IMG/VR virus record: IMGVR_UViG_3300044857_000165
Length of the DNA stretch: 38,421 bases
Strand: one strand, 5' to 3'
Source of the DNA: a virus
The position numbers and the translations under genes were made by a program. The notes below the pieces were generated by a model. That model worked only from the letters and a program-made list of their open reading frames with translations, did not search any database and was not told where the DNA came from. This document shows positions 1 to 38,421 of this stretch, in pieces (the first letter of the stretch is position 1; every line of letters begins with the position of its first letter).

Positions 1-127
1 GCTTCTCGTTGTGATGTTGTCTGCAAAGGGAAGCGAAGTTGTATTCGGTATGATCTACTGTCTTCCTATTACGTCGTCCTAGCGATTTATCAAAGTGATC
101 TATATCCGCATTCGGCTTACCACAAAT
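1..127. repeat. Terminal direct repeat, copy 1 (identical to 38295..38421)
   Basis: gcttctcgttgtgatgttgtctgcaaagg...ggcttaccacaaat reads identically at both window ends. Confidence 0.97.
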
Positions 128-580
128 ACAACACGTGCGACTCGTAACGCATTTATAAAAGTAATATTCTTGATTTGCCGGTAAAATCTCATAGCCATTT
201 TTAAACGGGATATGATTCTCAAAGATAAAATCTAGGATAATATCAGCGTATAACGTCGCGTCGCTTACTGTACTTGCCGATATATCACTCAAACTGATTA
301 TGCGCCCTGTGATTGCTTCGTAGCGCCATTTGAATACTTCTTTAAGAGATTCAGACGGTTGACCTGTAAAGTCGCTTATATCGCCAATTAGAGCGTAAAT
401 AAATCGGCGCTGTTCTTGCGTAAATCGTCTTGGGTCGACAAAACGGATTTCTACCTCTCGTTGTCCGTCATAGTCGTAGTACATTGTTTGCAGACGTTCG
501 ATATTAATTTCTTCGTTGATGTCTACCGTCAAGCGTTGATGATCTAGCTTCTTGACGATAGCGCTATAAGTCTCGTTCAT
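1..580 (-). CDS. HNH-like nuclease-type early protein, 5' part of a junction-spanning gene. The full gene is 580..1 joined to 38294..38200 (224 aa).
   Basis: ATG at 580. Manual translation gives MNETYSAIVKKLDHQRL...CCICGKPNADIDHF...SLCRQHHNEKH, a Cys/His cluster typical of phage HNH-like nucleases found next to annealase genes. The frame stays open to base 1 and continues in the repeat copy. Confidence 0.6.
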   Translation of the reverse strand, partial: MNETYSAIVKKLDHQRLTVDINEEINIERLQTMYYDYDGQREVEIRFVDPRRFTQEQRRFIYALIGDISDFTGQPSESLKEVFKWRYEAITGRIISLSDISASTVSDATLYADIILDFIFENHIPFKNGYEILPANQEYYFYKCVTSRTCCICGKPNADIDHFDKSLGRRNRKTVDHTEYNFASLCRQHHNEK

Positions 581-586
581 GGTTCG

Positions 587-1306
587 TTACTTCTTTTCTT
601 GATTTGCACGCATTGTTCGCAAGCCGTTTTGTGTATATTCTTTTATTGCGGTATACAGATTCTCGTTTACATCTTCTAGCTTGCCAGCGTATTTGAAATG
701 AGTAAGCACTTGTGTTTCGAATGTTTTTTCTGAACGACTTAGAATTTCAGCGCTCTCTTTAAATAACTTGCGTAGCTCTTTTATCTGTTCGTCTGTCGCT
801 TGTTGCGGTTCTGGCAAGTCCTCACCAGCGTAGATATACAGACCAAGTCCAAACATCGCTAAATTTTTTACCAAGCAACGCATAATGGTTTTGTTAATAT
901 CAAACATACTTGCAGATTCAACTTCTTTATCTGTAAACCCGTTTCGCTTGCCGTTCTCCCATTTAATGACTTTGTACGTGTAAGGTTCGTGCTTCATCGC
1001 TTTATTGGCGCCATCCATTACAGGTAACCACATTTCATAGGTCATATCGTCAATCGTGACTGTCGTAAAAACCATGTAGCCAGTGTTAGGGTCAAATACA
1101 TAAGGTAGGTTATTTTCAAATTTTTGAATGCTGTATTGCGCTTGTGGAAACTTCTTTTTAACTTCTGCCCAAGCCCAAGCCCAAGACAGATAACTAAGAT
1201 AGGTGTTTCCTGTTTTTTTCTTTTCTACATTTTCGTTCACATCAAGTTTATATAGCGTGTTAAAAATTTTATTCTGTTGTTCTGTAAATAATTCTGTCAT
1301 TTTCAT
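587..1306 (-). CDS. Single-strand annealing protein, Rad52 superfamily (Sak/DUF1071-like)
   Basis: Motifs YLSYLSWAWAWAEVKKKFP and FGLGLYIYAGEDLP as remembered for Sak-type SSAPs. Sits in the recombination module between the Gp157-like and HNH-like genes. Confidence 0.6.
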   Translation of the reverse strand: MKMTELFTEQQNKIFNTLYKLDVNENVEKKKTGNTYLSYLSWAWAWAEVKKKFPQAQYSIQKFENNLPYVFDPNTGYMVFTTVTIDDMTYEMWLPVMDGANKAMKHEPYTYKVIKWENGKRNGFTDKEVESASMFDINKTIMRCLVKNLAMFGLGLYIYAGEDLPEPQQATDEQIKELRKLFKESAEILSRSEKTFETQVLTHFKYAGKLEDVNENLYTAIKEYTQNGLRTMRANQEKK

Positions 1307-1314
1307 CCACTCCT

Positions 1315-1797
1315 TTATCTTATTCTCACGCTTTGAGTCTGTACTAACGCAACGCCTTCGATAACCTCGCCATTTTTAACGGCTTCTTTGAGTGCTTTTT
1401 TATCAAGCGTTGGTTCTTGTTCGATATAAAAACTTTTAGGAATCTTATCCGCGCTATCTACTTTTAGTGATGGCGGATTGTTTTGGATATTGACCGTAAA
1501 CAGTTCACCTTTAATTTTTGTCTTGTTGACTTTTTCCATCTCGCCTTGCAAATAAGTTTTTAGATTACTAACTCGATTGGCCACCACTTGTTTTTTACTC
1601 TGCAAACGATTGACCTCGTTGGCAATGGTGGTGATGGTTGCTTCCATTTCTTTGATGACTTTGGCTAAGTTTTCTGCTTTATCCTCGATTGCTTCGTCAA
1701 TTGATTGCAACGTGTCAATAAAAGTCTGTTCGTCAATTTCTGATTCTAGTTCTAATAATTGTTGATACTGATTTGTCAACTCGTATAACGTACTCAT
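1315..1797 (-). CDS. Siphovirus Gp157-like coiled-coil protein
   Basis: MSTLYELTNQYQQLLELES... is the typical N-terminus of the Gp157 family. GGAGGAAAGAGA SD precedes the ATG at 1797; the ORF track start at 1815 is less likely. Confidence 0.55.
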   Translation of the reverse strand: MSTLYELTNQYQQLLELESEIDEQTFIDTLQSIDEAIEDKAENLAKVIKEMEATITTIANEVNRLQSKKQVVANRVSNLKTYLQGEMEKVNKTKIKGELFTVNIQNNPPSLKVDSADKIPKSFYIEQEPTLDKKALKEAVKNGEVIEGVALVQTQSVRIR

Positions 1798-2111
1798 TCT
1801 CTTTCCTCCATCCATCTAGCGCCCAACCACTCTTTACCGCTGATAATCTCTAATTCATTAAGTAAGAAATTGTCTGGCTGGTACTCGTCTAGCGCTGTTA
1901 AGAAACCGTCTTGGCTTGCGACAAACTTGCGTTTAACGTTGCCTAGTTTGTCGTAACCGATGAATACCCAATCGCTGTCGTAAATGTGATTACCAAAATC
2001 ATCTTGATTGTAGTTTTCTGGCGTGGTGTCCACCTCGTTTAAATTAGTGCGATACTGATGATATTCTGGATCACTCATTAAGTCGTCGTATGTTCTGCCG
2101 ATTATGTTCAT
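1794..2111 (-). CDS. Hypothetical early protein (105 aa)
   Basis: ORF with start/stop overlaps to both neighbours (operon coupling). Confidence 0.6.
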   Translation of the reverse strand: MNIIGRTYDDLMSDPEYHQYRTNLNEVDTTPENYNQDDFGNHIYDSDWVFIGYDKLGNVKRKFVASQDGFLTALDEYQPDNFLLNELEIISGKEWLGARWMEERE

Positions 2112-2359
2112 TGCGATTCCTCCTTCAGAAATGCCGTCGCTTTAATTTTGCCTAATTTACTTTCCAGCCAATTTATGCCTACAAATTTTTTGATAACGGG
2201 TTCTTTTCTGGTGATGTTTGCAAAGTCGTATGCTTCATTGAATTTACAGTCATGTAGATAGAAATCAACGCTATAGCTTTTTCTATACAACTCAAGCACT
2301 ATTAATTCTTCTTTTGTCAGCAATCCTTTTAGATTCTTTTTGCATTGGCGGTTTTTCAT
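2108..2359 (-). CDS. Hypothetical early protein (83 aa)
   Basis: GAGGTGA SD 8 nt upstream of the ATG; stop overlaps the next start. Confidence 0.6.
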   Translation of the reverse strand: MKNRQCKKNLKGLLTKEELIVLELYRKSYSVDFYLHDCKFNEAYDFANITRKEPVIKKFVGINWLESKLGKIKATAFLKEESQ

Positions 2360-2377
2360 GGTATAATCACCTCATAT

Positions 2378-2494
2378 TCATTTATTTTTTTGACTGATTC
2401 GCTTGCCGGCGGTCAGTCTTTTTTGTTGTTCTCTTTCTTGTTGTTTCCGCAACTTTTTCTGATAGATTCTATTCCAGCGTGCTTGTGATTTCAT
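2378..2494 (-). CDS. Small basic protein (38 aa, MKSQARWNRIYQKKLRKQQEREQQKRL...)
   Basis: Not in the ORF track (<60 aa). GAGGAGA SD 7 nt upstream of the ATG at 2494. Confidence 0.4.
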   Translation of the reverse strand: MKSQARWNRIYQKKLRKQQEREQQKRLTAGKRISQKNK

Positions 2495-2506
2495 TCTCTC
2501 ATCTCC

Positions 2507-2647
2507 TCACCTAATCGCTTGAACAAGCAAAACCAGCGTTAGCAACTGCACCACATTAAGCGTTAGCGATAAGTAAGCAATCAATTGCGTTTGACGTAAC
2601 TTGTAGACTAAACTTTTCGATTGCAATCCAGCTAATAATATTTTCAT
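2507..2647 (-). CDS. Small hydrophobic protein (46 aa, MKILLAGLQSKSLVYKL...LTLVLLVQAIR)
   Basis: Not in the ORF track. ATGA start/stop overlap with the upstream gene, preceded by a GAGGAGA SD. Confidence 0.4.
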   Translation of the reverse strand: MKILLAGLQSKSLVYKLRQTQLIAYLSLTLNVVQLLTLVLLVQAIR

Positions 2648-2901
2648 CTCTTATCTCCTCTAAACTTATTTCTGTCTTTCCAATCCAAAAATTGATCAAA
2701 CAGATTAATGTTTATCAGCACAATTTTGTAAGTCGGTGCTCGATAACCGCTTTTGTAATCTGGATGTACTTTGAACTCTGCTAACAATCTTTGGAATGTA
2801 GATTCATGTCCTTCAAATCCAAAATACTTAATCGCTTCATCCTTTGGCATTGATAGTTGAGGCAATTTGATGGTTTCTGCTAAGGCTATTTTTTCAGTCA
2901 T
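2644..2901 (-). CDS. Hypothetical early protein (85 aa); possibly a small DNA-binding/excisionase-like protein
   Basis: AGGAGGA SD. Size and position after the antirepressor suggest this; no motif securely recognised. Confidence 0.5.
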   Translation of the reverse strand: MTEKIALAETIKLPQLSMPKDEAIKYFGFEGHESTFQRLLAEFKVHPDYKSGYRAPTYKIVLININLFDQFLDWKDRNKFRGDKR

Positions 2902-2946
2902 TATTTATCCTCCTATCTGATTTTGTAATAAGAAATAATATCGGCT

Positions 2947-3705
2947 CTATTCAAAAAGCGTTTCAATTGATGGGTAAACGTCGTGTTTTTTCAAAAATTG
3001 ATAAATGAAAATGTGACCTTTTTGCGTCCACTTAGTGTTTGGCTTCATCCGGCTACTGCCTTCCCACAATTTCATTTCCGTGTGCGTATAGCCTTCGTTT
3101 TGATAATCAGCATAAAGTAACCAAACATCGCCTTGTTTGTACTGGACTTTTAAATCATGGAGTAATTGGTTCATTTTGTTTGCGCTCATCCCGTAATTCT
3201 TGGCGATTACGCTAATTGGTAACAAACTTGGATTGGCTAAGATTGTGTCGTAATAATCCGCTTTTGGTTTCAACTCTTTTACTTGTTGTTCAGCAATTAG
3301 ACGTTTTGTCCGTTCTTCTTTGAGTTGTGTAGCAACTTGAATCAATAAATCTGGATTGTTAAGTAATTCTTCCGTTGCATACATTCCGTGTTTTCGGATT
3401 GTTGGAAGGACTTCGCTTGTTACCCACCGTTTAAATTTCTTAGCGCTTGGCAATTTTGATTTGAGGATTAAACTGTATAAACCCGATTCGTTGATAACGG
3501 CTGTCTTCGTTTCGGACGCATTCCCGTTTTGGGAGTGTGCTATCATCTCGAATTTTTTATCTTCTAAATCAACATGATTCATTACTGCTTTACTCGCATT
3601 TGAGTATCCTAAAACCTCTGCCACATCTTTACCCACAAAATAAGGTTCGTCATTGATCAATAACGTTCTGATTTCTTCTTTTTCTTCAAATGCGAAAATT
3701 TGCAT
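2947..3705 (-). CDS. ant: Antirepressor, BRO-N domain plus KilA-C/ANT-type C-terminal domain
   Basis: N-terminus FAFEEKEEIRTLLINDEPYFVGKDVAEVLGYSNASKAV is the BRO-N signature. C-terminal ISVIAKNYGMSANKMNQLLHDLKV...WLLY is ANT-like. Confidence 0.8.
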   Translation of the reverse strand: MQIFAFEEKEEIRTLLINDEPYFVGKDVAEVLGYSNASKAVMNHVDLEDKKFEMIAHSQNGNASETKTAVINESGLYSLILKSKLPSAKKFKRWVTSEVLPTIRKHGMYATEELLNNPDLLIQVATQLKEERTKRLIAEQQVKELKPKADYYDTILANPSLLPISVIAKNYGMSANKMNQLLHDLKVQYKQGDVWLLYADYQNEGYTHTEMKLWEGSSRMKPNTKWTQKGHIFIYQFLKKHDVYPSIETLFE

Positions 3706-3734
3706 TGTTGCTATTTTAAATGTCCTCCTTTTAT

Positions 3735-3749
3735 ATGATTTAAAATCAT
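3735..3749. promoter_or_regulatory. Distal operator copy (ATGATTTAAAATCAT) between cro and ant
   Basis: Perfect 7-1-7 palindrome identical to the copy at 4026..4040. Lies just upstream of the ant SD. Confidence 0.6.
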
Positions 3750-3765
3750 ATATAGATTAAAAAAA

Positions 3766-3987
3766 TTAAGCCGAAACTTTGTTATCATCTTTGTTAGCTT
3801 CCACACCTAACAAGTCATCTGTGCTAACATTGAATAAAATAGCCAATTTAATAAGATAGCTGCCGCTGATAGACAAAGGATTTTTTTCCCAATTGCTTAC
3901 AGATGTTTGTGTAGTCCCTAACTGTTTAGCCAACTCTCTTTGCGACATTTTACCGTGTTTAGCTCTTAATTCTGCAATACCAACCAT
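3766..3987 (-). CDS. cro: Cro-like XRE-family HTH regulator
   Basis: MSQRELAKQLGTTQTSVSNWEKN HTH. Divergent from the CI gene. GGAGGTG SD before the ATG at 3987. Confidence 0.8.
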   Translation of the reverse strand: MVGIAELRAKHGKMSQRELAKQLGTTQTSVSNWEKNPLSISGSYLIKLAILFNVSTDDLLGVEANKDDNKVSA

Positions 3988-4017
3988 TTTTTTCACCTCC
4001 ATTTATTTGGTAAGTTA

Positions 4018-4046
4018 ATTGTAACATGATTTAAAATCATATACAA
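4018..4046 (-). promoter_or_regulatory. Early lytic promoter (PR-like): TTGTAT-17-TACAAT
   Basis: On the - strand, -35 is at 4046..4041 and -10 at 4023..4018. Operator 4026..4040 fills the spacer. Confidence 0.6.
4026..4040. promoter_or_regulatory. Operator palindrome ATGATTTAAAATCAT
   Basis: Perfect 7-1-7 inverted repeat inside the PR-like spacer. Confidence 0.65.
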
Positions 4047-4055
4047 GAGCTTTAT

Positions 4056-4070
4056 ATGATTTATTATCAT
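4056..4070. promoter_or_regulatory. Operator variant ATGATTTATTATCAT
   Basis: Same outer half-site bases; 30 bp centre-to-centre from 4026..4040. Confidence 0.5.
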
Positions 4071-4137
4071 ATTTTTTAAATAAACACTTTTCTTCTATAT
4101 ATATCAATAAAAATTTTCATTTTATGATAGTTAAAAG

Positions 4138-4152
4138 TTGATTTAAAATCAT
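4138..4152. promoter_or_regulatory. Operator variant TTGATTTAAAATCAT overlapping the -35 of the repressor promoter
   Basis: 14/15 match to the consensus palindrome. Confidence 0.55.
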
Positions 4153-4165
4153 ATTATGATATAAT
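4138..4165 (+). promoter_or_regulatory. Repressor promoter: TTGATT-16-TGaTATAAT (extended -10)
   Basis: -35 at 4138..4143, TG at 4157..4158, TATAAT at 4160..4165. AGGAGGTG SD and ATG 4187 follow. Confidence 0.65.
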
Positions 4166-4186
4166 ATTCTTGTCAGGAGGTGTAAA

Positions 4187-4852
4187 ATGGAAACTTTAGG
4201 AAGCAGATTAAAAAGGTTGCGAGAACAAAGAAATATGACACAAACAGAGCTATCGCAAGAACTAAACATGAAAACATATACTACTATTTCAAAATGGGAA
4301 AGCGACGACAATTTACCAAGAGGAAAAGAATTAAAAGCATTAGCTGAACTGTTTAATGTTTCTTCTGATTACTTGTTAGGCATCGAAAGACAACAAATCG
4401 AACAAAAGGCATCTATCGAATCTATCTACAATCAATTAGATCAACCAAGAAAAGCAAAAGTTTACAATTTCGCGGAATATCAATTAAGAGAACAAAACAA
4501 ACGTCCGAAAATTACAATTGAAATTCGAGGCTACGTTTCAGCTGGAACAGGGGAATGGTTGGAAGATGAAATTTTGGACGAAGTGAGTTATGAAGGTGTG
4601 ATACCTGAACATGATTTTGCAGTTAAGGTAAACGGTGATTCGATGCTGCCTCTTTTTGAAGATGGACAAGTTATCTTTATTAAAGGCACTTCAGACGTGC
4701 GTGACGGTCAAATAATCGTATGCCAGGTAAACAATGAAGCGTTTGTTAAAAAGCTATCAGGAAACAAGTTAGTGAGTTTAAATAAAAATTATGAGGATAT
4801 ATCAATATCTGATACAGATGATTTTAAAATTTATGGCGTAGTCGTATTATAA
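4187..4852 (+). CDS. cI: CI-type repressor: XRE HTH plus LexA/S24 autopeptidase domain
   Basis: N-terminal MTQTELSQELNMKTYTTISKWE HTH. C-terminal VNGDSMLP (Ser) and FVKKL (Lys) S24 dyad. Divergent from cro. Confidence 0.85.
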   Translation: METLGSRLKRLREQRNMTQTELSQELNMKTYTTISKWESDDNLPRGKELKALAELFNVSSDYLLGIERQQIEQKASIESIYNQLDQPRKAKVYNFAEYQLREQNKRPKITIEIRGYVSAGTGEWLEDEILDEVSYEGVIPEHDFAVKVNGDSMLPLFEDGQVIFIKGTSDVRDGQIIVCQVNNEAFVKKLSGNKLVSLNKNYEDISISDTDDFKIYGVVVL

Positions 4853-4935
4853 AAATACCCCAGTCGTAGTTGGCGCTGCGGCTAGGGTTAGTATTTTAAC
4901 TCAAAATAATTATATCAAAGAAAAGAGGAAAAGAA

Positions 4936-5601
4936 ATGGAAACTTTGTTAGGATTGCTATTTATTCTAGGCTGTGTTGGTATCTGGTATTTTGCTAGAAA
5001 AAAACCGAACAAACGAAACAGAAACATTTCAATAGCTATAGTTGTGTTTTCAGTATTGATAATGGGATTTTTGCCAACAGGACAAACTCAAACAAATTCT
5101 GATTCTAAAGAAAAAACCGAGTCTAAGAAAACCGAGTCGTCAGAAAAACCATTATCATCTTCCGAAATTCAGCAATCAAAAGAAGCTAGCGAATCAAAAG
5201 AAAAAGAAAAGATAGCTCAATCAGAATCAAAAGAAAAAGAACGCATTGCTGCGGAAGAAGCAAGAAAAATAAATGAAGAGAAAACTAAGGCTAGCAAAGA
5301 GGCAGAAGAACAAAAGAAATCTGATATAACAATTTTATCAGACAAGCCAACTACTGAACAAGCAACAACTTTAGAAGATTTAGCTTCTCAACAATTTAAA
5401 CAACAATTCCCCTATAAAGGAAGCAAGATGCACTCAGTTCTAGGGGTCATTCAACCTTGGACACAATCAGATGGCAGATGGTATAAAAAAGTTCAAGCAA
5501 CAATTGTAAATGGATTTGGTGCTGAGCAGGATACTACAATAGAAATTCACATCACGCCTGCTAGTGCTACTAGCGGAACAGTTGAAATTATAAATTATTA
5601 A
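4936..5601 (+). CDS. 2-TM membrane protein with a Ser/Glu/Lys-rich linker and a ~90-aa C-terminal extracytoplasmic domain; candidate superinfection-exclusion protein
   Basis: Two hydrophobic segments flank RKKPNKRNRN. Low-complexity linker. Sits between the repressor and integrase genes. Confidence 0.6.
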   Translation: METLLGLLFILGCVGIWYFARKKPNKRNRNISIAIVVFSVLIMGFLPTGQTQTNSDSKEKTESKKTESSEKPLSSSEIQQSKEASESKEKEKIAQSESKEKERIAAEEARKINEEKTKASKEAEEQKKSDITILSDKPTTEQATTLEDLASQQFKQQFPYKGSKMHSVLGVIQPWTQSDGRWYKKVQATIVNGFGAEQDTTIEIHITPASATSGTVEIINY

Positions 5602-5610
5602 TTATTTATC

Positions 5611-5629
5611 AGCCCCTCACGCAGGGGCT
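5611..5629 (+). terminator. Hairpin AGCCCCT-cacgc-AGGGGCT after the membrane-protein gene
   Basis: 7-bp GC-rich stem followed by TCTTTAAT. Confidence 0.5.
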
Positions 5630-5684
5630 TCTTTAATAACGCCAAAAAAAAGAACGCACGTTCCATTTAAGGAGTTGAATAAAC

Positions 5685-6815
5685 ATGTGGATTGAAGAAT
5701 TACCAAATGGAAAATACAAATATTCAGAACGGTATGTGGACCCTTATACCGAAAAGAATAGAAAGGTTTCGATTACTCTCAACAGCAAGTCAAATCAAGC
5801 AAAAAAACAAGCAATGATTGAATTGCAAGAAAAGATTAATAAAAAAGTAAATGCACCGAAACAAGAAGCAATAACATTCGAAAAAGCTCTAGATTTATTT
5901 AAACCATATTATAAGAAAAAAGTGAAAGCTTCATCTTATATTTCGTTCAAATCCACTGAAAAAACGCTTATAAAAACTATTGGTAAGGATATGCTTATAA
6001 AAAATATTGATTTACTCTTCTTTAGAAAAAAAATCGAAAATTTATACTATGATCAAAAATATTCGTTTAACTATGTGAAAAAGATAAAAGCTTTTACTTT
6101 AATGATCTTATCTTTTGCAAAGGACGAAGGATACACTACTGAGATACCAAACTATAAATTAAGTTTAGTTTTGAGACAGGAAAAAGAACCTGAAAAATAT
6201 CTAGAAAAACACGAATTACGAGCTTTGATTAATCAATTAAATAAAATGAAGCCTAATCGTAGAAAAGCAGATATGATTGAATTTATGGCATTGACCGGGT
6301 TGCGCTATGGTGAGTTGATTGCTCTTAGGGAAGAAGATCTATATGAGGGATATATCAATGTGAATGGAACAATTGATTTTAGGAATGGTTCTTATTCAAC
6401 TGTTGTGAGGACCACTCCAAAAACTAAAGCAGCTATTAGGAATATCGCTTTATCTAACAGGGCAGTCAATATCATTATTAAAGTGCTACAAGAAAATCAA
6501 TTGTACAAACTTACAAAAGAATATACAGATTTAGGATATATTTTTACAAATACTTCTGGACTACCAATAGATTATCGTACATTTGAACCATGCTTAAAAA
6601 ATGCCGCTAAATTTGCGGGTTTGCAAAAACCAGTTACTTCACATTATTTGAGACATACTCATATTTCATTTTTAGCTGAATTAAATATACCGATAAAAGT
6701 AGTAATGGATCGCGTAGGACACACTGATGCATCTACGACGTTACAAGTCTACACTCACGTTACAAGCAAGATGAAGGAAAGTTTGAAGGATAAAATAGAA
6801 ACGATAGACTACTGA
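5685..6815 (+). CDS. int: Tyrosine recombinase / phage integrase
   Basis: C-terminal catalytic motifs LTGLRYGEL, HYLRHTHISFLAE, GHTDASTTLQVYTHV. Confidence 0.9.
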   Translation: MWIEELPNGKYKYSERYVDPYTEKNRKVSITLNSKSNQAKKQAMIELQEKINKKVNAPKQEAITFEKALDLFKPYYKKKVKASSYISFKSTEKTLIKTIGKDMLIKNIDLLFFRKKIENLYYDQKYSFNYVKKIKAFTLMILSFAKDEGYTTEIPNYKLSLVLRQEKEPEKYLEKHELRALINQLNKMKPNRRKADMIEFMALTGLRYGELIALREEDLYEGYINVNGTIDFRNGSYSTVVRTTPKTKAAIRNIALSNRAVNIIIKVLQENQLYKLTKEYTDLGYIFTNTSGLPIDYRTFEPCLKNAAKFAGLQKPVTSHYLRHTHISFLAELNIPIKVVMDRVGHTDASTTLQVYTHVTSKMKESLKDKIETIDY

Positions 6816-6860
6816 CGGTTTGCTCCTTTTGTGCCTCTTTTAGATATTTAGATATTATAA

Positions 6861-6897
6861 AACCGCTAGAGATTCCGTCATCTAGCGGTTTATTTTT
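6861..6897 (+). terminator. Rho-independent terminator after int
   Basis: AACCGCTAGA / TCTAGCGGTT 10-bp stem followed by TATTTTT. Confidence 0.7.
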
Positions 6898-7049
6898 AGG
6901 ATTAATAAAGCTCTAAGTATTGATTTTGCGGAATAACAGTTATTCTCAAATGCTATAAAAAGCCGTTTTAACGGTGTTTTATCAGATCAATTAATGATTG
7001 TTATTTGCTAACATTGGCAAGCAACTGCCCCTTTTTTGCCCCTTATTCG
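6898..7049. other. Probable attP region; core not pinpointed
   Basis: Non-coding and adjacent to int. Contains the 7-1-7 palindrome GAATAACAGTTATTC (6931..6945) and other short repeats. Confidence 0.45.
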
Positions 7050-7077
7050 TACCTTCTCTTTGAGGAGGTATTTTTTT
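7050..7077 (+). terminator. Rho-independent terminator insulating the downstream cassette
   Basis: TACCTTCTC-ttt-GAGGAGGTA stem (one G-U pair) followed by T7. Confidence 0.65.
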
Positions 7078-7137
7078 GACAATATGCAAAATACTTTGTA
7101 GTTTTCTATTGACTTTATACAAAATACTTTGTATAAT
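7076..7137 (+). promoter_or_regulatory. Two tandem promoter units, each with an imperfect palindromic operator in the spacer
   Basis: Unit 1: TTGACA(7076)-17-TAGTTT. Unit 2: TTGACT(7109)-17-TATAAT(7132). (T/G)(G/A)CAAAATACTTTGTA occurs at 7085..7100 and 7118..7133. Confidence 0.7.
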
Positions 7138-7177
7138 AGGTTTATAGATAAGAGATAAACAAAAGGAGGAAACAACA

Positions 7178-7516
7178 ATGCTAGAAATTCTAAAAAATAA
7201 ATTATCTGAAATGGATCTGGACTTTGAAATATCAGAAGACGCTCAGAATTTCACCATCCGCTTAGAAGATAAAGGTTTGCTCCACGTTTCCACAAAAACT
7301 CACAAACTTCAAATGCTTAAACTTTCTGAAGAATTGCAAGGTCAAGGCCTAGCAAGTTTAATGCTCGAAGTTGCTAAAGAAGTTGGCGCAACTGAACTCG
7401 TTGCTGAAAAATGCGGAGAAGGCTTATCTCAAGAAAACCTTGTTAAATTTTACGAAAAACATGGATTCGTTGCATACTTTCAAGACGACAATCTAGCTGC
7501 AATGGAATTAGCATAA
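7178..7516 (+). CDS. Acidic mini-GNAT-like protein (112 aa)
   Basis: AAGGAGG SD. GNAT motif-A-like LQGQGLASLMLEVAKEVG and C-terminal FYEKHGF. Too short for a canonical GNAT. Confidence 0.6.
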   Translation: MLEILKNKLSEMDLDFEISEDAQNFTIRLEDKGLLHVSTKTHKLQMLKLSEELQGQGLASLMLEVAKEVGATELVAEKCGEGLSQENLVKFYEKHGFVAYFQDDNLAAMELA

Positions 7517-7533
7517 AATAGGAGGAAAATAAA

Positions 7534-7980
7534 ATGACAGAAACTTACACTGAAATCATCACGAAACTATTAAAAGGAAAGCTAACAAGTTATAAAATCG
7601 CTAAAGATACCGGTTTGACACCGCAATACATCGATAATTATCGAACCGGAAAAAGCAAGATTGAGAACATGGCTTTGGGAAAAGCCGAATTGCTAGTAGA
7701 CTATGCTAAAAAAGTCGCTGTTGTCAGCGTTGGTAAACAGCAGTGGATTAATATTGTTGGATCTGCTAAAAATATAAATGAAGCAAAAAAACTTTTGAAA
7801 CGTTACGTTTTCGGCTGGTCAAGTAAAGAATCTGCGCTACAAACGTTTAAACATGCTGTTTTAAAGAAAGATCAAATCAGCAGACAAGTTAAAGACGAAA
7901 AAGTTGAATTTGGAGAAAATCCCGACGAAGTTATTTCATGGCTTAAAAATATTACTGTAGACGATCTTGCTGATCGATAG
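7534..7980 (+). CDS. HTH DNA-binding protein (148 aa), probable autoregulator of the cassette; AcrIIA1-N-terminal-domain/Aca-like
   Basis: TAGGAGGA SD. N-terminal KLTSYKIAKDTGLTPQYIDNYRTGKSKIENMAL HTH. Last gene of the cassette. Confidence 0.55.
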   Translation: MTETYTEIITKLLKGKLTSYKIAKDTGLTPQYIDNYRTGKSKIENMALGKAELLVDYAKKVAVVSVGKQQWINIVGSAKNINEAKKLLKRYVFGWSSKESALQTFKHAVLKKDQISRQVKDEKVEFGENPDEVISWLKNITVDDLADR

Positions 7981-7999
7981 GAGCGAATGAAAAAAATAA

Positions 8000-8029
8000 G
8001 CCCCCTACTAAAAAGTAGAGGGCATTTTT
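8000..8029. terminator. Bidirectional terminator at the convergent junction of the cassette and the lysin gene
   Basis: GCCCCCTACT-aaaa-AGTAGAGGGC stem, with an A-run upstream and a T-run downstream. Confidence 0.7.
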
Positions 8030-8049
8030 GGCTAATCTATTCTTTGTAT

Positions 8050-8295
8050 TTACACGCCGACTTTTTTCGCGATTTTTGCTACTGTATCAGATAGCTTCTG
8101 TAAGTCAACAACTGGCTGTTCTAAACGAGACCACCACGGCGCACCTTTTTTCCAGTGGAATTCTGGAATCTCTTTCCCATTGTTTTTCCGATAAACTTCT
8201 TTGATGATGACTAATGCATCAGGGTGTCCAACGTATTCATAAGTTACCCCATTGTAAAAATACCATTTCCCACTATATTCATATAATGCGTACAT
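8050..8295 (-). CDS. Predicted independently translated cell-wall-binding domain (81 aa) from an in-frame internal start
   Basis: AAAGGAG (8304..8310 region) lies 8 nt upstream of the in-frame ATG at 8295 (Met195). Confidence 0.5.
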
Positions 8296-8877
8296 AGTCG
8301 CCACTCCTTTTGTATTTGTAGTTTGTGTAGCCGGTGATTCTGTTTTAATTGGTGTAACAGTACTTCCTACAGCACCACTTTCCACATCTTTTTTAAATTG
8401 TGCTGGTGTAATTCCCCACTTGGCAAAATAAGGATATGGGTCTGTATGACCACCATACACGTTATTTCGTGCTGTCGAATAGTTATGTGTCAAGATACCA
8501 GTATCGCCTGAATCGACAACAACTGGCAATCCAGCTTGATTAGCTAAGTCGCGCAATAACTGGATATATAGTGCGTAATCACGTCTAAATTCTGCTTCTG
8601 TGGCGTGAGATTCGATAAACTCGACTGCTGCATAAGTTTCATAATTATCCGCGTTACCGACGTCCCAAGCGCCACGATTAACGGCGCCAACCTGAATTAC
8701 TCGACCATTACCCACGATGTGGGTATAAAATCCTTCTTCGATATTTTTGCCAGCAAAATAGTCAATCTCGTTTTGCACTGTTGAATTTGGATTTCCAGTT
8801 GAATGTGCATGGATTTGATGATACGGCACTGTTCCGACTTGCGGTAAATCAGTTCGGATATGATTTTCAATATTCAT
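8050..8877 (-). CDS. Endolysin: N-acetylmuramoyl-L-alanine amidase (Amidase_2/PGRP-like) plus a C-terminal cell-wall-binding domain
   Basis: [21 protein letters not shown]...RGAWDVGN...AAVEFIE pattern resembles PlyL/PlyG-type amidases. The C-terminus [11 protein letters not shown]...[16 protein letters not shown]...APWWSRLE resembles enterococcal phage lysin CBDs (from memory). Confidence 0.8.
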
Positions 8878-9089
8878 TTGATTTCACCATTTTGCTTATT
8901 GTAATTAATCGCACTTACTCCTGTTATTGCGCCTAGAAACACGGCTACGGCATTAATCGTCAATACTGTAATGTCTGTATACTCGAAGCCGTAAGCCTTG
9001 CCTAGCACGCCTAAAAGCACGCTTAACGCTGGTAATACAGTAAGCACCACCCATTTAATGATTGTGTAAGTTTTGTTATTTAGTTGCAT
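8874..9089 (-). CDS. Holin (phi-LC3 / Phage_holin_1-like, 71 aa)
   Basis: Two TM segments, [21 protein letters not shown] motif, immediately upstream of the lysin with an overlapping stop/start. Confidence 0.75.
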
Positions 9090-9093
9090 GTTA

Positions 9094-9384
9094 TTACCCT
9101 CTCTCTTTAAATAATGTTTTTAGTTGTTCGTCGTGTACAATCAAGCGATCATTATGATTATCTAATCGTCTGTCATGCTCCTTTAGCTCCTTGTGCAAAG
9201 CAGTTCTATCCGCCTTGCTTGATTCCAAGTCCTTATTTAACAAATCTAAACTATGTGACATCTTAGTCAGATTTTCTGTAATTTTAGTAAAACTTGTTGT
9301 AATCGGCTTAAGTAAATAAGCGATTAGACCAAGTATAGTCATAATCGCCCCCGCCCACGTTGCTATTGTCATCACATCTAACAC
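9094..9384 (-). CDS. Membrane-anchored coiled-coil protein (XhlA-like lysis accessory?)
   Basis: N-terminal TM followed by a coiled coil. First gene of the lysis cassette. The start is GTG 9384 or ATG 9372. Confidence 0.5.
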   Translation of the reverse strand: MLDVMTIATWAGAIMTILGLIAYLLKPITTSFTKITENLTKMSHSLDLLNKDLESSKADRTALHKELKEHDRRLDNHNDRLIVHDEQLKTLFKERG

Positions 9385-9416
9385 ATACCCTCACCCCAAT
9401 AATTTAATAAATATCC

Positions 9417-9442
9417 AAAATAAAAATCCCCGCAACAGCGGG
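9417..9442 (-). terminator. Intrinsic terminator between the tail genes and the lysis cassette
   Basis: On the - strand, CCCGC-tgtt-GCGGG is followed by GATTTTTATTTTGG. Confidence 0.5.
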
Positions 9443-9472
9443 CAAGCGACTATTAGGTATAATCTCCACATG

Positions 9473-9718
9473 CTATACCTCCAATTTATCAAGACGTGCT
9501 TTTAATTCATCTAACTCTGTTTTCATATACTCGATAATTGAATCTTTATCTTCCACCCAAAGCCCTTTTGTCCAATCGTATTTAGGGTATTTAAGATGTT
9601 CGTCTGGTCCTACATAAATGATACCTTCTCCCAAAGGCAATCCCTCAGGCGTTTGAAATTCTGTGTAAAACTTGCCTTCTGCGTTTTTTTCGTCAAGTGG
9701 TAAATATACTGTTTTCAT
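9473..9718 (-). CDS. Hypothetical tail-module protein (81 aa)
   Basis: Last ORF of the tail operon; C-terminal coiled coil. Confidence 0.55.
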   Translation of the reverse strand: MKTVYLPLDEKNAEGKFYTEFQTPEGLPLGEGIIYVGPDEHLKYPKYDWTKGLWVEDKDSIIEYMKTELDELKARLDKLEV

Positions 9719-9733
9719 ATAGTTTCGTCCTTT

Positions 9734-11563
9734 CTAAGCTGTTCTGCGCCACATATAGACTGTTGTATATGGTTGTAAATTGTTGTGGGCTTGGTCGCCT
9801 CCTGTTGTTGGCATCGAATACAATCCAACTTGGGTACCAGGATTTGTTACTAAACCCTGCGTGTTATTAGCTTGGCGTACCATAAATGAGACATCAGATG
9901 ATCCATGTCTATGACTTGGCATTTCAGCAGTGGTTAACTTATGGGCCTTTTCTCCACCGACCTTGCTTGGAGCATTAAAATCAGCATCCGACTCATCCAC
10001 ACCAACCAATGTTTGACCTTGAGCGATACGAATCCATGTGCCACCCATAAATGTAGATGGGTTTGCTGAATTTACGCTTTGATAAATACTGCCAATTGGA
10101 TAGAAAGTGTCTAAAAGACTCCGACCATTCATCCAAATCATGCCGCCTACATCCAATGCACCATGACCAGATTCATACATTTTTCCAATCCCAACACCAA
10201 TATATCGATAGAAATCCATTAATGTCGTAATCGTACTAACTGTGACTTTGCTTGCATAACTTCCAAACCTGTCGGTAACAGTAACATCAATATCGTAACT
10301 ACTATCCACCGCAAAACCTGTCATTTGGAAATTGGCGCTTGTATTGCTTTCAGTCTTAGCTGTTATCCATGCTGTTGTAGTTGATTTTTTATATCTCGTG
10401 ACTACTGTATAAGTGTTCTTTTCAGTCGTGCCATTTTTAATACTAGACACAGATACTGTCTTAACAAGTGACATTGTGGTCGTCGGGTCTGCTAGTCTAT
10501 CAGCCGTTAATTTTGTTATTGTTGGTGGTGTATAAGGTCGTATATCAAGCGTATCATTCATTGTTGCGGTTCTTCCACGACTATCTGTGACTGTGACTTT
10601 GACTGTCTGAGATCCGCTTAAGGATGGTGTCTGTGATAAATCAATATTAAATGTAGATCCAATATGCGTATACGACTGGCTACCCCATTCAAATTTCCAT
10701 GTCCTAATTGTTGCACCATAAACACTTGATGAAGATACTGCCATCTGCGGTATAGACTTACCCTGCACTAAAATCTGGTCAGAACCAGTTATATTTTTGA
10801 CTATTGCATTCTGGTCTGTGTAGGTTACAGACGAAATTGTTGGCTGCATACTATCTGGTACTGAGACTTGACCACTATAATCTTTGAATCCAATTAGACT
10901 GTCAGATGCATATGAGCCTGGTTTTGTATGAGTAATCAGTCTAAAACTGCAATTAGCTATTGTGGAATCAGGTAATCTAGATGCCCAATCAATAGGTATT
11001 GTAAACTCCTTTCTACCACCTCCTTGAGAGTTCATAAGAGGAGCTCCAATCAATGTTCCGTTAAGTCGAAACTCAACCGAGTGGTAATAGCTACCAACTG
11101 CTGATGTAACATTCATAGCAGTAGCTTTACCGAATGTATGTGGGAATGTGGATGAATCCCATGTCATGGAACTTGCTCTTGGGATACCTGTTAAATCTCC
11201 GCTACCAGATACAGACACCGTCCCTACAATTGCATTACTCATAGATGCAGATAAGGCAAAGGACTTTCCACCACCTGGGTCATGGGGAACTCTTACTGTT
11301 CGGGTGTAAACATTTGGAACGGTAGAGTTAGGATTTAACAGTAAATTACCAAATATTTTGTGATCACTATTACCATCGATACTTAACCAAATATCAGTAT
11401 CTAGTTGAAACCACGAACCACTATTTGTACTTCGTATAGATACCGACGCTGTTACATCAGAATAGTTTCCAGCTATATTTTGTTTAGCTGACCAAGTGAC
11501 TAGCACTCCCCAACTATTATATGTACCGCCACTTGACCAACCTATTGAACCATTTAATGCCAT
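9734..11563 (-). CDS. Tail fibre / receptor-binding candidate with a C-terminal tail-collar-like domain
   Basis: C-terminal GSIYQS...GGTWIRIAQGQTLVGVD...GGEKAHKLTTAEMPSHRH...GGDQAHNNLQPYTTVYMWRRT is the collar/MdpB-like signature. Confidence 0.7.
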   Translation of the reverse strand: MALNGSIGWSSGGTYNSWGVLVTWSAKQNIAGNYSDVTASVSIRSTNSGSWFQLDTDIWLSIDGNSDHKIFGNLLLNPNSTVPNVYTRTVRVPHDPGGGKSFALSASMSNAIVGTVSVSGSGDLTGIPRASSMTWDSSTFPHTFGKATAMNVTSAVGSYYHSVEFRLNGTLIGAPLMNSQGGGRKEFTIPIDWASRLPDSTIANCSFRLITHTKPGSYASDSLIGFKDYSGQVSVPDSMQPTISSVTYTDQNAIVKNITGSDQILVQGKSIPQMAVSSSSVYGATIRTWKFEWGSQSYTHIGSTFNIDLSQTPSLSGSQTVKVTVTDSRGRTATMNDTLDIRPYTPPTITKLTADRLADPTTTMSLVKTVSVSSIKNGTTEKNTYTVVTRYKKSTTTAWITAKTESNTSANFQMTGFAVDSSYDIDVTVTDRFGSYASKVTVSTITTLMDFYRYIGVGIGKMYESGHGALDVGGMIWMNGRSLLDTFYPIGSIYQSVNSANPSTFMGGTWIRIAQGQTLVGVDESDADFNAPSKVGGEKAHKLTTAEMPSHRHGSSDVSFMVRQANNTQGLVTNPGTQVGLYSMPTTGGDQAHNNLQPYTTVYMWRRTA

Positions 11564-11566
11564 AGT

Positions 11567-13474
11567 TTAACCTCCTACATAACTAACGACAGTATGGGCA
11601 TCATTAAGTCTTCCAATTACATGTGTGTTAATTTGTAATTTGTCCACGATCATACCCCGATTAATTTTAAATTCTTGATTAGTAAAGTATGCTACTTCTG
11701 TACCGCCATCCATAAACGATATTTTGTCCTCAGCGATTAATATCTTAAGGTTTGTGGATGAGTCACCAATAGCTAATCCATCTTCACCAGCAATCATGTA
11801 ATTATTGATAAATGTCCACTTCTCAACAGTGTCTTTGAGGAGATTATTAATTGTAGTGACTCCAGACTCCAGCTTGGCTATCGCATCTTTGGCGTTAGTC
11901 ATGTTGTTGCTCATGTCCTGTTGCAATGCAAGTAAATCATTTGCCGTTTGCGTGATTTGGTCGTACTCTTCTTGAGTAACCAGATTTGAGATAGTTTCCC
12001 AAACTGTACCTTGGTCATTTTGATACTGGTCACTATCTACTTTATTTTGTAAGGATAAACTGCTATTTAAATCTACCCAATCTGATGACAACCGCCATTC
12101 ATACTTATACGGGTCTTCATAAGGCAATGCCGCTGTACCAACATATTTCGGGATTGCACCTAGCGGGTCTTCGGATGGTGCCGGTGTCCATGGAGTCGGG
12201 ATTCCCATCGTGTTGGCTAGTTCGAGTTTGTCCTCCTTAATCTGTACTGCGAAGCTATCTCCTGTACCATTTGCGTTATTCCGCTGAACATAAAACTGTA
12301 CTTTGACTGTGCCTTCTGGTATTTTTTCAGTTAAAAAAGAGCGTCCTTCTTTACCTGGTAAAATAAATTGGTTACTTGTTAATTGGATGTATGAGGTGTC
12401 TGCTTTTATAGCATTTATTCTAGCAGAAACCCCTTGAGGGGCAGAATCTGGAACTTTAAAATAAGTACTAGCAGTAACTGTATCACCAACTTTTAGCCCT
12501 ATTTCACTTAAATTAAGAGCTCCATATGCCGTTCCATTCCACACATTCACACTAACTGTTTTAAAATCCGAAGATGTACCTAATATCTTATTCTCCCCAT
12601 AAGGCATTAAACTAAGCCCTTCCCCATTTACCCCTCGTGCATACGCTGTCCAAGGTTTTCGTTCTGGATTTGGTTCCCATTTGTAATCTGATGGAGAGTT
12701 TGAATCTTTTAGTGACCATCCGATGTAACGTGGTACTGCGTTGTCGTAGTCGTCTTGTGGGTTTGTGGTGTAGATTGTTGCTTTGTCTGATTTTTCAAGT
12801 TTAACTTTTCGAGATATTATCAAATCTGGTGTGACAATATCAGAATTAGTTACCTTAGTCGATAATCGCATGTAAGAATAACCGCCAGGTATCTTGAACC
12901 CACCAGAAGATATACCACTACCGACAGAACTTAAAGTTACCCACGATGCACCGTTTTTGTTAGTATCATTTAGTCGTAACCCAGCGTTTGAACTTGTATC
13001 TTTATATAAAAACACTGAAAAAATATAACTCGCATAATTGGAAGAAATCCAATACTCTTCTCCTTCTTTTATAGGTAAAAAATCACTTGTAAAACGAGCT
13101 GGATTATCATATAAACTTAAACCGTCCCTCCAATTTTGAAATTTTCCAAGAATTGAATTTGATATAGACCACAAATTCTCCCCCGGATAAACTGTCGTAA
13201 ACCTATCCGTACCGTCTTGCGACCATGCGTATGCTATTTCCTGTTCTATCGCATTACTGGTTTCTACCCATTTGTATTTTGTAGGGTCTGTGGATGCTTG
13301 TTCATTGAAATCACTATAAAAGCCTGTGTATTTTTTACCGATGGAGTCTGCCAGTGAAAACCCGACAGACCCTATCCCGTTGACGATACCATCCGCCCAC
13401 GCTTGATGCGTGTGAGAAATTTTACCATCAACTAAATTGCTGATTGTTATTTGTCCTCTACTCAGTACCGCCAT
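11567..13474 (-). CDS. Large distal tail structural protein (635 aa)
   Basis: N-terminus MAVLSRGQITISNLVDG is shared with the 13643..14755 product (minor structural protein N-terminal motif). The third ATG (13474) has the best SD spacing. Confidence 0.65.
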   Translation of the reverse strand: MAVLSRGQITISNLVDGKISHTHQAWADGIVNGIGSVGFSLADSIGKKYTGFYSDFNEQASTDPTKYKWVETSNAIEQEIAYAWSQDGTDRFTTVYPGENLWSISNSILGKFQNWRDGLSLYDNPARFTSDFLPIKEGEEYWISSNYASYIFSVFLYKDTSSNAGLRLNDTNKNGASWVTLSSVGSGISSGGFKIPGGYSYMRLSTKVTNSDIVTPDLIISRKVKLEKSDKATIYTTNPQDDYDNAVPRYIGWSLKDSNSPSDYKWEPNPERKPWTAYARGVNGEGLSLMPYGENKILGTSSDFKTVSVNVWNGTAYGALNLSEIGLKVGDTVTASTYFKVPDSAPQGVSARINAIKADTSYIQLTSNQFILPGKEGRSFLTEKIPEGTVKVQFYVQRNNANGTGDSFAVQIKEDKLELANTMGIPTPWTPAPSEDPLGAIPKYVGTAALPYEDPYKYEWRLSSDWVDLNSSLSLQNKVDSDQYQNDQGTVWETISNLVTQEEYDQITQTANDLLALQQDMSNNMTNAKDAIAKLESGVTTINNLLKDTVEKWTFINNYMIAGEDGLAIGDSSTNLKILIAEDKISFMDGGTEVAYFTNQEFKINRGMIVDKLQINTHVIGRLNDAHTVVSYVGG

Positions 13475-13643
13475 TATCATCATCCTCAGTAGTGTCTGGC
13501 TCGTCTACAATTTCTTCCAATTTGTTAATATATGTGTCCATACCAAAACGAGTCCAAAGATACTCAATCGCATTGCCGTTTGTTTCAAATTTAAACTCTT
13601 GGTATGTGTTATCGAGTACTAAAAAAGCTCTATATTGTCTCAT
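13458..13643 (-). CDS. Small acidic protein (61 aa) inside the tail module
   Basis: TAATG stop/start overlap with the upstream gene and a GAGGTGA SD. Confidence 0.45.
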   Translation of the reverse strand: MRQYRAFLVLDNTYQEFKFETNGNAIEYLWTRFGMDTYINKLEEIVDEPDTTEDDDNGGTE

Positions 13644-14755
13644 TATCCATTCACCTCGCATTTGAACAGTGTAGAGTTAGTAATATCGGCACTACCTACA
13701 GACAATGCTTTACCTGTTTTATACGCAATTCCTGTTCCGCCAAAGTTAGCAACCATTGTGCCATCTTGCCATTTGGACCATTTGTAAGTATAAACTGTTC
13801 CGCCCGTGTCGATTTCTTCCCCATTTCGGAAAACTCGTGCTGTTAATTTGACAGACCCTACACCATTTTTTAAGACTGTTCCTCCATCTGATTCAACGAT
13901 CGTCATAATCGGGTCATCCATATCCTTAAGCGTGACATATTGCTTAATCTTAGTTCCTGTTGTTCCTCCGTCATTATCTGTCACCACAACCATAAATGTT
14001 TGACCGTTGACGACAGCATCTGGATAAACTGTTAAAACGCCTTGAGCAGTAACAGCAGTATCAAAACCACTATTTGCAACAGCGCCAGTCGTACCTGTCG
14101 TATCTGTAACCTTACGCCAACCGACCCCACCGTCAGAATCTTGGGAAGTTGTCACGCTACTATCAGCAATAAACCATTTATATTTTCGAGAACCGCTAGA
14201 TAATGAACCATCTTTATATACATCCGCAGTAACTTTCAAGCTTGCTGGCGTGTTGTTTCTAAAAAAGTCCCCATCTGGTGTAGATACCACTGCGATAACC
14301 GATGCCTTAGCTAATTGCACCAACGTTAGGTTAATTGTTGCTTGAAATGTAATTGGTAAGTTTGTTGATGGGTCTGTATACGTACCTTCAACTTGCCACA
14401 ATATCGCGTTGTTGTCGGTTGGAACATTTGTTTTAGTAGTCAACACGCTGTTAGCAGTGCCAGATTTATAATCGGTATCAGTATTGGTTGTAGATGTGAT
14501 TTCTTTCGATGTACCACCAATAATTTTAGTCCATTTAACCCCAGTTACCGCTGAACTAATCAGCGACCCAGTACTCCCAGCTTTTGTTAAGTTAAGCGTT
14601 AATTTAAGCGCTGAACTTGCGTAGCTTGGCGAATATGCTTTTGTTTGATTATTGTATGTTTGAGTCGTTGTCTTATCCGCTGATATCCATGCGTTTAGAG
14701 CTGGTGCATCATATAAATCTACGATTGTTATTTGACCGCTTGAAATTGTTGCCAT
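13643..14755 (-). CDS. Distal tail structural protein with Ig-like repeat modules (370 aa)
   Basis: N-terminus MATISSGQITIVDLYDAP. Repeat module ...GGTVLKNGVGSVKLTARVFRNGEEI...YKWSKW. Confidence 0.65.
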   Translation of the reverse strand: MATISSGQITIVDLYDAPALNAWISADKTTTQTYNNQTKAYSPSYASSALKLTLNLTKAGSTGSLISSAVTGVKWTKIIGGTSKEITSTTNTDTDYKSGTANSVLTTKTNVPTDNNAILWQVEGTYTDPSTNLPITFQATINLTLVQLAKASVIAVVSTPDGDFFRNNTPASLKVTADVYKDGSLSSGSRKYKWFIADSSVTTSQDSDGGVGWRKVTDTTGTTGAVANSGFDTAVTAQGVLTVYPDAVVNGQTFMVVVTDNDGGTTGTKIKQYVTLKDMDDPIMTIVESDGGTVLKNGVGSVKLTARVFRNGEEIDTGGTVYTYKWSKWQDGTMVANFGGTGIAYKTGKALSVGSADITNSTLFKCEVNG

Positions 14756-14776
14756 ATTCTCATCATCCTTTTTTTG

Positions 14777-16480
14777 TTATATTTCTACGATTTCGCAATT
14801 AAATGTAGCTCTTCTATAGATGTCGTTTGCAGTTAATACGATTGACTTTTTTCCGCCTGCATGCCGATTATTCCAATCATCATCTGGTGTTCCATCACCC
14901 AAAGTCTTTGTCCATCTAAATTGATTGGCATCTAATACGTTTGTGATATTGTCTTTGCCACGGTACACAATCGCTTTTAATGTCGTTTGGATAATGCCGT
15001 TTTTAAATAGGAGCCCGTTTTCAGAGATAATTTGAACTTCCATTGTTTCATCCACATTAAACACAGTCACATCTTGTGTTGCTCGTTCCTTGCCATTTGT
15101 ATCAATTACAATTGCTTTGTAAACGGCTTTAGCATTAATATTTTTAGCCTCAATAGTTAAGCTATACCCTGTTTTAACCCACACATCATCTTTGTACCAG
15201 CGTACCGTTACATCTTGCGTAATCACTTGCGTACCGTTGTAGACGATAGCCGATAGCGTGGTACTACCCTCGCTATTTTTAAATGTCACACCATTGTCCG
15301 ACACGAGACTTAATGTGTAAGGCTTGGTTTGCTCGATCAAGGCATTTACTCGGTCTAATAGTGATTGGTCAACTTGTGATTGTAACTCTTTTACATTGCT
15401 AAATGTTGTCGTTTCTTCTGCAAGATTATCTGGTTTTCTGACTTTACCTGTTACACGCGCTTCGAGATACAACGTTGGTTTGTATCCGTCATCTGCAATT
15501 CTAACTGTATCGCCTATTTTAGCTTTGATATTGCCCTCGATTTCCCATGTTACTTTTGGAATACTACTTTCTTTTAGTTTTGAGAGCATATATCCGTACA
15601 ATGCTTCAGACGAACTATATTCTGTTTCGCCTGCGTCATTGACTGTCCAGCGATCATTGCTTTTTACAGTAGATGGAAATTGCAATCTAGCTTGTACCGC
15701 ATAGATTTTATTTACATCTGGATAGTCAGCCGTTGCTTTTGAGACTGTTTTGTATAAAACAAGTCCATTCTCATCTTTCACTTCACGATCAATAGCGGCA
15801 ATGGTCAATCCGTCTTTACCTGTAGCGGTAATAGCGGTATACAATCCTGTTTTATCTTCGGTTTTTTTGATTGTCTTAATGTCTTCCCCAAAATAAAATG
15901 TCTCGTTTCTTCTGTCATTTCCTACGCCTTGGTAATCATCATCATGTTCGTGATACACATTGATGACGATTTGTTTCAAACTACCATCATCATTTAGTCT
16001 TGTTACAAATGCAATTTCAGCATCAAATACGTTTGCTAGACTGTACAACCGTGCTAATTTTTTATCCGTTCCTGTCCACTCATAACTAATTTTTTTATCA
16101 GATACCTCATTGATGCCGATAGTCAAAACTTTCTCAAAATCGATTAAGTTAAGATATTCCACGAACGTCATGGCTTTGGGAGACTTGTATGGACCGATTG
16201 TCTCATTGTTGTATTCCAATCCTATTGACCAAGCTGTGACTGATAGATAATACTCATCTTGCTCAACAATCATGCATGTGAGCCAATATTCTTCACCGTC
16301 ATAAACAAATGACAAATTTTTCCCAGTCGTGATTAATCCATAAGACGTCTCATCTTTGACCATACTAAAAGACAAGACCGTAGCCTTGCCTTTAAGAAAA
16401 TCTTCAATTGCTAAATCATAATAGGAGTCATCTAAGACATCTAACACAGCATCATTTTGATCACGAATATAAATTCTCAT
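14777..16480 (-). CDS. Tail-associated (Tal / baseplate hub) protein
   Basis: Positioned directly after Dit. Two C-terminal Ig-like modules (FKNSEGSTTLSAIVYNG..., FKNGIIQTTLKAIVYRG...). Confidence 0.6.
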   Translation of the reverse strand: MRIYIRDQNDAVLDVLDDSYYDLAIEDFLKGKATVLSFSMVKDETSYGLITTGKNLSFVYDGEEYWLTCMIVEQDEYYLSVTAWSIGLEYNNETIGPYKSPKAMTFVEYLNLIDFEKVLTIGINEVSDKKISYEWTGTDKKLARLYSLANVFDAEIAFVTRLNDDGSLKQIVINVYHEHDDDYQGVGNDRRNETFYFGEDIKTIKKTEDKTGLYTAITATGKDGLTIAAIDREVKDENGLVLYKTVSKATADYPDVNKIYAVQARLQFPSTVKSNDRWTVNDAGETEYSSSEALYGYMLSKLKESSIPKVTWEIEGNIKAKIGDTVRIADDGYKPTLYLEARVTGKVRKPDNLAEETTTFSNVKELQSQVDQSLLDRVNALIEQTKPYTLSLVSDNGVTFKNSEGSTTLSAIVYNGTQVITQDVTVRWYKDDVWVKTGYSLTIEAKNINAKAVYKAIVIDTNGKERATQDVTVFNVDETMEVQIISENGLLFKNGIIQTTLKAIVYRGKDNITNVLDANQFRWTKTLGDGTPDDDWNNRHAGGKKSIVLTANDIYRRATFNCEIVEI

Positions 16481-17979
16481 AGATACACCTCATTTACATA
16501 CGCTTTTGCAGTTGGCACAGGATTGCTAAAATCACTAAATACAATCTGCACCTTTGTTTCTCCTGGTGGAATTTTAAAATATTTACTTCCTATTATTTCA
16601 TCAGACAAGCGTAGCATACCGTTGTAGTATGGCTTTTTTGCTTGTCCATCAATGGTAATTTTGCTTTTGTCTTCGTATCTATTCACGATGTCTCTTTGAT
16701 AGGCGTTTTTCATATCTGCGACAATGATATCTCGTATACCTATTTTCGATACCATTTGGTTCGTAGCGTTTCTCCCTTTGAATTGACCTTCAAAATATTG
16801 GATTCGTTTAATATTTTTATTTTTTGCCGAGCTTGGTAATGGAAACGAATAATATGTGCCATACCAGAAAAATCTAACAGCTCCATTCTCGATTTTCATG
16901 TCAAACATATTCGAATTTTTTAAACGAGACTCTGTTCCGTATGGATTATCTTTAAGCCAATACGAAGGCGTAAATGGTATTGTTTTGACGTGACCAGAAG
17001 GCGTACCAAATATGATGTTGGCACGATTTCCGACTTTATCTGTTTTAATCGTATCCATAGTCGCCAAAACGCTGTTGTCTTCGGCAACAAACGCCAAAGT
17101 AGATAGTCCTGTTTGCCCCATCAGCCCCGTTTCAAACCACAGTCGCGCCCACAAATAAAGATTAGTTACCGGTGTCGCAAATACTAATTCACTAGCCGCA
17201 CCGTAGTACCCTTTACTAGTTGATGAATTTAGATTGGACAACGACCCCATCCATGCGCCAAATTCAGGATACGATCCCATCGTGCCACTAATATCTTTAT
17301 CCGCATTTTCATACCATATTGTGGGTTTTGTCCAATTCGAATAATCTGTTGTGTTTCGCGATAGAATCACTTGTTTATACGCAGTTTCTGTATCTGCTTC
17401 TTCAACTTTCCCCAGTTGTATCACACCATGCTCCGATATAATACCAAGATAGCCATTTTCATGATTCATCGTGATATCATAATCTACCGTTGCCCATTCC
17501 GTGCCATTATTGACCAACTTTGCTTCCAGTACGCCATCGGAATTGAGAGCGAAGGGCTGTGCTTGTTTAACAGCAGAATGCGCTACTCCATCTGGAACGA
17601 GGAAGGTTAGGGTGCCGGTACCTTTTATTTTGATCTCTTCAAAATCAAGTGAACCACTAGGGACAGCTAAGAAATACCGATTGGGAAAATAACCAATGAC
17701 TAATTTTTTTGGTTCTTGTACATTTAGTATTTTTTGCAATACGTCGTAAGAATTTGTTGTGTCATCATTGATAAAAAAAGGAATTTTTATCTGTTTTATT
17801 TTCTTAGCAGTATACACAAAGTTACTGCCAGTATTTGCTCCGCTTTTTTCTTTTACTACTGGTTCATAATCTGCCCCATTTAGTGCTGTAAAACCTTTTG
17901 TTACTGTCAATAAATCAGTCAAATCATAATCGTTGAAACTAATGTCAATCAACTTCTCACCCCCTACCGTAGATTGCAT
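16477..17979 (-). CDS. Distal tail protein (Dit), enlarged/evolved type
   Basis: Follows the tape measure. [14 protein letters not shown] start is typical of Sipho_tail proteins. The likely true start is TTG at 17952, after the AGGGGGTGA SD. Confidence 0.65.
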
Positions 17980-20236
17980 CTAATAATTGGTTTCTTTTGG
18001 TTTGTTCATCTGTTATTGGCACAGCAAGCGTTCTAGACATTTCCTTTTTATCCATTTGATTTGATACTAGGATAGGTCGATTAGTTAATTTATCAACAAT
18101 GTTTAAAATATCTGTAGCTTGATTGTTTGAGTTGCTAGCATTTAACTTAAATCTATTCAAATCATCAACTAGTTGACCACTTAAAATGCTCTGTGTACTA
18201 TCGACAGCCAAATTCATCTGTAGGCTATCTGACAATGCATCACCCATTCCTAATACAGTCGATTGGACATTTTTAAATTGTTGTCGCAATCCGCCATCTA
18301 ATCCATCCATGATAGCTTTACCTGCAGGAATCAATAGTTTTTTATCATAGCTGATTGGGCCTTTGTGTTCCTTAATCCAGTCACCAATTCCGCCGATAAA
18401 TTTCTTACCAGCCTCCCATGATGCTGTCAAACCGCCTACAAAACCATCTATAATCGCTCGACCAGCGCCCATCAAATCTATACCGGTAACATTTCTGATT
18501 ATGTCATTACCCATGTTTAAGATAGCAGATATAACTTTGCCAACCATTGAGTTAATACCATTCAAAAGGCTCATGATTATTCTTACACCAGCGCTTAAAA
18601 TCTGTGGTAAGTTATTAATCAACCCAGACACCATACTGCCAAGCATTTTAGCTCCAGCAGAAAGTAAATCAGGAAGTTTAGATATAATCATCGTTAAGAA
18701 ACTAGTCATCAGACTTAATGCTGTGCTGATTAAATCAGGCAATCTTTGCATGATACCCATAATCAAAGACCCTAAAATCTCCATTCCTTTAGCTAAGAAA
18801 GTAGGTAAATTCTGGATAATCACATCAATAAAACTACTAACAGCTTGAATCGCACTAGCACCAATAGCCGGCAAATTCGAGATAATCCCATCTACCAAAT
18901 TAAGCAATAAAGTAACGCCTGCTTGTAAAATCTTGGGCAGATTGGTCATGATAAACGTGATGAACGTATTAATGAGCTGGCCAGCCACTATAACAAGTTG
19001 TGGCAAGTAACTGATTATCCCATTTATCAAATTAGTTAGTATGTTTACTCCCATCATCAAAAGCAATGGCATGTAATTTGTAAATGCTGTAGCTAAAGCC
19101 GTAATAATTTGGCTGACGCTTGCGACAATACCCGGCAACGCTTGGACGATACCATTAATAATGCTAGTTAAGATTTGCATACCTAACGTTAGTAGCGAGG
19201 GCAATTTCGTAATTATCCACGTACTTATGCCGTTGATTATGCCCTGAAAAGTCGTCATGAGTGTCGGAATTCCTGCGCTAACGCCAGAGCCTAGTTGAGA
19301 TAATACTTTACCGCCTTGCTCGGCAAACATCGGCCCAGCAGTCTGAAAAAATGTAATTAAAGCAGTCGGAAGGCTCTTAAGAATATTAGTAACCATTGGA
19401 AAGAAATTTTTAAACAAAAATGTACTTGTTGTTTCAGCAAGCGCATTAAGTTCGGGACCTATTGCTTGCCCTAGCGCTAGTTTTCCTAAAACATTTGAAG
19501 CGGCGGCTTTCATTGAAGCCATAGAGCCGCTAAATGTTGAAGCTGATTCTTTCGCAGTCGTTCCAGTAATACCCATTTCCCCTTGGACTGCGTGAATAGC
19601 GTTATACACATCATCTAAATTGTTGATATCATATTTGACACCGGTTAATTTTGTGGCATCAGCAAGGAGACGGCTCATCTCCTCTTTCGTGCCTCCGTAA
19701 CCAAGTGAAAGGTTATCTAACATAGTATAATTCGATTTCGCAAAACCTTTATAAGCATCTTGGATGGATTCCATTGAAGTACCCATCTTGTTCGAGTTGT
19801 CGCTCATGTCAATCAAAGCCATATTCGCAACGTCTGCAGCTGCTTCAGTATCTCCACCCATAGATTGCAATAGACTAGCAGAAAAACTAGTGACACTTTC
19901 CATGTATTTATTGGCAGATAATCCAGACGTTTTATAAGCTTCATCGGCATATTTCTTAACTTTGCCCGCTGACCCTTTAAATAGTGTTTCAATACCACCT
20001 AACGATTGTTGGAGTGCTGCACCTTCAGAAATGGAAGAAGAAATAATCTTTCCAACGGCAACTCCTGCTGTAGCCGCAGCTGCTAAAAGACCGATTTTTA
20101 AAGCAGAACCTAATTTACTACCTGCGGAAGTACCAGCAGAAGTCGCTTCGGGATCGATTTGTTTAGAAATAGCTCCACTAATTCCTTTAGCTGACGGCAT
20201 GATCTGTACATATGCTTGTCCTAATTCTGTTGCCAT
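17957..20236 (-). CDS. Tape measure protein
   Basis: 759 aa, Gly/Ala-rich N-terminus, hydrophobic 22-residue LP repeats, located between the chaperones and Dit. Confidence 0.9.
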
Positions 20237-20883
20237 TTAACCACCTCCAATCATTTCTTGACGTTTACGTTCAAATTCCTCACCAGAGGTAAATACAACT
20301 GTATCATCTGATTTTTTCGCACCACCAGTTAAAAGTTCTAACAGAGGCGCTGGACGATTTTTATTCTTTTGACCATCTTTAGAATTCATCCACAATAAAA
20401 AGCCTACTTTGTCACTGATACCAGCTAAAAGCAGATTTTCTAAGGAAATATTTTGGTCGTTCATAATCATTTTTATTCTGGAATTATCTTTCAGACCATA
20501 AGAAAAAACAGCTACCTTGCTTAAAGGTAACTGTTTGTAGTCGTATATTTGATACGTTTCAGCAAGGTCGCAAATTAATGCATCCTCATCAGTTTTTATC
20601 ATTCTGGCAAGGAATGTTATTTTTTTACCGCTTGAGATTGGAAAATTTCGGTGATTTCTTCGGTCATTTTTTCAACTGGAACAAGGCCTTCTTCATCACG
20701 TAAATGGTCTTTTAGTTGATTGGTTTGTTCTTTTCCTAAAAGCATAATCACCATTTTAGAAATGACCATTGGATTATCTTCTAATTTCCCAATGGTTTCT
20801 AACAGTTCATAATTATTTAATCGAGCTTCTTCAATTTCATAGGCAAAGCCAGATTGTGTTTTTCCTTTTGTTTTTTTGGACAT
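20237..20883 (-). CDS. Tail assembly chaperone G-T fusion via a -1 programmed frameshift
   Basis: The A7 slippery run (20620..20626) abuts the gpG stop. The -1 frame stays open (ITFLARMIKTDED...) into ORF 20237..20602. Confidence 0.7.
20617..20883 (-). CDS. Tail assembly chaperone (gpG-like)
   Basis: Position between the major tail and tape measure genes. Ends in GTA AAA AAA TAA. Confidence 0.75.
   Translation of the reverse strand: MSKKTKGKTQSGFAYEIEEARLNNYELLETIGKLEDNPMVISKMVIMLLGKEQTNQLKDHLRDEEGLVPVEKMTEEITEIFQSQAVKK
20620..20626 (-). promoter_or_regulatory. Slippery heptamer A AAA AAA (recoding site)
   Basis: Seven consecutive T on the + strand, immediately 5' (gene sense) of the TAA at 20617..20619. 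Confidence 0.7.
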
Positions 20884-21446
20884 TAGGCTTCAGCTCCTGG
20901 TTTTTGAATATATTCATAGTGAGTATTTGCTTCAGTATCTGGCAAAGCGGCAATTGTAGTTTCAAAGCCATTTACTTCATCATCTTTATAGACAATCTCT
21001 CCAACTTCAGAAATTTTCCCGTTAGGAATGACAATACGTTTTAACACTCCACCATTTAATACCATTTCAGCTACTAAAACATGTGCTTCTGCAGGCGTTG
21101 AATTTGCTTTAATAGCAATACCAGTATCTAAAGTACCTGAAACATTTGTAGAACCATATACTTCTTTTAAAACTTCCACGTTTAACGGCTCAATTAAAGT
21201 ATAAGTGAAAGTATCGGCTTTTTCTGTTTGAACAACAGCAACAATATCGCCACCCCAGGCTTTTATGTTATCTGATTCTGGTGAGTTTTCATTCGTCATC
21301 CCATCTTCAGAAATATAACCTAATGGCTTAAATGCTGCATCTAACGCAGTAATCGAATCTGTTGGTAATGTTGTATCTAACGGTGCAGAATAAATAGCAC
21401 CGCCAACTTTAGGTTTTGCTGTGGTTACATTTTTTACATCTGACAT
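20883..21446 (-). CDS. Major tail protein
   Basis: MSDVKNVTTAKPKVGGAIYSAPLDTTLPTD N-terminus typical of phi13-type major tail proteins; position is consistent. Confidence 0.8.
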   Translation of the reverse strand: MSDVKNVTTAKPKVGGAIYSAPLDTTLPTDSITALDAAFKPLGYISEDGMTNENSPESDNIKAWGGDIVAVVQTEKADTFTYTLIEPLNVEVLKEVYGSTNVSGTLDTGIAIKANSTPAEAHVLVAEMVLNGGVLKRIVIPNGKISEVGEIVYKDDEVNGFETTIAALPDTEANTHYEYIQKPGAEA

Positions 21447-21458
21447 TTATGTTCCTCC

Positions 21459-21794
21459 TTAATAATGATTCATATCGAATACCGCTTGATAGCGATATTC
21501 CTTTGTTGTAGTGTCGGTGAAATTATAATCGCTATTGAGCTTTATTTTACTGATTTCATCTAGCTCAATCATTCCTTCAACCGTTTCTTTCACTGCTTCA
21601 TTTAAAACAGCTGCTTCATACATGCTTGGCGCATAACTTTGAAAAGCAAAAGTTGAAGAAGGTAAATAATTATTTTTCCCACTGCTTGTTTTTTCAAAAA
21701 GGACAAAACTTTCAGGGGGATTTTTCGGACGTTCTAAAAAAGACGGCACAGATAAGTGACCTTCTAAGTAATTTTTTATTACTAGTTCAATCAT
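21459..21794 (-). CDS. Tail terminator / tail completion protein (by position)
   Basis: 111-aa ORF directly upstream of the major tail gene. Confidence 0.45.
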   Translation of the reverse strand: MIELVIKNYLEGHLSVPSFLERPKNPPESFVLFEKTSSGKNNYLPSSTFAFQSYAPSMYEAAVLNEAVKETVEGMIELDEISKIKLNSDYNFTDTTTKEYRYQAVFDMNHY

Positions 21795-22031
21795 CTACCG
21801 CACCGCCTTTAAAATCGTATTGTTTTTCATGTTGTCTCGTTTAGCTGCGTAGGAATCAGGATAAACCATTGCATTAGCACGGTTTTTCCCGACATAAATA
21901 TCTTGACCGTAGCCATCTCCACAACGATTTTTGATTGCGGTGGCTTTTTCTTCCAAAACTTTTTGCATTTCAGCAGACTTCAAAAGCTGACCAACGCCCG
22001 CATAATTCAGTTTAAATCCAGACTTAGCCAT
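21795..22031 (-). CDS. Head-tail joining protein (HK97 gp10-like, by position)
   Basis: 78-aa ORF in the connector gene block. Confidence 0.45.
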   Translation of the reverse strand: MAKSGFKLNYAGVGQLLKSAEMQKVLEEKATAIKNRCGDGYGQDIYVGKNRANAMVYPDSYAAKRDNMKNNTILKAVR

Positions 22032-22362
22032 ACCGTTCCACCATCACTTTCTTGTTCCAATCAAGAGGAATCATATCCTCAATGCCTTCTGTCGCAAAGC
22101 CAAATGTACGCCATTTTTTACCGAAGAATAAAACTTCCTTATCCTCCCATTCATGCGTATCACCTTTTGGAATAGCAAGTGTATACACAGCGACTTTACC
22201 TGTTAATGACATTTGATTAGTTATGTCATCAGTTGTCGATGGAGAAACAAGCACATTATCAACTAGTATCTCAACATCTTTAACAACTGGACTGCCAAAC
22301 GGGTCTGTTGAAACAACTTGCTTATCAATAAGGGTAATTGGTATTCCATGAATCTTACCCAT
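22024..22362 (-). CDS. Head closure / head-tail adaptor protein (by position)
   Basis: 112-aa ORF overlapping both neighbours. Confidence 0.5.
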   Translation of the reverse strand: MGKIHGIPITLIDKQVVSTDPFGSPVVKDVEILVDNVLVSPSTTDDITNQMSLTGKVAVYTLAIPKGDTHEWEDKEVLFFGKKWRTFGFATEGIEDMIPLDWNKKVMVERYG

Positions 22363-22747
22363 AGATATTGATACCCCCTATTTTTTGTCGTTTCAGCCCT
22401 AACCGTTTGAGTTCTGAATCTTTAATAAATAATCCACCGCCTGGACTCAAATAAGTTCCAGACCAAGTATAGCCAAGTGCTGATTGACTTTCTTGTACCA
22501 TTGGTTGACCTGTGGTTGGGGTCATAAGTGTTCTAGCGATGATGTCAACTGTAATAGCTTTTAAAACACTTGCGTAAGACACGCTATCGGCAATTGACCG
22601 ATCTAAATCTTTACCGACTTTTTCAGCTTCCAAACGTAAAGTGTCAGAGACGACTGCTAAGAGCGCCTCTGCACGTAACATTTCTTCTGTTGTCAGTTGT
22701 CGCCACAATAACGAAACATCTTCAACTGTTGCAAAATTAGCCATCAT
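22355..22747 (-). CDS. Head-tail connector (gp6/gp15-like)
   Basis: ATVEDVSLLWRQLTTEEMLRAEALL N-terminus typical of this connector family. Confidence 0.55.
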   Translation of the reverse strand: MMANFATVEDVSLLWRQLTTEEMLRAEALLAVVSDTLRLEAEKVGKDLDRSIADSVSYASVLKAITVDIIARTLMTPTTGQPMVQESQSALGYTWSGTYLSPGGGLFIKDSELKRLGLKRQKIGGINIYG

Positions 22748-22764
22748 AACCTCCTATTTCGAGG

Positions 22765-22884
22765 CTACTTAGCCTCTTCTTTCTTAGTAGTAGTTTTTGT
22801 TTCCTTTACTTCTTCCCACGCTCCAGAAAGTTTCGTTTCTGCAACGATAACTACACCTGTTTTAGTATTCTTATATTTTTTCAT
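22765..22884 (-). CDS. Small Lys/Thr-rich protein (39 aa) after the capsid gene
   Basis: Not in the ORF track. Translates as MKKYKNTKTGVVIVAETKLSGAWEEVKETKTTTKKEEAK. Confidence 0.35.
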   Translation of the reverse strand: MKKYKNTKTGVVIVAETKLSGAWEEVKETKTTTKKEEAK

Positions 22885-22887
22885 TTA

Positions 22888-23787
22888 CTAAGCACCTACT
22901 TCTACACGGGCAAACGCTTCTGGGTCAAGAATTCCCCATCCGATAAATGCTTCAGCACGTAATAGAATTTCATTGTATGCTTTAAGGTCACGACCAGATC
23001 CGTCTGGGTCACCATATTCGATGATTTCCATTGGAATATTTTCTGCATAACCCCATTTGAACATGTTTTGGAAGTCTCCAACAATAGCGTGGTCTGTTTT
23101 AGCAGTTCCGCCTACTTTTGTAAGAGTGCTATTCACATCTGATTTCATACCATAGAATGAATCAGGGTTTTGACCGAATCGGAATTCAGGATATAGACGA
23201 TTTCCAGTTGTGTCTTTTAATGCTCCTAAGTCTCCACCAGCCACTGGAGAAAGTGCAAGACCATTTACTTCGATGCCATTAGTAACGACAGTTTTTACTG
23301 CATCTTCGACGTTTGAATCGATTGCAGTTGCGTTATAAACGACTACGTTGTCTGTGATTACACCATCAAATGAGTTTGTAGCTTTAAATGATGCATCTGT
23401 CATTGATTTAGGTTCTAGGCCGTGAATACCAGCAATGTCAAAGCCTTCTGCGATTTTCTTAGCGAATCCATCCGTAAAGTGATTAAGGTATTGAATTTGT
23501 TTTTCTTCTGATGCGTATTTAAATTCATCCGTGATACGTGCTTGATATACGAATTTAATCGGTTTGATAACTTTTGAAGTAATGGTTGCGCCATTTGCAG
23601 ACTTGAGACCACCTTCTCCGACAATTTCAGCGTTTCCGTCTAAGTTAAAGATGAATTGTTCTACTCCAGCGAATGGGATTGGTGTTTGTCCAGATAGTTT
23701 GGCAAGTGTTGAGTGTCCTTGCACTTTGGTAATCATTTGTCTTACTAGTTCCGGTTTGAAAAGTTCACCTTGTTTTAATGTAGCCAT
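22888..23787 (-). CDS. Major capsid protein
   Basis: 299 aa, directly downstream of the scaffold gene. Has the strongest SD and codon usage of the region. Confidence 0.8.
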   Translation of the reverse strand: MATLKQGELFKPELVRQMITKVQGHSTLAKLSGQTPIPFAGVEQFIFNLDGNAEIVGEGGLKSANGATITSKVIKPIKFVYQARITDEFKYASEEKQIQYLNHFTDGFAKKIAEGFDIAGIHGLEPKSMTDASFKATNSFDGVITDNVVVYNATAIDSNVEDAVKTVVTNGIEVNGLALSPVAGGDLGALKDTTGNRLYPEFRFGQNPDSFYGMKSDVNSTLTKVGGTAKTDHAIVGDFQNMFKWGYAENIPMEIIEYGDPDGSGRDLKAYNEILLRAEAFIGWGILDPEAFARVEVGA

Positions 23788-23792
23788 ATTTT

Positions 23793-24260
23793 TTATTCTC
23801 CTTTGTTATTTAAGTTTCTGACCATGTCGCGTAATCCGCTTTTTAATTGGTCAGCGTCAATGGTTGGTTCGTTCGACTTCATGGGTGGTGTTGGTTGTTT
23901 AGGCACTAAATAACTTGCTAGTCGTTCAGCATCAGCCTTGAATCCGTCCTCGTCATCGCCTTGAAGTCTGTCAGCTAAGTCAAGCGGTAAACCGTACTCG
24001 GTTGCAATGCGTTGCTTAGCAGTTTGTAATTTAGTTTGAGTTAAGTCACCATTTAATGATTCAACCTGAGAGCTTAACTCTGTTTCTTTAGTTTTTAAAT
24101 CGTTAATTGTGTTTTGGTAAGTTGTTTCTTTAGCTTCAAAATCAGCCAGTTGTTTTTTTAAGTCTTCATAGTCTGCATATTTCTCACGTTCTCTAGACAA
24201 ACGTGCTTTAATAACAGCATCTAATTCTTCTTGAGTTTCAATAATTTTAAAATCTGACAT
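23793..24260 (-). CDS. Scaffolding protein
   Basis: 155-aa acidic coiled-coil protein immediately upstream of the capsid gene. Confidence 0.75.
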   Translation of the reverse strand: MSDFKIIETQEELDAVIKARLSREREKYADYEDLKKQLADFEAKETTYQNTINDLKTKETELSSQVESLNGDLTQTKLQTAKQRIATEYGLPLDLADRLQGDDEDGFKADAERLASYLVPKQPTPPMKSNEPTIDADQLKSGLRDMVRNLNNKGE

Positions 24261-24321
24261 ATAACGTCCTTTCTCCTGCTTTGCCCTGCAGTTCGGTAAT
24301 TTTTTGCATTAAGAAGGTCTC

Positions 24322-25737
24322 TTAATAACTAATTCTTTGCTTTCTTTTAGGCTTAGTTGTTGCACAAAGCCAGTGCGCTAGCAATGCACTATCCATTAGA
24401 CTAATATCCCTATCATCAAAAAGCGACTTGTAACCAAAACCACCGTTTGAACCAATGTTGCGTTTTGTACAGTTGGTTGTAACAGCGGTTAGTGATGGTT
24501 GATTATTATGCCTCAAAGTTCCTTGAGCGATAGCTTGTTCCCACATCGCATTGGCTGTTATGACCTCTGCAACCGTTGGAAGTATTGGCGCTTTAAGTCT
24601 AAACTCTTTCATTTCAGCTTCAAGAATCCGTTGACCGTTTGCACCATCGACTACAACTTTCTCAACATCTGCATTTTGTAAGAAATTGATTATCCATTGC
24701 GAACCGTTTCTAATCGATACACAGTCAATAGTTTCAACAAAGACCTTTTCGGCTTTGGTTTTGACTGCAATTGACATTGAAACATTATTTCCGTCTTGAC
24801 CATACTTAACAGCTACAAAAAGCTTACTGTTAAATTCTGGTATTTCCTCAATTTCAAGTGCGGACCAATCTTTTTCGGAAATGTCTGATTTCATGTTGAA
24901 CGTAGGCCAATAGCCTAACCGTTGAATATTGTGGTCAAGTCCATTTTCGCCAAGCTCTGCTTCAATTTTCCGCTCATTTAAGTGATAACCCATTGACGGA
25001 TTTGTCAGATACCAACTGTCTGTGTCGTGAATATCCTTTACGGAATCCACAGACCACTCAGACCAACCAGAATACTTCTTATCGCCTTTCAAAGCATCTT
25101 TACGATAGTTTTCAAATACAGTACCAGTTGAGACTTCAGTAGGTGGTGTACCTAGCATAATTGTCATGGGGTTGTCACTGTCAGAAACGGTATATTTTAA
25201 AGCAGTCTCTTGCTCGGCTGTGTACTCTTGCGCTTCGTCAATGACAAGCAAGTCAAACCCTTCACCAAGTCCACCGTTAGATGTTCGAGTTCGGAATTGA
25301 ATGACAGAACTTGTCGATTTAAATTCAATACGTTCTTGACCTTTTGCTTTATTAGAAGTGAAATCTTCACCGTCTACATAGCCAGATATTTCAAGGTATT
25401 TTTTTAACTTTAAGAATGACGAATGTGATGTACTAATTCTGTGTGCAGTATGCAACATATTTAGCCCGTTATGCAGTCCCCACAATTCTAAAAGATAAAC
25501 AACCTCTGTTTTACCGTTTCGCCGAGGAAGTGAGTAACCATATTTTTGATGCACCCACAGACCATCATCGTTGACAGCCATTATGTCCTCTAGCAGATAT
25601 TTTTGCCAGTCGTAGTATTTAAGACCAGTCTTTGCATAATAACCAAGCGCTTCGGGTGATAGTGTTTTAGTCCAATGTAAGTTTACCGATTGAGTTGGAT
25701 GTTGATTGCCAAGTTTTTCTTTAGTTTTGACCATCAC
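24322..25737 (-). CDS. terL: Terminase large subunit
   Basis: Walker A LPRRNGKTEV, Walker B DLLVIDEAQ, C-terminal nuclease-sized domain. Confidence 0.85.
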   Translation of the reverse strand: MMVKTKEKLGNQHPTQSVNLHWTKTLSPEALGYYAKTGLKYYDWQKYLLEDIMAVNDDGLWVHQKYGYSLPRRNGKTEVVYLLELWGLHNGLNMLHTAHRISTSHSSFLKLKKYLEISGYVDGEDFTSNKAKGQERIEFKSTSSVIQFRTRTSNGGLGEGFDLLVIDEAQEYTAEQETALKYTVSDSDNPMTIMLGTPPTEVSTGTVFENYRKDALKGDKKYSGWSEWSVDSVKDIHDTDSWYLTNPSMGYHLNERKIEAELGENGLDHNIQRLGYWPTFNMKSDISEKDWSALEIEEIPEFNSKLFVAVKYGQDGNNVSMSIAVKTKAEKVFVETIDCVSIRNGSQWIINFLQNADVEKVVVDGANGQRILEAEMKEFRLKAPILPTVAEVITANAMWEQAIAQGTLRHNNQPSLTAVTTNCTKRNIGSNGGFGYKSLFDDRDISLMDSALLAHWLCATTKPKRKQRISY

Positions 25738-25837
25738 TGTTTCCTTTCAACCGTATTGCATGATAACCCTATCGCTGGAAGATGTTAGATCACCACCTTT
25801 CAGTTTTCTGCCGGTTTCAAGGTGCGTCTCCTTTCTA

Positions 25838-25954
25838 TTAAATGTTAATCTTACGTTTTAAAAAGCAATAACATTTTCCAAATATATTAATTTGAAACCA
25901 TGCTTCTGCATATCGTTTCCCGTTTGCTTCATATTTAGTTATATAGTGTTTCAA
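25838..25954 (-). CDS. Small TTG-initiated ORF (38 aa, MKHYITKYEANGKRYAEAWFQINIFGKCYCFLKRKINI)
   Basis: AAAGGAGA SD 8 nt upstream of the TTG. Lies in the 277-bp gap upstream of terL. Confidence 0.3.
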   Translation of the reverse strand: MKHYITKYEANGKRYAEAWFQINIFGKCYCFLKRKINI

Positions 25955-26014
25955 GATGTGCTCTCCTTTCTACCAATTTTAGCTTCTTCCATTCCTACCT
26001 CCAAAAAAATCATA

Positions 26015-26299
26015 TTACCCCTTTCTTAAAAACGAAAAATCATTATCTGTAAGAACTTGATGCAGTACAATGCCTAATCTGTTTACTTTATCTTCATCTT
26101 GTTCTAAGCCAGCTTCCTCAAAAATGCAATGTACAATTTCGTGAACTAGCGTTTGTTCAGTTCTTTGTTTACTCATATTTGAATCTAAAGCGATTGTCGT
26201 CTTTTTTAGATTTGTTTCGCCCCAATTATCAGTATCCCCAACTAAATCATCTTTAATTTCAATCGGATATACAATCCCACCAATTTTTACTTCTTCCAT
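26015..26299 (-). CDS. Mini zinc-metallopeptidase-like protein (HExxH, ImmA/IrrE-like core)
   Basis: TTIALDSNMSKQRTEQTLVHEIVHCIFEE matches the ImmA/IrrE-type HExxH neighbourhood. Confidence 0.55.
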   Translation of the reverse strand: MEEVKIGGIVYPIEIKDDLVGDTDNWGETNLKKTTIALDSNMSKQRTEQTLVHEIVHCIFEEAGLEQDEDKVNRLGIVLHQVLTDNDFSFLRKG

Positions 26300-26302
26300 T
26301 CC

Positions 26303-26989
26303 TTACCTCCATCTTTTTGTGTAAGCATTCTGTATGCCTCTTCCGTCTTTTGGATGGTATTCAACAACACAGTCACAATTTTCATGTCTTGCATAAATGA
26401 TTTTATCGACTGGATAGTCGTAAGTTCCAGCAAGTTCTTCACACCACTTGCAACATTTACCAACCACATATCTAGTTAGTTTTGGTTTTAACCCTGCTTT
26501 TGCATGAAAATCGACATTAGTCATAATAAAATCATCAATGACTGACTGCGAAAAATTTACAACTGGGTCTTTTAGAATCCATTTGACTTCATCAAAATTA
26601 TCTTCTGCAGATAATCGATTGACTAAGCCATCAACCTTATCTTGGTTGATTTTATTTGTTTTTGGTTTTAAGCCAATACCCGCTTCTTTATTCAAGGCGG
26701 TTTGCAATTCGACTGCGTAGTCAGTGACCAGCTTATGATTATTTCCAAGCGTCTCATTTAATATTCTTTCTGCGATATTAAAAAACATCTTGCCGTCTGG
26801 AAAAACGCTTGCGGATAATTTACTGCCAAATACCTCTGCTAAAATGTTACCAACCTCTTGAGCGTATAGGTAAGCATTAGCGTGATTTTTGTTCTCTAAC
26901 AACTTTGGTATTTTTTTATTGGCTTTATACTTGTTTAAAAAATCTTTTTTTAGATCATCTAATAATTTTGGAACAATATCATCAACCAT
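26303..26989 (-). CDS. Minor head protein, MuF / SPP1 gp7 family (short form)
   Basis: C-terminal CCKWCEELAG...HENCDCVVEY signature; directly after the portal gene. Confidence 0.75.
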   Translation of the reverse strand: MVDDIVPKLLDDLKKDFLNKYKANKKIPKLLENKNHANAYLYAQEVGNILAEVFGSKLSASVFPDGKMFFNIAERILNETLGNNHKLVTDYAVELQTALNKEAGIGLKPKTNKINQDKVDGLVNRLSAEDNFDEVKWILKDPVVNFSQSVIDDFIMTNVDFHAKAGLKPKLTRYVVGKCCKWCEELAGTYDYPVDKIIYARHENCDCVVEYHPKDGRGIQNAYTKRWR

Positions 26990-28217
26990 CTATGCCACCG
27001 TCCTTTATACCAGTTGTTTGGAATAATACTTCGCCAATGTTTAATTCTGGGTACGCTTGGGAAATCTTAATTAGACCATCTCCGATTGTGGATAGACTTG
27101 CACCGTCAATTTCAAACAATGGTTCCCAAATAATTTTGGTATTCATGAACATTGTTCGTTCATAAGGTTGATTGTCACGTAAGCATACAGCAATATAAGC
27201 AACGTTTAGCAAACCACTCGCGAATGACCGTTGAGCTTTTTTAGCAGATGCACGTAAGTTTTCATGACTTGCCTTAATAGCCTCGACACTTGATGGATTG
27301 TCAGATGGAAAACCTAAGTCATCCAATGTCAATCCAGAACCACCTGCGAATAATGAGGCATACATTTTTAACTGACTGAAAAACGGTTCCATGCTTGCTG
27401 AAGCAAATTGACCGACAACTGGTTTATCTCCATTATCGTCTTTAGTAATTTCTAAAACGGTTGAAACTGTCGCTTTCCACTTATCTAATGCTTCTGCGTC
27501 TTGACTTGTTCCCAAAATGTATTTTTGAGGGAATGAGTAAAATTCTGCTGTTGCCTCTGCACGTTCCAATGTGCGTTTCGCTGCTTTTTGTTGGTACATC
27601 CCTGACCTTGTAATGCGACTACGACCAAATGGTCTTACTGCGTCTGGCCTGTGAATAATTGGTACTAACAACGGTTGATTAGTTGTATTCGGAATGATAT
27701 AAGGTTCACCATCCTTTGGATAGTACCATGTTTCAGTTGGTGTAAAATACGCTTCCAAAATAGGGTTGTCATTCTGGTCTGTTTCCAGTACAGCGTAGCC
27801 CTCTGTCAATAGGAAAGTCGTTGGGTCTAAAATCCCAGTTGCTTTACTTGCCTCAATAACTTGCAAACGTGGCAACCCGTCTTCTACTTTTGAAATATAA
27901 ACAAATGCACACGAACCAATCAATGCTGATTGGATTGCAGTATCAAAAAATATGTCTGGATTGTTCGCCTTGAATATTTCTGATGCGTTAAAATCATCAT
28001 TGCCAAATTCACGGAAAACAATTCTATCTGCTAAGGCATCTACACCTTTTGTCGTCCATTCCAAAACTGACCGATAGGCACTTTTAACGTTGTAAGGCAT
28101 AACGATACTCATAGTATTGTCGATATCATGCATTGCATAATAACGATAGCGTTTTTCAACACCCATTTTATAAAGTGCTAGCTTTCTACGTAGGAAGTTC
28201 ATTCCAGTTTGCTTCAT
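26982..28217 (-). CDS. Portal protein (SPP1 gp6-like)
   Basis: 411 aa with a conserved-looking portal core (FGRSRITRSGMYQQKAAKRTLERAE...), followed by MuF. Confidence 0.8.
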   Translation of the reverse strand: MKQTGMNFLRRKLALYKMGVEKRYRYYAMHDIDNTMSIVMPYNVKSAYRSVLEWTTKGVDALADRIVFREFGNDDFNASEIFKANNPDIFFDTAIQSALIGSCAFVYISKVEDGLPRLQVIEASKATGILDPTTFLLTEGYAVLETDQNDNPILEAYFTPTETWYYPKDGEPYIIPNTTNQPLLVPIIHRPDAVRPFGRSRITRSGMYQQKAAKRTLERAEATAEFYSFPQKYILGTSQDAEALDKWKATVSTVLEITKDDNGDKPVVGQFASASMEPFFSQLKMYASLFAGGSGLTLDDLGFPSDNPSSVEAIKASHENLRASAKKAQRSFASGLLNVAYIAVCLRDNQPYERTMFMNTKIIWEPLFEIDGASLSTIGDGLIKISQAYPELNIGEVLFQTTGIKDGGIDG

Positions 28218-28561
28218 TTGATTTTCTCCATTATTAGTTTTTCGAAATCTGGATCGTGGATATCTATTCCTTCGATTAATACCCTACCAACATATCCAAA
28301 TTGCTTTTCATTTTCTAAAAGCTCTTGTTTTTTCTTTTGGTAATATTTTTCAATATCACGTATTTTTTTAGGCTTGATAGAGTTTTTGACGTTAGTTCTC
28401 AACTCTGCTTCTTTACGTTCTTTTTCCTCTTTCCGCTTTTTCCGCATTAAGAGTTTCTGTTTTTCTGTAACACCTTTTTTCCGACATTCATCGCTACAGT
28501 AAGTTGCACGGTTTGAGGTTGTCTCGAATGACTTTCCGCACGTTGCGCATATTTTTTTCAT
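28214..28561 (-). CDS. Zinc-ribbon, Lys-rich DNA-binding-type protein; possible small terminase substitute
   Basis: CATCGKSF...YCSDEC CxxC-x14-CxxxC followed by a basic region. ATGA-coupled to the portal gene. No TerS motif recognised. Confidence 0.35.
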   Translation of the reverse strand: MKKICATCGKSFETTSNRATYCSDECRKKGVTEKQKLLMRKKRKEEKERKEAELRTNVKNSIKPKKIRDIEKYYQKKKQELLENEKQFGYVGRVLIEGIDIHDPDFEKLIMEKIK

Positions 28562-28700
28562 CTGCTCTCCTATCTACATCCTAACGTGAATAAAAATGTA
28601 CAGTACAGCGGGAAGCTCGCTCGACCAATCGGCATAGGTCTGTATGCCCCATACTTTCGTTCTAAGAGAGTTTAGTTGTTTTAGTCATAATTACATTACT
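28562..28700. other. Candidate cos/packaging recognition region
   Basis: 139-bp non-coding stretch between the HNH gene and the first packaging-module gene. Contains GGCATA-cagacc-TATGCC and TGTAC-T-GTACA symmetric elements (- strand sense). Confidence 0.3.
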
Positions 28701-29036
28701 TCACGTTTTAAACTCGTAGGACGTCCATTCTATCGTTTTAGGAAGGTTTCTATTGCCAATAGTTTCAGTTACGTTTGTCTGTCCGCTGTAAAGTTTATCT
28801 GACTTATCTCTGTTACATTTCCAGTGTGCAAGTTGTAGGTTGTCAATCAAACTGGGATGACCACCTTTTGACACGGGAATGATGTGGTCAATCACTGGAG
28901 ACAGCGGATGTGGATAAGCAAGTGTCTTGTCTACGTCACGACCACAGATACCACAGGTGTGTTTGGTCTTTAGTATGCGCTTCTTGTTGCGTTCGAATGC
29001 CACACGGTGGGGTCCTTGTTTGTCTGCTCTAACCAT
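28701..29036 (-). CDS. HNH endonuclease (terminase-associated type)
   Basis: CGICGRDVD...DHIIPVSKGGHPSLIDNLQLAHWKCNRDKSDK. AGGAGGTG SD before the ATG at 29036. Confidence 0.85.
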   Translation of the reverse strand: MVRADKQGPHRVAFERNKKRILKTKHTCGICGRDVDKTLAYPHPLSPVIDHIIPVSKGGHPSLIDNLQLAHWKCNRDKSDKLYSGQTNVTETIGNRNLPKTIEWTSYEFKT

Positions 29037-29048
29037 GGCACACCTCCT

Positions 29049-29076
29049 AAATAAATAGACAGCCCGAAGACTGTCT
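29049..29076 (-). terminator. Intrinsic terminator after the methyltransferase gene
   Basis: On the - strand, an AGACAGTC-ttcg-GGCTGTCT-type stem is followed by ATTTATTT. Confidence 0.5.
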
Positions 29077-29115
29077 GCGATATGTAGACTCCACGTGGTT
29101 CGCATCGGTAAGAAA

Positions 29116-29802
29116 CTATATCAAACTCAACTGCATAGCGTTGTTTTCAACCCTATCGATAGCTATATCGAAATATTCTTTGTCAATTTCAAACCCAATG
29201 AAATTTCTATCAGTATTCAAGCAAGCCACAGCAGTTGTGCCGCTTCCCATAAAACCATCGAATACCAAATCTCCAACTTTTGAATGTTTAGTTATACAAC
29301 GTTCGATTAACTCCAAAGGTTTCTGGTTCTGATGAACTTGATTTTTCCCAACCACTCTTTTAAATCGCCAAACGTCGGTTATTCTTTCGCCATTGAACTC
29401 GCAAAGACCTTTATTGACAAGTATGATAAATTCATATTGTTTACCAAACTGATGTTTTAAATCCCCTGCAGTATGATTGTTTTTGACCCACACGATGATA
29501 TTTTTTACGTTGAAGTATCTTTCTAATTCTTGTTTAAAAAAATCTATTTTATCCATCGAACAAAACATATACATAGCGGTGTTATCCTTCATTATCCTGT
29601 GGCATTCTTTTATATACGCACTTATCAATTCCGGATTATTATCGTTTGCGATGACTTTAGAAAATTTATGATTTTTGTCTTTGCGGCGATTGGTCTTATA
29701 ATTAATCAAATAAGGAGGGTCAGTAACAATCAAATCAATTGATGAATCGCCTATCTTTTTCATACCTTCCAAAACGTCCATGTTTATTATTTTATTTATC
29801 AA
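29116..29802 (-). CDS. Orphan DNA methyltransferase (N6A/N4C, beta-class, DPPY)
   Basis: DLIVTDPPY (motif IV) precedes FDGFMGSGTT (motif I). No cognate endonuclease nearby. The start is TTG 29802 or ATG 29781. Confidence 0.85.
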   Translation of the reverse strand: MINKIINMDVLEGMKKIGDSSIDLIVTDPPYLINYKTNRRKDKNHKFSKVIANDNNPELISAYIKECHRIMKDNTAMYMFCSMDKIDFFKQELERYFNVKNIIVWVKNNHTAGDLKHQFGKQYEFIILVNKGLCEFNGERITDVWRFKRVVGKNQVHQNQKPLELIERCITKHSKVGDLVFDGFMGSGTTAVACLNTDRNFIGFEIDKEYFDIAIDRVENNAMQLSLI

Positions 29803-30214
29803 CTCGCCATCACTCCTTTACTTACGTCATCGGCAAGGACTCGCACCTTGCATATCCAGTATTTTTAAATTTAACCCGCCTCTCGTAAACAAGATACTTT
29901 TTAGGGCAATGGGGTAACTGGACTTATAAACATATATGCGTCTACCTCTTCCGCCACGACAACAAAAAAGACGATACCTAAGCACCGTCCAAACAAAGCG
30001 ATAAGATTCAACAGTCACGTTTTTTGTGCTTTGCTCATACTATCAATTTATCACATAAACCGCCGGTAATGGATTTGAATTGAGGCGCATCGTTAAAATA
30101 TATCCTGAAGAAGGAAAACATGTCGTATGTGGTCGCCTCATTCAAAACCCTACAATATCATTTTAGCACCGTTTAACCCCTTAAAACGGTACAGTTTTTT
30201 TCCCAAAATGGTAC
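29803..30214. other. 412-bp non-coding region (late-operon leader / candidate structured RNA)
   Basis: No SD-preceded ORF on either strand. Several strong local helices (29833..29851; 30075..30087 pairing with 30134..30145; 30168..30190). Confidence 0.6.
30168..30201 (+). terminator. Plus-strand-oriented intrinsic terminator in an otherwise minus-strand region
   Basis: ACCGTTTAA-cccc-TTAAAACGGT followed by acag and T7. No T-run on the - strand side. Confidence 0.4.
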
Positions 30215-30655
30215 TCACCAACCAAGCTGCTGTGCTATACGGTCACATACTGCCTTCTCAATCTTGCGACAGCCGTCCACACTATACCCGCCAACTGTCT
30301 CCGCTATCTTAACCCATGATAGTTTCAATGGCTCGCCTTTGCTGTCTGTCGTAAAGTATCTAAGCTCAATGATTCGTTGTGCATGGTCACTACTGTTTGC
30401 CAACACGTTCTCGATAACAGCCAAGACTTGCGAGCGGAAACGTATCTGCTTGTTTGTTGCCAACTTGATTGCCTTTTCCTCTACCTCAAAAACAGGGAGA
30501 GAGGACTTGCCACCGCCATAGTTATCGTCTGTTTCTTGATACGGCGTCATGATTGATTGTCGTATCTCATTAATTTCTAGCTGCATTGTTTTGTAATTGC
30601 TTAACAAGTCTCTTACGTGTTGTCTTGCCTTTAAATTAACTTTGACTGTTGCCAA
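30215..30655 (-). CDS. Late gene transcriptional activator, RinA/ArpU (sigma region-4-like) family
   Basis: 146 aa. Has the DDNYGGGKSS motif and a C-terminal HTH-like WVKIAETVGGYSVDGCRKIEKAV. Position upstream of the packaging genes. TTG start after AGGAGG. Confidence 0.6.
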   Translation of the reverse strand: MATVKVNLKARQHVRDLLSNYKTMQLEINEIRQSIMTPYQETDDNYGGGKSSLPVFEVEEKAIKLATNKQIRFRSQVLAVIENVLANSSDHAQRIIELRYFTTDSKGEPLKLSWVKIAETVGGYSVDGCRKIEKAVCDRIAQQLGW

Positions 30656-30745
30656 CCTGCCTGCCTCCTAAAATGTAGTAGCGGTAGAGAGTCTACCGTC
30701 TGCCAAACCAAAATAGATACTTGGTCAATTCATCCGTAGTGCCGT

Positions 30746-30901
30746 TTAGATATAGATTTGCTTGTGCCCAAATATGCCTGCAATTAATATCACAACTCCA
30801 ATCGCTAACACTATTTTGTGTTTCTCATCCTTAATCATCATAAATCCAATAACGGCTAGTATTCCCCCAATTATCGTCCACAAGATGGTGGTTTCAATCA
30901 T
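30746..30901 (-). CDS. Small 2-TM membrane protein (51 aa)
   Basis: Not in the ORF track. MIETTILWTIIGGILAVIGFMMIKDEKHKIVLAIGVVILIAGIFGHKQIYI. ATGA overlap with the upstream stop. Confidence 0.5.
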   Translation of the reverse strand: MIETTILWTIIGGILAVIGFMMIKDEKHKIVLAIGVVILIAGIFGHKQIYI

Positions 30902-31119
30902 TGTGCTCCACCTTGATAAGTATCTCTGGCTATGTCCCTATTCCGTTCTGCGGTCTTGTTCTGCACATTATACTCGTCGTTTAACAACGGCGCTATTGCA
31001 TCTAATACATAGCTTTGACGGATAACCAACTTTTGCCCGTTCGGCAAAACGGCATTGACTTCTCGACCATTTATAATGCTTTGGATATCCGCTTGGGATA
31101 ACGCTACTGTGTATTTCAT
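30898..31119 (-). CDS. Hypothetical protein (73 aa)
   Basis: GGGAGGAAGA SD; operon context. Confidence 0.55.
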   Translation of the reverse strand: MKYTVALSQADIQSIINGREVNAVLPNGQKLVIRQSYVLDAIAPLLNDEYNVQNKTAERNRDIARDTYQGGAQ

Positions 31120-31150
31120 TTTCTTCCTCCCTCACTCGAATCCAGAAACG

Positions 31151-31543
31151 TTAAGGATTGTTTAACAATTCCGGTTGCTCGTATATGTTGCCGATGACTT
31201 CCCAAACCGCATGACTATCTTGCAAAGTGCTACCAAATCCGTTATCAATATTTCGCAAACCATAACTGGCGACAGTTTCGCTGTAAGGATAAAAGACTTT
31301 TCTTCTTCCTTGCAACGGATGAAACAATACGTCCCCTTCAAAAATCTCCACGCCGTTCTTGTCTTTCATGCCGGTTGACTGCATGAGTTCCCATGTTTCG
31401 CCTAATTCACTTTGGTAATAGACTGGATTAAAGTCATCCATCGCAGGTGCTAGGTACCAGAACTCTCCATCAAAATTCAATGTTGCTATATTTATCCAAC
31501 ATAGTTGTTCCTTATCCCACGCTCTAAACTTCGGTATCATCAT
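31151..31543 (-). CDS. YopX-family protein (paralogue 1)
   Basis: KFRAWDKEQ...STGMKDKNGVEIFEGDVL...VIGNIYEQPELL. Confidence 0.75.
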   Translation of the reverse strand: MMIPKFRAWDKEQLCWINIATLNFDGEFWYLAPAMDDFNPVYYQSELGETWELMQSTGMKDKNGVEIFEGDVLFHPLQGRRKVFYPYSETVASYGLRNIDNGFGSTLQDSHAVWEVIGNIYEQPELLNNP

Positions 31544-31818
31544 TCGCCCTCCTCATAAACATATTCAAAGAACAAAACTCTCGCGAACATAATTGCATCT
31601 TCCAACTTTTCTAAAACTAACGGCATATCATCAAAGCTCACGCCTTGATTCTGATACAAGCTTAGGCAATTTTGTAAGTCGTTAATTTGTGATACAGCTT
31701 CTTCTTGCGTTGTTTTCTTCATCGTTCTTACCCCCTTGTTTCCCCATTCCGCAAACGCTGGCGGGTTTGCATCAGATAATTTATAAATTTTCCCGATTTC
31801 GATATTCGGTATCATCAT
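31540..31818 (-). CDS. Hypothetical protein (92 aa)
   Basis: ATGA-coupled ORF. Confidence 0.55.
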   Translation of the reverse strand: MMIPNIEIGKIYKLSDANPPAFAEWGNKGVRTMKKTTQEEAVSQINDLQNCLSLYQNQGVSFDDMPLVLEKLEDAIMFARVLFFEYVYEEGE

Positions 31819-31994
31819 TCTTCCTCCTCAATAATTTCAGAACACACTACTAAAAATTCATATGGATTGTCTAGTTCTGAATCGCCGTCTTCGACAATTG
31901 TTGCGGATACTATTGTTCCATCAGAATCAATTACTGCTACATCCATATTGTCTGGATATTCTTTTAGGAATACTTTAAGTTCTCCGACTTTCAT
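31815..31994 (-). CDS. Hypothetical acidic protein (59 aa)
   Basis: Not in the ORF track. MKVGELKVFLKEYPDNMDVAVIDSDGTIV... with ATGA overlaps at both ends. Confidence 0.5.
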   Translation of the reverse strand: MKVGELKVFLKEYPDNMDVAVIDSDGTIVSATIVEDGDSELDNPYEFLVVCSEIIEEEE

Positions 31995-32209
31995 GATTCA
32001 GCATCCAATCTAACCGCCAAAGTCCTTGCTATTGGTGATTCTGCTCTATTTAGTTTTTCAATATCTTCATTTGCTATATTTTTCGTCCAGTATTCTTTGG
32101 CATATTTCCTGTTTTTGCAAAATATCGGCTTTCGACCATCCCACCTACGGAAATAAACTTTTTTAAATGAATTGTCTTTTAAATCAAAGAGGTGGAACAC
32201 TATTCTCAT
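31991..32209 (-). CDS. Hypothetical basic protein (72 aa)
   Basis: GGAGGGAAGG SD. Confidence 0.55.
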   Translation of the reverse strand: MRIVFHLFDLKDNSFKKVYFRRWDGRKPIFCKNRKYAKEYWTKNIANEDIEKLNRAESPIARTLAVRLDAES

Positions 32210-32268
32210 TACCTTCCCTCCAATAGTTCAGGATTGTTTGCTATCGCTGACGATTGCGGAATTAAAGA

Positions 32269-32409
32269 TCACTCTTCTACCTGTTCGATTTCATCTGAGA
32301 ATCTTCTGTAGATGACTCCCTCTGAATTAATCAGATGATATACAAAGCCGTTATTTGTCACAAACGCAACTTCCACTATTACACCTTTGATCTTATCTAA
32401 TACCTTCAT
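32269..32409 (-). CDS. Hypothetical protein (46 aa)
   Basis: Not in the ORF track. MKVLDKIKGVIVEVAFVTNNGFVYHLINSEGVIYRRFSDEIEQVEE. GGGAGGACGAG SD. Confidence 0.4.
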   Translation of the reverse strand: MKVLDKIKGVIVEVAFVTNNGFVYHLINSEGVIYRRFSDEIEQVEE

Positions 32410-32498
32410 CACTCGTCCTCCCTACTTGCTGCCACAATACCCATCATAGCTACACCGAACAGATAGCCGATGATAAATCCGATTAGTATTTTAAACAT
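32409..32498 (-). CDS. Single-TM micro-protein (29 aa, MFKILIGFIIGYLFGVAMMGIVAASREDE)
   Basis: Not in the ORF track. GGGAGGAAAAATA SD. Stop overlaps the next start. Confidence 0.4.
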   Translation of the reverse strand: MFKILIGFIIGYLFGVAMMGIVAASREDE

Positions 32499-32515
32499 TA
32501 TTTTTCCTCCCGTTC

Positions 32516-32731
32516 CTAATCAATGTCATCTATATATTGGCCTTCTTCAAAAATACTATACGCCGTAGTTCCATCGGCATTTTCAGTTTCTCCGAGGCAG
32601 TCATAATCTAAAAAAGCAACATATCCTGTTGGATAGAGAGTCACACAGTCTTTGTGATAATACTCATCATCCACTTCTATTACTTCATCATCCCATTTTA
32701 AATAGTCGGAACATGCTTTACATTTTTCCAT
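32516..32731 (-). CDS. Hypothetical Cys-containing acidic protein (71 aa from MEKCKAC)
   Basis: The ORF runs 32516..32767. The internal ATG at 32731 has the better SD (TAAGG). Confidence 0.5.
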   Translation of the reverse strand: MEKCKACSDYLKWDDEVIEVDDEYYHKDCVTLYPTGYVAFLDYDCLGETENADGTTAYSIFEEGQYIDDID

Positions 32732-32859
32732 AGTTGCCTTATCCCCCCTGTTTTCTATCGCTGACAATTTCGGAATTAATTTATTTCTTAATGATCTCTG
32801 ATTATCTTTCTAAGTTCAGTTAAATTAGTGATCTCTAAGACATGCTTACACCAATCCCC

Positions 32860-32967
32860 CTATTCCTTGATAAAAGATTCTTTCGCCTCTGTCATTGTTT
32901 CTGCATAGGCAGTACCTCGGGATTCTCGTCCATGCTTATCAATAAACCTAAAGACATATTCGTCCAT
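32860..32967 (-). CDS. Small ORF (35 aa, MDEYVFRFIDKHGRESRGTAYAETMTEAKESFIKE)
   Basis: Not in the ORF track. ATGA overlap, preceded by AGGAGGAAGAG. Confidence 0.4.
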   Translation of the reverse strand: MDEYVFRFIDKHGRESRGTAYAETMTEAKESFIKE

Positions 32968-33206
32968 CACTCTTCCTCCTGTTCCAAACTAAAATCCATC
33001 GGTTCAACTTCTATGTTTTGTTTAATTAATCCTTGGATTTTATCAATCGATACTCCCAATTTTCTAGCAAGAACCTCAACATTCATTGCTAAAAATGTAA
33101 TGTGCATCAGCAAATCTTCATTTAGCTCTTCGGAAATTTCCACCTTAGCGTTTCCTTTATATTGGACCACTCTTGATGCTCCAAGTATTTCAAATTCTTT
33201 ACCCAT
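32967..33206 (-). CDS. Hypothetical protein (79 aa)
   Basis: AGGAGGAAGAG SD before the ATG at 33206. Confidence 0.55.
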   Translation of the reverse strand: MGKEFEILGASRVVQYKGNAKVEISEELNEDLLMHITFLAMNVEVLARKLGVSIDKIQGLIKQNIEVEPMDFSLEQEEE

Positions 33207-33272
33207 CACTCTTCCTCCTGTTCAAATTTTGCAGTCACACCATTTTTAAACCAAATCACTAAACTGTTCATT

Positions 33273-33542
33273 TTATAAGTCCTCCGCTTGAATACAGCGA
33301 TTTTCAAACTTTTTATATGCATCAAAGTAAATCTCACCTTTATCGCCGTTGTAAGTAATCTCGTAGTACATTCCATCGTGAACAGTTGTTGATAGCAGCG
33401 CCTTACTATTTTGTAAAGTCTTACATTGCCAGACAACGTACACACTAAAGTTAGATAACGCGTCCGTCTTGTCCATGTGTTCAATCGTATATTCTTTTAC
33501 TAGCTTTGTTGCTTGCTCAATAAAGTTCGCTTGTTGTTCCAT
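33273..33542 (-). CDS. Hypothetical protein (89 aa)
   Basis: Coding-like composition. Preferred over the overlapping alternative-frame ORF 33206..33484. Confidence 0.6.
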   Translation of the reverse strand: MEQQANFIEQATKLVKEYTIEHMDKTDALSNFSVYVVWQCKTLQNSKALLSTTVHDGMYYEITYNGDKGEIYFDAYKKFENRCIQAEDL

Positions 33543-33947
33543 TTATTTTTCCTCCTCAAAATTACGTTCAGTTTCATCGTCAGTCATCACTAACATTTCT
33601 GGATTTTCATATATATTTCCAGTTATATACATACTTTGGTTCCATTCAGCTAACAAATCGATTGTATCTCCAAAGCGCAATACAAATGAACCATCTTCAA
33701 AAATAACCGTAACTGTTCCATCAAGTAAATTATCTTCGCAAAGTATATCGCCTTCATAGATGTCTCGCCCGGTTGAATCAACCAGGCCTGTATATTGCCC
33801 AATTTCTAAATAGCGATTAGGTTCACCATCTTCATAGTCGCGCCAATTGTCATAGCATAGACCATCTTCCAAAATCATCTCTTCAACAGACAGCCATTCT
33901 TTAGCTCGCAAATCCCAAGCTCTAAATTTTAGTTCACGCATTTTCAC
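33543..33947 (-). CDS. YopX-family protein (paralogue 2)
   Basis: LKFRAWDLRAKEW...YTGLVDSTGRDIYEGDIL...ITGNIYENPEML. Confidence 0.75.
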   Translation of the reverse strand: MKMRELKFRAWDLRAKEWLSVEEMILEDGLCYDNWRDYEDGEPNRYLEIGQYTGLVDSTGRDIYEGDILCEDNLLDGTVTVIFEDGSFVLRFGDTIDLLAEWNQSMYITGNIYENPEMLVMTDDETERNFEEEK

Positions 33948-33949
33948 AA

Positions 33950-34369
33950 TTATTCCTCCCGACTGGTATCATCGTGTTTAACAACTTCCCCATTGACCAG
34001 CACAGCTACTGCTTCAGCTTTTTCTTCGCAGTCAAACATATAAGCGTTATTCTCGCTAACACATTCAACACAACTAAAGTCACTACCTAAAAATCGAGCA
34101 AAATAAGATTCACCTTTCTTGATACTAACAATCCATGTGATCTTTTTTTCAACCTCATAGCCATACTTTTTCATGCTGATCAGCGTTTCAATCGGATTAT
34201 TACTCACCGTATCAAGCCAGTGGGCAAACTCTAAGTCATACTTCCAAATACCATCATCAACTTGTGCGATGGAAAGAAACAATTCACGTTCAAAATCATC
34301 TTTACTGACTTCATACCAATCAGCGACGTACTGCGGAATAACCACTTTTTCCTTATCTTCCTTTTTCAA
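33950..34369 (-). CDS. Hypothetical protein (139 aa), DUF1642-like
   Basis: TTG start. VIPQYVADWYE-type N-terminus as remembered for the streptococcal/lactococcal phage DUF1642 family. Confidence 0.5.
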   Translation of the reverse strand: MKKEDKEKVVIPQYVADWYEVSKDDFERELFLSIAQVDDGIWKYDLEFAHWLDTVSNNPIETLISMKKYGYEVEKKITWIVSIKKGESYFARFLGSDFSCVECVSENNAYMFDCEEKAEAVAVLVNGEVVKHDDTSREE

Positions 34370-34408
34370 AAGCTCATCAACCTCTTTTTTATGATAAAAA
34401 GGTAGAGG

Positions 34409-34519
34409 CTATGAATCCTTTAATTGACCATACCAATCATCATATCTGATTGGACTAAAAATACCTTCTTGCGTAGCGTATTTAATATTTTTCAAATCTC
34501 CAAATGTTACTTGATTCAT
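34409..34519 (-). CDS. Small ORF (36-39 aa) ending in a TAG that is in frame with the downstream DUF1642-like gene
   Basis: Not in the ORF track. MNQVTFGDLKNIKYATQEGIFSPIRYDDWYGQLKDS. AAGGAG SD 10 nt upstream. Confidence 0.4.
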   Translation of the reverse strand: MNQVTFGDLKNIKYATQEGIFSPIRYDDWYGQLKDS

Positions 34520-34524
34520 ATTTT

Positions 34525-35154
34525 TCATTCTCCTTTTTTAACGATGGTATCAGTTGTATATCCTCTAATTACTTGTTCACCATTGACACTAACCTCAACA
34601 AATTCAAATCTTGTACCTTTGTGTTTGCCACGTTTCATTGCATCTCCACTTTTTGCAAGCTTGCTTATTTGAGAAGTCGATACTTGCACCAATCTTTGAG
34701 CCTCTATAAGTGATTCTGCAATTCTAATTTTTCCGTTTCTGTAACGTATTTTTACTGCACGATCCTTTTTGCCATATTTTTTGTTGTCAGTTGGCTCCCA
34801 CACACCTTCAAACTTTATTCCTGCATACGGACCATTTTTCAACGTCCCGTCCTCGTGGCCCAGCCTAATAACTGTCTTTTCAGATATTCCTAATAACATC
34901 GCCGCTTTTCCAAAATTGCATCGTTTAATGCATTCCACGCTTTTATCAAAATAGGTGATTTTTACGCCGCCCATTTGCTCTCCAACATGCTCTTTTACGA
35001 CATTTTTGTCCTCAATACTACCATCGATAAATTGGCTTAGACGTTTAATTTCTCGTGTATAAACCGGATTGTCACTTCCAGCGTCTAAATCGAGTAACAC
35101 GCTTATTTTTAATCGAGCCATTTGCTTTTGCTCTTTAGTTATCACTAATGTCAC
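34525..35154 (-). CDS. DNA-binding protein with two NUMOD1/IENR1-like HTH modules; no nuclease motif seen
   Basis: FGKAAMLLGISEKTVIRL and LIEAQRLVQVSTSQISKLAKSG...GTRFEFV resemble the DNA-binding repeats of homing endonucleases. Confidence 0.5.
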   Translation of the reverse strand: MTLVITKEQKQMARLKISVLLDLDAGSDNPVYTREIKRLSQFIDGSIEDKNVVKEHVGEQMGGVKITYFDKSVECIKRCNFGKAAMLLGISEKTVIRLGHEDGTLKNGPYAGIKFEGVWEPTDNKKYGKKDRAVKIRYRNGKIRIAESLIEAQRLVQVSTSQISKLAKSGDAMKRGKHKGTRFEFVEVSVNGEQVIRGYTTDTIVKKGE

Positions 35155-35164
35155 CTCGCAAATT

Positions 35165-35192
35165 TTTATTAAAAGGGGGAATGGTTACCCCC
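35165..35192 (-). terminator. Intrinsic terminator after ssb
   Basis: On the - strand, GGGGG-taaccatt-CCCCC is followed by TTTTAATAAAAATTT. Confidence 0.6.
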
Positions 35193-35199
35193 GCTTGTG

Positions 35200-35643
35200 T
35201 TAAAATGGCAGATCATCATCCCCGATGTCTATTGACGATCCACTAAATGGATCAGCATTTGGTTTACTATTACGATTATTGCTATATGAATTGCCTGAAG
35301 AATTGCTTTGTGGGCTTTCTTTGCTCTTTCCTCCAGGGAAACTAAAGTTACCCACTACGATTTCGGTAATATACTTTTTATTTCCTTGTTGATCTTCATA
35401 ATTTCTCACTTGGAGTCTTCCAATTACTAAAATCTCGTCTCCTTTTTTAAAGTAATTAGCAACTGTTTCAGCTGTCTTACCCCAAAACACAAGATTGATC
35501 CAATCGGTCTCTCTATTTCCGTTAGCATCTTTAAAGTCTCTCGTAGATGCAATGCTTACAGAACCAACTGCTTTTCCTGACTGTGTATATTTTAAATCGA
35601 TATCTTTGCCTAATTTCCCCTGTAAAACCACATTATTAATCAT
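35200..35643 (-). CDS. ssb: Single-stranded DNA-binding protein
   Basis: OB-fold N-terminus MINNVVLQGKLGKD..., Gly/Ser/Asn-rich tail, C-terminal DDDLPF. Confidence 0.92.
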   Translation of the reverse strand: MINNVVLQGKLGKDIDLKYTQSGKAVGSVSIASTRDFKDANGNRETDWINLVFWGKTAETVANYFKKGDEILVIGRLQVRNYEDQQGNKKYITEIVVGNFSFPGGKSKESPQSNSSGNSYSNNRNSKPNADPFSGSSIDIGDDDLPF

Positions 35644-35979
35644 CTAATTTTCCTCCAAATTTTTTATTGATCTCTCACCATTCACTATCTCAATTGCTTG
35701 CTCTAAATTCCAAGCTACACCGTTCAGTATCTTGTTATCCTGTGCAGCATTTAAAAATTTAATCTGATCCTCGGAAGGCTTACCTTTGCCAATTTTTACT
35801 TCTACAAAGAACAGCTTGCCATCCGTGCTTCGTGCTCCGAATAAATCTGGAAACCCTTTTTCTAGGCCTTGTCCTCTCGTCTTATGAGTTAGTTTCTTAC
35901 CCGAATCTACTTGCCAGCACTTATGCCCTAAACGCCGCAACTCCTGTTTAATCTGCTTTTGAAGTTCTAATTCGTTCAA
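35644..35979 (-). CDS. VRR-NUC domain nuclease
   Basis: PD-(D/E)xK-like GFPDLFG...FFVEVKIGKGKPSEDQ. Confidence 0.65.
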   Translation of the reverse strand: MNELELQKQIKQELRRLGHKCWQVDSGKKLTHKTRGQGLEKGFPDLFGARSTDGKLFFVEVKIGKGKPSEDQIKFLNAAQDNKILNGVAWNLEQAIEIVNGERSIKNLEEN

Positions 35980-36176
35980 ATGTCTATCACTCCATTTTTC
36001 TTCTCAAATTCAGCTATATCTATCGCAATCCACTTTGTTTCTTCTGCTAGATCCGTTAAGTCGTTCTCATATAAAATCGCAACTTGCTTTTCTAAGAGTT
36101 TCACCAGCTTGCTTCTCTTTAATTCGTTTTCTTTTAGGATTGCTAGGTAAGTTTCCCCGTCCATCAGCCTCTCCAT
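35976..36176 (-). CDS. Hypothetical protein (66 aa)
   Basis: Overlapping-coupled ORF between the helicase and nuclease genes. Confidence 0.55.
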   Translation of the reverse strand: MERLMDGETYLAILKENELKRSKLVKLLEKQVAILYENDLTDLAEETKWIAIDIAEFEKKNGVIDI

Positions 36177-37402
36177 TCATCAAAATCAATACTGAAATCC
36201 ATATGTTTTTTATCAAAAATGAAAGGTGCTATGCCAGTCATACCTTCTCTGTTTTTAGCAACATCGCAACGTATTTTACGGCTGTCTTTTTCGTCGGAAG
36301 ATAGCAGTAAGGTCACATTTGCATCTTGTTCCAGTGATCCCGACTCTTTCAAATCGCTTAGCATCGGGCGTTTGTCTGGCCGTTGTTCGACTGCGCGACT
36401 CAACTGAGCTAATAAAATAATCGTAATGCCGTAATCAGTCGTGAGTTTTTTTAATTCTCTGGTTACTTCGTTCATTACTTGGCGTTCATTTTTACGAGCG
36501 TCATTCACTGTTATCAGTCCTGCGTAATCTACGAAAGCAACATACCGCTTATCACCAATACGTTTTTTGATTGCATATTTGATGTCATTCAAATTTGAAT
36601 ATTCAGAAGTGAACACTCGCATATCGAATGATTTCTTCATAGCCTCATAAGCTTCCCTTGCTTTTACTTTGTTATCAGGACTTAGTTTGTCTTTTCCAAC
36701 GAATAGTAACGAATTGATATTAGTCACTTTAGAAACTAAACGTGTCATCAGTTCGTTTTGACCCATCTCAAAAGTAAAGAAGTCGCAAGCTACATCATTA
36801 TTTTTAGTAAACAACTCATACATGATGTTCAAAGCAAAAGCTGTCTTCCCTGTTGCTGGTCTTCCTGCAAGAACAATTAGCTTACCTCCTGTTATTCCGC
36901 CACCTAAAAAGTCATCTAATGGTTTGTAAGTCGCCATTGCATTGCTGGGTCTATCCAAGCTATCGCAAAATTCAGCGAACGCTACGTCTAATTTGCCATC
37001 AGACTTGATATGATTGACCTCACGTTTTTCTTCTAGCAATCTGGATAACTTATCCCCATCTGTTTTAGAAAGCGTCTGAGCGTAATCTGTGGACGCTGTA
37101 TGCAACTTGCGGTCTAAGTAGGCATTGTGTATCTGTCTCGCTAACTCTCTTTCGATTCCTAACTGAGGTGCTAGTCCTTTTAGTATTTCAAGATCGTCAA
37201 CCGTTCCAGCGCTAAACAAGTCAATGCTTCTCATTTCTCGATAGACTTGTTCTGTTGTGTAGTTCATTCCTCTAAGTCGAGTCAGTGCTTCTACAATCAT
37301 CTTTTGTTGAGGACTCTCAAACCATTCAGAATCAATATCCACGCTCGTAATGATCGATGGGTTGTTTAGCATTTCTGCAACTAGACTAAGTTCATTGTTC
37401 AT
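36164..37402 (-). CDS. Replicative DNA helicase (DnaB-like)
   Basis: Walker A LAGRPATGKTAFALN, Walker B VAFVDYAGL, and RAVEQRPDKRPMLSDLKESGSLEQDA. Confidence 0.9.
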   Translation of the reverse strand: MNNELSLVAEMLNNPSIITSVDIDSEWFESPQQKMIVEALTRLRGMNYTTEQVYREMRSIDLFSAGTVDDLEILKGLAPQLGIERELARQIHNAYLDRKLHTASTDYAQTLSKTDGDKLSRLLEEKREVNHIKSDGKLDVAFAEFCDSLDRPSNAMATYKPLDDFLGGGITGGKLIVLAGRPATGKTAFALNIMYELFTKNNDVACDFFTFEMGQNELMTRLVSKVTNINSLLFVGKDKLSPDNKVKAREAYEAMKKSFDMRVFTSEYSNLNDIKYAIKKRIGDKRYVAFVDYAGLITVNDARKNERQVMNEVTRELKKLTTDYGITIILLAQLSRAVEQRPDKRPMLSDLKESGSLEQDANVTLLLSSDEKDSRKIRCDVAKNREGMTGIAPFIFDKKHMDFSIDFDEWRG

Positions 37403-38195
37403 ATGCTTCAGCTATCTTTCTTTGTGATTCTGCTATTTCATCAGATATTGAAGAACTAATTTGTGGTCTGTATTCATTCAAGTAATCATCAAACTTGTTT
37501 CCAAAAAGCGTTGCTGGTCTTAGATATTTGTTCATCTCTTGATTGTTTATCCACTGACCTGTTTTTACATCAATCACTTTTTTAAAATCATCAAGCCTTT
37601 GACCTTCATTCCATCTTGCTTTGATCAGGTCTTTCCATTTTTGAGTAACTTTAAATGATTTGCTTGTTTTGTTGTTCAAGTATTTGATGATGTCGGTATA
37701 TGGTATTTTCTCTTTATCTATATCTCTTTCTTTATCTAATTCTTTATCTATATCTGTACCGTCACGTGACGTCACGCGTGATATCACGTTATCTGTTAGT
37801 TCTAGTTGTTTCTTTCTTTCGCGATAACGCTTGTTTCTTTCAGCATTTTTAAGCCTAATTTGCTCCATGCCATCAACGTTTTGGTGCTTTTCCCAGTTTG
37901 TGATAGCAATCAATCCATCAGCAGTTAGATCAATCATGTTAAAGCTTGCTAATGTTTGTAGTGCTAATCTCACTGTGTTTACATTCTTATCAAATAGCGT
38001 TGATAGCATTTCTTCTGTGTAAGGCATATTGCGTTGTATGTAAATCAATCCGTCATCGTTTGTTTTGCCTGCTAAAACTAGCAAGCGAATCCAAATCACT
38101 ATGATGGCGTCTGATTCTGGCACTGCTTGGATAAGCCTTACTTTTTCATCATCAAACATCGTTGTTTTAAGTTTTATCCAACTGATTTCAGCCAT
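37392..38195 (-). CDS. Replisome organizer (Phage_rep_org_N plus conserved phage C-terminal DnaD-like domain)
   Basis: ISWIKLKTTMFDDEKVRLIQ... N-terminus. The C-terminus ends LRPATLFGNKFDDYLNE. GGAGG SD before the ATG at 38195. Confidence 0.8.
   Translation of the reverse strand: MAEISWIKLKTTMFDDEKVRLIQAVPESDAIIVIWIRLLVLAGKTNDDGLIYIQRNMPYTEEMLSTLFDKNVNTVRLALQTLASFNMIDLTADGLIAITNWEKHQNVDGMEQIRLKNAERNKRYRERKKQLELTDNVISRVTSRDGTDIDKELDKERDIDKEKIPYTDIIKYLNNKTSKSFKVTQKWKDLIKARWNEGQRLDDFKKVIDVKTGQWINNQEMNKYLRPATLFGNKFDDYLNEYRPQISSSISDEIAESQRKIAEAYEQ
37711..37788. repeat. Iteron-like direct repeats plus nested GTCAC/GTGAC palindromes; candidate origin of replication inside the organizer gene
   Basis: TCTTTATCTATATCT occurs at 37711 and 37741, with a third CTTTATCTA at 37730. 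Overlapping palindromes follow: GTCACGTGAC, GTGACGTCAC, TCACGCGTGA, GTGATATCAC (37761..37788). Confidence 0.5.
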
Positions 38196-38199
38196 TCTT

Positions 38200-38421
38200 T
38201 TAACCTCCAATCCTCAACTTCTTAATCGTTTCTTGATTTAATTTGACACCTTTGACATGATAATTTTCTTTAAACTTTTCAATTCCAATCTGGTGCTTCT
38301 CGTTGTGATGTTGTCTGCAAAGGGAAGCGAAGTTGTATTCGGTATGATCTACTGTCTTCCTATTACGTCGTCCTAGCGATTTATCAAAGTGATCTATATC
38401 CGCATTCGGCTTACCACAAAT
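38200..38421 (-). CDS. 3' part of the junction-spanning HNH-like nuclease gene (its last 127 nt duplicate 1..127)
   Basis: Frame ...HQIGIEKFKENYHVKGVKLNQETIKKLRIGG ends at the TAA at 38200..38202. Confidence 0.6.
   Translation of the reverse strand: MCGKPNADIDHFDKSLGRRNRKTVDHTEYNFASLCRQHHNEKHQIGIEKFKENYHVKGVKLNQETIKKLRIGG
38295..38421. repeat. Terminal direct repeat, copy 2 (identical to 1..127)
   Basis: Exact 127-nt match to the window start. Confidence 0.97.

Follow-up and report, generated by a model that had tools for sequence, protein, structure and literature searches.

A mini-GNAT gene in the AcrIIA3 position of a probable anti-CRISPR-type operon from a temperate Enterococcus-lineage siphovirus

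Introduction

AcrVA5 is a GNAT anti-CRISPR which acetylates Cas12a at K635. In Enterococcus and the Aerococcaceae, type II-A, not V-A, is the CRISPR type to be expected. To our knowledge, enzymatic anti-CRISPRs are few. AcrVA5, which comes from a Moraxella bovoculi prophage (PDB 6IUF), is the sole acetyltransferase among the enzymatic Acrs named in a 2026 review (PMC13131331), and its validated structural homologue acts on Cas12a as AcrVA5 does (PMC10799925). AcrVA5 has also been reported to block Cas1-Cas2 integration mainly via steric hindrance (PMC11021501); we dropped a link to Enterococcus through acetylation of Cas2 by AcrVA5, the published type II-A Cas2 having come from Treponema denticola.

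AcrIIA13-15 of Staphylococcus are fusion Acr-Aca proteins in which a conserved NTD is joined to unrelated CTDs (PMC7104187). It has been shown by experiment that the NTD dimer of AcrIIA15 binds IR1, upstream of the -35, and IR2, between the -35 and the -10, repressing the promoter from which it is expressed (PMC10901769). In AcrIIA1 as well as in AcrIIA13-15 the inhibitor is located in the CTD (PMC7104187, PMC10901769). The gene order of the acr locus in Listeria A118 is int, a terminator, acrIIA3-acrIIA2-acrIIA1, a terminator and the convergent lysis genes. Also of relevance are CasPR, DNA-binding anti-CRISPRs (CapR plus AP2) of Bacillota prophages, and the GNAT-RHH pairs TacAT, AtaRT and KacAT. 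In this study, we compare these systems with a two-gene cassette found in a window of 38,421 nucleotides, by which we mean the whole stretch of viral DNA that was analysed.

Results

Layout and position of the cassette

The phage is a temperate siphovirus of the Enterococcus lineage, and the cassette is placed between its integrase and lysin genes: int (5685-6815) is followed by the cassette and then by the convergent endolysin gene (8050..8877, minus strand). The two ORFs with their strong Shine-Dalgarno sequences, the near-consensus promoter with a palindrome in its spacer and the flanking terminators are all located where a preliminary description of this DNA had placed them. The features are as follows.

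7049..7077, plus strand: intrinsic terminator with a 10-bp stem and a T7 run, insulating the cassette from the integrase/attP side
7068..7133, plus strand: 33-nt tandem duplication, copies 7068-7100 and 7101-7133, 82% identical
7083..7100: predicted operator IR1, TGCAAA-ATAC-TTTGTA, upstream of the -35
7109..7137, plus strand: sigma-A promoter TTGACT-17-TATAAT, 11 of 12 consensus positions, top-scoring within 6000-9500
7115..7136: predicted operator IR2, TTATACAAA-ATAC-TTTGTATAA, occupying the spacer and reaching into the -10
7138..7177, plus strand: conserved leader with the Shine-Dalgarno sequence AAGGAGG (7163-7169)
7178..7516, plus strand: ORF1, acidic mini-GNAT of 112 aa, exchangeable cargo (from profiles, AF2 model and Foldseek)
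7517..7533, plus strand: intercistronic ribosome-binding site AATAGGAGGAAAATAAA, marking the 3' boundary of the exchanged cargo, identical in the E. dongliensis prophage L009
7534..7719, plus strand: ORF2 NTD, residues 1-62, HTH of the AcrIIA13-15 NTD type, predicted autorepressor
7720..7980, plus strand: ORF2 CTD, residues 63-148, basic, without a recognised family or PDB match
8000..8029: terminator, apparently bidirectional, common to the cassette and the convergent endolysin gene

The complete ORF2 (7534..7980, plus strand) encodes 148 aa, and each start codon stands 8 nt from its Shine-Dalgarno sequence, that of ORF2 being AGGAGG at 7520-7525. The leader is common to operons starting with an acrIIA3-like gene or with a mini-GNAT. 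The preliminary description regarded the cassette as the sole plus-strand unit outside the lysogeny module, but there is also a 135-aa plus-strand ORF at 32842..33249, which has no family match.

Promoter, palindromes and terminators

The -35 and -10 elements are kept in seven of seven aligned loci. IR2 is a perfect palindrome with 9-nt arms (TTATACAAA/TTTGTATAA). The preliminary description had missed the tandem duplication and the second palindrome upstream of the -35. Each 33-nt unit contains a -35-like hexamer, TTGAC(A/T), followed by the operator palindrome, so that the duplication accounts for the copy at 7083-7100, whose position is conserved in four related loci (L002, L004, L007 and L009). 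The core TACAAA-N4-TTTGTA, with at most one mismatch, occurs in the 38.4 kb at the IR1 and IR2 sites only; 0.4 matches are expected by chance, and at least two were obtained in 5 of 100 shuffles. A better case against chance than this count is made by the palindromes found at equivalent promoter positions in six other loci. Moreover, the operator covaries with the recognition helix: TACAAA-N4-TTTGTA goes with ...PQYIDN..., and GTATAT-N4-ATATAC goes with ...RMTITN... in locus L016.

The positions of IR1 and IR2 are those of the acrIIA15 promoter, whereas the operator sequence differs; in the alignment, ORF2 has T29/P30/N35 in place of S25/Q26/K31, the residues with which AcrIIA15 contacts bases. 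The upstream hairpin (7049-7071 plus the T-run) folds at -12.3 kcal/mol (z -3.3), and this terminator is also present in E. dongliensis L009. The downstream hairpin (8000-8023) looks bidirectional, since it folds at -14.3 on the plus and at -18.1 on the minus strand.

ORF1 is a mini-GNAT

ORF1 is acidic (pI 4.64, net charge -10), as had been proposed, and the earlier call of a GNAT holds in profile searches as well as in structure comparison. Two Pfam models match ORF1 above their cut-offs, Acetyltransf_10 (28.8 bits, cut-off 23.6) and Acetyltransf_7 (27.7 bits, cut-off 27), and both are matched by nine of nine ORF1-family members at E <= 0.01. Motif A, [QR]-x-x-G-x-[AG], which is the pyrophosphate-binding loop between beta4 and alpha3, is kept in all nine; in ORF1 it reads Q54-G-Q-G57-L-A59, with G57 invariant in the family. 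In the FYEKHGF stretch the Tyr is replaced by Phe in a single member. Identity within the family is 29-42%, except for P0002 at 69%, and such motif conservation in so divergent a family argues for selection on cofactor binding.

In an AF2 model built from nine sequences (pLDDT 94.8, pTM 0.86), the GNAT core elements follow one another in the expected order (checked as beta2-3-4, alpha3, beta5, alpha4, beta6-7). The 50 top Foldseek matches of this model in the PDB are all GNATs (probability 0.92-1.00, E ~1e-3 to 3e-4), a fold assignment that depends on the nine-sequence model. It replaced a shallow model from two sequences (pLDDT 79), which yielded no significant Foldseek match and mixed GNATs with RNase-H-like folds. 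Judging from the profiles and this model, ORF1 is a genuine mini-GNAT that keeps the acetyl-CoA-binding core, and it would be expected to act as an acetyltransferase.

The likeness to AcrVA5 suggested in the preliminary description is clearer in structure than in sequence. Among solved structures AcrVA5 (6iuf_B) gives the best TM-score (0.56/0.65, rmsd 3.4 A, 24% identity, 95 columns), nearly its full length being aligned to the ORF1 model (TMt 0.65), and it is the best size-matched structure. When 177,635 PDB sequences were searched with the ORF1-family profile, AcrVA5 came second with 28.6 bits, no closer than ordinary GNATs such as 2ae6 of E. faecalis (30.7 bits); hhalign of the family against AcrVA5 gave 93%. 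Both proteins are minimal acidic GNATs (92 aa in AcrVA5 vs 112 aa in ORF1) with motif A kept, both belong to inhibitor loci on mobile elements, and both have an unusual [LI]SQE[DN]L..FY...F stretch after beta5, which is only suggestive. In contrast, their identity is just 24-34% over 64-95 residues, and ORF1 has an additional N-terminal helix and strand.

The canonical beta1-alpha1-alpha2 arm, which forms most of the small-molecule acceptor sites of full-size GNATs, is absent from ORF1. Phage mini-GNATs of 94-130 aa are common, come from many hosts and are uncharacterised, and the fold alone therefore tells little about the target of ORF1. Neither ORF has a model in NCBIfam, and no PADLOC defence model was matched by ORF1, ORF2 or the neighbouring cargo genes.

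ORF2 carries an N-terminal domain of the AcrIIA13-15 type

The N-terminal HTH attributed to ORF2 in the preliminary description was correctly called: the NTD is a four-helix HTH domain. Its resemblance to AcrIIA1, as then proposed, does not extend to sequence. With the AcrIIA1 query confirmed against PDB 5y6a, no profile match was obtained at E <= 10, and hhalign gave 13.7% over 20 columns confined to the HTH. What ORF2 has in common with AcrIIA1 is limited to position and architecture. Instead, ORF2 is homologous to the NTD of AcrIIA13-15 (AcrIIA15 NTD: phmmer E 2e-5; family profile E 1e-10, 45 bits, residues 3-60).

As in AcrIIA13-15, a single conserved NTD is joined to unrelated CTDs in the ORF2 family: the relatives P0030-P0034 and a 154-aa protein of L016 share the NTD only, and phages of Streptococcus and Staphylococcus have the NTD as a separate protein of 62-64 aa. 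ORF2 differs from AcrIIA13-15 in that it comes after a separate cargo gene and in that its CTD is basic (pI 9.3) and not an acidic DNA mimic. The PDB profile search detected no relative of this CTD. By analogy with AcrIIA1 and AcrIIA13-15, the CTD could be a second inhibitor.

The first gene is exchanged between sister prophages

Comparison of the window with the prophage of E. dongliensis K4 (L009) showed 151 of 158 identical nucleotides across promoter, operator and leader, an identical intergenic ribosome-binding site, 85% DNA identity in ORF2 and an unrelated first gene. In prophages of E. dongliensis and E. devriesei, matching regulatory DNA and ORF2 gene drive an AcrIIA3-family gene, which in the window is replaced exactly by ORF1, from the start codon to the intercistronic ribosome-binding site. 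The AcrIIA3_fam model of NCBIfam (NF033948, an equivalog model with a cut-off of 70) scores 141.7 bits in L002 and 108.5 bits in L006. This alternative first gene is 57% identical to gp30 of Listeria A118, named AcrIIA3 in RefSeq, and no PDB relative of the AcrIIA3-like protein was detected. The acr-aca grammar that the preliminary description had recognised is thus backed by homology, given that the sister prophages express an AcrIIA3-family protein with the same promoter, operator, leader and ORF2.

The cassette agrees with the A118 acr locus in its position between integrase and lysis genes, in its orientation and in its terminal HTH protein of ~148-149 aa, but the window has no known acr gene, and ORF2 has no detectable homology to AcrIIA1. 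A near-identity DNA search of 50,697 phage records with the cassette and with 12 kb of the late region found nothing, and no confirmed relative emerged when IMG/VR viral contigs were scanned with the ORF2 alignment.

Relatives of ORF1 occur in similar operons

The ORF1 family is rare, with 10 representatives among 1.84 billion proteins. Relatives of ORF1 come first in similar operons, adjoining CasPR-like or AcrIIA15-NTD-like genes. After P0036 come, in this order, a 154-aa protein with an ORF2-type NTD (hhalign 97.8%) and an AP2+HTH protein, and the element of P0036 also has AbiEii, a methyltransferase and a PIN protein. P0002 adjoins a lysin and lies downstream of an identical IR1. The protein encoded after P0035 shows the CapR-like signature C-x-C-x-C-(18 residues)-C-x-C, and its L006 homologue has a region matching AP2-bearing HNH-endonuclease PHROGs; by its sequence, this neighbour appears to have a CasPR-like architecture (bioRxiv 10.64898/2026.02.23.707548). 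CasPR-like proteins, likened to CasPR by Cys spacing and profile, are encoded after an ORF2 homologue in L006 and L007 and after an ORF1 homologue in L012. In these sister operons the Cys spacing is the same as in CasPR and is followed by the AP2-HNH PHROG region; the window has no such protein.

An independent case comes from an Aerococcaceae prophage, in which a different mini-GNAT of 106 aa (Acetyltransf_7, 36.9 bits) stands directly upstream of an ORF2-NTD homologue, behind a matching operator and adjoining a lysin. The recognisable neighbours in related operons are all CRISPR-directed by homology (AcrIIA3, CasPR-like and AcrIIA15-type NTD). The pairing of ORF1 and ORF2 is unstable, as ORF2 homologues accompany AcrIIA3 and ORF1 homologues accompany unrelated proteins.

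Discussion

In view of the anatomy of the cassette, its homologies, the swap of its first gene and the recurrent gene neighbourhoods, we consider with good confidence that this is an acr or anti-defence locus with ORF2 as its repressor. It seems probable that the whole represents an anti-CRISPR-type operon, with ORF1 as enzymatic cargo and ORF2 as autorepressor, and we lean, by a little, towards ORF1 being an anti-defence effector. That ORF1 acetylates a component of type II-A immunity is a narrower and tentative proposal.

It is conceivable that the strong sigma-A promoter would fire upon genome entry, and that ORF2 would then build up, dimerise via its AcrIIA13-15-type HTH NTD and bind the IR1 and IR2 operators, so that the operon would from then on be expressed only weakly, in the lysogen too. 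Much as AcrVA5 inactivates Cas12a, ORF1 would most likely act as a catalyst that acetylates lysine in a host immunity protein and so inactivates it. Because ORF1 stands exactly where an AcrIIA3-family gene is found in the sister prophages, its likeliest target would be part of the type II-A (Cas9) system. Since Cas9 recognises the PAM largely via arginines, a lysine attack on the PAM reader in the manner of AcrVA5 is not an obvious mechanism. The ORF2 CTD may act as a second, stoichiometric inhibitor.

Acr islands carry mixed cargo, and guilt by association can therefore not separate an anti-CRISPR function from other anti-defence or moron roles. Inhibitors of different systems are commonly found together in such islands (bioRxiv 10.64898/2026.02.23.707548, introduction). 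ORF1 might accordingly acetylate or bind a component of restriction, abortive infection or nucleotide-signalling defence and merely share a regulated inhibitor island with acr genes; this would fit the AbiEii, methyltransferase and PIN genes beside P0036 and the fact that no feature of ORF1 is specific to Cas9. However, we regard a target of this kind as unlikely in light of the exact position of ORF1 in the AcrIIA3 slot and of related operons whose recognisable neighbours point to CRISPR. Lysogenic conversion, in which ORF1 would acetylate a host metabolite, an antibiotic or a cell-wall or translation component and ORF2 would be just a regulator, appears quite unlikely. Morons of Bacillota prophages are classically found at the lysin/integrase junction, the cassette comes with a promoter and terminators of its own, and aminoglycoside and polyamine acetyltransferases are among the Foldseek matches; nevertheless, ORF1 lacks the canonical arm, the members of its extremely rare family are confined to acr-like operons, and the promoter design is that of the tight autorepression of acr loci and not of constitutive lysogenic expression.

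It could also be argued that the inhibitor is not a catalyst at all. ORF1 could be a catalytically dead GNAT scaffold that binds its target stoichiometrically, or the ORF2 CTD could be the real inhibitor with ORF1 as an accessory. The steric block of Cas1-Cas2 integration by AcrVA5 (PMC11021501), the inhibition via the CTD in AcrIIA1 and AcrIIA13-15 (PMC7104187, PMC10901769) and the strong acidity that ORF1 shares with many DNA-mimic Acrs speak in that direction, but motif A and FY..GF are conserved across a family whose members, P0002 aside, are only distantly similar, and we consider either arrangement very unlikely. TacAT, AtaRT and KacAT resemble the cassette as bicistrons of a GNAT and a DNA-binding partner, at a fold likeness of generic GNAT level. 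An autoregulated operon of this composition might encode a tRNA-acetylating toxin of the TacT/AtaT type (ORF1) with its autoregulating DNA-binding antitoxin (ORF2), and TacT1 and AtaT appear at Foldseek ranks 4, 7, 40 and 44. TacT/AtaT-type toxins are ~150-175 aa long, and a tRNA-binding toxin is expected to be basic, whereas ORF1 has 112 aa and is acidic (pI 4.6); moreover, the antitoxin gene of such systems comes first, ORF2 is an HTH and not an RHH/DUF1778 protein, partners reassort between loci and PADLOC gave no match. We rejected this highly implausible reading on the grounds of size, charge, gene order and non-conserved pairing.

Under the anti-CRISPR-type reading that we prefer, ORF1 is a good candidate for a new enzyme that inhibits bacterial immunity. 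DNA binding and autorepression are predicted for ORF2, which extends the AcrIIA13-15-type autorepressor domain from Staphylococcus to elements of Enterococcus, the Aerococcaceae and Streptococcus and makes the ORF2 family a new anchor for guilt-by-association searches. The sister prophages with AcrIIA3 in the same slot constitute a natural control for ORF1, the regulator and its predicted operators are defined, and the ORF1 family is small enough for exhaustive testing. It is possible, if doubtful, that this family represents the first acetyltransferase-type anti-CRISPR of a Cas9 (type II-A) host lineage, a catalytic and sub-stoichiometric inhibitor replacing AcrIIA3 in Enterococcus prophages, and that inhibitor islands of Bacillota have repeatedly recruited mini-GNATs as a class of enzymatic immune inhibitors; the broader idea draws on the two unrelated mini-GNATs that are found in the same slot, under the same operator. 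If true, a catalytic inhibitor from a Cas9 lineage would be biologically new and could serve to switch off genome editing.

RESULTS

The ORF1-ORF2 cassette and its phage setting

The window comes from a temperate siphovirus, and the cassette lies between its integrase and endolysin genes; anti-repressor and DnaB-like helicase genes were also found, away from the cassette.

Features of the cassette and its surroundings (window coordinates)
4187..4852, CI-like repressor
5685..6815, integrase
7049-7071, + strand, terminator with T-run (-12.3 kcal/mol, z -3.3)
7083-7100, IR1 palindrome, upstream of the -35
7109..7137, promoter TTGACT-17-TATAAT (11/12 match; top scorer within 6000-9500)
7115-7136, IR2 palindrome with perfect 9-nt arms, occupying the promoter spacer and overlapping the -10
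7163-7169, + strand, SD of ORF1, AAGGAGG, 8 nt ahead of the ATG
7178..7516, + strand, ORF1, 112 aa
7520-7525, + strand, SD of ORF2, AGGAGG, 8 nt ahead of the ATG
7534..7980, + strand, ORF2, 148 aa
8000-8023, hairpin folding well on both strands (-14.3 and -18.1 kcal/mol), common to the cassette and the convergent endolysin gene
8050..8877, - strand, endolysin

The two plus-strand ORFs, strong SDs, sigma-A promoter and flanking terminators of the preliminary description are all present. The palindrome it placed in the promoter spacer is IR2; it overlooked the 33-nt tandem duplication that makes up the promoter region (7068-7100 / 7101-7133) and through which the palindrome is present twice, the second copy being IR1. 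The core TACAAA-N4-TTTGTA has no site in the 38.4-kb window beyond IR1 and IR2. ORF1 is acidic (net charge -10, pI 4.64) and ORF2 has a pI of 9.4. Just 5' of the cassette terminator, at 7026-7047, lies a direct repeat (TGCCCCTTTTT / TGCCCCTTATT) whose motif is also found at the ends of the L002 prophage and of the Enterococcus dongliensis K4 prophage (L009); homology of the window to both prophages begins near 7000-7020, and the repeat may therefore adjoin the attP core. Elsewhere, a putative 135-aa plus-strand ORF without a PHROG match (32842-33249) lies inside the otherwise minus-strand early region, so that the cassette may not be the sole plus-strand unit beyond the lysogeny module that the preliminary description took it to be.

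An AcrIIA3-family gene occupies the ORF1 slot in related prophages

ORF2 homologues form about 30 clusters. In the loci examined (E. devriesei, E. dongliensis and several metagenomic contigs) they are always at the prophage end with a convergent lysin adjoining, and the gene preceding them belongs to the AcrIIA3 family (115-121 aa; 141.7 and 108.5 bits on the NCBIfam equivalog model NF033948, cut-off 70; 57% identity to Listeria phage A118 gp30, AcrIIA3 per RefSeq). Between the window and L009, 151/158 nt match across the terminator, both operators, promoter and leader up to the start codon, the intercistronic RBS AATAGGAGGAAAATAAA is identical and ORF2 is 85% identical in DNA, whereas direct comparison of the first genes found no similarity. 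Since the regulatory DNA, RBS and ORF2 match and the first gene does not, ORF1 and acrIIA3 are alternative cargoes of one regulatory chassis, which supports the acr-aca-type operon proposed from the sequence alone.

The cassette also has the place and orientation of the acr locus of A118, whose order is int, terminator, acrIIA3-acrIIA2-acrIIA1, terminator and convergent lysis genes. Alignment of the promoters of seven loci revealed a conserved -35, -10 and leader with palindromes at fixed positions, and in Streptococcus dysgalactiae phage Javan128 one operon combines an AcrIIA3-like gene with a stand-alone 62-aa NTD. In A118, gp27 (L011:3784-4383), annotated as a 199-aa acetyltransferase, lies convergent and directly beyond acrIIA1.

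ORF2 carries an AcrIIA13-15-type N-terminal domain

ORF2 had been described as an AcrIIA1-like HTH protein. The HTH holds, Pfam giving HTH matches only, all weak; kinship with AcrIIA1 does not, because AcrIIA1 was absent at E <= 10 from the PDB matches of a profile built from 23 ORF2-family members, and hhalign of the family against a verified AcrIIA1 sequence gave 13.7% probability over 20 columns. Residues 8-63 instead match the AcrIIA15 NTD (E 2e-5), a match that rises to E 1e-10 (45 bits) with the 23-member profile, and by sequence the domain is assigned to the AcrIIA13-15 type. The NTD is nearly invariant in the family alignment (T18, S19, Y20, K24, Q31, D34, R37 and K42, among others) and in distant members is fused to unrelated C-terminal domains, just as AcrIIA13-15 carry a conserved NTD on unrelated C-terminal domains (PMC7104187). 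The same profile detected no PDB relative of the ORF2 CTD (residues 63-148).

By crystallography, EMSA and a reporter assay, the NTD of AcrIIA15 has been shown to bind, as a dimer, a pair of inverted repeats (IR1 upstream of the -35, IR2 between the -35 and -10), and AcrIIA15 to repress its own promoter (PMC10901769). The window promoter has the identical layout. The AcrIIA15 base contacts S25/Q26/K31 align with T29/P30/N35 of ORF2, and the operator sequence of ORF2 is therefore expected to differ.

ORF1 is a rare mini-GNAT

Two Pfam GNAT models match ORF1 above their gathering thresholds. Its AF2 model (9-sequence alignment; pLDDT 94.8, pTM 0.86) runs alpha, four beta strands, alpha3, beta5, alpha4, beta6, beta7, and its best 50 PDB structure matches are GNATs without exception (50/50), in agreement with the initial GNAT assignment. 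Among them AcrVA5 (6iuf_B; PMC11021501) leads in TM-score (0.56/0.65), in rmsd (the lowest, 3.4 A over 95 columns) and in identity (24%). With the family profile AcrVA5 is second among PDB chains (E 1.1e-5), just below an ordinary E. faecalis GNAT, and hhalign against AcrVA5 gives 93%. Sequence and model together thus identify ORF1 as a genuine mini-GNAT in the size class of AcrVA5, no nearer to AcrVA5 in sequence than to an ordinary GNAT: the proposed AcrVA5-like layout stands for fold and size, but placement in an AcrVA5-specific clade is not possible.

The family is extremely rare, with 2 clusters among 5.8 billion proteins and ten matches when 1.84 billion representatives were searched exhaustively with HMMER; the matches are mostly 97-127 aa and share motif A [QR]-x-x-G-x-[AG] and a G-LSQE-L-KFYEKHGF stretch. 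A 1990-aa protein (P0038) has five stretches matching the mini-GNAT profile (E 9e-9). In BFVD, many phages of unrelated hosts encode uncharacterised 94-130-aa GNATs with the ORF1-type truncated fold; carriers include Pseudomonas MPK6, Bacillus G, Tenacibaculum and uncultured Caudovirales phages.

Neighbourhoods of ORF1 and ORF2 relatives

The closest ORF1 homologue, P0002 (68-69% identity; locus L001), adjoins a lysin; next come a 186-aa protein and then an AP2+HTH protein, and the operon has no ORF2 homologue. The P0002 promoter (L001:250-300) is a hybrid in which IR1 is the ORF2-type palindrome TATACAAAGTTTATTGTA and IR2 a different one, TATATCGTATACGATATA; the hybrid, together with the missing ORF2 homologue, suggests that operators and regulators are swapped by recombination. 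P0036 (40% identity) is on an element that also has AbiEii, SSB, methyltransferase and resolvase. Directly downstream of P0036 come a 154-aa protein with an NTD that matches those of the ORF2 family (hhalign 97.8%) and then an AP2+HTH protein; the promoter there bears GTATAT-N4-ATATAC palindromes, and the recognition helix is altered accordingly. P0035 (42% identity) is the first gene of an operon ending in a CasPR-like protein. In an Aerococcaceae prophage (L010:3653-3973), an independent 106-aa mini-GNAT, unrelated to ORF1 in sequence (Acetyltransf_7, 36.9 bits; BLASTP E 0.33 against ORF1), holds the first-gene slot directly upstream of an ORF2-NTD homologue, with a TACAAA-N4-TTTGTA operator ahead and a lysin adjoining.

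In two further contigs the gene after the ORF2 homologue encodes a protein of 139-144 aa (L006:835-1269, L007:6456-6875). These two and the CasPR-like protein of the P0035 locus (L012:955-1410), together spanning 139-151 aa, share operons with ORF2 or ORF1 homologues; they carry C-x-C-x-C-(18 residues)-C-x-C and, in their C-terminal part, match AP2-bearing HNH-endonuclease PHROG families. The recently described CasPR anti-CRISPRs have this CapR+AP2 architecture, with conserved cysteines C33/35/37/56/58 (bioRxiv 10.64898/2026.02.23.707548). A 150-168-aa protein also recurs in operons of this group (L009:4460-4966, L001:1263-1760 and, in the P0036 locus, L016:5296-5748); its N-terminal part matches AP2-bearing HNH-endonuclease PHROGs, it has two HTH motifs, and it gives a weak, sub-threshold match (E 1e-5) to NCBIfam Cbp1, a CRISPR repeat-binding HTH protein.

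DISCUSSION

Computation establishes the anatomy, homologies, cassette swap and neighbourhoods described here; an acr-type operon is the interpretation with the best support, and all its activities we infer. The strong promoter would drive early expression, after which ORF2 would repress the operon via IR1 and IR2. ORF1 would be a catalytic inhibitor acetylating an immunity protein, the first candidate being a type II-A component because ORF1 substitutes for AcrIIA3. By analogy with AcrIIA1 and AcrIIA13-15, the ORF2 CTD may be a further inhibitor.

Other roles for ORF1 seem less probable. It is conceivable, if rather unlikely, that it is an anti-defence effector with a target other than CRISPR. 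We consider it unlikely that it is a moron whose target is a host molecule, and a little more doubtful still that it is a non-catalytic binder or accessory in role. A GNAT toxin-antitoxin pair is very improbable: size, charge, gene order and the reassortment of partners all contradict it.

Acr loci with HTH autorepressors are already known, as is a GNAT anti-CRISPR, and an acr-type operon of this kind is not surprising in principle. In the literature searched, neither a GNAT-type inhibitor from a Cas9 lineage nor this gene combination is described; for the combination this agrees with the preliminary description. The cassette is a strong, directly testable candidate, and the phage-encoded 94-130-aa GNAT class may merit a systematic look as enzymatic counter-defence.
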